From Candidatus Bathyarchaeota archaeon (GTDB taxonomy: Archaea; Thermoproteota; Bathyarchaeia; Bathyarchaeales; Bathycorpusculaceae), in NCBI GenBank assembly GCA_963828195.1, contig CAWHDT010000005.1:512001-576000 (forward strand): a stretch of 64,000 bases of DNA, read 5' to 3'. Position 1 is the stretch's first letter. The number at the start of each line of letters is the position of its first letter. Position numbers and translations under genes: made by a program. This document shows, piece after piece, positions 1-64,000 of the stretch. Under the pieces are notes generated by a model. The model was not told the origin of the DNA, ran no database searches, and saw only the letters and a list, made by a program, of their open reading frames with translations.

Positions 1-1182
1 TGAGACAGCGCTTATTTTGGTCGGTTTCGCCTGGCTTGAGTTTACAACGACGTGTCTGCCGATTATGCTGTCGTACACTTCAGCGTTTTCCCCAATTATC
101 ACTCGGTCCATTACCGCTGAGTTGGTTACAATGGCGTTTTTGCCGATTCGGGTGAAGTTGTCGATGCATGAATCCACGATTCTTGCGCCATCGTCAATTT
201 GGCAGTGGCGTCCAATCAAAACGGCGCCTTCAATGGTGATTTTCTTCTGTTTTATTTTATGGATTATTTCTTGGCGGCGTTTTTGTGAATCGCTGCTTTC
301 GCCCTGCACCCAAATCGGGTTCTCTTCATTTAATCTTCCGCCGAAGTCATGGAGGGTTGAAAAGCCCCCGTGAAGAAGGTTCTTCATGGCTTCAAGGTAG
401 CTCTTAGGTGTGCCCACGTCAAACCAGTTGCCTTTCAAAGTGTAACCGTACACTGGACGCCCGCTTTGGATTACGTATGGGATAAAGTCGTAGCCGAAAT
501 CTAACCTGTTTTTTTCTTTGACGATTTGCTGTACGCCTTTTTCCCTGAAAATTTTCTTCACTTCAGGCGATAAAACGTAAAGACCGGTGTTGGCAAGGTT
601 GCTGGGGGCATCCTTCGGCAGCGGCTTTTCAACAAATTTTTGTATTCGCCCATTCTTGTCGATGTCGGCTATTCCTAGGCCTTCCACGTTGTTGACTTCA
701 CGCAGCACAATGGTTAACGCAGCGCATTTTTCCTTGTGAAAATCAATTAAGCTCTTAACTTTTATGTCAAAAATGTTGTCGCCTTGCACAGCGAAAACCG
801 GGTTGTTAAGTTCATAGTACTCCATGTTTATTCTTGCTGAATCAGCGCTTCCTAAATCGTCAACGTTTGGCTGATATTTTATGTGGATGCGCGGCTTTAT
901 GTTATAACGGGCCGAGAAACCGTAGCCTGACTCAAAGTAGTCATAGAGGTCTCTATAGTTGGTGTAGCCTTTAACGCCGAATATGAAGTTGCGCAGGCCC
1001 TGGCTTGCCAGCGACAAAAGAGAAAACTCCACAAGCGGCCTATTCAAAAAGCGAAGGCAGGCTTTGCTTGTTTCAGCCGTCAACGGCAAAAGCCGCGTTG
1101 CTTTTCCGCCTACTGGAATAATTACCCTAATCTTTTCGGGCGCATAGGTATCTCCAACTAGAGGTGCATAATTGTTACTCAA
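1..1182 (-). CDS. Sugar-phosphate nucleotidyltransferase (mannose-1-P guanylyltransferase-like), runs off window start
   Basis: Manual translation from TTG at 1182 gives KIRVIIPVGGKATRLLPLTAETSKAC (N-terminal NTP-transferase motif) and later WFDVGTP. Not in the ORF track because it is truncated. Confidence 0.85.
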   Translation of the reverse strand, partial: MSNNYAPLVGDTYAPEKIRVIIPVGGKATRLLPLTAETSKACLRFLNRPLVEFSLLSLASQGLRNFIFGVKGYTNYRDLYDYFESGYGFSARYNIKPRIHIKYQPNVDDLGSADSARINMEYYELNNPVFAVQGDNIFDIKVKSLIDFHKEKCAALTIVLREVNNVEGLGIADIDKNGRIQKFVEKPLPKDAPSNLANTGLYVLSPEVKKIFREKGVQQIVKEKNRLDFGYDFIPYVIQSGRPVYGYTLKGNWFDVGTPKSYLEAMKNLLHGGFSTLHDFGGRLNEENPIWVQGESSDSQKRRQEIIHKIKQKKITIEGAVLIGRHCQIDDGARIVDSCIDNFTRIGKNAIVTNSAVMDRVIIGENAEVYDSIIGRHVVVNSSQAKPTKISAVS

Positions 1183-1396
1183 GGCTTCACAACCACTTAC
1201 TGCAATAAAGATAGGTTGTACGCTAATCCTTTTATTGTTTCTTATAAGGAAGAAAGGCGGAATAAACAGCTTAAATTATCTGGGGTTACAACAAGGGATT
1301 TACCCAGTAAAATGTAGATTCAATGTAAAAAGTAAAAGGAACCCATCCGTAGGGTCTATTTTTAGAAACAAAAAGGTCATTGGAAAAGAGGAGATT

Positions 1397-2263
1397 TTAG
1401 GCTGCTTTAGGTTTAGCTTTCTCGACCGCACCGCTTAAGCTTGACATTTCCGCGTTTGCTTTTCTTATCAGGTCGCCAATTGTTTCTTTGGTAGGTATGG
1501 CGGCGCCGACAGCTAATGCAACGGCTTTTTGATGTGCCATCTGCAATAAGGGTTTAATTGTGTCTTTCGATGGATAAGATATGCCTAGTGCTAACGCAAA
1601 GGCTTCTTGGTTGCTTTGCTCGACGCTTCGTCTTGTTGCATCAACATCAACCCTCAGCTGGTCACCGGTAATCATTAAGCCATCATCAAAAACTGCGCGC
1701 ATCGAAATGCCGAGTTCAACAGCTTTGATGCCTAGTTTTGATAGGACCCCAGCGAGGCGCTCGTTGATTTCTTCGCCCCTGCGAACAACCAAAGTGTCTT
1801 TGCTGACCCAGACGCTTCCAGACTCGATTCGTGTAGGCAAACCAACAGCGTTTAATTGGCTGATGAATGGGCCTGGAGGTTGACCCGTGTTGCCAGATGG
1901 AACAACCACGTCGTTAGCGGCGATGTCGCCTGACTTGGCGGTTGTTCTTACTTTGCCCCTTTCCAGCAGCAAAGCCAGTTTGAACGGGTTTAAGTCTGTG
2001 AACAGGTAAACGTTTGAGCCGTCCAAGTATTCCTCAAGTTTCTTTAAATCTTCTTGATTCATCTCTTCAATAGCGAGCTTCATCAAAGTATTCTTTAAAA
2101 CGCGGAGGTACACTTTGCCAGCCATACTTTTCTTGATTTCTTGAAGTTGAGAAGCACGGACCTTCTGCAGGCTAGCGATGCCAATGGATTTGTACTCTTT
2201 CATTATGCTTTTTATCGAATCTACTTGGCTTGATTTTTCGTCTAATACTTGTTGGGACGGCAT
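1397..2263 (-). CDS. rpl10: 50S ribosomal protein L10 (P0)
   Basis: KNTLMKLA and GNTGQPPGP motifs; position in the L11-L1-L10 cluster. Confidence 0.95.
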   Translation of the reverse strand: MPSQQVLDEKSSQVDSIKSIMKEYKSIGIASLQKVRASQLQEIKKSMAGKVYLRVLKNTLMKLAIEEMNQEDLKKLEEYLDGSNVYLFTDLNPFKLALLLERGKVRTTAKSGDIAANDVVVPSGNTGQPPGPFISQLNAVGLPTRIESGSVWVSKDTLVVRRGEEINERLAGVLSKLGIKAVELGISMRAVFDDGLMITGDQLRVDVDATRRSVEQSNQEAFALALGISYPSKDTIKPLLQMAHQKAVALAVGAAIPTKETIGDLIRKANAEMSSLSGAVEKAKPKAA

Positions 2264-2278
2264 GATTTTTCTTCTCTG

Positions 2279-2929
2279 TCACGGTTTAATTTTTACTGGC
2301 TCACCCATAGATGTTTTGATAAAAGCGTACTTTACGTTTTTCAAGCCACGCTTAAGTTTTCCATCTAAAACACGAAGAACCGTCATGATGTTATCGACAA
2401 GTTCTTCATCCTTCATCTGTTGAGTGCCAACTGAAACTTGAATGATCGGTTGATTGCGCATTCTCACAACCACGGTTTTGCGGTGCTTACTTATTATAGC
2501 TGCAATGTCAGCGTTCGGCGGAACAGGAATAGGCATTTTTCCTCTAGGTCCCAAAACTGGACCAAGAATTCTGCCTACCAGCGGCATCAAGGGTGCTTCG
2601 GAGATGAAAACGTCATATTCGGTGGCAAGCTTGCGAAGTTCCTTCTTTTTACCGTTCAACGTATCTAAGTCAGCGCGTTCTATAACGTGGTCAGCTTGTG
2701 CGTTTTTTGCTTTAAATGCAAATTCTCCAGAAGCAATGACACATATCTTGTTGGGCTTTCCAGTTGCGTGAGGAAGCTCGACGACTTCTTGGATTTTGCC
2801 TTCTGGCGCCTTCATATCGATCTCTACAATATCTAAGATCATATCTACGGTCTGGTTGAATTTTTTTTCGCCAGACTTCGCCTTTGCCTGTTTAACTGCT
2901 TCTGAAATTGTTTTGTTGTCTAGGGGCAT
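2279..2929 (-). CDS. rpl1: 50S ribosomal protein L1
   Basis: KFNQTVD, LGPVLGPRGKMP and KTSMG motifs; ATG at 2929 preferred. Confidence 0.97.
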   Translation of the reverse strand: MPLDNKTISEAVKQAKAKSGEKKFNQTVDMILDIVEIDMKAPEGKIQEVVELPHATGKPNKICVIASGEFAFKAKNAQADHVIERADLDTLNGKKKELRKLATEYDVFISEAPLMPLVGRILGPVLGPRGKMPIPVPPNADIAAIISKHRKTVVVRMRNQPIIQVSVGTQQMKDEELVDNIMTVLRVLDGKLKRGLKNVKYAFIKTSMGEPVKIKP

Positions 2930-2987
2930 TTTTAAGCCTCGTGCCAATGAGGGATTAGAAACCCATTATAAAAATATTCGCTTATCA

Positions 2988-3476
2988 TTATTCGGTACCA
3001 AATAGCTGTTCGTAGTTGCCAGCATCAATGTCTTTTTGCACTTCACGGGGGTCTTTGCCTTCAACAGTAACGCCTAAACTAACGCAGGTTCCAAGCATCT
3101 CTTTGGTTGCCTTCTTCAGTGTTGGCGATAAAAGCTCAGGACGCTTAATTTTTGCGATGCGAACCATCTGCTCCATAGACAAATCCCCTACTTTAACAGT
3201 GTTGGGTGTTCCTGAACCCTTCTCTATTTTCAGTTCAGCGACGATTAGGGCTGAAGCGGTTGGGGTGCCTATGTTTACGTCAAAGGTTTTGTCTTCAGTG
3301 TTAACGCTAATTTTTACTGGAACTTTCATTCCAGCATAGTCTTTGGTTAGCTCGTTAATTTTGTTGACGATAGCCATAATGTTGACGCCTAATGGGCCAA
3401 GAGCAGGACCTAACGGTGGACCTGCATTGGCTTGTCCGCCACTTACGAGCAACTCTACAACTTTTTTCTCGCTCAT
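2988..3476 (-). CDS. rpl11: 50S ribosomal protein L11
   Basis: GGQANAGPPLGPALGPLG and GTCVSLGV motifs. Confidence 0.97.
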   Translation of the reverse strand: MSEKKVVELLVSGGQANAGPPLGPALGPLGVNIMAIVNKINELTKDYAGMKVPVKISVNTEDKTFDVNIGTPTASALIVAELKIEKGSGTPNTVKVGDLSMEQMVRIAKIKRPELLSPTLKKATKEMLGTCVSLGVTVEGKDPREVQKDIDAGNYEQLFGTE

Positions 3477-3492
3477 TTTTTTCACCAGTTTA

Positions 3493-3963
3493 TTACTTTG
3501 CTTTTTCTACTAGTTTTACATAGTCTGAATGTACCGTGATTGGTAAGGTGAATGTTGCCTCAAGCAATTCAAGGGTTACTTCGCCTTTTGCCTTGTCTAA
3601 TCTTGTGATTTTGGCTCTCATGCCTTTGAAAGGTCCACCAGTTATTTCGACGACGTCATCTTCGTTGAGGTCTTCCATGACTGGTTTTCGGACGATGTAG
3701 CGTTCTATCTCGCTGAAGCTTACTAGCCCAGGGATTCTTGAGCGTACATGCCTCAACCCCGTGATGGCTTCTTCCACCAAATGTGGACCGTCCGCTTCCA
3801 CGAACACGTACCCTTTTAACGTGTCTGGCACAAGAAGAGCTTTTATTGGAATATGATTCATTTCAACTTTTGATGCAATCAATCGGGCAACATTTCGTTC
3901 TTGTCCAGTAGTGGTTTTTACAACGAAAATTTTTGCTTGCGATTGCTCTTCTTTCTTGTCCAT
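3493..3963 (-). CDS. spt5: Transcription elongation factor Spt5/NusG
   Basis: NGN domain (KGYVFVEA) and KOW motif (VEITGGPFKG). Confidence 0.96.
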   Translation of the reverse strand: MDKKEEQSQAKIFVVKTTTGQERNVARLIASKVEMNHIPIKALLVPDTLKGYVFVEADGPHLVEEAITGLRHVRSRIPGLVSFSEIERYIVRKPVMEDLNEDDVVEITGGPFKGMRAKITRLDKAKGEVTLELLEATFTLPITVHSDYVKLVEKAK

Positions 3964-3979
3964 GAATTCAGGTTTCCTT

Positions 3980-4171
3980 TTAAGATGATGTTCCTGCTAC
4001 GCCTGCGCCGCCTATTGCGTATGCTAAGAGTTTAATTACGAAACCGATTAAACCAATTGCGCCGATGCCTAAGAGGCTGATTTTTATGGATAGCATGAGT
4101 TCTTCTCTTCCTGGTTTTACAGCTAACTTTAAGGTTCTTCCCGCTTGACTTAACCAAGATTTTATTCCCAT
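3980..4171 (-). CDS. secE: Protein translocase SecE/Sec61-gamma
   Basis: LKLAVKPGREE followed by one TM helix; directly upstream of spt5. Confidence 0.9.
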   Translation of the reverse strand: MGIKSWLSQAGRTLKLAVKPGREELMLSIKISLLGIGAIGLIGFVIKLLAYAIGGAGVAGTSS

Positions 4172-4328
4172 ATGCATCGCACACTCAAGATTTCATTTAT
4201 GAATAATAAACGTTGCTGTAACTTAGTTTAAAAAATGGATTATCAGCACCTTTAAAGCTTCTCTACAAGGCTAACTATTTTGTGGTTAAACTTTCTTGAA
4301 AGCTTTTTTTCCGGGTTTAGATTTTTAA

Positions 4329-4456
4329 GTTGCGACTTTGCCGGGACGTAAGTTGCGACTTTCAGGCTGGGTTCTTTGCGTTTCGGGTTGCTTTTTTGGT
4401 TCAGGCTTAGGTTCTGGTTGCCCGTTGCGACTTTGGGATGGGCGGGTTGCGACCTT
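4329..4456. repeat. Four copies of GTTGCGAC(T/C)TT arranged as two pairs
   Basis: Copies at 4329, 4352, 4424 and 4446. Confidence 0.7.
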
Positions 4457-4512
4457 CCATGTTGGCTCCATGTTGAAGCTATTGTCGGTTTTGGGCGCGG
4501 CGCCTAATGCGC

Positions 4513-5865
4513 TTAGGGACCACCACTTATTATCTTTGAAATTCGCACGGCTAGGTCTGTAATTTGAAGAACTGATGGCAATGCCTTCTCTATCCCTTCC
4601 CATATACTTTTGAGCATACTCTTCTTCGGATTGGGCTTTTGAAGTTCTTCATTGAAACAATCGAATAACTCCGCAGCCTCTTTGTTGCCTGTCTTTTCAA
4701 TTTCTTTAGCTACTTGCAGAAGAGCCATCGCAGTATCTCTGTCGTATTTCTTTTGGATTTTGTTAAAAGATCGTTTTACTTTGGATCTATTGATTATCGT
4801 AGAGTTATTGATATTGCTAAAAATGTCTCCCGTATGCAATTCTCCTATGTTTATTGTTATTCCCGCATAGGATTTATAAGCATTAATGCGCTCGGTGTTT
4901 AAGCTGTTGTCAAACAATTCTTTGATTGTGAATTCTACAGGATTTTCAAAATGTTGGTAGCATTCATCAAAATCAGTAAGGATGGGCGGGTTATTCATTC
5001 CTGAATGCCTCGAGGCGTAATCCTTCAGCCAATCCACTGCCTCTCTCAAACTCTTTTTCGACCCCGGATTAAATGAGCAAAACGACCACATTTTTGCCAT
5101 ATTTGTTGTATACCCATCCAACTTGAGCTGCGTTTTGTCGGGATCCTCATAGTCAAAGTATGGGCTTGGGAACATTATTGCCACATTTGCGAGTAATCGG
5201 TTCTCAGGAGAGGATTCAATAATTTCGAAGTCTTCTGCGAATAGACAATACTTAGGTACATCTCGAGAGTATTGAAAGATGGATAAATTAGTTGGTAGCA
5301 GCTTAAGTGAACCTGTGAGGTTGGTAATGCAACCTCCCGTCTTCTTAATAGGCTCTATCAAAGCTCGATATTGTTCTTTATCCAATGCAACGGGGATTCC
5401 TTCATGAACAGCTCCCGTAGAAGTAGCACCCAAAAAATGAGTTTCTGCATCGTCCACCTTCTTTGAACCCAACCGCACGGAACCCACGCCTCCGAGCACC
5501 ATTTTAAGCTTTCCAAAGGGCTGGTACTCCGCCTTTTCGAAATCAAAAAATTTGTTAGCCGCAGCCCTTGACTGAATCGCCTCTTCTGTAAAATATCTTC
5601 CTGGCGAATAGGGCAACCATTCGGTTAAATGGAAGTTTTCTAGATGAACATTCATTTGCTCGAAGTGAGTGCCTTTTATTGCGTGCAACCAGAAAGTTTC
5701 GTTATTTTTATAGGTGAAGTTTTTCTTCGATGTTCTTGCTTTAAAAGGGTGCTTATAGAGAGCTAAATCAAAAAAATCAGCGAAAAGCCGGACGAAGTCA
5801 GTTTTGTTAATCTTGCTGACTGGGGCTCCTTTGAAGCCCAAGAAACTTTTTCTATCCACATCCAT
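4513..5865 (-). CDS. Hypothetical protein (about 450 aa) with C-terminal helical domain; island cargo
   Basis: Long ORF; ATG at 5865 chosen to avoid overlap with the 6072 gene; no family confidently recognised. Confidence 0.7.
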   Translation of the reverse strand: MDVDRKSFLGFKGAPVSKINKTDFVRLFADFFDLALYKHPFKARTSKKNFTYKNNETFWLHAIKGTHFEQMNVHLENFHLTEWLPYSPGRYFTEEAIQSRAAANKFFDFEKAEYQPFGKLKMVLGGVGSVRLGSKKVDDAETHFLGATSTGAVHEGIPVALDKEQYRALIEPIKKTGGCITNLTGSLKLLPTNLSIFQYSRDVPKYCLFAEDFEIIESSPENRLLANVAIMFPSPYFDYEDPDKTQLKLDGYTTNMAKMWSFCSFNPGSKKSLREAVDWLKDYASRHSGMNNPPILTDFDECYQHFENPVEFTIKELFDNSLNTERINAYKSYAGITINIGELHTGDIFSNINNSTIINRSKVKRSFNKIQKKYDRDTAMALLQVAKEIEKTGNKEAAELFDCFNEELQKPNPKKSMLKSIWEGIEKALPSVLQITDLAVRISKIISGGP

Positions 5866-6071
5866 TTGCGGGCACTTGTTCCTTGGAGCCAATATTAGAT
5901 CTGCATATAAATTAGAGTTTCGAAAGTCGCGCGCGCTGAATAGGTTTTCCGCATGTGAAAAGTTTGTTACTTTCGATCCGCAGAAGGAAATCGCCACCGC
6001 TTCCGATTCCGTCCCAAGACCAGCAGGAATAATTAAATCACATTTGTGTCCTATAGTCTTTAGTCGGTTCA

Positions 6072-6617
6072 ATGAAATACAAATACAGTCTAACTTATGA
6101 TTTCGTTCGGTCACGGCAATTAGACAATTCCTACGATCAAGGTCCTGAAGTTGGAGTCTGGCCCATAACTGCTTACCGGGTCGATTACGGCTGGGGTAAA
6201 GTTCCTGCAGAATACTGGCCTGACACTAAGGAAAACCGTGCTAAGTGGCCACCCACGGAGCCACCAGGGCTCGACTTAATAGCTAAAAAATATCGCGGAT
6301 CGAGTTACCAGCGGATCCGTTCGGTGGATGACGGTAGGTTAGCCATATTCTACAATTTAGGTTTTGGCGCGGCATTTATGATAACCAACCAGTGGCTTTG
6401 TGCTAAGCAAGGGATAATTTCAGACTTGGAACCAGTTCTTATAGGGGCTGCCCATTTTGTGGATATTGTAGGGTACAATGATCGTCTCAAGTCCCTTCGT
6501 TTTGCCAATTGTTGGGGGAAAGATTGGGGCGATAAAGGCTACGGCCAGCTCTCTTACGAATATTTCCAGAATCATTATGTCGAGGGTTGGACCAGTATTG
6601 GTTGGTTGGTTGGGTGA
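6072..6617 (+). pseudogene. Papain-like C1 peptidase, lacking the N-terminal catalytic Cys segment
   Basis: HFVDIVGYND and FANCWGKDWGDKGYG (His and Asn catalytic regions); no QxxxGSC motif found. Confidence 0.7.
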
Positions 6618-6630
6618 ACAAATACATTTA

Positions 6631-7137
6631 ATGGAAACCAACAATCTCAAAGGGGTAGCAGTAAACAAATACTATATTGCTAGCCCTCTCAATTATCCAG
6701 TGACATTAATTGAAATAGCTGATCCCACTAAGGATGAAAGAATAGGTTGGGCTACAGCAATTCCACGTGAAGGATGGATTGATGTTGAAGAACTATTCGT
6801 TAGACCTTCATATCGAAATAATGGATATGGAAGAACCTTGTCAATTGAACTTCAGAAATTTTCCATTAAGAGAAAATTGCCTTTAAGATTATGGATACCT
6901 CACTCAGACATTGAAGGAGACCGCCGAATATTAAAAAAGGTAGTAGAAAACTTGGGATTAACTCTCAAACCATCCGGAGTTCGGTGGGCAAGTTTTAAAG
7001 CTGAACCTTATGTTTCGACAGGGACGGATACTGACCTTACGGTTCAACCCCCGCCGAGCGCCGTTAAGCCTTCTTTCCGTTGGCTATATGCATCCAATGA
7101 CCAGTTAAGAAGAACCGAGCGCAAGGACAAAAAATAA
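6631..7137 (+). CDS. GNAT acetyltransferase domain; probably the frameshifted C-terminus of the peptidase
   Basis: VEELFVRPSYRNNGYGRTL acetyl-CoA binding motif A. Confidence 0.75.
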   Translation: METNNLKGVAVNKYYIASPLNYPVTLIEIADPTKDERIGWATAIPREGWIDVEELFVRPSYRNNGYGRTLSIELQKFSIKRKLPLRLWIPHSDIEGDRRILKKVVENLGLTLKPSGVRWASFKAEPYVSTGTDTDLTVQPPPSAVKPSFRWLYASNDQLRRTERKDKK

Positions 7138-7202
7138 CTTATTCGCTTAAAGTCATAAAGACCACATTAACAAAAAAAATTGGGTGATATCTCTTGCAGG
7201 GC

Positions 7203-7230
7203 GTAGGATCAAATCCCTCCCCGCCCGCCA
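7203..7230 (+). other. tRNA 3'-end remnant (att-like)
   Basis: ATCAAAT-CCCTC-CCCGCCC-G-CCA reads as T-loop, T-stem 3' strand, acceptor 3' strand and CCA; no 5' half upstream. Confidence 0.55.
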
Positions 7231-7272
7231 ATTGCTTTTTCGGCTACTTTCCCTTTGTATAGCGCTTAGAGT

Positions 7273-7743
7273 TCATTTAATGATGGAATTGAGGTAACTA
7301 TGGTATTCTTTGACAGCGTCATCCGGAAAAGGGGTGACTACTACGATTTCTTTAACTTTGGCAAGTTCCCTGTCCAGCGAGTAGACAACGGTTGTACCTA
7401 GGCTTCTAGCAAGCGAAATCAGGTATCCGTCCCAAGATTCTACGTCATACGTCGAGGCGTAATCTAGAGCGTCTGTAGCCAGATGTGTCGAAATATGAGG
7501 ATAAAGAGCGGCTGATCCAGATGTGAGGATTCCCTCCATTATCTTCTTGGCGGTTAATCTTGGAACTCTTAAGTATCGAGTAGTTATGTGGTAAGCTCCC
7601 AGAATGGAGGAAACTGGAATTACCGCTCTCCTTTTTTCCTTTAATGCTTCTGAAAGAAAGGTTATGCTGTAATCTTTGAGAGGGTTCTCGAAACAGCAGG
7701 GAACCACAACGCCAATATCGACGACGCCTTCAGGACAAGCCAA
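7273..7743 (-). CDS. vapC: PIN-domain (VapC-like) toxin
   Basis: VVDIG, SWDGYLISLA and YSLDREL PIN motifs; overlaps the AbrB gene; start uncertain. Confidence 0.8.
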   Translation of the reverse strand: MACPEGVVDIGVVVPCCFENPLKDYSITFLSEALKEKRRAVIPVSSILGAYHITTRYLRVPRLTAKKIMEGILTSGSAALYPHISTHLATDALDYASTYDVESWDGYLISLARSLGTTVVYSLDRELAKVKEIVVVTPFPDDAVKEYHSYLNSIIK

Positions 7744-8005
7744 GCTTTCTTCTCGCGTATTCACGGCTCATCCACTTCCAGCTTTCTGTAGACTGTTCAG
7801 TGAAAGCTTGTGCTTTAAAATTCCTTGAAAGGTTCTCCCAATCTTGCACTTTTTTTTCTACATCTTTTTTCAGTGGTTCAAGTATGACTCGTTGGCCATC
7901 GATTCGCAGTGTTATTTGTCCCCCTTGCTTAATTCCAAAAGTTTCTCTTACTCGGGCAGGCAACACCATCCTTCCCTGTTCATCCACTTTTATGGCATTT
8001 TCCAT
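7730..8005 (-). CDS. vapB: AbrB/MazE-type antitoxin
   Basis: KVDEQGRMVLPARVRETFGI swapped-hairpin motif. Confidence 0.85.
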   Translation of the reverse strand: MENAIKVDEQGRMVLPARVRETFGIKQGGQITLRIDGQRVILEPLKKDVEKKVQDWENLSRNFKAQAFTEQSTESWKWMSREYARRKLGLS

Positions 8006-8156
8006 CTTTACCACCACAAACAATATCTTTCCTCAGGGCTATAAACTTTTTAACTCAGCAGTAACCAATCTTGGTCTACTGCCCTATTCGTTATTCGGCT
8101 CTTAAGATTAAATTGCATTTACTTTCAAAATCATAGCCAATCAGCCTTCCAAGTGG

Positions 8157-8579
8157 CTAGAGCAGTTCGATAGGGTAGTTTTTTGCTTGGAGTTTCCTGT
8201 ACTGGGTCGCTTCGTCCGCTGTTATGCAGACGGCTTTTCTGTGTTCCGCAATGGAGACTGGCAAGGCGTCATAGAAAGTAACTTTTCCTTCATAGGCTAT
8301 TTCAGCCGTTCTTGTCAGGATAGTTTCGCTCAAATGTACAATGTTGAGGTGGAGACCTAACAAGCTGGTGAGTGCTTTTCTTAATTTTTCGGTGTCGTAA
8401 TCTGGTTTGTACCTTAAAGCGTTGGCAACTTCGGCGATCAGTATTTCTGAGCCCGTTAGTTTCAGTGAACCCTGTGTAAATGAATCCCTGAGTCTTAAGG
8501 CCTCGTCCGTCTTGATTTCTGTGCTAAACCACTTAACCACAACCGAAGAGTCAAGAACTACTTCTCGGCATCTCTCCAT
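8157..8579 (-). CDS. vapC: PIN-domain VapC toxin
   Basis: VVLDSSVVVKWF, EVANAL, TFYDALPV and ITAD motifs. Confidence 0.9.
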   Translation of the reverse strand: MERCREVVLDSSVVVKWFSTEIKTDEALRLRDSFTQGSLKLTGSEILIAEVANALRYKPDYDTEKLRKALTSLLGLHLNIVHLSETILTRTAEIAYEGKVTFYDALPVSIAEHRKAVCITADEATQYRKLQAKNYPIELL

Positions 8580-8779
8580 TTGCGTATCTCCTTAGTGCCG
8601 TCCCATTTTATCTTGCTTTCAACCCTTAGTTTGTCTATTGCTGCTGCAGCACACTGTATCTCTTCTCTACGCGCGGCTTCTTCGAAGGCTTTTCTTGCAA
8701 CTTCGCTCCAGTTGATGTTTTTGCAGTGCTGCATGCGGTCCTTCAATTCTTCAGGAATCCTTACTGTAATGTTACTCAT
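8558..8779 (-). CDS. vapB: RHH antitoxin (VapB3-like)
   Basis: ITVRIPEELK...INWSEVARKAFE. Confidence 0.85.
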   Translation of the reverse strand: MSNITVRIPEELKDRMQHCKNINWSEVARKAFEEAARREEIQCAAAAIDKLRVESKIKWDGTKEIRKWRDAEK

Positions 8780-8892
8780 GTACATTCACTTGAGCACATA
8801 TTTTTTGCACATACAAGAACGTACTTCTTGCCATAAATATCTTCCTCTTGTTTGCGGTAGTTTTTGTGGGCGATAGGACGGTGAAGGTTTCT

Positions 8893-9717
8893 TTAGAGTT
8901 TCTTGTAGGACAAATTAACCTCTTGCAGGGCAGAGAGCAACTTTGGTTTGTCTTGGCTTCTGATTCCCTTCCAGTCAAGAACCGCCGACGAAACCTTCTC
9001 AAAAGTTCTCTGGACGCACTGTGCTAACATTTCAGCGTCAACTAGCGAAACAGCGTATTTGGGTATCATGTGGCCGAAAACGGCTTCGCCAGCTAAAGCC
9101 ATAGACGTGAACTTCTGGTTGTAGTGGGTTCCGCCTACGCCAAGGACCGCTTCGCTGCTATAAGCTGAGAAGTTAGCGACCGCGGTCATTGCGGCGTGAG
9201 CAACGGCTTCTGCAGCTTTAGAATCACTCCACTGCGCTGGGGAGCTGCCTAACTCAACAAACATCGTTGGCAAATTCAAACTTGGACCATGATGAGTGCC
9301 CTCATATGTAACTTCATAGTTGAGGCTGAAATCTTCTTTGTAGCGTAAAAGCGCCTTTAAAGCGTCACGCATGGCTGTTGCGGGAGAAACGGAGATTGCC
9401 CGCGGCAACCCGCCCAGACCAGCATCGCCAAAGTTACCGGGGGTATGCACGGATAACGTGGGGGTTCCGCTTTGGCTGCTGTGGCGAGAAATAAAAACGA
9501 TAAGCTCAGCGTTCGGAAAATCATCTTGCAGGTACTGGGCGTTGACTGCTTCTTGGTTAAGCGTGATGAAGCTGATTTGTTTTCGGTTGATTTCTGCGGC
9601 ATAAACTGGGTTTTCTTGGTAGCTCTGCTTTGTCTTTGTGAACGGGTAGAGTTTAAGCATGTTCTCGGCTATGTTTACTCCCGCAATGTCACGGGTTGAA
9701 TGGACGAGCAGAATCAC
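8893..9717 (-). CDS. dtdA: D-aminoacyl-tRNA deacylase (archaeal DTD2, COG1650)
   Basis: FISRHSS, LSVHTPGN, EGTHHGPS, FVELGS and GGTHY motifs. Confidence 0.93.
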   Translation of the reverse strand: MILLVHSTRDIAGVNIAENMLKLYPFTKTKQSYQENPVYAAEINRKQISFITLNQEAVNAQYLQDDFPNAELIVFISRHSSQSGTPTLSVHTPGNFGDAGLGGLPRAISVSPATAMRDALKALLRYKEDFSLNYEVTYEGTHHGPSLNLPTMFVELGSSPAQWSDSKAAEAVAHAAMTAVANFSAYSSEAVLGVGGTHYNQKFTSMALAGEAVFGHMIPKYAVSLVDAEMLAQCVQRTFEKVSSAVLDWKGIRSQDKPKLLSALQEVNLSYKKL

Positions 9718-9845
9718 TATCGCATCTCCAAGTAACCCTTGTTAGTTAACTCTAAAAACATTGTCAAACGGCTTACTGTTTTGAATGGGTTTAACGCACT
9801 CAGAAGCAGTAAAGTTAAATCGCATAATCGCTTATTAGATAAATC

Positions 9846-10004
9846 ATGACCAAAGAGAAAAAACGCCGAGTTTGCGCTAGAGTTGACAAATCAATTGTTG
9901 AAGAAATGGAGCAAATGCGTGATAAAACAGGCGTTCCAGTTAGCAAGCAAGTAGAGTTACGATTGAAGGGATTTACATTAACAAAAGCCCCAAAAAGTGA
10001 GTAA
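9846..10004 (+). CDS. Small RHH-like DNA-binding protein (52 aa)
   Basis: Manual translation MTKEKKRRVCARVDKSIVEEMEQMRDKTGVPVSKQVELRL...; strand-helix-helix pattern. Confidence 0.6.
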   Translation: MTKEKKRRVCARVDKSIVEEMEQMRDKTGVPVSKQVELRLKGFTLTKAPKSE

Positions 10005-10077
10005 AATTCCCGCATAAGATTTTCCATAAAGCTTATAATTATTGGCTCGGTTCAGCCTACTTGAAGGCAAAGTAAAG

Positions 10078-10989
10078 ATGCATCTGATTAATTTCAAAGA
10101 GCTATCCAGTCAAGAGCTTACTGGTATTGTTGACTTAGGCATTGAAGTTAAGCATAACCCTAAAAAATACCACAGCGCCTTTGAGGATAAGTTGGCTGCG
10201 TTGATTTTCCAGAAAACCTCCACGCGCACAAGGGTTGCTTTTGAGGTTGCGGCTACACAGCTTGGCGGCCACGGCTTGTTTATTGATTGGCGAACCACGA
10301 ACTTCACGTTGGCGGACATTTCGGATGAGATCCGCTATTTGTCACGTAATGTTGACTGCATAATGGCGAGACTGCTGTACAACTCGGATCTAATGAAGAT
10401 GGCTAATGCCTCGCGTGTTCCAGTCATCAACGGCTGCGACGAAAAATACCATCCAAGCCAAGCCCTAGCCGATTTAATCACCGTAAAAGAGAAAAAGGGG
10501 ACGCTAAAGGGCGCTAAACTGGTCTATATCGGCGTCCACAACAACGTTTGCAACTCGCTAATAGAAGGCTGCACAAAAACGGGGGTAAACCTAACAACGG
10601 TCACGCCGATTTTCAATGAGGCGGCACGCGACGACGAGTTGCTGGCTGAAGCGAAGAAAACGGGGCTTTGGCAATCCACCTTGGACGCAAAAAAAGCCGT
10701 CAAAGACACCGACTTCGTCTATACGGACACTTGGATTGACATGGAGTTCTTCACGGACCCGAAGTTTGAATCTGAGAAGGAGAAGCGGATTAAACTTATG
10801 ATGCCTTACCAAATCAACGCTGAACTGCTCAAAGGCAGCAACGCATACATCATGCATGACATGCCCATCCACCGCGGATACGAAATAAGCGCAGAAGCGA
10901 TTGAGAACCCCAAGGCAGTGATTTACGAGCAGGCAGAAAACAGGCTTTATGCGGCTAAGGCAATTTTGTTAAAGTTGATGAGCACTTAA
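10078..10989 (+). CDS. argF: Ornithine carbamoyltransferase
   Basis: KTSTRTR, HPSQALAD, YTDTWIDM and QAENRL motifs. Confidence 0.93.
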   Translation: MHLINFKELSSQELTGIVDLGIEVKHNPKKYHSAFEDKLAALIFQKTSTRTRVAFEVAATQLGGHGLFIDWRTTNFTLADISDEIRYLSRNVDCIMARLLYNSDLMKMANASRVPVINGCDEKYHPSQALADLITVKEKKGTLKGAKLVYIGVHNNVCNSLIEGCTKTGVNLTTVTPIFNEAARDDELLAEAKKTGLWQSTLDAKKAVKDTDFVYTDTWIDMEFFTDPKFESEKEKRIKLMMPYQINAELLKGSNAYIMHDMPIHRGYEISAEAIENPKAVIYEQAENRLYAAKAILLKLMST

Positions 10990-11325
10990 GCACTTTCTTT
11001 TCACATTTTTGTAGTAGTTTTTGCACAAATTTCCGTGTTGGCTGTACCTCATGATGGGCAACCGAGGCTGGAAAAAAAGAAGCAAAAGAAGTTAGGCACC
11101 CAAGATAAACTGTACAGTTGCCCCGAGATTACCCAATCCAAAGAGTCTCAGCAAGCCCCTTGAAATGCTGGTCGCCTGTTCAAACCTTCGAATCCATCCC
11201 TAAAACTGCCTTAATCAATTAAAGCAAGGGCAAAAAGTCAGAAGGCTCATAAGTATCTTGTAATCAAATAGCAAATTGAATCCAAGCTAAGAAAGGCTAT
11301 AGCTAATGACAGAGGAGGAAAAGGA

Positions 11326-11778
11326 TTGACTAAAGCAAGCTACAAAGATAGACTTCTTGCTAATTTAGGCTTAATAGGCGTTATCGCCTTTTTTTTCGGT
11401 GCAGAACTCATTTACACCGCCCTAAGCAACATTATTGTCTTTAATATCAACCTCAGCGATGAAGCAAGAAATCTTTACTTTTTGTCAGGTTCATTTTTCT
11501 TGTTTTTCGGTATTTATATTATTAATCATTTTAGAAGACCTAAAGAGTCAACCAGAGAGTTGACTATCATAGCTAAAATAGGTGGATTGTTGCTTTTAAC
11601 AATCAGTTTGTTTTGGCTTCTAAACTGTGTTAACGCTTTGTGGTATTTCTCATTCAAAACTGACCATTCACAAGCATCTATAATGTTGTATTCTTATCAA
11701 GACTTTTTTGGCGATGGATTTCTTCTTTTTGGACTTGGAATTTGGTTACTAATCAAAAGAAAAGAAGATTTAGCCTAA
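11326..11778 (+). CDS. Hypothetical 4-TM membrane protein
   Basis: ORF with four hydrophobic segments. Confidence 0.6.
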   Translation: MTKASYKDRLLANLGLIGVIAFFFGAELIYTALSNIIVFNINLSDEARNLYFLSGSFFLFFGIYIINHFRRPKESTRELTIIAKIGGLLLLTISLFWLLNCVNALWYFSFKTDHSQASIMLYSYQDFFGDGFLLFGLGIWLLIKRKEDLA

Positions 11779-11975
11779 GAAGAAAAACAAGCGACGGCAA
11801 AAAACTTAACCACGCTGCACATAGGCGATTTCGTTGGGGATGGTAATGTTTCTTTTTACTGTTAAGCTGTGGATACAGAGCTTTTTCTGGATTCAAACAG
11901 ATCGGTTGTTTTCCCAAAAAGCAGAATTCTTAATTACCTCGTCTTCTATGGGTTCTGGTTTGAGGTTACAATGAT

Positions 11976-13043
11976 ATGGTTAAGATTGATTTCGGTGGCG
12001 TCAAGGAAGATGTCATCACACGTAAAGAGTTCACGGTGGAGCAAGCCCAAAAAATCCTAAAAGACGAAGTTGTTGTTTCCCTTGGCTACGGCATTCAAGG
12101 CCAAGCGCAGTCGCTCAACATGCGGGACAACGGCGTGAAAGTAATCATTGGACAGGAAAAAGAAGGCGTCTTCAAAAAAGAATGGGACAAGGCAATTGCA
12201 GACGGATGGAAACCAGGCGAAAACCTCTTTCCAATGGAGGAGGCAGCCAAAAAAGGCACCATCAAAATGTACCTACTTACCGACTCAGCACAAAAAGCAG
12301 TATGGCCAAAAGTCAAAGCAACCCTCAAAAAAGGCGACGCACTCTACTTCAGCCACGGCTTTAGCATCGTTTACAAAGAACAAACAGGCGTCATCCCACC
12401 CGCAGACATCGACGTCATCCTTGTTGCACCAAAAGGCTCAGGTACATCCGTGCGCAGAAACTTTGTTGACGGCAGCGGCATAAACTGCAGCTTCGCGGTC
12501 CACCAAGATGCAACGGGCAAAGCAATGGATCGGGCAAAAGCGCTGGGCATAGCTATCGGCGCAGGGTATCTATTTCCAACTACTTTTGAAAAAGAAGTTT
12601 ACAGCGACCTTACAGGCGAACGCGGCACACTGATGGGCGCACTCGCAGGAATCCTTGAGGCACAGTACAACACTCTTCGGGCTCACGGTCACAGCCCAAG
12701 CGAAGCATTCAACGAATCAGTCGAAGAACTCACGCAGAGCCTAATCCGCTTAGTTGACGAGAACGGCATGGACTGGATGTACTGCAACTGCAGCGAAACC
12801 GCACGCATCGGCGCACTACGCTGGAGACCCCGATTCCGCGAAGCCACACAGCCAGTGTTTGATTCACTCTACGAGCTTGTCGCCGCCGGCGAAGAAACAC
12901 GCATCGTACTGGAAAAGAGCAAAGCACCCGACTACCGCCAGAAACTTGCCGACGAACTCAAAGAGATGGGCAACAGCGAAATGTGGCGTGCAGGCGCAAC
13001 CGTGCGTTCACTACGCCCCAGTAAACCAAAGAAGCCAGAATAA
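11976..13043 (+). CDS. ilvC: Ketol-acid reductoisomerase
   Basis: GYGIQGQAQSLN, FSHGF, VAPKG and SDLTGERGTLMG motifs. Confidence 0.96.
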   Translation: MVKIDFGGVKEDVITRKEFTVEQAQKILKDEVVVSLGYGIQGQAQSLNMRDNGVKVIIGQEKEGVFKKEWDKAIADGWKPGENLFPMEEAAKKGTIKMYLLTDSAQKAVWPKVKATLKKGDALYFSHGFSIVYKEQTGVIPPADIDVILVAPKGSGTSVRRNFVDGSGINCSFAVHQDATGKAMDRAKALGIAIGAGYLFPTTFEKEVYSDLTGERGTLMGALAGILEAQYNTLRAHGHSPSEAFNESVEELTQSLIRLVDENGMDWMYCNCSETARIGALRWRPRFREATQPVFDSLYELVAAGEETRIVLEKSKAPDYRQKLADELKEMGNSEMWRAGATVRSLRPSKPKKPE

Positions 13044-13189
13044 GCTTCTCTCTATTTCTATATTTTTGTCTCTGATTTTTAGCAGAAGCTTAGCAAACAG
13101 ACTCGGGTCTAAAAAACTAAAATAAAAAGAACCCCAAAAGTTTAGGGGCTAAAATGTAGAACCTAAGATTCTAAGGTGACAAGATTAGT

Positions 13190-13318
13190 TTAGAGCCATA
13201 ACTTAGAACGTACGCTTTTGCATGAGCAACAAACTGTGTAAATCTCTTGCTCATTTTTTATGACCAGTTCGGTCTCTGCCGTCGACTTACAATTCGGGCA
13301 GACATCATTATTCATCAT
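13190..13318 (-). CDS. Zinc-finger micro-protein (42 aa)
   Basis: MMNNDVCPNCKS...VCCSCKSVRSKLWL with GGAG RBS upstream. Confidence 0.55.
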   Translation of the reverse strand: MMNNDVCPNCKSTAETELVIKNEQEIYTVCCSCKSVRSKLWL

Positions 13319-13615
13319 ATATTCATCTCCAATTTACTTTGAGGCAGGCTTACATGAACCAAAAATTTGAGTTTCAGCGTGGCTTATTGCGTTAACAGTA
13401 AGGGCACAAAACCAGTTTTTTGGGTATCTTGTTTATGCTGTCGATTACTAGTTATAACTTGCTTTGCTAAAATATATCTGTTTCCCAACTGCCTACTCTA
13501 ATTAACTTGAAATCAATGTATTTTTCAAAATATGTTTTCGGTTTCCTATACAGGGCGTAGGCTAATTTTTTATATCTGAAGCCAACGCTTTGCTAAACAA
13601 TACGGGGTCTAATCA

Positions 13616-14962
13616 TTGGAGTACATAATCATCGCTGCAGTTGCTGTCTTTGCGGTGACGCTGTTTTTGATGATTAAGCGCCCGTTTGGTTTGCGACTGG
13701 GTTACGCGGCTGGAATCGGGGCGGCGGCTTCGCTTTTGCTTGGCACGGTTAGTTTGGGGCAGGCGGCGCAGTCTTTCCTCAATATTTGGGATGCAGCTTT
13801 GGCGTTTTTGGGCATTGTGGCGTTGTCGGTTACGTTGGATGCTATGGGTTTCTTCAGGTGGGCAGCCTTGCGAGTTGTGAAGTTGGCGGGTGGCAGTGGG
13901 CTGCGTCTTTTCTTTTATGTTTCTTTGTTGACTGCGGCGGTAAGTATTCTTTTTGCGAATGACAGCGCAGTTTTGATTTTGACGCCTATAGTTTTGGAGA
14001 TTGTAACTTGTTTAGGCATGGATTATAAGGGGAAGCTTGCATACCTGTTCAGCGCAGGCTTAATGGCTGACACCGCAGCTATGCCGCTAATCACAAGCAA
14101 CCCTATCAACATTTTAAGCGCTGATTTTTTCAAGTACACTTTCGTTGACCACCTGATTTTCATGGGTCCAGTGGCGGTTGCCGTTACCCTCGTCAGTTTA
14201 TTGTTGTTTTACTTGTTTTTTAGAAAACAAATCCCCAAAGCTTACGACATGGAAGCTGCAGACGCGTTAACTGCGGGTAAACCCGTGATTTCGCCGTTTT
14301 TGCTCAGGGTAAGTCTGGCTGCGCTTGTAGCTATTGATGTAGGCTATGTATTGACGTCTTTGAACCGGTTCCCCGTTTCAATTGTGATTTGCAGCGGTGC
14401 AGCGTTTCTGGTGGTGGTTTACTGGTTTTCGCTGAAGTGGAATGGGTCGGTTAACGGCCAAAAGAAAGGACTCATTGGCTTGGCAAAAGACATCAACTGG
14501 GACATTGTACTGTTTATGTTTAGCATCTTCCTTGTCGTTCAAGGATTAGAAACAGCCGGAGTCACAAACCTATTAGCTTCTGTCCTCTTGGCCACTAGCA
14601 AGTTTCCATCTGTGCTGGGAATTTTTGCTCCAAGCATGGTTATAACCGTTGGAGCAAGCTTCATGAATAATTGGCCCATGACAATTCTCGGATTGCTTAG
14701 CATCCAGCACATTGGAGCGACTGGAACAGCCCTGACAGGACTGATTTTCAGCAACATCATCGGAAACAACCTGGGACCCCACTTTTTCCCACTGGGCTCA
14801 CTCGCGATTGTGATATGGCTGGAAACGATGAAGCGCAAAGGCGTAACCATTAGCCTTAAAGAGTACCTAAAAATTGGCGCAGTCTTGTCGATAGCGCAAG
14901 TTGCAATCGCATCGACTGTACTGTGGGCTGAATTAAGTATGGGCTTACACTTGATTGTTTAA
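13616..14962 (+). CDS. ArsB/NhaD-family permease
   Basis: FANDSAVLILTP, PLITSNPIN and NLGPHFFPLGSLA motifs; about 12 TMs. Confidence 0.88.
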   Translation: MEYIIIAAVAVFAVTLFLMIKRPFGLRLGYAAGIGAAASLLLGTVSLGQAAQSFLNIWDAALAFLGIVALSVTLDAMGFFRWAALRVVKLAGGSGLRLFFYVSLLTAAVSILFANDSAVLILTPIVLEIVTCLGMDYKGKLAYLFSAGLMADTAAMPLITSNPINILSADFFKYTFVDHLIFMGPVAVAVTLVSLLLFYLFFRKQIPKAYDMEAADALTAGKPVISPFLLRVSLAALVAIDVGYVLTSLNRFPVSIVICSGAAFLVVVYWFSLKWNGSVNGQKKGLIGLAKDINWDIVLFMFSIFLVVQGLETAGVTNLLASVLLATSKFPSVLGIFAPSMVITVGASFMNNWPMTILGLLSIQHIGATGTALTGLIFSNIIGNNLGPHFFPLGSLAIVIWLETMKRKGVTISLKEYLKIGAVLSIAQVAIASTVLWAELSMGLHLIV

Positions 14963-15988
14963 TGTGCTAAGTATTTCCCTGTAGGCCTTTAATGCTTCAT
15001 CTTCGCTTTGAACGTTTTTTATCAGCATGCGTCCGCCGTTAAACAAGCTGACTTTATAGGTTTTGTAGTTGAACATGAGGGCTAAACGTGACTTCAAACG
15101 AACCTTAAACTGCTTGTTTACCGTGGGGTAAACTTCCTCAAGGTTTAGTTTGAGCGGTTTTTCTGGGTTGATGTTTGCTGTGTCTTTGCCGCAGAGCCAA
15201 ACCAGCCGTTCCCCGCCAGCAACCGAAGATAAGCCGCCGTGGCAGACTGGGCAGCGCGTGCTTTTCGAGATATCTATGCTTGTGAAATCCATGTCGCTGA
15301 AGTCACAGACAAGCAGTTTGCCCTTCAATGTTGAGCCGATTCCCGCTAAGAGTTTTATTGTTTCCATGGCTTGCAGAGACCCGATTATTCCAGTTGTTGC
15401 GCCGAGGACTCCGCGGGTGTTGCATGTTAGTAAATCTGCGTCGGAGAGGTTAGGCATCAGACATTCCAGGCAGCCGGTTTCGGGCGGAGCAAACACGGAG
15501 AGGTTGCCTTCGATGCCGATCGCTGCGCCGAAAACATATGGAATTTTCAGTTTCACGCAGGCACGATTAACGAGGTAACGAGTCACCATATTATCTAAAC
15601 CGTCAACAACGCAATCCACGCCGTCTAAAAGCCCCATGACGTTGCTTGCGTTCACATTTTCTGGAATCGCCTCAGCTTTCACGAGCGGGTTAAGTTTTTC
15701 CAGTTTTTTTGCGGCAACCTCTGTTTTGGGATAATGCAAGTCTTCAGCGTTGTAGAGGATTTGCCTGTGCAGGTTGTGGGTTTCTATGGTGTCTTGGTCG
15801 ATTAAGCGTATGTGGCCTACGCCCGCCAACGCAAGGTAGAGTGAAGAAACCGTTCCTAAGCCGCCTGCGCCGACGACTGCAACTTTTGATTTGGCTAGTT
15901 GCTGTTGACCCTTTTCGCCGAGTTCTTTTAGTATTGTTTGGCGACTGTAGAATTCTTTAGCGAAAGCTCTCTTTTGCGCCGCATCCAC
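14945..15988 (-). CDS. ThiF/MoeB (UbaA-like E1) adenylyltransferase
   Basis: YSRQ, VGAGGLG, NLHRQ and two CxxC pairs. Confidence 0.92.
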   Translation of the reverse strand: MDAAQKRAFAKEFYSRQTILKELGEKGQQQLAKSKVAVVGAGGLGTVSSLYLALAGVGHIRLIDQDTIETHNLHRQILYNAEDLHYPKTEVAAKKLEKLNPLVKAEAIPENVNASNVMGLLDGVDCVVDGLDNMVTRYLVNRACVKLKIPYVFGAAIGIEGNLSVFAPPETGCLECLMPNLSDADLLTCNTRGVLGATTGIIGSLQAMETIKLLAGIGSTLKGKLLVCDFSDMDFTSIDISKSTRCPVCHGGLSSVAGGERLVWLCGKDTANINPEKPLKLNLEEVYPTVNKQFKVRLKSRLALMFNYKTYKVSLFNGGRMLIKNVQSEDEALKAYREILSTLNNQV

Positions 15989-16377
15989 TTTAACCAGTCC
16001 TCAGAGTGAAGTGTTGTTATTCTATCTTATATTTTGCCTTTATTTCAAAATGAATCAAGAGTTTTGAGTGGGGTTTGTGGTTGTTCGCTTTGTTAAGTTG
16101 GAAGGAAATGCGGTGTTTTTTGGGAAAATGTTTATAGGCAAAGCTACTACCTTTGATAGTAGCTGACAAAGAAAGAAAAAAATAGCTGCAACCAAGGCAA
16201 AAGCCGCCTCCACAAACGGAACAAACAAGCCGATGAATCAATTCTCCTTTCCACCGGCTTGAAAAACCGCTAGCCCCTTCTCAGTGGAGGCGGCGAAGCT
16301 CCCAGCCCCGAAAAGAACCGAGTTTTCAATGGCGAAAACAGTTGACGTCTGGGGCATTATTGGGGTTTGAGGAATGG

Positions 16378-18072
16378 CTATGTTTCTTGGAATTTACCTT
16401 TAATCTTGAACTGCCTTTCATATATGCCTCTGACTTTGTCGATTGTATCTGCTTCCCGGGGCGTTTTGTCGTCCCTTATCCTACTTATGCGGGCAAACCG
16501 CAGTGCCATTTGGCTTTTGTATTTGGGACTTCTCTGAATCTCGTTATAAAGTACCTCGACAACGATTTTGGGGATAACTATCACTCGGTGTCCGCTTTGC
16601 CCGACGGCATACTGCTTTAACTGCTTGGTCATTTCGATGATTTCTGCGTCGGTTAAGCCCTTGAAGGTTTTGCCAACATTCAAAAACTCGTCTGTCTGGG
16701 GGTCTCTTGCCCCAAGATAGTAGTCGGAAAGCCAACCTTTCCGTCTGCCATAACCGTATTCTGCAGCGGTTATAACAAGGTCTAAGGGTTCAAGAACCAT
16801 TTTTATTTTGAGCCACTTTTTGCCCCGTCTTCCAGGGGTGTACGGGCTGTCGATTTTTTTCGCCATCAGCCCTTCGTGCCCAGCATCTATTGCTTCCTTA
16901 AGAAAAGCCTCTGCTTCCCCGATTTCTTCAGTGACCATTTGTTTTGACAGGGGAATTTCCTCTGCAGTCTGTGCCAGGATTTGCCTGCGCTGCATGTAGG
17001 GCTTCGCGATGAGGCTTTCACCGTTAAGGTAGAGAACATCAAAAAGGTAAAGCGTTAAAGGGATTCTCTGCGCCGTGCTCTTGACGTCGCGGGTTCGTTT
17101 GAATCGGCGCATTAAATGTTGAAATGCGATGGGGTAGCCGGCGCTGTCGAGTGCAACGACTTCGCCTTCAATGATAGCTGACTGAGCGTCGAGGTTCCGT
17201 TTTACAGCTTCAACGATTTCTGGCAAACTCATCGTCACGTTAGTTAGTCTTCGGCTGAAAATCTCCACGTGACCGTTCTGCAAATGAATTTGAACCCTTG
17301 CCCCGTCGTACTTGTATTCGAAGGCGGTTTTGCATCTTTGCTCGGTCAATGCTTCTTTTACTGTTTGAGCTGTTTGGGCGAGCATAAGTTTTACTGGTCT
17401 AAAAACGCTGAAGCCTGCTTTTTCCAAGCCGACTACGCCATGGGTTTTCAGCATTTTGGATACTTCACCTATATCGCCAAGAACCATGCTTGCGTGCTGA
17501 ACCTTCTGGACAGGAACGTCGAAGGCGCTTGCAACTGCTTGCTCCATTAAGCCTTCCTGCAGACCCGTCCGCATCTCCCCAGTGAAGATTTTGACGAGGT
17601 ACTTCGCTTCAGCTGGGGTTGCTTGGCTGAGCAGAGCGGTGATTAGGCGTTCTTTTTTGGTTCGGGAACGGGCGCCTGAGGTTTGGGCGATGGCTTCGAA
17701 TGCTCGCCTGACTTCAGTTATGGTTAACGACCGTTCTGTGAGCTGGGTTTGCTTTTTCGCTTTTGCTTGCTCCAGAACTGCTCTGGTGGCTGAGCCTATG
17801 TCGCCTGTACCTGCCATGGCTTCTTGGAAACGGTTCCAGTCAAACTCGCTTATGCGTTCAAAAACTCGGGTTAGAGTTGACCAGTTTACATCCAGCGATT
17901 TTTGGCCGTATTTTGGGAATGCTCTACCAACCATCATGTTTGTGGCGGGCTCAATCTCTTCCGGGCTGAGCGTTTTCAGGTAGTTCGCCGTTAAATCTAT
18001 GATTTCAAGCCGTTTCTTCGTAGCTTCGACCTTTTCAAGCAATTCGGAGAGGGATTTGAAAGATGCAGGCAT
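16378..18072 (-). CDS. lig: ATP-dependent DNA ligase
   Basis: EYKYDGAR, EGLMAK, WLKIK and LRFARI motifs. Confidence 0.96.
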   Translation of the reverse strand: MPASFKSLSELLEKVEATKKRLEIIDLTANYLKTLSPEEIEPATNMMVGRAFPKYGQKSLDVNWSTLTRVFERISEFDWNRFQEAMAGTGDIGSATRAVLEQAKAKKQTQLTERSLTITEVRRAFEAIAQTSGARSRTKKERLITALLSQATPAEAKYLVKIFTGEMRTGLQEGLMEQAVASAFDVPVQKVQHASMVLGDIGEVSKMLKTHGVVGLEKAGFSVFRPVKLMLAQTAQTVKEALTEQRCKTAFEYKYDGARVQIHLQNGHVEIFSRRLTNVTMSLPEIVEAVKRNLDAQSAIIEGEVVALDSAGYPIAFQHLMRRFKRTRDVKSTAQRIPLTLYLFDVLYLNGESLIAKPYMQRRQILAQTAEEIPLSKQMVTEEIGEAEAFLKEAIDAGHEGLMAKKIDSPYTPGRRGKKWLKIKMVLEPLDLVITAAEYGYGRRKGWLSDYYLGARDPQTDEFLNVGKTFKGLTDAEIIEMTKQLKQYAVGQSGHRVIVIPKIVVEVLYNEIQRSPKYKSQMALRFARISRIRDDKTPREADTIDKVRGIYERQFKIKGKFQET

Positions 18073-18193
18073 AGTTTGAACCGAAAAACGTGGCTAATAA
18101 AATATGCATCTAGGCTGCTTATTAATGCATTTTTGCAAAATAAGAAAGAGGTTTTGCAAGGAAAAAAGGTAATCTAGCAGATAGCTGAGGCGA

Positions 18194-18598
18194 TTAGGAA
18201 AATACTGAAAACGTTGATTCACCTTCGGGTTCCTTTTGTTTATCGTTGAATTCCTTAATTTTCTTGTCGAGTTCTTCTACTTCTTTGGTGTTGCCCAGCG
18301 TTTTTTGGCAGTCCCTTGCCTGCTCAAGTGCACTAACCCCATATCTGTCAAATGCCTTGCTAAACGAGATATCCGCCGATTTCATGAAAAACTCAGCGCC
18401 TTTTTTGCAGTCTTTGAGAGCAACAGCAGCTTCACCAGCTTTATAATTCATTTCCGCGGAGCCAAAATAGTTCTGTCCTTTATAGTAGAGCTCAGCAGTT
18501 TTGGCAAAGAGGTCTCTTGCTTCCTCAAACTTGCCATTTTCCATCAATGAAATGGCTTCTTTATGCATTTTGATTGGGTCTTCTCTTACGCTCATCAA
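18194..18598 (-). CDS. TPR/SNAP-like helical repeat protein
   Basis: Repeated A..F..AA..Y helical pattern. Confidence 0.6.
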   Translation of the reverse strand: MMSVREDPIKMHKEAISLMENGKFEEARDLFAKTAELYYKGQNYFGSAEMNYKAGEAAVALKDCKKGAEFFMKSADISFSKAFDRYGVSALEQARDCQKTLGNTKEVEELDKKIKEFNDKQKEPEGESTFSVFS

Positions 18599-18881
18599 CT
18601 ATTCACCTATCGTCATTATTTTGCGATGAACTCCCATTTAGATTTTCCCCTTTGGAAAGTTACTCTTAAAAAGCGAATGGAAAATTTTATGGCGAGCACC
18701 CCTGATTGGGTACTCTTAAGGCACTCTTAACTACAGAAGTTAAAAAAAATAATGTCTGATGTCGTTACTTTCTGAAAGGTTCGGCGCGCATTGATCAATA
18801 AGTTTCTTCACAGAAATGCGTTAGTTCAAGAGAAACGGTTTTTATCTATCCTTGGGCACTATTAATATGGAAATTAATTGA

Positions 18882-19688
18882 GTGGTTGACATAATGCATT
18901 CTCTAAAAATTGTTGTTACAACTTTTTTGGTATTAACGATTTTAGCTGGGGTCGGAACCAGTTTTGCGCTCACATCTGGGCCTTCTAGCGGTTATGTACA
19001 ATACCAGGTTGTTGCAAGCGGCAACAATAGCTACTTCCAGCCTGTCAGCGGCATCATAAACGAGACCGTCCAACCCACTGGACAAACGGGATTTGTAAAC
19101 CTCATACTAGGCATATCCTCAACAGCGGCAAATCTTACCTACGCTAAAGATGTGAACACTACTTCTCTGCCAGAAATCTTCCCGTACTTGCCTATCACAA
19201 CAAACGAGTCGATATCATATCAAACTCAAGGATTCTCCATCAGCGCAAACCTAATTAATGCAGGCCAGACGTCAGTCACCTTTAACGGCGCCGCGTACCA
19301 AGCGACAGAGTCTTTAATCGCCTTCTCAGCGGTAAACTCCTCCAATGCCCTGTCTTTTTCAGGAAATGGCACCATAATCACTATGCCGTCGGGTTTAATT
19401 GACACGGCTCAACTATCGCTGAACCAAACAGCCTCGATTAATGTGACCCTCTTATCGACAAATCTTTCCCTTAGCGCCCCAGCTAGTAAAATAAACCCTG
19501 TTGGAGCCTCTGTGCTTGGCATAGCTTTGGCAGCGGCTGTTGCAATTGCAGCCCCAACGATATACACGAGAGAGAAAAAGAAAAAACACGAAGAGCAAAC
19601 TCGGGAAAATAAAAATGAAAAAAGCCAAGAAAGCGATGCAAAACAAGAAAACGAGGACGAGAATAAGCCGTCTTACTGGGTTGACTAA
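18882..19688 (+). CDS. Surface protein with signal peptide and C-terminal TM anchor
   Basis: Hydrophobic N-terminus, S/T/N-rich body, TM plus charged tail. Confidence 0.7.
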   Translation: MVDIMHSLKIVVTTFLVLTILAGVGTSFALTSGPSSGYVQYQVVASGNNSYFQPVSGIINETVQPTGQTGFVNLILGISSTAANLTYAKDVNTTSLPEIFPYLPITTNESISYQTQGFSISANLINAGQTSVTFNGAAYQATESLIAFSAVNSSNALSFSGNGTIITMPSGLIDTAQLSLNQTASINVTLLSTNLSLSAPASKINPVGASVLGIALAAAVAIAAPTIYTREKKKKHEEQTRENKNEKSQESDAKQENEDENKPSYWVD

Positions 19689-19748
19689 CGTTGAGTAATG
19701 CGAAAAACGGTTATTTAGCAACAAACATGAAGGCTTAGGTGAGCTGGC

Positions 19749-20723
19749 ACGGCTAACTCTTCAGCGGTAATTGAGCTCAATGAAGCGGTGAAAGATTATG
19801 GCGGCAACAGACGGATTGGCCCAGTAAATCTCACGATTGGAAAAGGGGAGATCGTGGGGTTTCTCGGTCCTAACGGGTCAGGTAAAACAACTTGCATTAG
19901 GCTGATCTTAGGTTTAATGAGGTCGAGCTCGGGCACAGTGAAAGTCAACGGATTTGACCCAATCGCCAATCATGTTGAGGCTTTAAGGCATGTGGCGTAT
20001 TCTCCTGAGTTGCCTAATATTCAGACTTTTCTGAGCCCAAGAGAGCTTCTAAACTTGATTTCTCACGAACTCTATTTCCCAGATAACGCAAACAGGAAGA
20101 GCGAGATAGATAAAGTGATTGAACTAGTCGGGTTACATGACTACGCAGATACGAAGGTTGGCAAACTAAGTAAAGGTATGATTCAAAGGCTGAGCGTCGC
20201 CCAAGCATTGGTTGGCTCCCCTGAAACTTTGATTCTGGATGAACCGATGATCGGTTTAGATCCTGCGGGGGTAGCTCATTTTAGGGATGTTTTCCGAGAC
20301 TTCGCATCCAACGGGAAAGGTACAGTCTTCATGTCCTCGCATATTATGAGCGAAGTAGAGTCGCTTTGTACTTCTGTCGCGATGATTCACCATGGGAAAA
20401 TACTGTTCAAAGGGTCAGCAGACGAAGTGGTGGGAAAAGTTTTGGATTACTCTCTTGTTGAATTAGAGACTAGCCCCTTAACGCCTCTAACGGTTCAACA
20501 ATTAAAAGAAATTCCTGGGATAACCCAAATTAACATAGCCGATAAAAAAGATAAAGTCGCTATTGAAATTACAGTTTCTGAGCATCACCAAGACATCAGA
20601 CCAGAAGTCGCCGATATTGTGGTCAAGTCAGGCGCTAAACTCTACACTATCAAGCAGGGCGAAAACATGCTGGAGAGAGCTTACATAGAAGCGCTCAAAC
20701 AGACAAAAGGTGGCAAACCTTGA
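19749..20723 (+). CDS. ABC exporter ATP-binding subunit
   Basis: GPNGSGKTT, LSKGMIQR and LILDEP; frame open back to ACG at 19749, first standard start GTG 19788. Confidence 0.93.
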   Translation, partial: TANSSAVIELNEAVKDYGGNRRIGPVNLTIGKGEIVGFLGPNGSGKTTCIRLILGLMRSSSGTVKVNGFDPIANHVEALRHVAYSPELPNIQTFLSPRELLNLISHELYFPDNANRKSEIDKVIELVGLHDYADTKVGKLSKGMIQRLSVAQALVGSPETLILDEPMIGLDPAGVAHFRDVFRDFASNGKGTVFMSSHIMSEVESLCTSVAMIHHGKILFKGSADEVVGKVLDYSLVELETSPLTPLTVQQLKEIPGITQINIADKKDKVAIEITVSEHHQDIRPEVADIVVKSGAKLYTIKQGENMLERAYIEALKQTKGGKP

Positions 20724-21580
20724 AACGCCCCGAAGTCATTTTCACTTTCGCTCGGTACGAAATCAAGCGTGCCATAGCGCGAAAAAAAGTTTTGGCTCTT
20801 GTTGCGTTCACGATACTTTTGACTGTGCTTCCATATTACGCGTTGTCGCAAGCAGGAACCAGCCTGATCCCCGCTTCCATCGCCTCATCGGTTGATCCGT
20901 ACCTTTGGGTTTTTGCGGTGATCTTGGTGGGTCCTCTCTTCTTGAACTTTACCGCAATCTTGATAGCTGCAGGTTCAATGTCGGAGGAATACGAGCAGGG
21001 CACTGCCGAACTTCTTTTGTCAAAGCCAGTTAGACGAAGTGACTACATCACAGGTAAATTCCTAGGTGGATATCTTCTGTTTCTTTTTATTCTTACTTTA
21101 ACCATTGTCCTGTCTATTGCTTCGGCGTTCACTTTTTTCGGCGTCCAAAAAGACCTCTACTTAATTCCAGGATTATTCATAGCTCAAGCCTTTAGTTCAC
21201 TACTATTTTTTTCTTTAGCGTTCATGCTTGGAGAACTAATCAGGCGCTCTTCCCTTGCTTACATTTTCTCGTCAGCGATTTTCTTTTCAAGTTACATTAT
21301 AAGCGTTTTTTTGGATGCAATCTTTAGGGCTACAGGCAAAGTAGTTTATAAAACCGTTCAGATGTATCTTCCATCTTCAGCCGCAGGTTCGCTTCCCTCT
21401 CAATATGCTTTGCCGAGGCTTCCCACGGCTCTGTCAACAGCCCTTACCTTCATCAACACTTCAACCATCCGGCCCACAATTAGCTTCTCAATCGAAATCC
21501 TGCTTGTCTACACAATCATAGCATTAACTATTTCAGTAGTCTACTTCTTGCGTGCAGATATTTCAAGAAAACTAAGTTAA
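20720..21580 (+). CDS. ABC-2 type permease
   Basis: EYEQGTAELLLSKPVRR...GKFLG; 6 TMs. Confidence 0.9.
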   Translation: MKRPEVIFTFARYEIKRAIARKKVLALVAFTILLTVLPYYALSQAGTSLIPASIASSVDPYLWVFAVILVGPLFLNFTAILIAAGSMSEEYEQGTAELLLSKPVRRSDYITGKFLGGYLLFLFILTLTIVLSIASAFTFFGVQKDLYLIPGLFIAQAFSSLLFFSLAFMLGELIRRSSLAYIFSSAIFFSSYIISVFLDAIFRATGKVVYKTVQMYLPSSAAGSLPSQYALPRLPTALSTALTFINTSTIRPTISFSIEILLVYTIIALTISVVYFLRADISRKLS

Positions 21581-21686
21581 TTTTTCTTAAAAGCTTATCC
21601 CAATTTAGCACGCTATTTTTTCTCTTCTCACTTCGGCCTTTACCTATGGTATAACATAAAAGCCTGTTTAGGCAACATACCCAAAG

Positions 21687-23084
21687 ATGACCTCAACTCT
21701 CAAATGCATTCACTGCGGCAGTGAATTCCCAGTTTATCCTCTCAGGAGTAACTGTGAAAAATGCGGCGGCACATTGGAGTTTGCAGTTGATTTGCCCGAA
21801 GCTGGAAAATTCAAGTTTTCAGGAGTACAAGGGTTCTGGCGGTACAAAGAGATGATGCCGCCAGTTAAGCACATGGTCAGTTTAGGGGAGGGCGGAACGC
21901 CGTTGCATAGGGCAGAGAGGCTGGCTAAAGCATTTGGGTTAAAAAATCTTTATTTGAAGGATGAAACCCGCAACCCCACAAGCTCGTACAGAGACCGCGC
22001 GGCAGCCCTCTTGACATCAAACGCGATTGACCAGGGTTTTGAGGCGCTGGTCTGCGCAAGTAACGGGAACATGGGCGCTTCTTTAGCTGCTTACGGTGCA
22101 AAAGCAGGATTGATTTGCCACGTCTTGGTTCCCAAAGTTGTGGATGTCGGAAAACTCGCGCAGATGATTGCATACGACGCCGTCATCGAAGAATCAGGCA
22201 CCATTGTGGATGACTCTATTCGCAAAGCGGCGGACTTAGCCAAAGAAACAGGTTGGTACCAAGCTACTGCCGAACTTAACCCGCTCGTGGTTGAAGCCCA
22301 AAAAACCATTGCCTATGAAATAAACGAGCAAGCCCCGATCCCAAACTGGATTGTCGTACCGATGGGAAGTGGCGGAACAATCTATTCGCTTTGGAAAGGC
22401 TTCAAGGAACTCAAGCATCTAGGGCTCGCCGACTCGCTGCCTCGAATGGTTGGGGTTCAAACGGAGGGCTGTGCACCAATAATCAATCAACTTAAAGAAA
22501 ACTCGCCGCTGAAATCGTGTAGCCCGTCCACCCGTGCATTGGCAATACTTGTGGGCGAACCGTTGCAAAGCGACTTAGCCGTGAAAGCAATTCATGAGTC
22601 AAATGGGGTTGCTTTAACCGTTTCAGACAGCGAAATTTTGGCCGCCGAGCTTTTGGTCGCAAAGCTGGAAGGGGTCTTCGCAGAGCCAGCAAGTTCAGCC
22701 GCCGTGGCAGCATTGGAGAAACTGAAAGAAAAAAAGATTTCCAGTGACGACATCGTGGTATCCCTCATTACCGGAAGCGGATTAAAAGCGACTGATGTTT
22801 TGCAAGCGCTGAACAAAAAGCAGAAGACAGCAGGGTTGGGGCTGGCGGTCAGCACTAAGCAGAAGATTCTCAAAATTCTTAGCGAGAAGGACTCTTATGG
22901 CTATGACTTGTGGAAGCAGCTTGGTCAGATTATGACTCGCGCCGCTGTTTATCAGCATCTTAATGAGCTGGCTGAAAGGGGTTTGGTGGTTGGCTATGAG
23001 GAAGGTGGCAAAAGATTTTTCCGGATTACGGAGCGGGGAAGGAAGGTTTTGGCGGCTTTTGACGATATACAGTTGCTTTTGTGA
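21687..23084 (+). CDS. thrC: Threonine synthase-like protein with C-terminal PadR-like wHTH
   Basis: SLGEGGTPL, ETRNPTSSYRDR, ASNGN and LITGSGLK; C-terminal SYGYDLWK...VYQHLNEL...FRITERG. Confidence 0.8.
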   Translation: MTSTLKCIHCGSEFPVYPLRSNCEKCGGTLEFAVDLPEAGKFKFSGVQGFWRYKEMMPPVKHMVSLGEGGTPLHRAERLAKAFGLKNLYLKDETRNPTSSYRDRAAALLTSNAIDQGFEALVCASNGNMGASLAAYGAKAGLICHVLVPKVVDVGKLAQMIAYDAVIEESGTIVDDSIRKAADLAKETGWYQATAELNPLVVEAQKTIAYEINEQAPIPNWIVVPMGSGGTIYSLWKGFKELKHLGLADSLPRMVGVQTEGCAPIINQLKENSPLKSCSPSTRALAILVGEPLQSDLAVKAIHESNGVALTVSDSEILAAELLVAKLEGVFAEPASSAAVAALEKLKEKKISSDDIVVSLITGSGLKATDVLQALNKKQKTAGLGLAVSTKQKILKILSEKDSYGYDLWKQLGQIMTRAAVYQHLNELAERGLVVGYEEGGKRFFRITERGRKVLAAFDDIQLLL

Positions 23085-23146
23085 TTGCTGTTCCGTAACG
23101 CTTATTTTATAGTATAGCTGCAACTATACTATAGACGGGGTTCTGT

Positions 23147-24055
23147 ATGAGCGAAACCAAAAAAATAGTTGAACAAAAAGGAACGGACAGATTAAAAAGA
23201 GGATTCGCCAAAATGGTCAAAGGAGGCGTCGTAATGGACGTTACGAACGCAGAGCAAGCAAAAGTCGCCGAGGCTGCCGGCGCTGTTTCAGTTATGGCTC
23301 TGGAAGCTGTTCCCGCCGACATACGCGCAAGAGGCGGCGTGGCAAGGATGGCTGAGCCAAAAAGAGTGAGAGAAATCATTGCAGCAGTAACCATTCCGGT
23401 TATGGCTAAATGCAGAATAGGTCATATTGCAGAAGCGCAAGTTCTCGAAGCCTTAGGGGCTGACATGGTTGATGAAAGCGAGGTTTTAACTCCAGCAGAT
23501 GAAGATGACCACATCGAAAAAAGAAAGTTCACTCTCCCGTTTGTCTGCGGCGCCAGAAACCTTGGGGAAGCTTTAAGAAGAATAAATGAGGGAGCCGCCA
23601 TGATAAGAACTAAAGGTGAACCAGGAACAGGAAACGTCGTTGAGGCGGTAAGGCACCTTAAACTTATGAACAGAGAAATAGCGGCCTTAAAACGAATGTC
23701 AGACGACCAGTTGACAGAAAAAGCCAAAGAATACTTTGTCCCAATAGAATTAGTTAAAGAGACAAGAGACCTGGGAAGATTACCTGTTGTGAATTTTGCT
23801 GCAGGAGGAATTTCCACGCCGTCTGATGCAGCATTAATGATGCAGTTGGGTGCCGACGGATTATTTGTCGGTTCAGGAGTGTTCAAATCCAAAAATCCGC
23901 AAGCTTACGCAAAAGCAATCGTGGAAGCGGCATTGCATTATGATGACCCAAAGGTTCTCGCCAAAATCTCTGAAGGCTTAGGCGAGCCGATGGATGGGAT
24001 AGATACGTCTAAGATGGAAGAAAAACAAAAAATGCAAACACGGGGAACCAATTGA
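23147..24055 (+). CDS. pdxS: PLP synthase lyase subunit
   Basis: [20 protein letters not shown] and [16 protein letters not shown] motifs. Confidence 0.97.
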
Positions 24056-24678
24056 AAGTAGGCGTCATAGCAGTTCAAGGCGCCGTAACTGAACACATCG
24101 ATATTTTAAAGAAAGCAATGAAAGAGCTAAAAATCGACGGCGACGCCCTGCCTATAAGGAAAACTAAAGACTTAGACCACGTTTCTGGGCTGGTCATACC
24201 CGGCGGCGAATCGACAACAATAAGTCGATTAATTCTTGATGCTGGAATGCAACAGAAAATAATTGATCTCGCGGAAAAGGGACTGCCAATTCTCGGAACC
24301 TGTGCAGGCGCAATTCTTCTGGCAAAAGAGGGCGATGAACAGGTAAAGCAGACAAAAACAAGCCTACTAGGCCTCATGGAAATAAGGGTCAACAGAAACT
24401 CTTACGGTCGGCAAGTTGATTCTTTCGAAGTCAATTTGCAAATTGAAGAAATCGGAAAAGAACCTTTCAAAGGAATATTTATCCGTGCACCGACCATAGA
24501 AAAAGTTTGGAGCCCCACTAAAATTTGGGCTAAGCACCAAGCTACAATTGTAGGCGCAAAAAAAGGAAATATTATAGCCCTAACTTTCCATCCAGAATTA
24601 GGCGATGACCTAAGGATACATGAGTATTTCTTAAAAATGGTTTTAAATCAAGAAACTCCTAAGACAAATCAACAGTGA
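24052..24678 (+). CDS. pdxT: PLP synthase glutaminase subunit
   Basis: [23 protein letters not shown] and FHPEL motifs. Confidence 0.97.
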
Positions 24679-24717
24679 TCAGGCACACTAGCCCTCCTGT
24701 GGAGACATTGCTAGTTT

Positions 24718-24825
24718 TCAGTAGACCAAGAAGTTTTTGGAACCCTCCTTCTGCTCAGCCTCATACTCATCAAATGCGGCTTTAAGTTTCTCGAAACCTT
24801 CACTATCAAATTTTTCTTCACTCAT
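24718..24825 (-). pseudogene. Truncated copy of the viral tail assembly chaperone N-terminus
   Basis: MSEEKFDSEGFEKLKAAFDEYEAEQ, nearly identical to the gene ending at 50941. Confidence 0.85.
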
Positions 24826-25005
24826 CAAATCACCTCATAAATAATTGTTAAGTAAGTATACGATTAGTATTGACACTAATTCAGCACATAAAATATTTGC
24901 ATATTGCATTCACTTTCTAACCATTGTCTATATAATTTATTTACGGAAAACTTAAAATAAAATCGCATAGATAGCCATCTAAAAGCATTATATCAGCTCA
25001 GTTAA

Positions 25006-25623
25006 TTGGATGTGAATAAAGAAGTGGCTGTGAATGAAGCAAGAGCTTCCAGATGGAAAAAAAGCTATAACATTAGCCTTAAGCAAATAATTATTATCTT
25101 ACTTGTCGTTTCATTATTTTTGGTTTTTTTCGCCAATATTGAAGCCCATGCGAACTGGGATTTAATGCGCGAACAAGCTTATGAGTATGGATACTGGATG
25201 AGTTCTGTTTATGGTTTTTTCCCTTCTTATGTTCAAAATAACACCTTCACGGGAAATCTTGCCACAGAAGAGCTGGTTACTGAGCACCTGTTACAGGCAG
25301 GAAGTTGTGTAGGCGCATTAGCAACGACAGACCCCCAACACTTCAGACAGCTAAGCGTTATCCAAAATTTCCTAATGGACTTGCCCTATTCGGATACTGT
25401 TAGGTTGAATGACACATCAAAAGCCATTTTGCTTGATGATTTAGATGGATTAGTATATGCTATACCAAACGCGTATAATGTTTACTCAATTCCTACGTCT
25501 TCTGCTAATACTGACTGGGGTGCGCCGCCATTTTGGTACTTCAGCACAGACCCATGCAACGAAACTACACTACAGAACGCAGTTGCTCTTGCCACCCAAG
25601 GAAGCCAAATAATGTATACGTAA
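25006..25623 (+). CDS. Hypothetical membrane-anchored protein (cargo within viral relic)
   Basis: ORF with single N-terminal TM, flanked by viral gene fragments. Confidence 0.65.
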   Translation: MDVNKEVAVNEARASRWKKSYNISLKQIIIILLVVSLFLVFFANIEAHANWDLMREQAYEYGYWMSSVYGFFPSYVQNNTFTGNLATEELVTEHLLQAGSCVGALATTDPQHFRQLSVIQNFLMDLPYSDTVRLNDTSKAILLDDLDGLVYAIPNAYNVYSIPTSSANTDWGAPPFWYFSTDPCNETTLQNAVALATQGSQIMYT

Positions 25624-25720
25624 TCGCTCAAAAACTATCTAAGTATCAATACTAATGTTATGGTTACTGTTAATTTCGGCTAAGAAATTTGGAAAAACAA
25701 AGAGAAGAATGGAAAAAGCA

Positions 25721-25899
25721 CTAGAAAGTGCTTGTGGCAACACTTTGCGCTTCACCGCTGACGTCGTTTGCAATTGTGCCTTTCTGGCCGTTTTTCACGC
25801 CGTAAGCGGTTAAGACAACATTGCTCAAAGTGATTTTTGGGGTTCCCATCCCATAGCGGTGCTTTGTGGACCCAGAACTAACGTAGTTATTAAACTCAT
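25721..25899 (-). pseudogene. Internally deleted copy of the viral tail tube gene
   Basis: GTPKITLSNVVLTAYGVKNGQKGTIANDVSGEAQSVATSTF* matches the C-terminus of 51458-51880; MSLITT start matches its N-terminus MSLATT. Confidence 0.85.
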
Positions 25900-26026
25900 A
25901 TTTTTTTCTCCTGATTACAATGTTACTTTGAAAACGGTTAACATTTGCAGTATATTTTAGATTAACTGCTCAAGGCTGCAAAAAGTTAGTCACTGCTTAA
26001 AAGCTAGATTTCACTGATGATAAGCT

Positions 26027-27034
26027 ATGAAATTGCCGCCTGGAAAAATCCCCGTAGATATTCTAAAAGAAGTAGTTTTCAAAAATCTCGGCGTTGAACG
26101 TAACGAAGTAGTTTTGGGTCCTGCTGCCGGTGTGGATGGTGCAGTTTTAGATGTTGGAAACAAAAACGCCATCGTTTCTATGGATCCAATCACGGGCGCG
26201 GTTGGACGCATCGGGTGGGAAGCCATCAACATTAATGCTAATGATGTTGCAACGTTTGGGGTTGAACCCGCCTTTTTCTTCTCGTGCCTGCTTTTGCCAG
26301 AGAACGCTGACAGCAAAATCGTTGAGACAATTTGTGATCAAATGAACGCTGCCGCCAAAGAGTTGGGCATCGCTATTGTTGGTGGACACTGCGAATCAAC
26401 ACCGGGGCTGGCTAATCCCATTGTGGTTGGCTGCATCGTGGGCTTAACAGAAAAAGGCAAATACGTAACCGCCGCGGGAGCCAAAGCAGGCGACAAACTG
26501 ATTTTAACAAAAAGCGCGGGAATTGAGGGTACAGCAATTTTAGCCTCTGACCGCGAAGAACAACTAAAAAAAGTTTTTGCCCCGACTTTTCTTGAAAGCG
26601 CCAAGCAATTCTATGGCCAGATAAGCGTTGTAAAGGACGCTTTGACCGCTTACCGAGCAGGCGGAGTACACGCGATGCATGACCCAACCGAAGGCGGAGT
26701 ACTAAACGGCATCCACGAAATGGCAGACGCTGCAGGCTTAGGCATACGTGTTTTCGAAGAAAAAATAACGGTTGAACCAGAAACCGCCAAAATCTGCAGG
26801 TACTATGAAATTGACCCTTTGCAACTGATGGGTTCAGGCGCTTTGCTTATTGCTGCTCAGCCAGAAACCGCAAGCAAAATAATTGATGCTTTAAGTGTAG
26901 AGCACATTTACGCTGACGTCATAGGCGAATTCAACCCTAACCTCAACAAACGAATACTGATGCATAAAGACGACACGGCAGAGATGCTGCCAAAACCAAT
27001 CTCAGACCATTTATGGATTGCTTTGACACGTTAA
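26027..27034 (+). CDS. AIR synthase-related (HypE/ThiL/PurM-fold) protein
   Basis: DPITG, NANDVA, IVGGHCE and MHDPTEGG motifs. Confidence 0.88.
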   Translation: MKLPPGKIPVDILKEVVFKNLGVERNEVVLGPAAGVDGAVLDVGNKNAIVSMDPITGAVGRIGWEAININANDVATFGVEPAFFFSCLLLPENADSKIVETICDQMNAAAKELGIAIVGGHCESTPGLANPIVVGCIVGLTEKGKYVTAAGAKAGDKLILTKSAGIEGTAILASDREEQLKKVFAPTFLESAKQFYGQISVVKDALTAYRAGGVHAMHDPTEGGVLNGIHEMADAAGLGIRVFEEKITVEPETAKICRYYEIDPLQLMGSGALLIAAQPETASKIIDALSVEHIYADVIGEFNPNLNKRILMHKDDTAEMLPKPISDHLWIALTR

Positions 27035-27068
27035 GCTGTTTTCCAAAGGGTTTGCTTGAAGAAAAAAA

Positions 27069-30000
27069 TTAGTGTTGCCTTGGCGCCAAAATGTCTTGGA
27101 AGTCAGGGTTGGCGTTGCCGTACTTTTCTTTTATAGCCCGGTTTATTCGAAGCCAATCATCAAATACTAACGGCCACGTTTGGCTGGTTGAAATCCGTTT
27201 TTTGATGTATTCTTTGATCGAATCTGATCTTTTGATTATTTTTTTCTGCCAATCAACCTCGATCAAGCCGCCGCGACGCAGGTACTGCAGGCTCTGATAT
27301 ACTCTGTCCGAATCAATAGGGTAGCTTAAGCTTCCTGACAAGTCTGCGATAAGTGAATCAAAAGAAATCTCAGCCTCTTCACGCAAACATACCACCGCGG
27401 CTACATCCTGCACCAGCCGTGCACTCTTGCTTAAATAGAAGGTTTTTCTCTTCGGAACCAAAGATTGCTCAATTCTGAAGGCATGCCGCTTGTAGAACCA
27501 TTTCTTCACTGCCTCAGCTAGAAACAGGTAGGCAACGATAAAGAACACCAGGAAAGCGTAGAATAGTGGTGGAGGAGGTACAAAATGGAACAGCTTCCCC
27601 ACTGCTGTATAGGGGATTATGAGTGCTACGGCAACTATTGAGAGACTACTTATTACCAAGTACTTGCCAGGTCTGCTTTTCCAGAAGGGCGATTGCCTAG
27701 TCCTAATGACAAATACCACTAATGTCTGAGTGATAAGCGATTCTACGAACCAGGCAGTTTCGAACATGTGTTGCTGAAAAACTGATGCCAACGGGATGCC
27801 CGATGCTGCTGCAGTCACTGGAATACCAAAAACTAAGTACATTGTAAAGAACGTGGCGTAATCAAAGATTGAACTGAGTGGGCCTTCCACTATCATGAAG
27901 TTTCTGATGAAGGAAATGTCCCATCTTTTGGGGCGCTCAATGTATTCTTCATCGACATTGTCTGTAGCTATCGTAGTTTGAGAGAGAGTGTACAAAAGAT
28001 TGTTTAACAAAATCATGATGGCCAGCATTGGCAGGAAGGGCAAAAATAATGCTGCACCCGCAACGCTGAACATGTTGCCGAAGTTTGAGCTAATACCCAT
28101 CATAACGTATTTCATTGTGTTACCGAATGTTTTTCTTCCCTCGATAACACCTTCAGCCAACACCGTCAAGTCACTCTCTAAAAGTATGATGTCGGCTGAC
28201 TCTTTAGCGACGTCCACAGCATTGTTAACAGAGATTCCAACATCAGACGTTTTAAGGGAAGGAGCATCATTGATGCCATCGCCCATGAAGCCGACAACAT
28301 GGCCGTTGCTTTTCAACAAGTTAATTATTCGGTCTTTCTGCGCCGGAGTTACGCGTGCGAATACATTCGCATCTTCCACAACTCGGGCTAACGCGTCATC
28401 GGTCATTTGGAGCATGTCGTTTCCGAGAACAACACCCTTTATCTCGAACCCAAGTTGTTCACAAACTTTTCTTGTAACGAGCTCATTGTCGCCTGTTAGG
28501 ATCTTTAGTTCTACTCCTTCTTTGGCGAGCAGACGAAGGGACTCTTTTGTCGATTCTTTTGGAGGATCAAGAAAGGCGACGAAGCCCAGAAATATCATGT
28601 CGCTTTCATCATTAACGGTGTAAGCTGCTTTGTCTTCTCTGAGCTTTTTGTATGCCACGCCCAACGCCCTTAATCCTTCAGCGCTTAGATCAAAGAATTT
28701 TTGTTCAATCTTTTTCCGTACGTCCTCAGTAATGTCCTGTATAATGCCGCCTATTTCGCAGTAATTGGAGATTTTTAAAATATCTTCCGGGGCACCTTTT
28801 GCTATGAAGAATCTTTCTCTTTCCTTTTCAACCACAACAGAAACTCGTCTTCGGATGAAATCAAATGGGACTTCATCGATTTTTTGGAACCCTTGGACGT
28901 TAATTTCTTTATGAGATAAAATTGCGTCGTCAAGTGGACTTTTCAATCCAGTTTCAAAATAACTGTTTAAGTAGGAATACAAAAACACTTTATCATCATC
29001 GTTGCCTTCTGAATCAATATGCAAAACAAGCGATATTTTATTCTCAGTTAAAGTTCCAGTTTTATCTGTGCACAAAATGTTCATGCTGCCGAAGTTTTCA
29101 ATTGAAGGCAGATGCTTCACGATAACGCCTTTTTTCGACATGTTTACGGCGCCCTTGGAAAGGTTCATCGTGATGATCATCGGCAAAAGCTCAGGAGTCA
29201 ACCCTACCGCCAAAGCAGCTGCAAAAAGAAGCGATTCAACCAGCGGTCGATGGAAAAGAGTCAGCACAATAAAAACGAAAATAACCAAAACGAACGTCAC
29301 CTGCATGATGAGGTAACTGAATCCTTTGACGCCTCGCTCAAATTCGGTTTCAGGGGGCTTTGCAACAAGTTTCTTGGCAATCTTTCCATATTCTGTGGAG
29401 CCGCCAGTTTTCACAACCACAGCCGTCGAGCTGCCGCTGACAACTGAAGTACCCATGAAAAGATAATTATTCCAGTCAGTAATCGAACCAGAGGATAAAT
29501 TTACTGTTTCGAGCTTGTTGGCGGTCTTTTCCACAGGGAATGATTCCCCGGTGAGAGAACTTTGATTAATAAAAAGATCTTTACCGCTGATTATTCTTGA
29601 GTCCGCAGGGGCGATATCTCCAGCGGACAGGTAAATTATGTCCCCGGGAACTATCTGAGAAAGCTTAAGCTCTTTTTTTAGACCATCACGGAGCACAGTA
29701 GCTGTCGTAGTGACCTTTTCTTTGAGGAGTTCAGCGGCATTTTCCGCTTTAGATTCTTGGTAATGATCTATGATGACACTGATTAACACGATAACAACTA
29801 TTATGGTAAAATCTGGTACATCACCGGTGTAGCCGGCGAAAGCAGCTGCAAACAGAAGTATTAAGATTAAGGGACTTTTAAAATGGAGAAGAAAACTGAC
29901 TATGCCAGAACGTTTCTGCTTTCGCGCTAACTCGTTAGTGCCATAAATATTTAGGTTTTGTTCCGCTTGCTGGGAACTTAGACCCTGGGTTGAGGTTCCA

Positions 30001-30125
30001 AGTCGCAACAATAACTCGTCGGTTGGCAGAGTTAGAATTTCCTCGGATGTTACGGGAGGCTGCGCTAAAGGGATGTTTTCCTTTACGGTGAATATTTCTG
30101 GATTAATCGGTGCGCCGTCTGCCAC
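27069..30125 (-). CDS. mgtA: Mg2+-translocating P-type ATPase with C-terminal extension
   Basis: LTGES, LTPELLPMI, CTDKTGTLT, PFDFIRRR and GDGINDAP motifs. Confidence 0.92.
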   Translation of the reverse strand: MADGAPINPEIFTVKENIPLAQPPVTSEEILTLPTDELLLRLGTSTQGLSSQQAEQNLNIYGTNELARKQKRSGIVSFLLHFKSPLILILLFAAAFAGYTGDVPDFTIIVVIVLISVIIDHYQESKAENAAELLKEKVTTTATVLRDGLKKELKLSQIVPGDIIYLSAGDIAPADSRIISGKDLFINQSSLTGESFPVEKTANKLETVNLSSGSITDWNNYLFMGTSVVSGSSTAVVVKTGGSTEYGKIAKKLVAKPPETEFERGVKGFSYLIMQVTFVLVIFVFIVLTLFHRPLVESLLFAAALAVGLTPELLPMIITMNLSKGAVNMSKKGVIVKHLPSIENFGSMNILCTDKTGTLTENKISLVLHIDSEGNDDDKVFLYSYLNSYFETGLKSPLDDAILSHKEINVQGFQKIDEVPFDFIRRRVSVVVEKERERFFIAKGAPEDILKISNYCEIGGIIQDITEDVRKKIEQKFFDLSAEGLRALGVAYKKLREDKAAYTVNDESDMIFLGFVAFLDPPKESTKESLRLLAKEGVELKILTGDNELVTRKVCEQLGFEIKGVVLGNDMLQMTDDALARVVEDANVFARVTPAQKDRIINLLKSNGHVVGFMGDGINDAPSLKTSDVGISVNNAVDVAKESADIILLESDLTVLAEGVIEGRKTFGNTMKYVMMGISSNFGNMFSVAGAALFLPFLPMLAIMILLNNLLYTLSQTTIATDNVDEEYIERPKRWDISFIRNFMIVEGPLSSIFDYATFFTMYLVFGIPVTAAASGIPLASVFQQHMFETAWFVESLITQTLVVFVIRTRQSPFWKSRPGKYLVISSLSIVAVALIIPYTAVGKLFHFVPPPPLFYAFLVFFIVAYLFLAEAVKKWFYKRHAFRIEQSLVPKRKTFYLSKSARLVQDVAAVVCLREEAEISFDSLIADLSGSLSYPIDSDRVYQSLQYLRRGGLIEVDWQKKIIKRSDSIKEYIKKRISTSQTWPLVFDDWLRINRAIKEKYGNANPDFQDILAPRQH

Positions 30126-30504
30126 GATGTTCCCCGCCAGTGCTCACTCTGCCAAAGCGAGACAGTTCTAGCATCACCAGATACATCATCGTTAAAAAAC
30201 TGTTCCATAAAAAAGAAGACAAAGCAGCAGCTGGACTTTTCAAATTTTGCGAAAGGCAGATGACGTTCACTATTGGCTATTGACGATACAAGCACTTTTT
30301 TGGCAATTCAGAGACAAGCAAAAGACGATGTTGAAAGCTCTTTCTTACTGCATCGTGGCAAGGGGGCAACTTTCTAAATTGCCGCAATACGTAGGGCACG
30401 TCACCGACGCAAATCAAAAAAAGTGTGATGATAGTTCAGATAATTGTTTTTATAGTTCCAATGTTTAAAGTATTAAAATTAACCAATCGGCAAGTGACAC
30501 TTGT

Positions 30505-31551
30505 TTGACGACAGACATCATAAAAGTAGCATCAATTGCGAGACGCTCACTTGCTCCGAATAAACCTCATCATGCTCAATGGTTAGTAACAAGAAAATGC
30601 AACTACCGCTGTGCAGGTTGCAACGTCTGGAAAGAACAAGATCAGGGAGAACTTGCAACAGCTGACATAAAAAAGGGAATGGATATTCTAAAAAATCTCG
30701 GTGTAGTGGAGCTTGTAATTTCAGGAGGCAACCCGCTGCTTAGGGATGACATAGGGGAGATAATTGATTACGCCTCAAAACGTTTCGTCACAACTGTATA
30801 CGATAACGGAAGTATGGCAGCTGAAAAAATCGATTTGCTTCGACATGTAGATTTCGTGGCAATTTCAATAGATAGTTTGGATGAAGCAAAAAACGATGAA
30901 ATAAAGAATGTGCCTGGCGCGTGGAAAAGGGCAATGGAAACGGTGGAAAAGCTTCATAATAATGGAGTAAACGTCAGTGTCACGCCTACAATTTCACAAA
31001 AAAACCTTTACGAAATAAGAGATATTACGGATTATTTCACAAAAAAAGGCATCCCCGTCTGGTATTGCCTTTACTCGTACGACGTTTCAGCGGGTGAAAA
31101 CCAACTATTTAAGCTCGGCAAAGAAAACGATGAGTTCGTGATAACAGATAAACAAGCTATGGTTAAGCTTTGCACATCATTAATTGAAATGAGAAAGAAA
31201 AATAGGCAAATACTGATGACCAATAAGCTTCTGAAAACTTTACGAAGCTTCTATGAGGAAGACAAGAGAACATGGAGATGCCAAGCACTACGGAACTTCA
31301 TAGTTCTTGATCCTCTAGGGAGAGTTGCTGGGTGCCACAGCCACAATTTTGCAAGCTCCGTATTTGATTTACCTAAATTGTGGAAAAGCCAAGAATTCAA
31401 AGAACTCCGCCAAAATTACTATGAATGCACACAGTGCAACTATCTATGTTATATTTTCTATTCCCTTCAGGGAAGCCCATCTGGCTATTTATCGTTGGCT
31501 ATGGACCAGTGGAAAAACGCGGATTTAATATTCAAAAAGATTGAAAAATAG
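30505..31551 (+). CDS. Radical SAM protein with SPASM/Twitch-like C-terminus
   Basis: CNYRCAGC, SGGNPLLR and C-terminal CTQCNYLC. Confidence 0.88.
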   Translation: MTTDIIKVASIARRSLAPNKPHHAQWLVTRKCNYRCAGCNVWKEQDQGELATADIKKGMDILKNLGVVELVISGGNPLLRDDIGEIIDYASKRFVTTVYDNGSMAAEKIDLLRHVDFVAISIDSLDEAKNDEIKNVPGAWKRAMETVEKLHNNGVNVSVTPTISQKNLYEIRDITDYFTKKGIPVWYCLYSYDVSAGENQLFKLGKENDEFVITDKQAMVKLCTSLIEMRKKNRQILMTNKLLKTLRSFYEEDKRTWRCQALRNFIVLDPLGRVAGCHSHNFASSVFDLPKLWKSQEFKELRQNYYECTQCNYLCYIFYSLQGSPSGYLSLAMDQWKNADLIFKKIEK

Positions 31552-31664
31552 CCTTCCAAATCCAGAAGGGTATGATGGGAATCGGCAGTTTTCAGTTATT
31601 GATTGACAAGTAAATTTCTGACCCGCTTCGATATTTGTTATAGGAACTATTAGGCTGCTGACTC

Positions 31665-31817
31665 TTATTTTGGGATGTCGTCGTTTATTTTTCTTGGTCC
31701 TGCATCTTTTGGTTTTTTTAATTCTATTATGGCGGGCAGAAAAAAAAGCACAATTATTATGGCGATCGTAATTATCAATGTAGCGATTAATGAATCAGGA
31801 TTCTGATTTTGGATCAT
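31665..31817 (-). CDS. Small single-TM protein, possibly shortened by a frameshift
   Basis: MIQNQNPDSLIATLIITIAIIIVLFFLPAIIELKKPKDAGPRK; follows the GT2 gene. Confidence 0.45.
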   Translation of the reverse strand: MIQNQNPDSLIATLIITIAIIIVLFFLPAIIELKKPKDAGPRKINDDIPK

Positions 31818-31837
31818 TTAACGTCTTACTTTAATCT

Positions 31838-33117
31838 TTAATTCTCAATATAACAGTTTCCAATACCTGAGTGTGATGTTTTAACCCACACGTTTTTGTC
31901 TCGCCTGATAATCTTCGAAGCTAATACATCGAAAAAAGCCTTCAAACAAATGGGCATGTTGTAAAAAAAGGTAAATATCAAAATAGGAATAAGCCATTGA
32001 GCTCTGTTTCGCCCATCCAAGTAAACCCCAACTCCAACTTCGAAAAAAGGGGCAAAGTTGCCGACAAAACTATACACGGATATCGGAATAAAAAACCATA
32101 AAGTTCCAATAAGCTGTGAACCCGAAAAAATCAGGTATAAACCAGTAATCATAGAAAGTAACGCAATAATAGGCATGAAATAAACATTTAACAATAATAA
32201 AGCGTCGATTTTCTCTTTAGCATTCAAGTTTTTGCTTATAATTACGTTCCATGTGTGTTTAAAGAAGCATTGCATATGCCCTTTTGCCCATCGGTACCGT
32301 TGTTGGCGATAAGCTTTCCAGTTATCAACGGCTTCCTCATAGCATTCCGCATCAATAGTATATTGAATTCGGTATCCTGCGAGGTAAATACGAAAAGTTA
32401 AATCGGTGTCTTCCGCCAAAACTGCCTCATCCCAACCGCCCAGGCTTTTTAGCAAACTACTTCTGAACCCACCTACTGTCCCGCCAAACTGGGTAATTAA
32501 GCCTAAATTGTTTCTTGCTTCTTGATCAACGCGATATCCGCCTATTCGCTCCAGCGACACTAACCGTGTAATTAAGTTTTCAGGTTCATTTAAGACAACA
32601 ACTCTTCCCTGTCAGCGCCAACGGTTGGATCAATGAAGGGTCCAGCAAGTTTCTCGATTATATCTTTTTGAGGATAATAGTCCGCATCGAAGCAAAGCAC
32701 TATTTCGCCAGTTGATTTGCTGAAGCCATCGTTCATAGCTGAAGATTTTCCTTTGCCGCCGTTGACTTTGTCTCGATTCAGAACTTCGATGAACGGGTAC
32801 TTATTTTTGTAATCTTCTGCTATCGCTCCGGTTTGATCCGACGAAGCATCATTGATGGTTATCACTTGTAGTTTGGATTTTGGGTAAGTTAACTCAGTGA
32901 TTCGTTGGAGTAATCGTCCAATAACCTTCTCCTCGTTATGTGCTGGAATAAGAATTGTAACTGTAGGTTCAAAGAGGGAAGCCTCAGTAGCTACGGATTT
33001 TTTGCTTCTGTTGGCCCCCCGTAACGCGGTAATGGTAAAGATGTAGTGTCTAACAAGGTAAGCAATCATTATTGCGGTTAAAAACAAGAAAAAGATTTCT
33101 AAGACTTCAGAAATCAA
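31838..33117 (-). pseudogene. GT2 processive glycosyltransferase (BcsA/IcaA-like) split by a 1-nt deletion near 32613
   Basis: IPAHNEE and FDAD in ORF1; AEDTDL and QRYRWAKG in ORF2; adding one base restores VGAVQGRVVVLNEPENLITRLVSLE. Confidence 0.85.
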
Positions 33118-33120
33118 AAT

Positions 33121-33498
33121 CTAAGCTCCTGTTTTCGCGCTCTCGTGGTGGAGAATCGTTAGGCTTAGAGACCAAAAAGCCACAATCCAAAGTGAACTTA
33201 GAAAAGGGAAAAAAACCGTAAAAAGGAGATTGAAGATTTTACCGAAAAAAAAGGTACCTGTTGTGGCAAATGAGTAAAAAATAAAGTTCCAGCAGACACC
33301 TATCATGTTGCCTGACGCTAGAAGGAATAGTTTTCGGCTTAAACCACCGTTCAACTGGAAGGCTAGTGAAATAAAAAGGACATTGAAAATTAATAACATG
33401 ACTGTGGATTGGATGTTAATTAGTCGCAATGAAGCGATGAAACACACGATTATTACAGCTGCAAATGGAAAAATAACAAGGCAATTTAACATTTTCAC
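33121..33498 (-). CDS. Hypothetical membrane protein
   Basis: Four hydrophobic segments; co-oriented with GT2. Confidence 0.6.
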   Translation of the reverse strand: MKMLNCLVIFPFAAVIIVCFIASLRLINIQSTVMLLIFNVLFISLAFQLNGGLSRKLFLLASGNMIGVCWNFIFYSFATTGTFFFGKIFNLLFTVFFPFLSSLWIVAFWSLSLTILHHESAKTGA

Positions 33499-33591
33499 TT
33501 ATTTCCCGCCCCTCTTGCTCGAACCGTTTTTCCCCAAGGGGACTATTCTGTTTTTTGGTTCTGTTACTTCTTCGTCTGTTGCTTCTCCATG

Positions 33592-34227
33592 TTACTTTTC
33601 GTCTGTTTTTTTGTCAATACTAAAAGCTGTTAGATTCTCGTAAAAACTGTCATCTCTGAGGTAAGCATTCAGCAAACGTAAGTGTCTTGCATACATAAAG
33701 AAAGAAATTACAGTAATCCTTGTTAGAGCCTTGTACTTCCTTGCTGTTGTTGGATAAGTGGTTTCCGAGAACGGAAGGCACCTATCAAATACGCATTCAA
33801 ATTTGTTAATTAGCTCAGGTTTGAGGTCGTGAAAAGTTGTTATATTTAAATTATGGGCAAATTCGTTCCTTATCTTTCTTATAATATGGGCTGCCTCAAA
33901 GTATCTTTTAGGAGAGAACCGCAACGCCATGGCAATGTCTATTTTAAGCGAAAATGTGAACGCCTTATTGTCAGAAAGCTCCTTGTTGTAATTAGGCATG
34001 ATTTCTGAAAGGTAGTTGTCCACGGTACTTTCAACTAGCAAGTCCGCAACTAAAGCAAGAAGTCTATCATCTCCATAGTCTCCAACTTTGTTAATGTATT
34101 CTTGTACTTTCGATAGATAACTTTCAAAGTCAATCGAGTCTTTGAAAAGAGTGCCTATCTGTTTGTAAAAAACAGCTTCTTTTTTGTCGCAAGCAAGCGC
34201 TAATGCTTCCATTTTTTCTTTTTCCAT
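33592..34227 (-). CDS. MtlR-like HEPN-domain protein
   Basis: TFSLKIDIAMAL...IRKIRNEFAHN (Rx4H motif). Confidence 0.7.
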   Translation of the reverse strand: MEKEKMEALALACDKKEAVFYKQIGTLFKDSIDFESYLSKVQEYINKVGDYGDDRLLALVADLLVESTVDNYLSEIMPNYNKELSDNKAFTFSLKIDIAMALRFSPKRYFEAAHIIRKIRNEFAHNLNITTFHDLKPELINKFECVFDRCLPFSETTYPTTARKYKALTRITVISFFMYARHLRLLNAYLRDDSFYENLTAFSIDKKTDEK

Positions 34228-34446
34228 CGAATTTCACCTTTTTCTGACTTAATGTATTATTAATCAACCGTTATCTGGTTCTGTTACTTCTTAGGTTGAT
34301 GGGTTAAACGTTTTTCCCTGTTACTTTTCGGTTGATGGAGTCGGAAGAGCAGTCTGGCTTCGGGGATGGGTGAATTTCGGAAGACTGTTCGGGCATCGGG
34401 GAGATTTCGGAAGAGGAATCGGGCTCTGGGAACTTCTGATGATACC

Positions 34447-35190
34447 CTAAAATTGTACTGCGCCTACGTCATGAAGTTTTTGAGTAATTTGGTAAACTGG
34501 ATAGATTTCCTGCATTATATTGTCAGTAGCCTGTCTGGTGAAAAGTCTCCCATCGGAGAAGAGATAATACGTTTTGTTTAGATATGTAATAGCCATGTAC
34601 TCCACAGTTCCGCCAATTGCGGGGTCTCTTATCATTTTGTCATATTCTACAGATTGGTCAACTGAAGAGCCTTTTAGCCAAATGTCAGCTATATGTGGGT
34701 CTCTTATGTCGGTTATTCTGACTTCGACGGTTTCACCAAATTCCTCAATTTTGTTAATTTCGTTTTCTTTTTCTTTAAGTGCAAAACGCAAATTTTTTAA
34801 AGGTTGGATAAATGGTTGGTTTGGAATACGTGTTACTTCACCCATTATCCGTGAAATCTTGTTTGCATCCCCACTACTTGCGAATATCCCTAAAATGTTA
34901 TTGATGGGTTCCCTGTAGAAAATGTATAGGAACTTTGGTCCTTCGGTGTATTTTATGGGTTCAAGTTTTATTTCTAAGGTTTCTTCATTCATTTTCCTTA
35001 AGTATGTGGTATCATCATAATAGATTTCTACTAACTTTCCAAATGAAGTACCAAATTCTTCAATACTTTTTTGTTCTGCTGTTTTGACGTAAAGCTTAAA
35101 GTCATCATGAACGGGGTATGTTCCCCTTTTTGAGAGAACTACGTAAACATCGGGTTTTTGTGGCTTAAATAACGAACATGAAAGAAACAT
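34447..35190 (-). CDS. Hypothetical protein (transposon cargo)
   Basis: 247-aa ORF in operon with 35195-35851. Confidence 0.7.
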   Translation of the reverse strand: MFLSCSLFKPQKPDVYVVLSKRGTYPVHDDFKLYVKTAEQKSIEEFGTSFGKLVEIYYDDTTYLRKMNEETLEIKLEPIKYTEGPKFLYIFYREPINNILGIFASSGDANKISRIMGEVTRIPNQPFIQPLKNLRFALKEKENEINKIEEFGETVEVRITDIRDPHIADIWLKGSSVDQSVEYDKMIRDPAIGGTVEYMAITYLNKTYYLFSDGRLFTRQATDNIMQEIYPVYQITQKLHDVGAVQF

Positions 35191-35194
35191 TTGC

Positions 35195-35851
35195 TCACCA
35201 TAATGTTCTAATGAAGTTTAACAGTTTTTCTATTTTTGTGTAGGTTATCGTGACTTTATTTCTAGACGCATATATTCTCAGACTATCATCCATAATTGAT
35301 TTTGACATGCCTTTGAGAAAATCGCTGTCCTCAGTTCCAAGGATTAAATGTTTAACAACCATGTTTAATGGTATTTTCTTTTCCCCTCTCAAATCTGATT
35401 CAAGTTTTGTTACGAAATCATCATAACACTTGACAAAGTTTTCTAAGTCTTGAGGCGTCATTTCTTCTTGCAAAGGGTAAATAAAGAGTCGTATTTGGTC
35501 AATTAAGGTGTACTCTGACATTATTTCTTCGTTCAAAGTCTCATTACTACTTTCAACCCCAGAATAAAACGGAACAATCGGTTTCATGTTCGGACTAACA
35601 AAATAGTTAACGGTTAATCCATTAATATTGAGCTTGTTCTTAGCTATTTTTGACTCTGCGATTTTCTTAACAAAAAAACCATTATAGTCCTCAAGAGATA
35701 TCGAACCATAAAGCGTGAAAACTGTGCTTAATGAAAGTTGTATTTTCACCGTTTTCTTTAATAAACGTCCTTTGACCAAACTTATCGTTGGTGGAACTAC
35801 TTCTTTAACTACTTCCTTAACTACTAGAACACCTAATTCTTTTTCTACCAA
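35195..35851 (-). CDS. Hypothetical protein (transposon cargo)
   Basis: 218-aa ORF. Confidence 0.65.
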   Translation of the reverse strand: MVEKELGVLVVKEVVKEVVPPTISLVKGRLLKKTVKIQLSLSTVFTLYGSISLEDYNGFFVKKIAESKIAKNKLNINGLTVNYFVSPNMKPIVPFYSGVESSNETLNEEIMSEYTLIDQIRLFIYPLQEEMTPQDLENFVKCYDDFVTKLESDLRGEKKIPLNMVVKHLILGTEDSDFLKGMSKSIMDDSLRIYASRNKVTITYTKIEKLLNFIRTLW

Positions 35852-36102
35852 TTTAACTTCATGATTATATTCGAGAAAGATACATAAATATTTATTTGAC
35901 TTGGATTTGTCAGTTTTACATTAAGTTTTCTAGCCATAGTGCTATAGTACATAGCTTGAATTTTGTTTTTCTATTAGGAAAACTTTTATAAGCAAACTCA
36001 TCTTCTATAGCATTTGAATCCTATGATGAACTAATAAAAAACTAAACTCATTGGTAAGATTACTCAGAACTTATATACTTCCATCGCTCACAATACAGTT
36101 CA

Positions 36103-36396
36103 TTGAGGGGTTCAAAGTTGCCTTCTCTATCAGGAAAAAACACACCTTGGTGGTTTACGCCGACAAGATGGGATATCATTGCTATCGATAAGGTTTATAG
36201 AAAAATGCCATATCTTGAGGTTCAACGGGTCATGTATACGCTGACGCAAGCACAGTATCCAACAAGACCTAAAAACGCAAAAGACACGTGGCTTGAACCA
36301 GTTAACTTTGCAGGGATTTCTTATTTTCTGAGTTGTCGTATTGATGAGGATAACAAGAAAATTATAGTAACCAATATTAGAAAGCGTAAAAAATAA
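36103..36396 (+). CDS. Putative RelE/MqsR-like toxin
   Basis: Small basic protein ending CRIDEDNKKIIVTNIRKRKK, just upstream of the Panacea gene. Confidence 0.55.
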   Translation: MRGSKLPSLSGKNTPWWFTPTRWDIIAIDKVYRKMPYLEVQRVMYTLTQAQYPTRPKNAKDTWLEPVNFAGISYFLSCRIDEDNKKIIVTNIRKRKK

Positions 36397-36401
36397 AAAA
36401 G

Positions 36402-37049
36402 GTGGAAAAATTGGAAAAGTGGATTGAAACTGAAACTAACATTGAAACAGTAAATTGGAAAGGCGAACCTCTACAAATCACAAAGGTTAAGGCTTTCAAA
36501 AACCCAAAAACTGGCGAAGTGATGGTTTATCCTGAAGAAGTTGCTAAGGCTGAAATTAGGCAGATAGCAGAAGACTTAGATATTTGTCCTAGAGATGTTG
36601 GAACGCTACTAATGCTACTAGCTCAACCTAGAAACTTCAATAAAGGGGATGTATTTTACAAATATCATTTGCAGAAAATGATGTTCTATCTGTGGAAATC
36701 ACTTGAGCAAATATACGATGACTCGCTACTATTGGACAAGTTTATTGGTGCAGAAAACGGGCCAGTTCCAGAGAAACTTAATGATGATTTAGAGCGTTTT
36801 CAGAAATCAAGCTTTGTTAAGGTCAAAAACGAAAAATGTGAACAAGGGGTTTCAAAAAGAATCCTGTTAACTGAAGAGGGAACAAAAGTTGCTGAGGAAG
36901 TTTGGCGTAGGTTACCCGACCCGTACAAAGAAATAGCTCTGCAAGTCAAAGAAATGATTTATGCCAAGAGTCCAGAAGAAGTTCGCCATAAAGTCCATAA
37001 CGAGTTTCCAGAATACAAGGATACCTATATCAAAAATGATATAGAGTAA
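36402..37049 (+). CDS. Antitoxin with MqsA/YgiT-like N-terminus and Panacea (DUF4065/SocA) domain
   Basis: HLQKMMFYL...F..AENGPV Panacea signature. Confidence 0.7.
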   Translation: MEKLEKWIETETNIETVNWKGEPLQITKVKAFKNPKTGEVMVYPEEVAKAEIRQIAEDLDICPRDVGTLLMLLAQPRNFNKGDVFYKYHLQKMMFYLWKSLEQIYDDSLLLDKFIGAENGPVPEKLNDDLERFQKSSFVKVKNEKCEQGVSKRILLTEEGTKVAEEVWRRLPDPYKEIALQVKEMIYAKSPEEVRHKVHNEFPEYKDTYIKNDIE

Positions 37050-37102
37050 GCCTCAATTTCTTTCAATCTTTTTATTTTGCAAATTGGAAATAAGACGAGA
37101 GG

Positions 37103-38488
37103 CTAAATTATGCCAAAGTGCCTTAAAGCTTCTTCAACTAAAGCAACTTTGTTTCTTGGACACGGATTAGCTCTTTTCGCACCTTTCCGCTCAGATTGAC
37201 CTCTAACGAGGTTAATGTTGTGTGCTTCTTTTACTTGTGCAATCCAGCTTGGATGAGGCACAAACCCATAAGTCTCTTCGATGTGGTGTTGGATTTCTCT
37301 GTAAGTTGCCTTAATTCCTTGCGATGGATAACTTGGCTTTTTATCTATTTTGCATGAATCAAGTTTACGCTTAAAGTTTTCCTGTTCCTGTTTTTCTTCG
37401 CTTGCATTCTGAATTAGAGTAAGCCATTTGTTTTCTCCCTCAATCGTGATTCCGCAAGCCTCGGCAGGTGTCTTACCTTTCAACGCTTCATGTGGTCGGA
37501 TGTAATTGTGGAAAAGCTGATAACCCTGAAGAATTGGGGTTTCGTTAATCTTTAATCCTCTCATCGTCTTTTCTCTATCTCGAATTTCTCCATTCATGCG
37601 CTCCATTTTGTTATTGTGGATTGAGCCTTTGAGTGTGATATCTTTTACATGTATGGCTTCTGGAAAAACGTCTTTAGCGATAACTGCATAGGTCGGTAAT
37701 CCATCAGTTATGAAGATTTTTGGCTGTTTCTCCATTAACTCTTTTGCTTGATAGAAAAGTTTGCGTGCGTCATGCTTGTCTTTTGACTCTGCCACTTCTT
37801 GAGCAATCCAAAATCTTGTTTGGTCGTCCATCATGGCAAACAAATATTTCATGTTGCCGTTAATTTTGACATATACCTCGTCTGCTCTCCAAGTGTCACT
37901 TACATTCGGAACTATCTTTTCGGCATATTCTTTCATTAAGCCTATGTACTTTTTTATCCACATGAAAACCGTTTTGTGAGAAACCTTAACACCTAAAAGC
38001 TGTAAGGATTCTTGAGTGTTTCTTAGGCTTTCACCGCTAAAGTAAAGTTGCATCGCTGTCGTGACCGCTTGGGGATTGTGTTTCATTTTTTCAAAGCCGA
38101 TGTTTATGGTGAAGTATTTGTGGCAGTTTCGGCAGTGGAATTTCTGGATTGTTCCGCTTTTGTTTTTTCTCACACCGTCTTTTTTGAGGTTGCTTGAACC
38201 GCAAAATTGGCAGTTGCTAACGTTCACTTCTTCTATAACTCGGTTAGTTTGCACTTCTTTTCTTAATTGGCTGGCGAAATCAACCGCAAAAATATGTTTA
38301 CAAATTAAGTGTCTGTATGTGTTATCGGGGCATGAGCAAACCCATTCATTTCCACGTTTGCTTACGGTGTATTCGCCATTGTGAGACTGAGATTTCACGG
38401 TGTAAGTGCAATCATCTAATCTTTTGATTTGACCGTTTGATTGTGCGATTGCTTGACCCCGTTCTTCCCGAGTTGTTATGGTTGCCAT
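37103..38488 (-). CDS. IS6-family DDE transposase with SWIM and Zn-ribbon domains
   Basis: SWIM CSCPD...CKH; CQFCGS...CRNC; WRADEVYVK, ITDGL, NNKMERMNG and HNYIRPH motifs. Confidence 0.92.
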   Translation of the reverse strand: MATITTREERGQAIAQSNGQIKRLDDCTYTVKSQSHNGEYTVSKRGNEWVCSCPDNTYRHLICKHIFAVDFASQLRKEVQTNRVIEEVNVSNCQFCGSSNLKKDGVRKNKSGTIQKFHCRNCHKYFTINIGFEKMKHNPQAVTTAMQLYFSGESLRNTQESLQLLGVKVSHKTVFMWIKKYIGLMKEYAEKIVPNVSDTWRADEVYVKINGNMKYLFAMMDDQTRFWIAQEVAESKDKHDARKLFYQAKELMEKQPKIFITDGLPTYAVIAKDVFPEAIHVKDITLKGSIHNNKMERMNGEIRDREKTMRGLKINETPILQGYQLFHNYIRPHEALKGKTPAEACGITIEGENKWLTLIQNASEEKQEQENFKRKLDSCKIDKKPSYPSQGIKATYREIQHHIEETYGFVPHPSWIAQVKEAHNINLVRGQSERKGAKRANPCPRNKVALVEEALRHFGII

Positions 38489-38596
38489 TTTAATCTACCT
38501 ATGAGGAGATAGGCGTGAAGGAATATAAATGTATTGGTAATCATAACGATAATTATAAATACACCTTATAGGTAGATATGTATTCGGTGTATGTAA

Positions 38597-38764
38597 ATGA
38601 GCTTAAAAAGCACAGTTGGAATAGCGAAAACAGGTTCGCCTTCGCTAAGAGCAACAGTACCCGAAGGGATTGTCGCTTTTCTTGACCTAAAAGAATCTGA
38701 CAAACTTGAGTGGAAAATGGAAATAATAAATGGGGAACGAGTCGCCATAGTCAAAAAGTTGTAG
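38597..38764 (+). CDS. Small AbrB-like regulator (55 aa), divergent from the transposase
   Basis: Manual translation SLRATVPEGIVAFLDLKESDKLEW. Confidence 0.75.
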   Translation: MSLKSTVGIAKTGSPSLRATVPEGIVAFLDLKESDKLEWKMEIINGERVAIVKKL

Positions 38765-38775
38765 GTGAGTGATTT

Positions 38776-39327
38776 ATGGAGAACAAAGGCAGCGTGATAG
38801 CTAAAGCTGAGGAATTTGTAAAACGACTTCATGATAAGGACATTGAGATAAATCTAGAAGCGCAAAACTTCTTTCTGAGCAAGACAGAGAAAAAGACTTT
38901 TGGCGAATCACAGACAAGGTCAATGTCACTAGCTGCGTTAATCGCCGAATCTATGTTCCTCTTTCAAGAAGCTAAAGACTTAGAGTTAGCAATTAACGAA
39001 CTTTATAAAGAAGTGAATAAAAATTCGCTGTTAGAGAATCAGGTTAATACTGCGGAGAAAATACATAGCGGCTCCAATCGACGTGTCAACGAATCGGCAA
39101 ATACTCTGTTTAGATACGTGGAAATTGCTTATTGTCATAATCTTATCGATGAAAAAGGTTTAACATGCAAGTTAAAGGTGCTTGAAGAAGAAAACGCTAA
39201 ATTGAGAGAGAAAAATGCAAATTTGCAAAAGCTCAACGATACATTAGCCAAACAAAATGATGATTTACAGAAATATTTCCCTGATAGCCATAAAAGAAAT
39301 GGTGAAATTGGAGATGTGACCACTTGA
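38776..39327 (+). CDS. Hypothetical coiled-coil protein
   Basis: ORF with GGTGA RBS and heptad-rich C-terminus. Confidence 0.65.
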   Translation: MENKGSVIAKAEEFVKRLHDKDIEINLEAQNFFLSKTEKKTFGESQTRSMSLAALIAESMFLFQEAKDLELAINELYKEVNKNSLLENQVNTAEKIHSGSNRRVNESANTLFRYVEIAYCHNLIDEKGLTCKLKVLEEENAKLREKNANLQKLNDTLAKQNDDLQKYFPDSHKRNGEIGDVTT

Positions 39328-39617
39328 TAGTTAAATGCTCTTTCTGTGGACAAATGTTTTCGGATAAAGACTTTGAGTTGCATAAATGCGACATATCACT
39401 TAAAAAATGCGAAATCATCGAAGTATCAGAGTTTTACGATGGTTCTTACAAGGATAAGAAGTTAATGAATGGCATGGGAATAAACGGTGTTCTTTACACG
39501 TTTGAGGTTGTGCCACGAAAACCAATTCCAATAATGATTCCACTGCAACAGACGAAAAGTAACAGATTTCACGGAGACGAAGAAACAGACGGAGAGGTAA
39601 CAGAACCTGTTTTTTAA
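39324..39617 (+). CDS. Zn-finger protein reading through the right transposon end
   Basis: CSFCGQMF...HKC; stop codon overlaps the end of the TSD. Confidence 0.6.
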   Translation: MIVKCSFCGQMFSDKDFELHKCDISLKKCEIIEVSEFYDGSYKDKKLMNGMGINGVLYTFEVVPRKPIPIMIPLQQTKSNRFHGDEETDGEVTEPVF

Positions 39618-39675
39618 AGCTTTAAGCAATCGGTAACATTCTTCTATAAGAAAGCTCTATTTAGCCTATTTAGTT

Positions 39676-40293
39676 CTATTTAGACAGTTCAGAAGCGGAG
39701 ATAACCACGTTCTCTATCACTCTACAGAGAACTTCAAAAACCTCTTCAGCATTCAAATTATCAGTATCTAAAACCAAATCAAACGGCGCAAAATCTTCAC
39801 CTAAATCAAAACCGTAAAGACTCTTGTAAATTGCTTTTGTTCTAGCTTCCTTTTCTTCCAGAACCCTGAAAGCTTCCTCAACAGTTATTTTATCGCGTAC
39901 AGCAACTCTCGCCGCTCTCTTCTCAAGCGAAGCCATCAACCAAATCTTAAAACCTTCCTGAAGCAGCCAAGGCATGGTCCAACTGTCCAAAAGAACATTC
40001 CCCTGCCGCGCATAGTCAAACAGCTTAGCATCCACAGCCTTGTCAAATTTTGAATCACTAACTCTTTCCTTAAGAAAAGTTAAGCCTTCAGGACTCTCCC
40101 ACCAGCCTTGGCGCGAAACGTTATAGCCTTCCGCCTCCGCCAATTCTTTAAGCGCATCGCCGCCCGAATAACATTTCAGATTATATTTTTGGGCAAGCTT
40201 TTTTGACAGCGTGCTCTTTCCGGTTCCAGCCATTCCTGAAATGCATATCACTATTTTTTTGCCAGCAAAACACAATTTTGCGTCTTTAGCCAT
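39676..40293 (-). CDS. cmk: Cytidylate kinase (archaeal)
   Basis: ISGMAGTGKST, KIWLMASLEKRAARV and DLVLDT; adjacent to DUF106 gene. Confidence 0.88.
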   Translation of the reverse strand: MAKDAKLCFAGKKIVICISGMAGTGKSTLSKKLAQKYNLKCYSGGDALKELAEAEGYNVSRQGWWESPEGLTFLKERVSDSKFDKAVDAKLFDYARQGNVLLDSWTMPWLLQEGFKIWLMASLEKRAARVAVRDKITVEEAFRVLEEKEARTKAIYKSLYGFDLGEDFAPFDLVLDTDNLNAEEVFEVLCRVIENVVISASELSK

Positions 40294-40315
40294 TTTTGTA
40301 GCCCCAGTTTTCGCG

Positions 40316-41248
40316 TCAAGTTTCAATCGGCATAATTCCAATTAACCGTGATGCAAGCAGACCTAAGAAGAACGAGCCGATGGGGTACCAATAGAGAACG
40401 GGAATAGCACCGATGCCTGGCACGTAAACCATAGAGGTAGTTCCAAAAGTGGGTGTTAAAACAAAAAACCAAATAATAATGTAGACAAAAGAGAATGCGA
40501 ACTGAACCATCTGTGGCTTCAGCATTTTTGTCTGCATATTTTTTATCTGCGATTCTCTCTTTTTGAGTTTTTCAACCTGTTTTTTGTCGTTTGCTCGCAT
40601 GGCAGCCATGGTTTCTGATCGGTATTCATTCATTTCTTTCTGCATGACACGGTACTGTTCCCACCCTATGAAATAGTTGATCAGAACCCTGTTTAATCCG
40701 GTGTTTAGAAACGCGATAACAATCGCGATGATAAAGATGAAAACTGCTGAAAAAACTGAAATGATTAAAATTGAATAATTAGCGTCTAATGTAAATGCTG
40801 GAGTAGTAAGTCCACTTGAAGTCGTGTTTTCATTGGCCCCGATTATCCATTTGTAATTGCCGGAGGGTTTAGGATTTGTTGCGTCAAAAGTTAACGTGAT
40901 GCTTTGCCCTGGGCTTAGTCCATCAGCAGAGCCATATAGAAGAATATCATTATTTTCTTTGGTTACTGTCCAATTTTGTGATGCGGGTTCTTGGCTTATA
41001 ACAATATTTCCAACATTACTGTACGCTGAAGGTATTGTAATGATTGCACTTCCAAGATTAGCTGCACCCGAGTTAGTTATGACCAAATTGTATGATGTTG
41101 CTTCGTCAACGCCCGAAGTCTTGGCTGTAATGGTTGCTTGACAACTGAGAGTCCCAGCGGCTTTTACTGTTCCAGTAAATGTACTTAAAGCTGAAAAAGC
41201 CACCAACGTGACAAGAAGGATAATAACTATTTTACTGAGCACTTTCAT
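40316..41248 (-). CDS. DUF106/EMC3-TMCO1 (Oxa1 superfamily) protein with extra N-terminal extracellular domain
   Basis: TM, coiled coil (MQKEMNEY...VEKLKKRE), TM, WY motif; signal peptide and beta-rich N-domain. Confidence 0.8.
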   Translation of the reverse strand: MKVLSKIVIILLVTLVAFSALSTFTGTVKAAGTLSCQATITAKTSGVDEATSYNLVITNSGAANLGSAIITIPSAYSNVGNIVISQEPASQNWTVTKENNDILLYGSADGLSPGQSITLTFDATNPKPSGNYKWIIGANENTTSSGLTTPAFTLDANYSILIISVFSAVFIFIIAIVIAFLNTGLNRVLINYFIGWEQYRVMQKEMNEYRSETMAAMRANDKKQVEKLKKRESQIKNMQTKMLKPQMVQFAFSFVYIIIWFFVLTPTFGTTSMVYVPGIGAIPVLYWYPIGSFFLGLLASRLIGIMPIET

Positions 41249-41396
41249 TTGTCATCCTCCTTCTATTGCTCCTTAACAATCACCGCAATTTTCCTCTTGA
41301 AACTGTAATGCGTATCTTGTTTCCTTATTAATAACCGTTTTTGCTATAAGCGGCAGTGTTTTAAGAAAAACTTCTTTTCCCTTGTTAAGCTCAGTT

Positions 41397-42923
41397 CTAC
41401 TTTGTCATTGGTTCACTCCAAAAAAGGTAAACTTTCGTTTGTGAAAGTATCCCTACGAGCTTGATTAGTTTGGCAATTTTCGGCATCTCCGCATTTCTAA
41501 TGCTTTGAATATACTCGGATGTTGTTCCGTAGGCTCGATGCCCAGTAACCGCAAACTCCTTTTTGAACCGCGGATGCTTATTCTTAATTAATGATCCTTT
41601 AAGCATATCCATTTGTGCAGGGGTTAGACTTTGAAGTTTTTCTTTGACATACCGTTCGCTGCCCAAAAGCTGCAAGTCAAAACCCAACTCTGACAGTGCC
41701 TTTGAAACTCCCAAAACGCTTTCCACCGATTTTTGCTCAACTATTTTCTGCATACCTGCCTTCTCTGCAAACGGGTTATACTTCGCCATAACCGCAATCA
41801 TCTCAACATAGCATGTACCTACCAGGGGGAGGCTTTCACGGATAAGTTTGGCGCCTAAACCTATGGTTCGATATTTCGGGTGAACAACCACGCGGCTGAC
41901 AATGCTTAGCTGCTTATTCATTTCCTGCATTGACATCTTCGGCAGCACCAGACGCCTTCCATAGCAGCTTGGCGGAGGATAACTGTACACTACCACGCCG
42001 CAGAGCTCGTCACCCCGGATTAATCGAAAAATCTTGCGGGGAACAGCAACGTTGTGCCCTCGATAATGAAAACCGCTGAGCATGTGCCAATCATCAATGC
42101 TTCCCTGTTCAAACTTCATTTCTTGAATCAAACTGCACTCTTCAGCGGCATCTTTAGCGCCATAATTGATTTGAATTTCTTGCCCAAACCTCTTGTGAAC
42201 ATGAACGCTGGGATTAAGGTCAGCCAACAGGTCTCCGTGAGTTGTAGCTGCAATCACGGCTTTGCCCTGTTGCCGACCGATTTTCTGCAGGTTAAACGCA
42301 ATAATCTTCGCAGTATCCCTGTCCAAGCATGCGGCGAACTCGTCCATAAGCCACCACTGCCGCCCGCTTTCGATGAGCTTGGCAATTCTGTAACGGTACT
42401 TCTGGCCGTCGCTCAGTTGATTGTAGGTTCGGAGAAAAAGGAAGGCATCGTTCAACCCTACTTTGCTCAGCAAAGCTAAGCCTTCTTCCACTGTTGCACC
42501 GACTGTTTCAATCAGGGGTTTTTCAGGATCCACTGCGACTTCAGATAAATCCGCTGCCTCATCGCCGAGATCTGCCCTTATTGCCCGCAGCAAAACGCTT
42601 TTGCCTGACCCAGAATCCCCCGTAATATACACGACATCTCGCGGCCCAATCGCTAGTTCGGCATCAAGAACCTTGAACTTCTGCGCCTCATCAATGCCCA
42701 AACCGAAAGCTTCAGCAACAACAAGGCTCCGAGCAGTAAGTCGGGCGTGCGTTTCGTAGCTTATGTTAAAAGTGAACTTGCCCTCTGCCCTATCGTAGAC
42801 CCGGCGAAACTGCTTTATACGGAAAAACTCGGTCCGCCTCCGCGATATACGGCATTCACCATTCACACTATGCTCCGCCAGTTTCTTTCGGACACGAGTT
42901 AAGTCAGATTTTCCCTTTCTCAT
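41397..42923 (-). CDS. ABC-type ATPase fused to GNAT acetyltransferase (COG2401-like)
   Basis: GDSGSGKS, LSDGQKYR and DEFAACLD; SRVVVHPKYRTIGLG and NPFAEKAGM. Confidence 0.88.
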   Translation of the reverse strand: MRKGKSDLTRVRKKLAEHSVNGECRISRRRTEFFRIKQFRRVYDRAEGKFTFNISYETHARLTARSLVVAEAFGLGIDEAQKFKVLDAELAIGPRDVVYITGDSGSGKSVLLRAIRADLGDEAADLSEVAVDPEKPLIETVGATVEEGLALLSKVGLNDAFLFLRTYNQLSDGQKYRYRIAKLIESGRQWWLMDEFAACLDRDTAKIIAFNLQKIGRQQGKAVIAATTHGDLLADLNPSVHVHKRFGQEIQINYGAKDAAEECSLIQEMKFEQGSIDDWHMLSGFHYRGHNVAVPRKIFRLIRGDELCGVVVYSYPPPSCYGRRLVLPKMSMQEMNKQLSIVSRVVVHPKYRTIGLGAKLIRESLPLVGTCYVEMIAVMAKYNPFAEKAGMQKIVEQKSVESVLGVSKALSELGFDLQLLGSERYVKEKLQSLTPAQMDMLKGSLIKNKHPRFKKEFAVTGHRAYGTTSEYIQSIRNAEMPKIAKLIKLVGILSQTKVYLFWSEPMTK

Positions 42924-43020
42924 TCTACATAGCCTCCGCTGACCATAAATTTACAATGCCGAAAAATAGCTAGTTAAATTCTCAGATATTAAAGAAAAAA
43001 CAGCAAATTATTGGTTTACA

Positions 43021-43266
43021 CTATGTTTTGCGACCAGCAAAAACTCCGACGACTATCCCGACCAACCCTGTAATGGCGCTAAAAACTTCGCTGTTCCAAT
43101 TATGCAAGAACGCCATGTTGGCTATCTCAACCGCTGAAAAGCAAACGGTCATTGCTATGCCGAACTTTACCACGTACACGAGTGTCTCGTCAGGCTCCTC
43201 GTCAACAAGGCGCCCACGCTGAAAACGTCGACGTGTCAACGCGCGTTTAATCGGGTCGACCATCAA
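43021..43266 (-). CDS. Small 2-TM protein (holin-like?)
   Basis: Two TM segments at the end of the tail operon. Confidence 0.55.
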   Translation of the reverse strand: MMVDPIKRALTRRRFQRGRLVDEEPDETLVYVVKFGIAMTVCFSAVEIANMAFLHNWNSEVFSAITGLVGIVVGVFAGRKT

Positions 43267-43702
43267 CGCTCAACCTCAACTGCAAAATCCTTCGCTGAAA
43301 CGTTCGGGAACGATGAAGCGTCCGGTGCCCGCCAAGCAGGAAACTGTTGACCAGCGTGCCAGCAACCTCTTCGGGAACGTGCTCCTTAACTATTACAGAC
43401 ATGTCGGCTGTCCAGCTTATCGGGATGGCGGTGTAATCCATGTCGAAGAGTCCGTCGGCGTAGCGGAAACTGTTCTGTGCAAGAACTATATGCTTTGTCT
43501 TGGTGCCTAAGACGCCTATGAAGATTCCCCAGCTTTTAACCGGGACATCAATAGCTGCTCCGCTGCCGCTGCTTTTTCCGACGCTGGCGTCGCACCATTC
43601 GACACAGATCAAGTCGCCCACACTGAGCGATTTAAGCTGCTCCTTCAAATCTTTCTCCTTAGCCTTGTTTTCTTTATCACATTCTTTAGTTTCTTTTTTC
43701 AA
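43247..43702 (-). CDS. Hypothetical viral protein
   Basis: VEWCDAS...SWGIFIG...VLAQN; GGGAAAGTGA RBS region. Confidence 0.7.
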   Translation of the reverse strand: MKKETKECDKENKAKEKDLKEQLKSLSVGDLICVEWCDASVGKSSGSGAAIDVPVKSWGIFIGVLGTKTKHIVLAQNSFRYADGLFDMDYTAIPISWTADMSVIVKEHVPEEVAGTLVNSFLLGGHRTLHRSRTFQRRILQLRLSVDGRPD

Positions 43703-43758
43703 AACTTGTCACTTTCCCTCTCTCAATTACCATGAAATTTCGCGCTTGACAACGGCGC

Positions 43759-46593
43759 TTAAACGCCTGCTCCTGCAAGCAACGCTAGCGCGATTGGCAG
43801 AATTAGGAATCCGCCTTCTGTGGTTCCTATTTGGCTTCGCCACACCCTACCCTTTACATCGACCATGTCACATACTTGTCCGCCGCTTAGCGACAACCAT
43901 TTGATAAAACTGATTAATCCCGCAATCAACGAAGCATAGGTAACGCTATCTACGGTTTGGCATGCTACAGCCATCAACGCTGCATACCCAGAGTATTCGT
44001 TTTGTGTTTGGCCAGAGGCGCCGGTGTAGGGGCAGTAGTATTCGCCGCCCCAAGAGCCGCGGGTTAACGTATTGATGTAGCTTAGACAGATTTCGCATTG
44101 ACTGCTAAAATCGCCTGCCGTTTGGTAAGCGCTCTTTGCGAACGCGTAGACTGCCCAGCTGCAAAGCGCCTGCGTGTAACTGATTTTTTCTTCATATGTG
44201 AAGGGAACATTGGTGTTTTGCCCATAAGGATACGATGTATCATAATACTGGGCAGCTGTTCCCCGCCATCCAGTAACCGCTATGCTGTAGTAGAGGTTGT
44301 TAGCGAAAGTTTGTACACTGTAACCTGAAGCCGTCACAAGACTGACGCCGTAGGCGTCCATGGCAAACTTCGCTGAAAGCAAACATTCGCCGCAGTCAGC
44401 AAGCAAAGCCGTCGTGTCTGTGGCTCCATCGAGGATTTCGTTTGCGATAAGATTCGATGAGTAAGCCACCGTATGCGCGTACTGAAGCTTACGCAGAAAA
44501 TCAAGTGCATGCTGCACGTTTGCTTTATACCGGGTTCCGCTTGTTAATCGATCATAGTTGCTCATAGCCCAAGCAAGCAGAGCTGCGCCGGAATCAACCT
44601 TCAAGTTGCCGTCTGTGCCTTCTGAAGTTTCAGTAACAACGGCATAGGGCGAATAGGGGTTGTACTGTTGGTACCAGCTGCCGTCTGAATTCTGCAGCGA
44701 AGCCCACAGGTCAAGAATACTCTGCACTTGACCGTAATATGTGGAGCCGCCGTACTGCAGTAAAGCCAGTATTGCGTAGCCAGCTTCATAACAGTTCATC
44801 GTTCCCGTGGGCGACGAAACAACAATGTCGCCGCCTAAAATGCACGAAGTCACCAGGTAACTGAGGCTTACCGTGTATCTTGCTTTAACATTTGTCGCGT
44901 AAGTTAAGAATAATTCACCACTGCTAACGGTAACTGTGGTGGGCACGTTTACGTAGCTAATAAGGGGAAAAAAGTAAAGCGAATACACCTCCGCTGCACC
45001 GAGGACACGCGCAAAAAACATAACTTCAGACTCTACCCCAGTGAAGCCTCCCGCTGAAGCACTTTGCGCACCTATGTACGTGTCACTCGTACTGCTACCG
45101 ATTGCACCAGTTTGAGACAGCTGCACCAACACGGGCCCATTAAGGTAAATGTACATGTTTGTTCCATCATAAACAAAAGCGCCGAAGAGCCGCCCATTTA
45201 GAGTCGCCGATCCTGCCGGTGCCGTTAAGGTTACCCAGGCGCCGCCGATGTACAAGCCGAAAACGATGCTGCCGTTCGCTTGTAATTGAACGTAAAATTG
45301 GTTAGCTTTATACACGAGATATTGCGCGGCTGCCGCGGTTGGCGAGAACCAAGCTGTGAACGAAAATTTAGATAAGCCGCCAAAATCTACGACGTTGGCA
45401 GGGATGTCAACGTAAGAGCCGTTTCCGTTAAACATTAAAACTTCTGTGTTTGGCCCTTGAACCCAAACGTTTCCTGAGCCTATCGTGCCGTTGTTTGCGT
45501 TTGGACTTTGATCGGTCGCTACTGTGCCGCTTCCTTCGCCAAGATGATAGAAGCCGATAAGGCTTTGCAGACTTACACTGGCGCCCTGAACTTGATCACT
45601 GCTAACGGGCATGGTGTTTAGTGCAGTTGTTGTCCCGGCAACGGTGTTTAAAATGTCATCGAGACTTGGATCAGTCAAATTAGCGAAAACAGCTGCAGAA
45701 CGGACAACGTCCAAGATAGCCTTAGTCAAGTTCTTTGTTATTTGATAAATCTCGTAGGTTCCGCTTAAACCCAATTCTGCACCATTGCTTATCGTAACTA
45801 AATCGCCGCTGTTTAGAAGCGCAGCCTGACCTATGTCACATTCAAGCGGACAACCGCTGTTGGTCTCCTGCAAAGCCTGAAGGTAATAGCCAGCTAAATT
45901 ATTCAGCGATGCCTGGCTTATCGCCGTTTTATTTGTAATAACTTGAACATTGTAGCCTGCACCCGTATTCCCGGCGGACCCTGTGATTGCGTTTCCGACT
46001 GGATCAACCCCGCGGACTATAACGCCGTCGTAACCGCTTTTGCTGCGGTCAACACTTACGCTGCTTTGGCTATCAACCGTTATCGCCGTTGGAGTTTGGT
46101 TGCCTTTAAGTGCAATGTTAACGGTTGTGCCTTCGTTGAACATGTTTAAACCTAAAATATTAGCCAGGTTTAAGGCTGCTGTGTAGCAGTCGGTCGAATT
46201 AAACTGCGTGCTAACAACTGTTGATGGGCAAGAACCAGCAGTCATGCCTGATGCGGCGCAGATTGCAGCTAGAACCGCGAATGCGGCAACATTACTGTAT
46301 GAACCCGTGATCTGCCTTTTCTTAAGCAACTCACATGTGTTATTGTATACGATACATTCAATCTGTGTAAACGTTGCCTTATACGCCATAAGCAAACCGC
46401 TAAAAGCAACCGTGCCTCCCCACAGAAGCTGAACTTGCTGGTTACTTTGAACAAAAGTCAAATTCGACGCATTGTTAGGAATGATGAAATCTAATTCCAA
46501 CTGCCCATTTAATTTGTCGGTTATCTGATCAATCACGGCGTTTGATATGTTAACCCACGAAGACCCGTTAAAATACTGAAAAACCCACGGCAT
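43759..46593 (-). CDS. Tail tip/hub protein with LamG domain and C-terminal alpha/alpha-toroid domain
   Basis: Follows Dit; LIGFYHLGEGSGT...DQSPNANNG LamG start; LQNSDGSW toroid repeat. Confidence 0.75.
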   Translation of the reverse strand: MPWVFQYFNGSSWVNISNAVIDQITDKLNGQLELDFIIPNNASNLTFVQSNQQVQLLWGGTVAFSGLLMAYKATFTQIECIVYNNTCELLKKRQITGSYSNVAAFAVLAAICAASGMTAGSCPSTVVSTQFNSTDCYTAALNLANILGLNMFNEGTTVNIALKGNQTPTAITVDSQSSVSVDRSKSGYDGVIVRGVDPVGNAITGSAGNTGAGYNVQVITNKTAISQASLNNLAGYYLQALQETNSGCPLECDIGQAALLNSGDLVTISNGAELGLSGTYEIYQITKNLTKAILDVVRSAAVFANLTDPSLDDILNTVAGTTTALNTMPVSSDQVQGASVSLQSLIGFYHLGEGSGTVATDQSPNANNGTIGSGNVWVQGPNTEVLMFNGNGSYVDIPANVVDFGGLSKFSFTAWFSPTAAAAQYLVYKANQFYVQLQANGSIVFGLYIGGAWVTLTAPAGSATLNGRLFGAFVYDGTNMYIYLNGPVLVQLSQTGAIGSSTSDTYIGAQSASAGGFTGVESEVMFFARVLGAAEVYSLYFFPLISYVNVPTTVTVSSGELFLTYATNVKARYTVSLSYLVTSCILGGDIVVSSPTGTMNCYEAGYAILALLQYGGSTYYGQVQSILDLWASLQNSDGSWYQQYNPYSPYAVVTETSEGTDGNLKVDSGAALLAWAMSNYDRLTSGTRYKANVQHALDFLRKLQYAHTVAYSSNLIANEILDGATDTTALLADCGECLLSAKFAMDAYGVSLVTASGYSVQTFANNLYYSIAVTGWRGTAAQYYDTSYPYGQNTNVPFTYEEKISYTQALCSWAVYAFAKSAYQTAGDFSSQCEICLSYINTLTRGSWGGEYYCPYTGASGQTQNEYSGYAALMAVACQTVDSVTYASLIAGLISFIKWLSLSGGQVCDMVDVKGRVWRSQIGTTEGGFLILPIALALLAGAGV

Positions 46594-46595
46594 AA

Positions 46596-46991
46596 CTAGA
46601 GCACCACGTAACTTGCTGCATGCTTAAAAACCAAATTGAATTTGAGAACAGGGTTATTCGCGTAATCTTTAGTTTGAATGAAAGTTGCTTTATCCAGCTT
46701 CCAAGTGCTGTTAAGGCTTGACCGGGGAGTCAACAGCGTACAGATTAAGCCTCTCATAGCAAGCAAAGGCATAACATAATTCGAGTCCAAATAAGCAATG
46801 TTTTGCCCTGAAGCGTAAAGGATGCCCTCTAACGTCAGCTGCCGTATGTCGCTGCCGATCGAAACCAACACTGGCTCCTGCTCAGGCACCGTAATTGTTG
46901 CGTCGTCAACTGTTGGCGCTTCATCCGTAACTGTCTGCGGGGGCAACGGAAGCGTAACCGCCGTGGATCCCTGTGTTATTTGCCAACTCAT
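46596..46991 (-). CDS. Distal tail (Dit-like) protein
   Basis: Position after TMP; G.DIRQLTLEG motif. Confidence 0.6.
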   Translation of the reverse strand: MSWQITQGSTAVTLPLPPQTVTDEAPTVDDATITVPEQEPVLVSIGSDIRQLTLEGILYASGQNIAYLDSNYVMPLLAMRGLICTLLTPRSSLNSTWKLDKATFIQTKDYANNPVLKFNLVFKHAASYVVL

Positions 46992-48377
46992 CTACATCAC
47001 CTTATTCATTATGCCTTTCTTGTACATTGCATCACAGATTCCCTTGGATACGGCGTCACGTGTCTGCTTAAGCGAAGCTGACCCAGATATGCTGCCGATT
47101 GTAATGTTTGGCGAAGCAATGTTCACGTTTGACGCCGCCGAGCCGCCTTGAACTTTAACGTTGCCTGATAAACCCTGCAACGACGAGCCCAAAGTGTTGG
47201 TTTTATGCGCCAACTGATCGCTAAGTGAAAGACTCTGCGTAATCTGTTTGTTAAATTCCTCAGCAGCGGGAGCCGCATGTGCAAAGCATAAGTGGCTAAG
47301 CGCTGACCCTAAGTCGCCAATTACGCTGCTCAGCGGCTTCACAGCGTTCGCAACGGCGTTAATCGCCACTTCAAAAGCCTTCACCGGAACAAGCGCAACA
47401 TCCAAGTCGGCAACTAAAACCTCTTTGAAAAAGTTAGCCACTGGAAGCAGCACGTTGCTGTAAGCCGCGTTTAAAGCATTCCATAAAGCGTCACCTGCAG
47501 TTTTCAAAGCGTCAAAAGCAGTTAATACGGCTCCGCCGACTATGTGGCCGATGTCGTTGATGACGTCGCGGAAAGGCGCACAGTTCTCGTAAGCCCAAAT
47601 TATCCCAGCGGTTAAACCCGCAACTGCCAATGCAACCAGAATTATCGGGTTAGCATCCATAACAACGTTGAGAGTTGTTTGAAGGCCAGTCCATATCTGC
47701 GTTGCATTTGACGCTAAACCGATAACGTTTACGAACGCGGGAATAACGGTGAGGGCTGACATTATAAGCGTGCTGTTGTAACTTCGCTGCGCCTCGGAGA
47801 CCCGTTCCGCGTCGATTGACTGGGTTTGCTCAGCGAGGCTTAACGCGTTCGCCGCATCTTGGGCTTGAAGACTATTTTCGCCGTATTCCGCAACCGCTTT
47901 GTTGTATGCCTGCTGCGCCAGCGTAACGCTGTTTGCAGCTTTTTCCTCCATAAGATTAGCGCGGCTAAGGCTAACCTGCGCGTTTTCAATATTGTTTACA
48001 GCCATATACAGCATGGCACCGCTCATCGCAGCGCTATTCATCTGCATCGCGTTTTGACTGAAACTTTGGCTGGACGCATCCGTCGCAGTGCTTGCCGCGC
48101 CTGTGCTTGTCGTTATCTGGTTCATGCTTACCTGCGCGGTGCTGCCGGCTTGAGTGAAAGCGTCCTGCATCTGGCTGGTGTCAGCTTGCACCGTGGTAGT
48201 CATGGTTGAAACGCTGCTTGCGGTTTGCTGCATGCTGTCTGAAACGTCGCTGCTCATCGTGTCAGAAGCTTCGCTGACATTGCTGCTCATATCAGTAAAG
48301 TTGCTGCTGACCTCTTGAAAAACGTCTGATGCGTCATCAGTTGCAACTATGTCTATTTCTACAGGAGCTCCGCTCAT
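46992..48377 (-). CDS. Tail tape measure protein
   Basis: EIDIVATDDAS start; ANPIILVALAVAGL...WAYENCAPFRD; Ala/Ser-rich helices. Confidence 0.88.
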   Translation of the reverse strand: MSGAPVEIDIVATDDASDVFQEVSSNFTDMSSNVSEASDTMSSDVSDSMQQTASSVSTMTTTVQADTSQMQDAFTQAGSTAQVSMNQITTSTGAASTATDASSQSFSQNAMQMNSAAMSGAMLYMAVNNIENAQVSLSRANLMEEKAANSVTLAQQAYNKAVAEYGENSLQAQDAANALSLAEQTQSIDAERVSEAQRSYNSTLIMSALTVIPAFVNVIGLASNATQIWTGLQTTLNVVMDANPIILVALAVAGLTAGIIWAYENCAPFRDVINDIGHIVGGAVLTAFDALKTAGDALWNALNAAYSNVLLPVANFFKEVLVADLDVALVPVKAFEVAINAVANAVKPLSSVIGDLGSALSHLCFAHAAPAAEEFNKQITQSLSLSDQLAHKTNTLGSSLQGLSGNVKVQGGSAASNVNIASPNITIGSISGSASLKQTRDAVSKGICDAMYKKGIMNKVM

Positions 48378-48483
48378 TTGTTTTTAGCCTTCTGAAACAT
48401 TTTTTAGGCGCTCCAGCCATACCTTAGTGCATTCAGGGTTGGCTGAGGCTCTGGAAACTTGGGAATGAAGTTCTGTCTTAACT

Positions 48484-49266
48484 TTATTTTTCAGCTTGAT
48501 TCCATAAATCGTCAAAGTAGTTTTGAAATATTTCTATGCATCCGGGATGGCTAAGAAAAAGAATAAATCCCTCGCCAATTCCCGCGTTTTCCAGAAGAGG
48601 AACCCAGACCACCCTATTGTCGCATATTGACACTTCCACCTTTGGCGTGAAGGGGACATATCTTATCTGGAAGTTGGGTTCTTTAACCAAACTTTGGAAT
48701 TCATCTTTATCAATTAGATTATTCTTGGACTTTTCAACAATGACGCGGTATTTGACACCTCGGTTCACTGCAGAGAGGTAATCTTCAGATTTTCCTAATA
48801 CCCCCACGAAAAATGCTTTGCGGTTAACTAAAATGTCGTGACTCTCTTTTGTCTCTGCGCATACTCGGCTAACTTCATTAAGGGTCTTTTCTTTGTTGAA
48901 ATTTAATATCTTGAAATTTGAGGTTTCTACTCTGTTCACATTTTCAGAATGAATTTCGTTCAGCAAAGATACCAATTCAGACTGGATTTTAAGATATTGC
49001 TCTTCCTTGCGCCTTAAAAGGGCGGATATCCCTTCTTTGAGCGGAACAGCTTCCCACAAATTTATTGTGCCTAGAGTCTCTTCAAGCAAGCCCAATTTTT
49101 GTAATTGCGAGATTGCTTGATAGACGTTCGATCGGTCTGTATCTATTCTTTTCGAAAGATTGCTTACAGTTTCTTTTCCAGTTTGAATCAAAGTCAAATA
49201 TACCATAGCTTGAAGAGAAGTTAGCCCTGCCTTTCTGAGGGTTTGGACATCTTTTTCCGAAACCAT
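48484..49266 (-). CDS. TrmB-family transcriptional regulator (cargo)
   Basis: LRKAGLTSLQAMVYLTL...RSNVYQAISQLQKLGLL HTH; PLD-like sensor ending FDDLWNQA. Confidence 0.85.
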   Translation of the reverse strand: MVSEKDVQTLRKAGLTSLQAMVYLTLIQTGKETVSNLSKRIDTDRSNVYQAISQLQKLGLLEETLGTINLWEAVPLKEGISALLRRKEEQYLKIQSELVSLLNEIHSENVNRVETSNFKILNFNKEKTLNEVSRVCAETKESHDILVNRKAFFVGVLGKSEDYLSAVNRGVKYRVIVEKSKNNLIDKDEFQSLVKEPNFQIRYVPFTPKVEVSICDNRVVWVPLLENAGIGEGFILFLSHPGCIEIFQNYFDDLWNQAEK

Positions 49267-49305
49267 AATGTTTAGCCTCCACAATCGCATGAAAGAGCTA
49301 ACGAA

Positions 49306-49340
49306 CAGATTTAGGGTTTTTCAGATTTAAGGTTTTTCAG
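49306..49340. promoter_or_regulatory. 16-bp tandem repeat in the TrmB/SDR divergent promoter
   Basis: CAGATTTAGGGTTTTT followed by CAGATTTAAGGTTTTT. Confidence 0.4.
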
Positions 49341-49445
49341 AATCGCGGCGGATGACCAAGTGATGCGGTGTGCACTAAACACCACATAATAATAAATGAC
49401 AAATTGCAACAAACAGTTACTTACTAAAAAAGAAGGTAAGAAAAC

Positions 49446-50225
49446 ATGCTATTGAAGGGAAAGAGAATAATTGTAACAGGCGGAGTTACAGGAATTGGAA
49501 AAGCAACAGTATTGGCATGCGCCCGAGAAGGCGCAAAAGTAGTTTCTATCTCACGAGCCAAACCCACTGAAGAGCGAGTACAAAAGGTGATAAACGCAGC
49601 AAACGAACTTGGAGCTGGACAAGCCACCCACATGCAGGCCGACGTCAGCAACCAATCCATAGTAAACAGTGCTTTTGAAAGAGCAGTTGCTTGGATGGGT
49701 GGATTGGACGTACTCATAAACTGTGCTGGTCTCGAACAACAGAAACCGGCAGAGGATCTTACGGAAGATGATTTACATGAGCAATTTGCAGTTCATGTGC
49801 TAGGTACAGCTTTCACGAATGCAGCCGCGTTTCGTTATATGAAAAAAACAGGTGGTTCAATAGTCAATTATGCCTCTTATGCTGGAGTTTGCGGGATGCC
49901 GGGAATGCCGTCATATAGTGCTGCTAAGGGAGCGGTAATTGGTTACTCAAGAACCATTGCAAAAGATTGGGCGCAATACTGGATTAGAGTCAACATAGTA
50001 TGCCCTGGTGTCTTGACCGAGCTCGCAGAGTCATGGTATAAAGAGATGTCACCTGAGAGAATGGCGCAGATTAACGCTTGGATGGCAGCTACGATACCTT
50101 TAGGTGGCAAGCTTGGCAAAATGGAAGATGCCGCAAACCTAAATGTGTTCTTGGCAAGTGACATGTCGCGTTTTGTGCATGGACAGACCATCGGCGTAGA
50201 TGGCGGCATGATGATGAGCCGATAA
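49446..50225 (+). CDS. Short-chain dehydrogenase/reductase (cargo)
   Basis: TGGVTGIG, INCAG, YSAAK and IRVNIVCPG motifs. Confidence 0.93.
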   Translation: MLLKGKRIIVTGGVTGIGKATVLACAREGAKVVSISRAKPTEERVQKVINAANELGAGQATHMQADVSNQSIVNSAFERAVAWMGGLDVLINCAGLEQQKPAEDLTEDDLHEQFAVHVLGTAFTNAAAFRYMKKTGGSIVNYASYAGVCGMPGMPSYSAAKGAVIGYSRTIAKDWAQYWIRVNIVCPGVLTELAESWYKEMSPERMAQINAWMAATIPLGGKLGKMEDAANLNVFLASDMSRFVHGQTIGVDGGMMMSR

Positions 50226-50488
50226 ACCTTGGGAATCCTAATGCTCGAGGATTCACCCCATTTTTCCTTTTTTATGAAAGACACTTATGCAAGGAAACTT
50301 TGACTTTCGACTATACATAAAACTCTAACTACTATTTTTGGTGCTATCTAACTAGGGCTCAGTCCAGTTTTGCTTAGCGCGTCTTACGCTCCACTTATCT
50401 TGTTTCTAGCCTTCTGACAATTTTTTGAACCATACTGCGGATTGTATCAAAAATTCCAGCTGAAAATTGGTTAGGCTTGCCGCGTATT

Positions 50489-50941
50489 CTAGGGTGTAGT
50501 GGTAGAGGTTGACGACGGCTGCGAGGCGCTGGGCTTCGCCGCTCCAGCTAATCCAGTCATTGACCGCCTCACCGTTCGCGGTAAAAAACCCTCATTCAAC
50601 AGCGCCTTCTCCAAAGCACGCACAAGATCCCACGGTGCATCGCGAAAATCCTTCTCAGTCAAAGCGGGGTAACAAGGCTGCATCATCTTGAATAAGGCTT
50701 GCAACTCAAATTCGCGTTGATCATCCTTGTATTTTCTGCCAAGCTCGCTTAGTTCCTCATGACTAAGCAAAACGAATTTAACCCAGCCCGCGCCAGTCAC
50801 ATTAGCCTCCTGCGGAACCTTGCTGCTTTTGAGCAGGCCTACGCTGAAGTTTTTGAAACGCTCCCTCTGCTCAGCCTCATACTCGTTAAATGCTGCTTTA
50901 AGTTTCTCGAAACCTTCACTATCAAATTTTTCTTCACTCAT
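50489..50941 (-). CDS. Tail assembly chaperone (gpG-like); -1 frameshift product extends to 50406
   Basis: Between tube and TMP; slippery GGT TTT TTA near 50583-50591; -1 frame open to 50406. Confidence 0.8.
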   Translation of the reverse strand: MSEEKFDSEGFEKLKAAFNEYEAEQRERFKNFSVGLLKSSKVPQEANVTGAGWVKFVLLSHEELSELGRKYKDDQREFELQALFKMMQPCYPALTEKDFRDAPWDLVRALEKALLNEGFLPRTVRRSMTGLAGAAKPSASQPSSTSTTTP

Positions 50942-51054
50942 CAAATCATCTCATTAAATTGTTAATACAATTATCTGTGGTTGTTTCGCTGTGACTACAA
51001 TCGTTTATAGAGAGCATGCTATTCTGAACTCTAATGATAAGTTTTGGAGGTGAA

Positions 51055-51255
51055 TTTTTGGAAAACAAATCGCAGACGGGTGAGACTAAGAAGATGCGGT
51101 CTTTTACTTGTCCTACCTGCGGATGGACGGTGACATCGCCCTTTGGCGATGATGACATTATGCAAGACGTTATCCTTCATTCGAAAAATCATCACGGCGG
51201 TGGAGTAACTCAAAGCAACAGCGAAGCCGTAAAGAAAAGGATTAAAGATGTTTAG
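51055..51255 (+). CDS. Small metal-binding protein (DUF1059-like), cargo
   Basis: FTCPTCGW...VILHSKNHH; GGAGGTGA RBS before TTG. Confidence 0.65.
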   Translation, partial: FLENKSQTGETKKMRSFTCPTCGWTVTSPFGDDDIMQDVILHSKNHHGGGVTQSNSEAVKKRIKDV

Positions 51256-51457
51256 ATTTCTTGAAACCTTCAACGTCAAATTTTTCTTCGTTATGTTCAC
51301 TCATATTTTCACCAATTATTTCTCTTTCTTTTTGGGATAATGTTCAGGATGACGGCGCCTGTCGCTAACCCACGTTACTTCAACCATTCATTTTCACCTT
51401 TCAAATTTAACTCTAAAATTAAGAAACTGGGAAAAAACAAAGGAGCAGAGAAGTCAC

Positions 51458-51880
51458 TTAGAATGTACTTGAAGCCACAGTCTGTGCTTCACCGCTAACA
51501 TCGTTTGCAATGGTGCCTTTCTGGCCGTTTTTGACGCTGTAAGCTGTTAAGACAACGTTGCTCAAAGTGATTTTAGGCGTCCCCGACCCTGTAGTTGTGC
51601 CCTGTGGACCCCAAATAACTGTTACTAATGAGCCGTTTAGAACATCTGTAAGTAATGCTGCGTAGTTTGCTGGAACATATAGCGCTGAAGCTTTGAACGT
51701 GTAGGATTGGTTGCCGCTTGCCGTGAAAGCTGGCGACGGAGACCCGCCTGAAGCACAAACGTATTCCTTAATCATTTCTGCTTTGACATCCATAGTGAAG
51801 TCAGTGAGAAAGCCGATTGCTGAGCCGCCGACTTGGACAACTGCATTTCGACTTAGAACTGGCGTAGTTGCTAAACTCAT
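51458..51880 (-). CDS. Tail tube (major tail) protein
   Basis: 140-aa beta-rich protein upstream of the TAC. Confidence 0.75.
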   Translation of the reverse strand: MSLATTPVLSRNAVVQVGGSAIGFLTDFTMDVKAEMIKEYVCASGGSPSPAFTASGNQSYTFKASALYVPANYAALLTDVLNGSLVTVIWGPQGTTTGSGTPKITLSNVVLTAYSVKNGQKGTIANDVSGEAQTVASSTF

Positions 51881-51975
51881 ACTTTTTCACCTCGATTACA
51901 ATAATTACTCTAAAGTTCTTTCAACGATTATTTTTTAAGCAAGGTCAAAACAAAATAGAATTGTTGAATGCGCCT

Positions 51976-52272
51976 ATGTCCAGACAACTTAAGTTAATGC
52001 TTTTGATTAATCTCTTGCTGAGTTTACTTTATGTTGCTCTAAGCTTTGGGGTTTGGAGCACTATCAATCAATGGAGCAACAATAACGTAGCAAGTTATTG
52101 GTCTCCTACTATAATAACGACCCATCTTATTCCCAACGTGCCTATTGTGCCCGCTGTTTATATCAACACATTGAATACACCCTTTCTGTTCTTTTGGGTT
52201 GTTCTTGCAGTAAATCTCTACTTTATCTTTAGGCTTCAAAGAAGCAACGAAACAAAACAGATTCCTTCTTAG
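51976..52272 (+). CDS. Small 2-TM membrane protein (cargo)
   Basis: MSRQLKLMLLINLLL...FFWVVLAVNLYFIF; opposite strand to viral genes. Confidence 0.55.
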   Translation: MSRQLKLMLLINLLLSLLYVALSFGVWSTINQWSNNNVASYWSPTIITTHLIPNVPIVPAVYINTLNTPFLFFWVVLAVNLYFIFRLQRSNETKQIPS

Positions 52273-52306
52273 ATTTCCCCATTAAATTTTCAGCTATTTT
52301 CTTTTT

Positions 52307-52669
52307 TTAACCCAGTAACAAATCTTTGATTTGCTGCTCAATCTCCAGTGCGAACTCAGGCAGATGCTGATTAACCGAGTTAGTCAGGAAAAGTCTTGCA
52401 GACATTTTCCTTGTGCCAAATTCCACGTAAAATGCATATGGCGCCGTCGCTTTCACTTTAAGTTGAAAATTGCTGGGCTGCTCAATCGCTAAGGTACTTT
52501 TTAAATAGCCTGTTCTGACTGGAACTAACGTGTTTGCAGTCGCCAAAATATTCTGCGCAACATTCATCATTGCCTGCTTCACAGCCTCCGGGTACTGCTC
52601 ACAAAGACACTCAAAGCAATGGCTCAGCAACTCAAAATTTGACAAGTTAACTGAAATTTGAACGCTCAA
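52307..52669 (-). CDS. HK97 gp10-like tail completion protein
   Basis: VPVRTGYLKS...YAFYVEFGTRKM..RLFL. Confidence 0.88.
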   Translation of the reverse strand: MSVQISVNLSNFELLSHCFECLCEQYPEAVKQAMMNVAQNILATANTLVPVRTGYLKSTLAIEQPSNFQLKVKATAPYAFYVEFGTRKMSARLFLTNSVNQHLPEFALEIEQQIKDLLLG

Positions 52670-52776
52670 TTAAACACCCTCAAAACGAATAATGTAAACT
52701 AAATGAACATGACACTTTTTTTGTACATCACAAACAGTGTGCTCTTTTTTGCTTGGCTCAGGACAGAAAGTTGAAC

Positions 52777-53625
52777 TTAAGAGTTGAAAAGGTAGGGAAG
52801 ATTTTCTCCTGTTGAAGCATCAATCAAACTGGACCCAAAATTCGCGAGGAAAAACCCTGTCGTGTTTTCTATGGTTGTTATTTCCCAAGCGTACCTGTAA
52901 ATTACACCGGTGCCGTAAACGTCGGAGTAATTGGCAGGCGGGTTTGTTAGGGGACTCAGCGAAAGTTGTATTGGGCCATTGATGCCCTCTTGTTCCATGT
53001 AGTACACAAGATAGACATTCACAACCGTTCCTTGGAGTGATGTTTTGGTCCAGCCTGCGGCTTTTAACGCGATTATTAAAGCCTGGTACATCGAGATCGG
53101 AGGCGAAAACGAAGAGTTAACGTTTGAGGTAGGGATTACTCCGAATTCATTATAGTATGCGGCTGCGTCTTTTCCGTTTAATTGATTAAATTCTTTCTGA
53201 AGAGCAGTTGTTTGATTGTACTGGTATAATGCAATTGCCGAGCTTGCGATTAAGAGAGCCACAAGCAGCAAGGAAACTGATTTCAAAACCATTTTGCTGT
53301 TGAAACGGCGGGTATGAATTTTTTCAGGATGTTTTGTTCTGAACTCAGATGCGTTCTCTACTGTTTGTACTGTTAATAGGGCGTCTTTTCCTTGATCAGA
53401 GAGGCAATATTTTCCGTACTCGTCAGTTTTTATCAAGCCATTTAATTTGGTTAAGTGATGTTGAAGATGTCCGCTGCTGTCAATTGCAGTCTTCTTCTTT
53501 AAGTCTGCAAAGCCGAGAGGGCCTTCACTTAGAGCCTTTAAGATAACAATGCGCGTAGGGTGACCTAAGGCATCAAAAACTTCTGCGCGTTGCCTATCAT
53601 TCTCCACTTGCCCTTCGTCTTCCAC
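52777..53625 (-). CDS. ArsR-type wHTH + TM + extracellular domain (one-component sensor, cargo)
   Basis: FDALGHPTRIVILKAL...LQHHLTKL; central TM. Confidence 0.8.
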   Translation of the reverse strand: MEDEGQVENDRQRAEVFDALGHPTRIVILKALSEGPLGFADLKKKTAIDSSGHLQHHLTKLNGLIKTDEYGKYCLSDQGKDALLTVQTVENASEFRTKHPEKIHTRRFNSKMVLKSVSLLLVALLIASSAIALYQYNQTTALQKEFNQLNGKDAAAYYNEFGVIPTSNVNSSFSPPISMYQALIIALKAAGWTKTSLQGTVVNVYLVYYMEQEGINGPIQLSLSPLTNPPANYSDVYGTGVIYRYAWEITTIENTTGFFLANFGSSLIDASTGENLPYLFNS

Positions 53626-53708
53626 TTTCCTTCAACCTGAAGGTGTCATATCCATTAAACTATTTAATGCCTCGTTTGTAGACACACCGGATAAGACAAT
53701 TAAATTTA

Positions 53709-53726
53709 AGTCCAGTTTTCTGGACT
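53709..53726. promoter_or_regulatory. Inverted repeat upstream of the ArsR-like gene
   Basis: AGTCCAG-TTTT-CTGGACT perfect 7-bp inverted repeat. Confidence 0.4.
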
Positions 53727-53754
53727 AACAGACTCTGGCAATGCTTCCAGAATT

Positions 53755-53874
53755 CTATGCTATTTTTGTTACCCTGTGCTCTACCAGAACCTGAGCGCCG
53801 TTCTTGTAAGTTATAACCCATGAGCTAAATTTTGTCTTAAATTTCTGGTTTGCCGCCCTTTTTTGTTCTGCCAT
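53755..53874 (-). CDS. Small basic hypothetical protein (39 aa)
   Basis: GGTGGAG RBS then MAEQKRAANQKFKTKFSSWVITYKNGAQVLVEHRVTKIA. Confidence 0.45.
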   Translation of the reverse strand: MAEQKRAANQKFKTKFSSWVITYKNGAQVLVEHRVTKIA

Positions 53875-53980
53875 TTGCTCCACCTGCCTGTTTCATCAAA
53901 ATTGCCTCTTTTGAAAGGCCAATCCGCCATCCAAACCCATAAATGAAAGAAGATTCTGAATAGACCTCAGTGATGAGCCT

Positions 53981-54280
53981 TTGGTTAATTGCCCAAAGTG
54001 TGGTACACACCTAAACGCTAGAAGTCAACTGTTATACCCCCAAGAAATAACTTGTCCAAACTACTCGTCAAGACTTCAAATTACGCTCAGCACAAGAATT
54101 ATTGGTGCCATTCCCGGTCCTCTCCTTATCGCTCTGATCATCTTGCTTTCTCAAGCTTATTGGACAAGCTTTAGCATCGTTGACTTTCTGGCTACGTTAT
54201 GGGTGTTTATCGGAGTCTGGATCATTATTTATCTAACAGTTTTCTACTCTAAATTATTCAAATTCAAGATTGCAAAGTGA
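53981..54280 (+). CDS. Zn-ribbon membrane protein (cargo)
   Basis: CPKCG...CPNY and two TMs. Confidence 0.6.
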   Translation: MVNCPKCGTHLNARSQLLYPQEITCPNYSSRLQITLSTRIIGAIPGPLLIALIILLSQAYWTSFSIVDFLATLWVFIGVWIIIYLTVFYSKLFKFKIAK

Positions 54281-54358
54281 AGGGCAAAAAAATCTTCCAA
54301 TTTTAACTAATTGTTCCGTGTCCTTTTCGCATAAAGGTTTTATCAAAGTGTAATTCAC

Positions 54359-54796
54359 TCAAGTTGAAATATGGAAGTAAACGGCGTCAATGTTGATCAT
54401 AACGCGGGTTGCTTCAGTTGCGTTACTGTGAATCGGCTCTCCGGTTACGGCATAGTTTGGGTCTTGCAAGTGTATGATGCGGGTAACTTCAGCCTGCAAT
54501 GCCTCCAAAGTGGATTCTGCAGTCGCTAAATCAGTTGTGCTTTGGCTAGCGTTAACAACAATTATGTCAAGAACAAGTTTTTCAGTGACCAGGTAACATT
54601 CATGGCTAAGCGCATCCACCTGCTTCGCGGAACTTGCATTATACACAGCTACTTGCAAAGTGCCTTTTCCCATCGTAACCCCAAGTGCATCCATGCGAGT
54701 GGTAGGCCACAAAATATTGGCAACCGCCTGTGGACTTGTAAGACTCCAATTATCCTGCAGCAACTCTGAAACCGCCATGGCTTGATTAATCGACAT
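54359..54796 (-). CDS. Putative tail terminator
   Basis: Size and position in the head-tail joining block. Confidence 0.5.
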   Translation of the reverse strand: MSINQAMAVSELLQDNWSLTSPQAVANILWPTTRMDALGVTMGKGTLQVAVYNASSAKQVDALSHECYLVTEKLVLDIIVVNASQSTTDLATAESTLEALQAEVTRIIHLQDPNYAVTGEPIHSNATEATRVMINIDAVYFHIST

Positions 54797-54799
54797 TCT

Positions 54800-54994
54800 C
54801 TATGCACCCGTTTCACATTCGCTACCGATCACTTCAAGATCGTAACCTTCACGCTTAAGCCGCTCAAACTCAGCACTTGACAATACGGTGTTGACACCGT
54901 TGACCTTGGCAACTATGTGGGTTTTTCGGATTTTGAAGGCGCCAACTATGGCGTTTTCAGTGATCACTACGCCGGGCTGATTTGACTCGCTCAT
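54800..54994 (-). CDS. Hypothetical viral protein
   Basis: Translationally coupled ORF. Confidence 0.55.
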   Translation of the reverse strand: MSESNQPGVVITENAIVGAFKIRKTHIVAKVNGVNTVLSSAEFERLKREGYDLEVIGSECETGA

Positions 54995-55785
54995 GGATTT
55001 ATGAGGCCTCCACGGTACCTAGGCACTTCTTGGCCTAATCGCGCCTCCGCAGCAACAGCAACAGTTGAAAGATTCATCACGTTTCGGGTGAAACTAGCCT
55101 GGAAACTCTGCACTGCACTCTGCAGGGCGAATTTTCCAACCGTGCCTTTAGTTACGAATAAGTCGCCGAGTTTGTAATCTGTTGCGCCCAAAAGCATGCC
55201 GCCGCTTGCAGCCACCAAAACGCCCATGCATGCAAGGTCAAGGGCAGCTAGCTGCGCAAACGGGTACCGAGGATCCATCGACGTTAGGGATGGGACAAGG
55301 CTACTGAGGTACAGGTTTGCGTGGTTAACCTGAGCTTGAATGCCTTGCTGGGAGACGGGTAACCAATAAACGGTATAGTTTCCGGAGCTGTCAGGTCCCT
55401 GAACGTTTAGATGCGACATAACCTCGCTGAAGCTCGTGTAAGCTGGAGCCGCCGAGGATGTTGATGGCTGCAGAGGGAAAATCACGTAGAAAACGCCGAC
55501 AGTTGGAAAAGTCTGCGTCGCGCCGCCGAGCAAAGTAACTATGAAGACTCCCGTGCAGACGCCAAACTGGTTAGTGTCGCCTGACTGCCAAGCATACTGG
55601 ACGGTGCCAGCCGACGCATTAACCACATTCGCGGATTTGGCGAATAAGACATGCCCATTTTGGCTAAGCTGAAAACTGACTGTACAGCCTGTTAAGTTAA
55701 ATGCTGAGCCGTCGCTATTTTGCAACGTTGCATTAACGCAAGGCAAAAGGTCGCCTGTGTTTATTTCTAAGCTTGGAATACTCAT
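54991..55785 (-). CDS. BppU-N-like domain fused to putative head-tail adaptor
   Basis: GDLLP...NLTGCTVSF...GTVQYAWQSGDT...TFPT, then YTSFSEV adaptor-like start. Confidence 0.65.
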   Translation of the reverse strand: MSIPSLEINTGDLLPCVNATLQNSDGSAFNLTGCTVSFQLSQNGHVLFAKSANVVNASAGTVQYAWQSGDTNQFGVCTGVFIVTLLGGATQTFPTVGVFYVIFPLQPSTSSAAPAYTSFSEVMSHLNVQGPDSSGNYTVYWLPVSQQGIQAQVNHANLYLSSLVPSLTSMDPRYPFAQLAALDLACMGVLVAASGGMLLGATDYKLGDLFVTKGTVGKFALQSAVQSFQASFTRNVMNLSTVAVAAEARLGQEVPRYRGGLINP

Positions 55786-55796
55786 TTTAAATCACC

Positions 55797-58091
55797 TTAA
55801 TCTGAATCAGACTCAAGCATTACCGTGCCCTTACTGCCTTGAAGCGTAACGGTGCCGCTTCCAGCCTGAATCACAACAGAATGGGTTGCAACCCGCGCAG
55901 AAAACACAACTGCGACGTCAATGCCCGAACTCTCGTCAGAGACGGAGATAGGAATAGAAACCACAAGTTCATTTACGCCCGAGCCCACGTCACTTATCAA
56001 AGTGCTAATGCTAACGAAAAGCAAGTCTAAACCAGATCCCGCATCAGCCAAGAAAACCTGAGCTAAAACGCTTAAACCATCAGAACTGCGCCCTAAATCA
56101 CCAAGATTCACGGGAGCCCCGATCAATACAGAGTCAACGCCAAGCCCCACATCGCCCAGCGGAACCTGCGAGTTTAAACCTGCCACGGCGTCAGAGCCTT
56201 GTCCTGAATCAGTAAGAGGTATTTGAGCCTGCAAATTCGCTGCTGAATCTACTCCAGAGCCTACATCAGAGACGGGTATCGAAGTTTGAATCTCAAGATT
56301 ATCCGTTCCTGAACTCGCATCTGAAAGCTGTGGATTTGCTCCGGCATTAATCGATGCGGAATCTACACCTTGCGCTATATCTGAAATTGGAACCGTTGCC
56401 TGTAATGAAGCTAAAGCATCTCCGCCTGATCCTGCATCAAACAGAGGCAAAGAAGCTGCTACGCTGACTCCTACAGGCCCGATGTAGCCATTTGAAACTA
56501 TGCAGTCGCCGTAGTCAAGTGTAAATGCTGCAGGTATGTTGGTGTACGGTATGCCGAATTCGCATTGACCAATAATTCCATATTGGGTTGTGTTGACGCC
56601 CCAATCGCTAAGGATTAGAGAGCCGTTAAGCCACACTTCTGCGCCGCCCGTCGTCGATATGAGGGTGTACAGTTCGATGCAGTACCACTGGCCTATAGTG
56701 GGCGTGAACGCGTAGTCGATGTAGTCCCATGAAGAACCGTTTGCGCATTGAAGAAAAATACACGGTGCGCCGAGGTTCCAGCCTAGCGCAACCGATGTTA
56801 TAGTCACAAAAGTTGATCCGTTGATATGCTCGAGAAAATCCAAGCTTTGACCTGCCCCAGCTGGAATGCAATTGAGGCTGTTAAAGCGGATATAGATGCG
56901 CGAATGAGCAGCGGTATAAGCGACACCGCTTAACCTTGTCTCGGCGACCGTGTCAGAGCCGCCGACAGTTCCAACTTCACATCCGTAAGCGCCTGAATGC
57001 GCCGCTGAAGCCAAAACCTGCAATGTACCGCCGTCAAGCTGCTGGGTTCCGCTCCATTTACTCGTATCTCCACTCGCAAAGTTATCAGCAAAAAGCGTAA
57101 ACGGACACGCAGGATCACCGTCAGAACCGTATCCGTTATCTAAAACCGTTTCTGCAATCCCAGTTAACGATTGAACAACATCCGACCCCAGTCCAGAATC
57201 ATTCACAGTCATTGCGCTACCGCTTGCAACCGATACCGAGTCTGAACCTGACCCAGCATCTGACGCAGAGAAAGTTATGACGCGAACACCGTTTGGAGCA
57301 TCAGCCGCTATGGCATCATCAAAATACGCCGTGTAGCCAGCGCCTACTTGAAGCCCAATAATTTGTGCATTAGCAGTCAAAGTTAATCCTGTAGTAGTGA
57401 TTACCTGAGTGCCGTTAAACCAAAAAGCCGCCGTTCCGCCTGTTCCTGACGCTTCGTTGTAGCTGATTTCGCAGCAATACCAAATGCCAGTGCTTAAGGA
57501 TACATTGTAAGTGTTACCGTTTAAACTAAAATACAGACCTGCAGCTGTTGAGTAATTGACTTGCAGGTAGACTTCGTAGCTCCAAGAATCATCGTAAATA
57601 AACATTATAGTCTCAAAAGCACCGTTTGTGCTGGGCAAATTTGCAAAGTTCACGTATGCTCGCCAGTAAAGCGTGGCGTGTGAGGCCGCCAAGGTTTTGT
57701 AGATGTAGGCGTTGCCGCTTGACGGGTTGATTTTGGCTGAGTAAGAATCCTGCGTGTTTACAGGTGAACTTACGACTGAGCAGGTTCCACTTGTTGACCA
57801 ACCGCCGCCAGTAAAGTTTCCTGATGCGAAAGTGTCGCTGAAAAGCACCGTGAAAAACTGCGTAAGGTAATTGCGTTCAAAGGCGCTTATGCGCGGGAAA
57901 ATATGTTCATGAACATACAATTCAAGTCTCGCTTTATCTTGCAAACCCGAAAACGGAACTTTAAGCGTCAGCGGATATTTTTCTCCACAATGTGGACATT
58001 CATGGCTATTCTGCTTGACTTCTCGCCGGCATTTTGGGCAGATATGCGTCCACATTGGCAAGTAACGCCTAAGCCAAACTGGAATATGCAT
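55797..58091 (-). CDS. Virion fibre/adhesin: double Zn-ribbon, two LamG-like domains, DxGxGxD repeats
   Basis: CPKC/CPHC; two copies of G.WY(C)C.E...W.NG; many (V/L/I)xDxGxGxD units. Confidence 0.7.
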   Translation of the reverse strand: MHIPVWLRRYLPMWTHICPKCRREVKQNSHECPHCGEKYPLTLKVPFSGLQDKARLELYVHEHIFPRISAFERNYLTQFFTVLFSDTFASGNFTGGGWSTSGTCSVVSSPVNTQDSYSAKINPSSGNAYIYKTLAASHATLYWRAYVNFANLPSTNGAFETIMFIYDDSWSYEVYLQVNYSTAAGLYFSLNGNTYNVSLSTGIWYCCEISYNEASGTGGTAAFWFNGTQVITTTGLTLTANAQIIGLQVGAGYTAYFDDAIAADAPNGVRVITFSASDAGSGSDSVSVASGSAMTVNDSGLGSDVVQSLTGIAETVLDNGYGSDGDPACPFTLFADNFASGDTSKWSGTQQLDGGTLQVLASAAHSGAYGCEVGTVGGSDTVAETRLSGVAYTAAHSRIYIRFNSLNCIPAGAGQSLDFLEHINGSTFVTITSVALGWNLGAPCIFLQCANGSSWDYIDYAFTPTIGQWYCIELYTLISTTGGAEVWLNGSLILSDWGVNTTQYGIIGQCEFGIPYTNIPAAFTLDYGDCIVSNGYIGPVGVSVAASLPLFDAGSGGDALASLQATVPISDIAQGVDSASINAGANPQLSDASSGTDNLEIQTSIPVSDVGSGVDSAANLQAQIPLTDSGQGSDAVAGLNSQVPLGDVGLGVDSVLIGAPVNLGDLGRSSDGLSVLAQVFLADAGSGLDLLFVSISTLISDVGSGVNELVVSIPISVSDESSGIDVAVVFSARVATHSVVIQAGSGTVTLQGSKGTVMLESDSD

Positions 58092-58162
58092 AGCGGGTAC
58101 CTCAAAGCATAATTTATTTTTACTTTAAAAAAGGGAAAATGAGGGAAGTTAACATTCAGTCT

Positions 58163-58786
58163 TTACGACCAAGTAATGCTTAAAGTTAATGCCCACGTCT
58201 GGCCGCTTGTTTTTGTTCCCTGGAACGACACCAGTCTGTTTAAGCATACTCCGCTGCCTTTCGTGCTTGCATTTGAAACAACGAATTCGTTCCACGCATA
58301 ATTTGCACTTGATGATCCGAAACTCGCTTGCCAAGAAAGTGTTTGCCCTGATAGCGATGGGTAGCTTGATTGCATGCCAACGTAGGTGTAGTTTGTTGAT
58401 GCCTGAAGGTCTGTCTGTGTTGCTGCTGCCGCTGTTGAGGAATCCCCAACCCCGAGGTATGCATTTGCGTTGTTCCAGGCGGCAGGCGGCGACGATAAGC
58501 CAGCAATCAATTTCTCGAAGCCCTGTATTCCGGTATTGAGGCATATGTTGCCCTTAGCATTTGGGTGCCCAGTGAACCGGGCGATGCCTAAAAGCCTGTG
58601 CGGAAACAAGTTTGCTATATGCTCCTGCTTGAATCCCCCTTTAAGCATTCTTTCGACCAAGCCGTCTTCATCCCAAAACTTGAAAATTGTCCATCGGGTC
58701 CTATGCGTGCATCTGTCACGTACCTGCGCCACGTTTTTGGCAGTCACGTAGTCGTTGCTTCGCGCTTTATCGTTTGCTTTAAGCAT
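58163..58786 (-). CDS. Viral structural protein (fibre-associated)
   Basis: YLGVGDSSTAAAATQTDL...ANYAWNEF...GTKTSGQTW pattern. Confidence 0.65.
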   Translation of the reverse strand: MLKANDKARSNDYVTAKNVAQVRDRCTHRTRWTIFKFWDEDGLVERMLKGGFKQEHIANLFPHRLLGIARFTGHPNAKGNICLNTGIQGFEKLIAGLSSPPAAWNNANAYLGVGDSSTAAAATQTDLQASTNYTYVGMQSSYPSLSGQTLSWQASFGSSSANYAWNEFVVSNASTKGSGVCLNRLVSFQGTKTSGQTWALTLSITWS

Positions 58787-58940
58787 GAATAACCGCTCCG
58801 TCTAATATCGCCTGGAGGCTCAACAATTGTTGCTTAGACAAAACCATGTCTATGTCTGCACTTGTATGTTTAAGCCGCAGTTTGCCATCAGATTCCTTTG
58901 ACAGTTGCCAATCTTTGTTTTCCACTATTATTTGACTCAT
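58779..58940 (-). CDS. Small hypothetical protein (53 aa)
   Basis: MSQIIVENKDWQLSKESDGKLRLKH...; AGGAG RBS; overlaps next start. Confidence 0.55.
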   Translation of the reverse strand: MSQIIVENKDWQLSKESDGKLRLKHTSADIDMVLSKQQLLSLQAILDGAVIHA

Positions 58941-59001
58941 TTTCTTTTTCTCCTAAATTCTAAATTAATTTAAAGCCTCAACTCAAAAAACGAGGAAAGA
59001 T

Positions 59002-59247
59002 TTAGTTTTTAGCGGCTGAATTTGAGCTTGCCGCTCCAGCTTTCACTTCTTGGGCGCCAGCAACAATATCCTGTGTACCCTACGTTGTATCGCCATTATA
59101 GTATTCTTCAGTGCCCTTAGCCATCATGCCTACGCCGCCAGCGATCATGCCCAGGCTAGTCGCTGTGCCGCCGTAAATAGCCGAAACCATGCCAGCAAGA
59201 GTAGTAACTGCGCCAAGAAAAGTCAAGATTTTATCACCATTCTGCAT
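59002..59247 (-). pseudogene. Small hydrophobic protein with in-frame TAG at 59080-59082
   Basis: ...YNGDTT*GTQDIVAGAQEVKAGAASSNSAAKN*; GAGGTGA RBS. Confidence 0.55.
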
Positions 59248-59376
59248 ACTTTCACCTCTCAAAACTTTTGTTTGCCCGTTTCTCCCAGCCAAGAAGCCAA
59301 AACAAGATAGCTTCTTCAACTGGACAAAAAAATAAAAATGGAAACTAAACGTAGAGACCCAAACGAAACAGCAAGT

Positions 59377-60309
59377 TTAGCTTGTAGCTAACCCCGTTAC
59401 TTTCACTATTGCTTCTCCATACGTCACACAAGGCGAATACCTTGTACTCAACGTTACATCAACGGAATCGAATTCTTTTTTGATCTCCAAATCAGACGTC
59501 AAAGGGCGTTTTAATTCGCGGCTGCCTCAACCAGCAACCTTAACGAAAAAGCCCAATGGCGAATAGGCGGCGCTTAGGTTTTGTCCTGTGCTGATTATGT
59601 ATGCGTTTCCAGCTGGAACAACCGTGCTTGCGTGAACCCCCATTCCGAAGATTTCGCCGAGCTTTCCGTTCTGGGTTGGCGTGTCTCCGCCTGCGCCGCC
59701 GTACTGTGCCCACAGACTGAACTGTGGCAGGTACATTACGTCGCGCATGTTCACTGGATTAAGCAGAATTGTGTCAGCGATTAAGCTGTAGCCTTCAATG
59801 GTGGCTTTAGCAGCCAAAATATCTTTGCTGCCGAGCGCGTTTGCAATTGTGAACTCGGTTCCTGTTGCGCCCATGCTTTTACCCGTTGATCCGAAGCTGT
59901 TTCCTGCTGCTGAATCAATAACTGTCATGCAGTCGCTGTCAATTGTGTAAGCCATTCGCCTTGCAAGTCGTCGCAGTTGGTCTTCAATCACTGGAATGTA
60001 TAGGTCTTCGATGTTTTCTCGGCTGATGCGTTCACGCAAACCCTTCTTGTACGGCGTCACAGTGATGGTGTTGTAGGGCGTGAAATCCATCATGATTTCG
60101 CTGCCCTCCGAAACCTCACTTATCGCTGCTGAGCGACTGCCATTTTGCTTAACGAAAGTAGCGATCTTGCCAGCAACCAGCGGGAACTCTGGAAACAGTT
60201 TTTTGACAACCAAAGCGGGCATTGTTAGCTCTACGATTTTTTTGTGCAGCGATGGGTACGCTATGGCTCCTGTGCTATCCCATGAAAGTGCATCTTTAAC
60301 GAAACTCAA
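59377..60309 (-). CDS. HK97-fold major capsid protein, join(59541..60309, 59377..59513), 301 aa after splicing
   Basis: VSEGSEI, PYKKG..ISRENIED, LLNP and GEIFGMGV; exon 2 IKRPLTSDLEIKKEFDSVDVTLSTRYSPCVTYGEAIVKVT supplies the usual C-terminal strands. Confidence 0.88.
59514..59540 (-). other. Putative 27-nt bulge-helix-bulge pre-mRNA intron
   Basis: GGGC UUUU UCGU [UAA] GGUUGC loop GCAGCC GCGA [AUU] AAAA C GCCC; contains in-frame UGA. Confidence 0.85.
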
Positions 60310-60321
60310 CTTAAATCACCT

Positions 60322-60798
60322 TTACGGAATACAAGAAAGCAAAGCGTAAATGACTTGGCCGGGCGCTGTGGAACTGGTTAATGCTCTGCCGATCCATATT
60401 TCTGCGTTGTCAAGTTGGGGTTGCATTGCGGCTTGCGTATACGCTGCGGGAGCTGTCATGACCACTACGCCTGCAACTTGTCCGTTTGCGTCGCTCGCTA
60501 TTCTTTGCCCCGCCGTGATGGCTCCTGAAGCAGTTACCAGCCCCGTTGTATTGTTGCCTGAAGCGGTTACCCTGACGAGCCCCCTGCAAATCACAGTTAC
60601 GTTTGAGCCGGCTGCGCCGCCTGTTAAAGCAACACCTATGACGCTTTTGCTTGGTCCAGCGGTTGGCTTGACGAGCGGGATGAATCCGGGGTTGCTGATG
60701 TAAACTACTTGTCCAGCAGCCACGGTTGCTCCCGTGTCAACTTGAGCAGTTATTAGGTAGCGGTCGCTAACTAGTGCAGTTGTTCCTTCTAAAGACAT
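60322..60798 (-). CDS. Capsid cement/decoration protein (DUF2190-like)
   Basis: VIGVALT...VTVICRG...AITAGQRIASDANG...IGRAL. Confidence 0.8.
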   Translation of the reverse strand: MSLEGTTALVSDRYLITAQVDTGATVAAGQVVYISNPGFIPLVKPTAGPSKSVIGVALTGGAAGSNVTVICRGLVRVTASGNNTTGLVTASGAITAGQRIASDANGQVAGVVVMTAPAAYTQAAMQPQLDNAEIWIGRALTSSTAPGQVIYALLSCIP

Positions 60799-60809
60799 TC
60801 AAAGTCACC

Positions 60810-61925
60810 TTATTGGAATCCTGAAAGTCTCTTATGCGCTTTAAGGAGGTCTTTAAACCAGTTGTAATTGCCAAGTGCGTCCCGTTGAGCTTCGTCGACG
60901 GCTACTATGCCTCTGCCGCTTGCACGCTTAGATTCAACGTCAGATCCTTCGTCTTCCGTGTCATCTTCGCCTTCGTCTTCTGGTTGAAGCTGTTTTGAGA
61001 GCTCGCTTATTTTCTTGCTCAAGCTCCGCTTTGTGGCTTTTTTTGCAACTTCGCCTTCAAGCTCGGCTACTTTACTCTTTAAAGCTTCAACTTCAGATTC
61101 GGAAGAATTTGTCTGCGTTATCTGCTTCTCAAGCTGCTGCAGCTGATCCATGAAATCTTCGTACGTCAACTTTTTCGGCGCTGATTCTCCTGGTGCAATG
61201 TTAACTATGCCTTGTGCCTGATATGGAGAAGCACCATACTGACCATTATGTTCAGACATGTGCCTCACCTCTCCTTTGCTTTTCAGATTATTTTTGTTTT
61301 CAGGTTCTTGCGGCCTTCGCCTAGAACCCACATCATCACCTGTGTAAACAAATGACTGCGAATCGGTAACTGACTTGAGAATAGCATCCCACTGCCCCGC
61401 GTTCATGGCAGCGAAAAAACCCACGGGGGCAAACGCTGTATCCTTGTACGCTGGACTTGCGACAATGCTTAATTCCCGAACCTTCGGCTTATGGATAATT
61501 TCCCATGCGCCAGGACACAAGTGCACAAGCATGCCTTCTTTGCGCGTTGGGCGCTTGCATTTGCTGCATTCAACATCTTCGCTGTCAAGCTGAATACTCA
61601 CATGCGTCACGTAGCTGCGAAGTATTTTCTCAATCAGCTTTTCTTCCCCGACTTCAGCGCGGAAAAGAACCTGATCGCCTTCACGCTTAGCCTCAGAAAC
61701 TTTCCCCACAACCATCAACGCACTCTCCGCATGATCCACACGCAACTGAGCACCAGCAAGGCTTGAAGCGACAAAATCCAAGTCTTCACTTGGAACCTGC
61801 CACTTATTCGCGTTAACACTCGTGTCGATGGCTACACCCTCGATGTTCACGAGTTTCTCGTGCAGCGCGTACTGAGCGCTCACGCCTTCCTGAGCCTTAA
61901 AAGGCACAAAATAACGTAGTTGCAT
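60810..61925 (-). CDS. Prohead protease-scaffold fusion
   Basis: LRVDH...VGKV, HVSI and ELSIVASPAY; coiled-coil acidic C-terminus. Confidence 0.85.
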   Translation of the reverse strand: MQLRYFVPFKAQEGVSAQYALHEKLVNIEGVAIDTSVNANKWQVPSEDLDFVASSLAGAQLRVDHAESALMVVGKVSEAKREGDQVLFRAEVGEEKLIEKILRSYVTHVSIQLDSEDVECSKCKRPTRKEGMLVHLCPGAWEIIHKPKVRELSIVASPAYKDTAFAPVGFFAAMNAGQWDAILKSVTDSQSFVYTGDDVGSRRRPQEPENKNNLKSKGEVRHMSEHNGQYGASPYQAQGIVNIAPGESAPKKLTYEDFMDQLQQLEKQITQTNSSESEVEALKSKVAELEGEVAKKATKRSLSKKISELSKQLQPEDEGEDDTEDEGSDVESKRASGRGIVAVDEAQRDALGNYNWFKDLLKAHKRLSGFQ

Positions 61926-61960
61926 TTTTCAAAAATCACCTATTACCATAATTTATGCTG

Positions 61961-62272
61961 TTACTCGACGTTTGAGATTTTCATATAGGCATTGACAAAT
62001 CGGCGGCGCCATTCATCCCAGGCGCGGAAGTCAAGCAGCGTCCGGATTTCCGCTTTCAAATGCTGGTCAAGCCATTTCCGCACCGACTCCGCATCTTTGA
62101 AGGCTCCTTTCTCGAACATGTAATTTTGGATTTCCCAGCGGGCTGAGCCACGGATTTTTCCAAGCGTCACCTTGACGCCGCTGCCAAGTTCTTTAACGCG
62201 GAATTTTTCAAACTTCTCTGGGTCAGCCACACGGTAGCGCCAAACCGTCGTTCCCTCTTCTAGCCCCGGCAT
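61961..62272 (-). CDS. Hypothetical head morphogenesis protein
   Basis: RYRVADPEKFEKFR...IQNYMFEK; lies between portal and protease. Confidence 0.65.
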   Translation of the reverse strand: MPGLEEGTTVWRYRVADPEKFEKFRVKELGSGVKVTLGKIRGSARWEIQNYMFEKGAFKDAESVRKWLDQHLKAEIRTLLDFRAWDEWRRRFVNAYMKISNVE

Positions 62273-62273
62273 G

Positions 62274-63671
62274 TTATTCTCCTCGCTCTTGTCCTTGGTT
62301 TATCTGTTCCATGACACCTTTCACGGTTTGCTCCACAATTTTCTGACCTTCACTTTTGGGTTTAGGCTTAAGCGTTGGCAACCCTTGGTCCTTTGGTTCT
62401 GCTGGGTACCCGAGTTGCATGCGGGCTTCGGCGATGCTTATTATGCCGTTTTGCACCAGGTCGCTGATGTACTTGGCTTTATCCTCTATGGGGGCTTCCC
62501 AAATTGGCCGCCACGTGATCTTGGGAATTTCAAAGCCCACACCAAACGCGTGTTCTATTAGCTGTTTAAACAGGACAGTTTCCAATATGTCACCGATGAT
62601 CTCCTGCATCATCCGCAACCGGGTAACGTACTCCTGCATGCATATTTCAGCCGTAGCGCGGTTGGTGCTTTCGCTTTCTCCAAGAAAAATCTTCGGCACC
62701 CCAAGGACCGCTTCCCGCTGCTTGTAGAGGTAGTCAAGCCAGAACTGGATGTTCACGTCTTTGGTTAGGCTTGGAATGACGTCAACGGCGACGTCGCCGC
62801 GCACAAACACGTCGGTGGCTGGTTTGCGGGTGCTGAAAGCCTCCATAAGCGACTGCAACTGGGCATCGCTGAATGGTCTCTCGGGCGTGCCTGCTTTCAC
62901 AACAAGCATCGGCTTAGTATAAGTGTGGCAGATAACGGAGAGGTCATCTTCAAGTTGATCCAGCAGCGCCTGAACCTTAAGCAGCGGCCTAAGCAGGCTT
63001 GTGCCGTAGCTGCTCTCATACCACCAGCTTTTCGCGCCCCAGCGAAAATGCACCATATCCTGAGCAGCAAAAACAACCGGCGGCACAGTGAGAAGCTGAA
63101 TGTACCCGAAAATGTCTCCGTACTCGTTATGGCGTACGCGCATGTGGACGGGGTCAAGAGGCTTAAGCCATGTAACCTCGCCGTTGGTTTCGTCTCGGCA
63201 GATTTCTAAGAAAGCGTTTCCGAACACAAGCATGTCCGACGCAACGATGCGCAGGGTTTGCAGGATGTTTTGTTCGTCAAGCCAATCCGTGAGCCACCCG
63301 CGAACGTTGTCGGTTCCGCCGTTTAGCTCGAAACCGTTGCTTATGGCGAGGTTAACGGTGACATCGACCGCCGCCTTGATGTACGGAGTAAACGTGTACA
63401 GATCCTTGTACTTGGGCAGGTCCTCGATTGGCGTTGCGCCCCAGATGCGATCCATGTAGGCCGTGTAGGGCGGCGTAACGAAGCCTGCGCCTGAACCTTT
63501 AAGCATGTACCGTGAAACGTAGCCGTAGAGCATGTCATCTTTCTTCCAGCTAAGAGGCACCTCCTCCTCAATCTGGCGCCTGCTAACGTCCTGCGGAACA
63601 TCCCGTTCAGCAGAAAACCTGCTCTTTACGGTTTGGAAGCTTTTGCGGATTTTTTGTGAGACAAAACTCAT
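62274..63671 (-). CDS. Portal protein
   Basis: DMLVFGNAFLEI, LKPLDP, YGTSLL, VLGVPKIFLG and GIISIAEARMQLGY motifs. Confidence 0.92.
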   Translation of the reverse strand: MSFVSQKIRKSFQTVKSRFSAERDVPQDVSRRQIEEEVPLSWKKDDMLYGYVSRYMLKGSGAGFVTPPYTAYMDRIWGATPIEDLPKYKDLYTFTPYIKAAVDVTVNLAISNGFELNGGTDNVRGWLTDWLDEQNILQTLRIVASDMLVFGNAFLEICRDETNGEVTWLKPLDPVHMRVRHNEYGDIFGYIQLLTVPPVVFAAQDMVHFRWGAKSWWYESSYGTSLLRPLLKVQALLDQLEDDLSVICHTYTKPMLVVKAGTPERPFSDAQLQSLMEAFSTRKPATDVFVRGDVAVDVIPSLTKDVNIQFWLDYLYKQREAVLGVPKIFLGESESTNRATAEICMQEYVTRLRMMQEIIGDILETVLFKQLIEHAFGVGFEIPKITWRPIWEAPIEDKAKYISDLVQNGIISIAEARMQLGYPAEPKDQGLPTLKPKPKSEGQKIVEQTVKGVMEQINQGQERGE

Positions 63672-63727
63672 TTTTTACTACACCTTAAGTAATATTATTT
63701 TTTGATAAGATTTTGTTTCAACGTTAC

Positions 63728-64000
63728 TCAGCCTGTAAGATTTGGGGAAGATGGGGAGCTGCATTCAAGGTTAAGTCTTTGGGCAGACATGTTCAGAACG
63801 GGTTGCTTGCAAGCAATGCGGGTAATGTCTGCTTGCCTGCTCCACCGTACCTCAACACGTTTGCTCATGTCTCGCAGAAGAATAGCCTGGTACTCTTTGA
63901 CCTGAAATCCAAAAAATTCTTGCGCGAAAAGTACTGGATCTTCAGGCACAATTATGCTCAGGAGAGCTGTTTCAGGTGCCTTCTGACTTTCTTGGTGACC
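63728..64000 (-). pseudogene. Terminase large subunit N-terminal remnant
   Basis: DPVLFAQEFFGFQVKEYQAILL...VRWSRQA, then the Walker A GKT is lost and the ORF ends 57 nt before the portal. Confidence 0.75.

Follow-up and report, generated by a model that had tools for sequence, protein, structure and literature searches.

The motif known as bulge–helix–bulge (BHB), as defined in the available text of PMC5829648, comprises two 3-nt bulges with a 4-bp helix between them at an intron–exon boundary. The crenarchaeal cbf5 pre-mRNA contains a BHB intron of 16–44 bp, according to the available accounts of Watanabe et al. (2002) and Yokobori et al. (2009; PMC2738675). Schwarz et al. (2020; PMC7714728) described a BHB element in the 5′ UTR of the Haloferax volcanii HVO_1309 mRNA, and the accessible part of their paper names cbf5 as the sole other mRNA example reported before it. 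In an archaeal virus, Peng et al. proposed putative 12-bp 'introns' in protein genes, which are cited in the available text of PMC2738675 as never having been shown to splice.

The literature searched contained no report of a BHB intron in a viral gene. This agrees with an earlier note on the present DNA, which knew of none in a viral structural gene, although the putative 12-bp introns in the available text of PMC2738675 should be compared. The main text of a survey of Bathyarchaeia viruses (PMC10848311), in its available portion, mentions no introns, splicing, bulges, frameshifts or stop codons. The locus described here lies in a 64,000-nt stretch of Bathyarchaeota DNA, analysed as a whole (the window). 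On sequence comparison, the short insert that breaks its major capsid protein gene is very probably an archaeal tRNA-type (BHB) intron inside a viral gene.

An interrupted major capsid protein gene

The HK97-fold capsid gene of the window (60309..59377, minus strand) is interrupted by an in-frame TGA, beyond which the same frame remains open. The first ORF (60309..59527) encodes 260 aa and ends in ...GFFVKVAG before the stop. The frame past the TGA reads GSRELKRPL...GLATS up to the terminal TAA. Re-reading the DNA returned the same coordinates and sequence for the interrupted gene as the earlier note had given. If the RNA were cut after the second base of each bulge, 27 nt would be lost and the gene would encode a 301-aa protein (Table 1).

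Exon 1 matches two capsid families (PF25209 Phage_capsid_4, E 7e-9; phrog_1650 major head protein, E 1e-15), with coverage of profile positions only to 251 of 300. The intron-less homologue P0003 matches phrog_1650 through position 299 of 300, and exon 2 of the window aligns to the C-terminus of full-length homologues. Across its homologues, the window capsid protein shows 65–95% identity. The predicted structure of an intron-less homologue, a model of moderate confidence only (mean pLDDT 68), resembles phage capsids including that of HK97 itself (E about 1e-11, TM about 0.55). Exon 2 corresponds in this model to strands E253-267, E273-286 and E292-296. The insertion site, between residues 256 and 257, falls within the first of these predicted strands, so that a 9-residue insert left unspliced would be expected to interrupt the middle of the strand.

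Table 1. Features of the interrupted capsid gene, its predicted RNA motif and the neighbouring provirus genes, in window coordinates.
Feature	Position	Strand	Description
Major capsid protein exon 1	59541..60309	-	Codons 1-256 and first base of codon 257; TTG start
Putative BHB intron, 27 nt	59514..59540	-	In-frame TGA (59527-59529) in hairpin loop; evidence: MFE fold, homologous inserts
Major capsid protein exon 2	59377..59513	-	Codon 257 from its second base, then 44 codons, TAA (59377-59379)
Whole hBHBh′ motif	59504..59554	-	MFE fold; outer helix exon-exon, central 4-bp helix exon-intron
Outer helix	59554-59547 with 59512-59504	-	8 bp, with C 59508 bulged out
Central helix	UCGU 59546-59543 with GCGA 59519-59516	-	4 bp
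Bulges	UAA 59542-59540, AUU 59515-59513	-	3 nt each, on opposite strands
Inner hairpin	GGUUGC 59539-59534 with GCAGCC 59525-59520	-	Inner helix of 6-7 bp
Hairpin loop	59533-59526	-	Holds the TGA
Head decoration / cement protein gene	60322..60798	-	PF09956 Phage_cement_2, E 1e-9; just upstream of capsid gene
371-aa protein gene	60810..61925	-	Between portal and decoration genes
Portal protein gene	62274..63671	-	phrog_9232 portal, E 2e-28
Large terminase fragment	63704..63958	-	Residues about 33-109 only; tblastn with the 469-aa TerL of L115

The BHB motif and its chance expectation

The window insert conforms to the BHB definition, including the strict hBHBh′ form with flanking helices h and h′. 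The minimum-free-energy (MFE) fold of 59495-59560 on the minus strand (−23.4 kcal/mol, z = −2.57) matches the description in the earlier note exactly, with a helix, a 3-nt bulge, a 4-bp helix, a second 3-nt bulge and a helix, and equally stable folds arose in 4 of 200 shuffles of this segment.

The motif alone is not significant, as it is frequent by chance. A strict scan of both strands of the 2.83-Mb genome, requiring a 4-bp central helix, 3-nt bulges, an outer helix of at least 4 bp and an inner helix of at least 5 bp, gave 3322 matches versus 2295 in a triplet-shuffled control; the motif occurs at about 6e-4 per position. The case is carried by comparison with homologues. What stands above chance is where the insert lies, that its removal restores the frame, and that it is conserved among homologues.

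A genome-wide BHB scan with an ORF-merging filter produced 83 candidates, mostly chance joins of neighbouring genes, and these were rejected. One of them, a 28-nt candidate at about position 6579 of the window, proved to span the end of one gene and the start of the next and is not an intron. ARAGORN found no tRNA in the window, and a comparison of 59300-59700 with Rfam, allowing E up to 1, was negative. A self-splicing group I or group II intron was also dismissed: the ribozyme core of such introns takes up hundreds of bases, against the 27 nt of this Rfam-negative insert.

Homologous inserts at the same site

Among the best 120 homologous protein clusters, most are 297 aa long and read GFFVIKRPL without a break, whereas P0049, P0074, P0075, P0106 and P0121 end directly after GFFV+K. 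The earlier note had predicted a contiguous GFFVIKRP in intron-less homologues and covarying BHB inserts at the same site in others. The protein alignment bears out the first prediction, and the second is borne out by the DNA of relatives, in which inserts at the 256/257 site occur at 36 loci and represent 21 distinct sequences. Six of these are 27 nt long, five are 29 nt, five are 68 nt and two are 30 nt; the lengths of 25, 26 and 28 nt are each found once. Of 107 distinct homologous genes, 91 lack the insert.

In all 21 alleles, the frame obtained by the BHB rule reaches the conserved capsid C-terminus and its stop, and the junction codon left by excision is A|TA, the consensus isoleucine. 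Thirteen of the 21 lengths are not multiples of three, and the frames are rejoined only by cuts after the second base of each bulge. The predicted spliced product, ...GFFVIKRPL..., is the sequence found in intron-less homologues. In-frame stops lie inside 19 of the 21 inserts.

Many of the 21 alleles came from a DNA-pattern search in which the central helix and some of the outer helix were prescribed, so the invariance of these elements is partly by construction, and that of the central helix is uninformative; the only unbiased intron-bearing alleles are the 12 retrieved by homology. A pattern scan of metagenomes yielded 44 loci, and 36 pattern matches outside capsid genes (metagenome loci and four viral loci) were dropped as chance. 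In L023 and L091, the outer region of the MFE fold deviates from the ideal motif.

Covariation and selection on the exons

Compensatory changes indicate that the BHB structure is upheld by selection. Across the 16 short alleles, 97.9% of cells were paired, compared with 41–58% when the partner was slid, and both sides had changed in five of the six inner-helix pairs. The covariation score of the short alleles was reached by none of 500 shuffles, although shuffle controls overstate significance here because related sequences are not independent. The five 68-nt alleles had 99.1% of cells paired, with double changes in four pairs. Helices h and h′ were paired in 96–100% of cells in the 16 short and five long alleles.

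Synonymous codons in the exons are also fixed so as to build the outer helix. In the homology set, GGC and CGC are each used by 12/12 intron-bearing alleles, compared with 27/91 and 19/91 intron-less alleles, respectively. Correspondingly, the outer helix forms all eight pairs in 10 of the 12 intron-bearing alleles, and at most seven of eight in the 91 intron-less ones. The downstream exon itself is, by codon comparison, under purifying selection (pN/pS = 0.25 for exon 2 over 20 intron-bearing alleles).

Further insertion sites and patchy distribution

Three more insert sites occur in the same capsid gene family, at residues about 29, 71 and 207, and excision by the same bulge rule restores the consensus at each of them. 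The insert at about residue 207 is 24 nt long, contains two stops and is found in L043 and L045; its predicted product is nucleotide-identical to the intron-less L038. At about residue 71, a 28-nt insert is present in L115 and L128, and the capsid gene of L115 carries two such introns. Inserts of 30 nt (L091) and 57 nt (L257) at about residue 29 share an identical central helix and differ in their inner hairpins. In a census without pattern bias, an insert of this type was found in 15 of 107 distinct full-length genes. A BHB scan of 176 loci with an ORF-merging filter flagged site 207, but its noise was too high for introns in other genes to be recognised. When nine other capsid-module proteins were compared with all loci by tblastn, frameshifts were seen and no insert-type breaks.

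The introns are distributed patchily among close relatives and are therefore acquired, lost or swapped through recombination within short periods. Neither the host genome nor the other loci contain further copies of the intron sequences, so this search found no donor. Most likely, the introns are elements that are tolerated and may be mobile, rather than a proven means of regulation.

A stronger proposal, that tRNA-type introns are actively mobile in the tailed viruses of Bathyarchaeia and persist through a benefit to the virus, is rather unlikely. Under that proposal, the four independent sites, the turnover among nearly identical genes and the presence of an in-frame stop in almost every insert would mark an adaptive strategy drawing on host enzymes, as opposed to neutral hitch-hiking. 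With regard to evasion of CRISPR, 401 class-level genomes were searched at the DNA level, which gave short matches only (E 5e-4 to 1e-2) and no convincing spacers.

Two benefits can be envisaged for such introns. Highly conserved capsid DNA, a target for host CRISPR or restriction systems, would be split, with the mRNA mended by essential splicing enzymes, or virion production would be gated on host splicing capacity.

Host enzymes and predicted splicing

The host genome encodes two EndA paralogues (PF01974 / TIGR00324), at C5:510571-511125 and C3:320069-320620, and RtcB (PF01139, E 6e-176) at C1:44696-46006, and introns are predicted in 10 of its 46 tRNA genes. PF01509, the cbf5 family, has no match in this genome, which is 96% complete.

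We infer both the cleavage and ligation of the capsid transcript and the enzymes responsible. In the pre-mRNA, exon and intron bases would pair to form the BHB fold, and host EndA would cut after the second base of each bulge. Host RtcB would then join the exons, removing the 27 nt (59540..59514) together with the in-frame TGA. Joining would create the ATA (Ile) codon, and translation would yield a 301-aa HK97-fold capsid protein reading ...GFFVIKRPL.... With introns placed in the capsid gene, production of the capsid protein appears to depend on the tRNA-splicing enzymes of the host. The earlier note suggested that the intron might possibly act as a late-gene switch or a host-range lock.

Alternative explanations

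T4 gene 60 undergoes a programmed bypass, with a stop codon and a hairpin near the take-off site. The stop and hairpin of the capsid insert recall this arrangement, which raises the prospect of translational recoding without splicing, in which the stop is read through or the insert is hopped. Inserts of 27 or 30 nt keep the frame in 8 of the 21 alleles, and the GTA at the 3′ end of most inserts could match a valine take-off codon. However, a take-off codon of GTT (Val) in the window faces a landing codon of TTA, or ATA in other alleles, and a hop would produce GFFVKRPL, one residue short of the consensus. Programmed bypass was rejected on the lack of matched take-off and landing codons and of the consensus isoleucine. 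Stop-codon recoding, by an alternative code, selenocysteine or pyrrolysine, was rejected as well, since TGA, TAA and TAG all occur in the inserts, a mixture that rules out any single recoded stop, and 13 of the 21 lengths shift the frame. Furthermore, the three other sites differ in flanking codons and share the bulge geometry. Translational recoding in any form is very improbable.

The condition of the provirus bears on a different proposal, that the inserts are non-functional scars, left by a small palindromic mobile element or by provirus decay, in capsid pseudogenes. The large terminase of the window provirus is fragmented: residues 427-469 are found in a second fragment some 5 kb away on the opposite strand, past SecY and beyond the window. 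With its terminase broken, the provirus looks defective, and its capsid gene probably survives as a recent relic of one that functioned. This copy may be unexpressed, and the dependence of its own capsid synthesis on host enzymes may be moot. The inserts also contain inverted repeats, and the homologues in L025 and L027 have plain frameshifts. Nevertheless, intron-bearing genes are found in viral contigs, such as L115, whose terminase and portal genes are intact, and exon 2 stays open to its normal stop in 21/21 alleles under the constraint measured above. The compensatory upkeep of the structure, the synonymous exon sites constrained to pair across the insert, and the lack of insert copies elsewhere in the host genome or loci also speak against this proposal, and there is very little probability that the inserts are such scars. 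Of the neighbouring genes, that for the 371-aa protein has no PHROG match and only sub-threshold, coiled-coil matches in Pfam; by tblastn, 124 loci have a relative of it adjoining the capsid gene, and by position it may encode a protease or scaffold.

The capsid protein might instead be made in two parts, a 260-residue N-terminal portion and a separately initiated peptide of about 41–45 residues, with no covalent join. A downstream ORF (59502..59377, TTG start, 41 aa) is present, and in most alleles an ATG lies five codons past the start of exon 2. This methionine, however, also occurs in intron-less genes (KRPLM) and is threonine in the window. A split protein would explain neither the fixed isoleucine junction nor the recurrence of the bulges and 4-bp helix over seven lengths and four sites, and it would be broken within a predicted beta strand; we regard it as exceedingly improbable.

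Translation of the insert as extra capsid-loop residues, which the earlier note had set against splicing, has next to no probability: it suits only the stop-free 30-nt inserts of L164 and L149 (10 extra residues each, the 3′ bulge of L164 being swallowed into a continuous helix in its MFE fold), it is inapplicable to the window with its TGA and to 18 further alleles that contain a stop or shift the frame, 13 of the 21 lengths contradict it, and even L164 and L149 differ by compensatory inner-helix changes (columns 19-39 and 21-37) that suggest selection at the RNA level.

Significance and comparison with known systems

In the literature searched, the archaeal mRNA introns of the splicing-endonuclease type comprise only cbf5 and one 5′ leader, as reported in the available part of PMC7714728. 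The BHB introns proposed here lie in the most essential structural gene of a virus, at four sites and in about one in seven distinct genes. If splicing occurs as predicted, virion assembly would become strictly dependent on the host tRNA-splicing system. Gene callers would also systematically truncate or split such capsid genes, and five truncated clusters are already visible. The alleles would provide a natural presence/absence series for the gain and loss of BHB introns, a long-standing question for tRNA introns, and a short RNA substrate with two host enzymes would make a directly testable system.

The capsid insert has a geometry identical to that of the pre-tRNA intron at position 37/38, and the same enzymes are presumed to act on it. 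Without the insert, the capsid exons would form an 8-bp stem and a 7-nt loop; the intron comes after base six of this loop, as it does in an anticodon loop. Unlike in a pre-tRNA, the flanks of the insert encode protein, in keeping with the negative ARAGORN and Rfam searches. Group I introns are large self-splicing ribozymes found in phage structural and DNA-metabolism genes. They resemble the capsid inserts as virus-gene introns that need removal from the mRNA before a functional protein is made. In contrast, the capsid inserts are 24–68 nt long, contain no ribozyme and would rely wholly on host protein enzymes.

The 12-bp inserts of Peng et al. are likewise short, lie in protein-coding genes of an archaeal virus and were proposed as introns; the available account of them in PMC2738675 does not mention frame restoration by the BHB rule or covariation. 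As far as its available description goes, HVO_1309 gives the archaeal splicing endonuclease a target in mRNA, in addition to tRNA and rRNA, as proposed here, but its BHB element lies in the untranslated leader of a cellular gene and, unlike the capsid inserts, leaves the reading frame uninterrupted.

The cbf5 intron, in the available accounts, is also a short, BHB-defined intron in a protein gene and a presumed target of the tRNA splicing endonuclease. Its lengths are similarly multiples of three or not, and its distribution among relatives is patchy, with gain and loss inferred. Splicing of cbf5 was shown by experiment, whereas that of the capsid gene is predicted from sequence. Moreover, cbf5 is a cellular RNA-modification enzyme, and the gene considered here encodes a structural capsid protein of Bathyarchaeia viruses. 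Unlike cbf5, this single capsid gene family presents at least four insertion sites, with two putative introns in one gene.

Capsid gene and motif in the window

The first part of the capsid ORF is, by sequence, an HK97-type major capsid protein, matched by PF25209 (E 7e-9). The phrog_1650 profile (E 1e-15) is covered by the window ORF only to position 251 of 300, and to 299 of 300 by the uninterrupted homologue P0003 (301 aa); the in-frame stretch downstream is therefore the missing capsid end. The ViennaRNA fold of 59495-59560(-) (-23.4 kcal/mol, z = -2.57) reproduces the bulge-helix-bulge (BHB) structure that the earlier note had claimed around the TGA. In order, it comprises an outer helix (8 bp, one bulged C), a central helix (4 bp, UCGU/GCGA), the 5′ bulge, a hairpin (6-7 bp, TGA within the loop), the central helix, the 3′ bulge and the outer helix, with bulges of 3 nt per strand (UAA and AUU). 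The motif alone is not beyond chance, as a strict BHB scan counted 3322 in the 2.83-Mb host genome (both strands) versus 2295 in a triplet-shuffled control, and the case therefore depends on comparison with relatives.

Coordinates of the features discussed
Feature	Location	Strand	Remarks
Capsid ORF, first part	window 60309 (TTG) to TGA 59527-59529	-	260 aa, end ...SPLGFFVKVAG
In-frame continuation	after TGA to TAA 59377-59379	-	GSRELKRPLTSDLEIKK...VTGLATS; same frame as capsid ORF
Alleles with stop-free 30-nt inserts	L164:821-876; L149:4853-4908	-	residue 256
Insert at residue ~207	L043, L045		24 nt, two in-frame stops; textbook motif, z = -4.6
Insert at residue ~71	L115, L128		28 nt; GGGA-GCUG-AAA-hairpin-CAGC-AUA-UCCC
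Inserts at residue ~29	L091, L257		30 nt (L091), 57 nt (L257); outer helix 5/6 pairs
Viral island	window ~41300-64000 + L169 1-1500		~23 kb
Large terminase fragment, residues ~33-109	window 63704-63958	-	adjoins portal
Large terminase fragment, residues 427-469	host C5:581103-581231 (L169 ~5103-5231)	+	outside window
FabG-like reductase	window 49446-50225	+	opposite strand; in or at edge of island
ABC-type ATPase	window 41397-42923	-	in or at edge of island
Second host capsid gene and other terminase genes/fragments	C9:172186-173079; C6:21796-23073; C8:49616-49909	+; -; -	
Splicing-endonuclease gene	host C5:510571-511125		

Inserts at residue 256

A protein search with the capsid protein returned 238 relatives. 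Most of the best 120 clusters are 297 aa long and contiguous through ...GFFVIKRPL..., as had been predicted for intron-less homologues, and five end shortly past GFFV, reading K-V/A-A.... Homology-retrieved DNA comprised 25 genome loci (almost all Bathyarchaeia/Bathyarchaeota MAGs by label) and 80 IMG/VR loci; site 256 carries an insert in 11 of these 105 loci and none in 94, eight GFFI/GFFC variants counted in. Viral and metagenome contigs were also scanned by pattern, which added further loci; of the 72 matches, 36 were chance occurrences outside capsid genes and were discarded. The resulting 36 capsid loci hold 21 distinct sequences, in line with the prediction that other homologues would carry BHB inserts at this site.

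The 21 inserts measure 25 nt (one), 26 (one), 27 (six, including that of the window), 28 (one), 29 (five), 30 (two) and 68 (five). Thirteen lengths are not divisible by three, which puts exon 2 of those genes in a different DNA frame, and an in-frame stop occurs within 19 inserts, with TGA, TAA and TAG all represented. Excision by the BHB rule, with a cut behind the second base of each bulge, rejoins the frames in all 21, the junction codon always being A|TA (Ile), and each predicted spliced product reads through the consensus GFFVIKRPL and the conserved C-terminus to the usual stop. ATA is thus predicted at every spliced junction; in 91 intron-less genes (L003-L107), the Ile codon is ATA in 15 and ATC or ATT in 72.

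L013, a sister of the intron-bearing locus L164, has ATA at the junction, as precise intron loss would leave. Its contig (DATHCJ010000010.1) is binned as a Limnocylindrales (Chloroflexota) bacterium, yet holds an archaeal-virus capsid gene, and is likely a mis-binned Bathyarchaeia virus contig.

Further insert sites and turnover

Three further sites in the capsid gene came out of a tblastn search for stops and frame interruptions, all with inserts that follow the same BHB rule. Excision leaves nucleotides identical to intron-less L038 at site ~207, and restores ...ISEGAEIPMDFTPY... at site ~71 and ...IIELTMPALVV... at site ~29. The two inserts at site ~29 have in common the central helix CGAG/CUCG and the 5′ bulge UUA, and their inner hairpins are quite different. 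L115 also carries a 27-nt insert at residue 256, and therefore two introns in one gene. In a census without pattern bias (185 homology-retrieved loci, 107 distinct full-length genes), 16 of 107 genes were interrupted. Residue 256 is the site in 11 of them, 207 in two and 29 in two; the remaining one, L027, shows plain decay. The observation is confirmed and is wider than earlier claimed, with four sites and ~14% of distinct genes in the family affected. Two MAG loci, L025 and L027, have capsid genes with plain frameshifts and no insert (six stops in L027), and represent either decayed proviruses or long-read assembly indel errors.

An exon-1 protein tree (98 rows, quick IQ-TREE, LG+G4) requires at least 11 presence/absence changes, seven of them forced by well-supported branches. 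The nearest relatives of the window gene are L029 (25-nt insert, 95% identical), followed by L028 and L003, which have no insert. Exon-1 proteins are identical in L023 (68-nt insert) and L089 (no insert), and two MAGs each contain one insert-bearing and one insert-free provirus (L023/L016; L022/L014). This patchy presence among close relatives indicates that inserts were gained, lost or swapped by recombination over short times, three routes that the tree does not separate. No other copies of any insert sequence were found in the host genome or loci.

Selection on RNA structure and exons

Across the 16 short alleles, 97.9% of cells are paired, versus 41-58% with partners slid by 1-3 columns; both-sided change is seen in five of six inner-helix pairs (e.g. 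G-C to A-U), and the covariation score was reached by none of 500 shuffles. In the five 68-nt alleles, 99.1% of cells are paired and four pairs show both-sided change. The central helix is invariant across alleles; this is uninformative, and the coding sequence and the search pattern account for part of it. GGC encodes Gly and CGC encodes Arg in each of the 12 intron-bearing genes retrieved by homology, of which 10 allow 8/8 outer-helix pairs; the 91 intron-less genes have GGC in 27, CGC in 19 and 8/8 pairs in none. This exon-codon bias is a signal independent of insert covariation. Exon 2 has a pN/pS of 0.25 (20 intron-bearing alleles), and is therefore translated in the frame for which excision is required.

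An AlphaFold model of an intron-less homologue (mean pLDDT 68, pTM 0.67) matches HK97 and other phage capsids (E ~1e-11) and places residues 256/257 within a long strand, E253-267. On this model, a truncated capsid protein, or one with nine extra residues, would have its last three strands missing or disrupted.

Taken together, the comparative evidence makes it very probable that the insert is a BHB intron, predicted to be spliced. A sense insertion is possible only for the two 30-nt alleles (L164 and L149), which lack a stop, are divisible by three and show no clean 3′ bulge in the MFE fold, the bulge of L164 being absorbed into a helix; they may be exceptions, either introns turning into coding insertions or still spliced. 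A split capsid protein would leave unexplained why bulge geometry is conserved at four sites that are unrelated. Decay of the insert-bearing genes into pseudogenes fails against purifying selection, covariation and exon-codon constraint. Read-through or ribosomal hopping over the insert fails on the 13 frame-shifting lengths and the mixed stop codons, and hopping also on an unmatched landing codon in the window. A recoded stop is excluded by the in-frame occurrence of all three stop codons. A regulatory or host-range role for the BHB intron is speculation.

Provirus and its surroundings

The head module consists of portal, 103-aa ORF, 371-aa protein, decoration protein and capsid gene. The island is bordered by cytidylate kinase and an EMC3/TMCO1-like membrane protein on one side and by SecY and a ribosomal-protein operon on the other, genes usually near one another in archaea. 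The island yielded neither an integrase nor an att site. The reductase and the ATPase may be cargo, or may mark its true left border. All that is left of the large terminase is the two fragments, which lie on opposite strands, ~5 kb apart, with SecY between; L115 has an intact 469-aa terminase adjoining the portal. This layout points to an inversion or deletion as what inactivated the provirus, and the window element is therefore probably defective; both exons and the motif of its capsid gene are still intact. The second host capsid gene is uninterrupted and 35% identical, and together with the other terminase pieces indicates at least one more head-tailed provirus in the host.

Host machinery and known BHB introns

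The host genome (96% complete) encodes one RtcB and two EndA paralogues, of 184 and 183 aa. TIGR00324 matches both of these, and beta-subunit models also match the second weakly. The pair is consistent with the (alpha-beta)2 type described for TACK archaea in PMC5829648. ARAGORN predicts introns in 10 of 46 host tRNA genes. One splicing-endonuclease gene lies ~0.9 kb before the window start, on the same contig as the intron-bearing capsid gene and ~60 kb away from it, a closeness that is probably coincidence.

A full-text literature search, covering few subscription journals, returned no account of viral genes that contain BHB introns. The main text of a Bathyarchaeia virus survey (PMC10848311) says nothing of introns, splicing or frameshifts, and a passage in Yokobori et al. 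(2009, PMC2738675) mentions putative, unproven 12-bp 'introns' for an archaeal virus. In archaeal mRNA, a passage in Schwarz et al. (2020, PMC7714728) gives cbf5 as the only reported BHB intron besides the HVO_1309 5′ leader; cbf5 introns are listed as 16-44 bp in Yokobori et al. In the host genome, PF01509 (TruB_N of Cbf5) had no match, and all 14 control genomes matched; the host cbf5 may be absent from the assembly, may have diverged or may carry an interruption of its own. The window capsid motif has the same element order as a pre-tRNA with a 37/38 intron: without the insert, its exons would pair into a stem capped by a 7-nt loop, the sixth base of which the insert follows.
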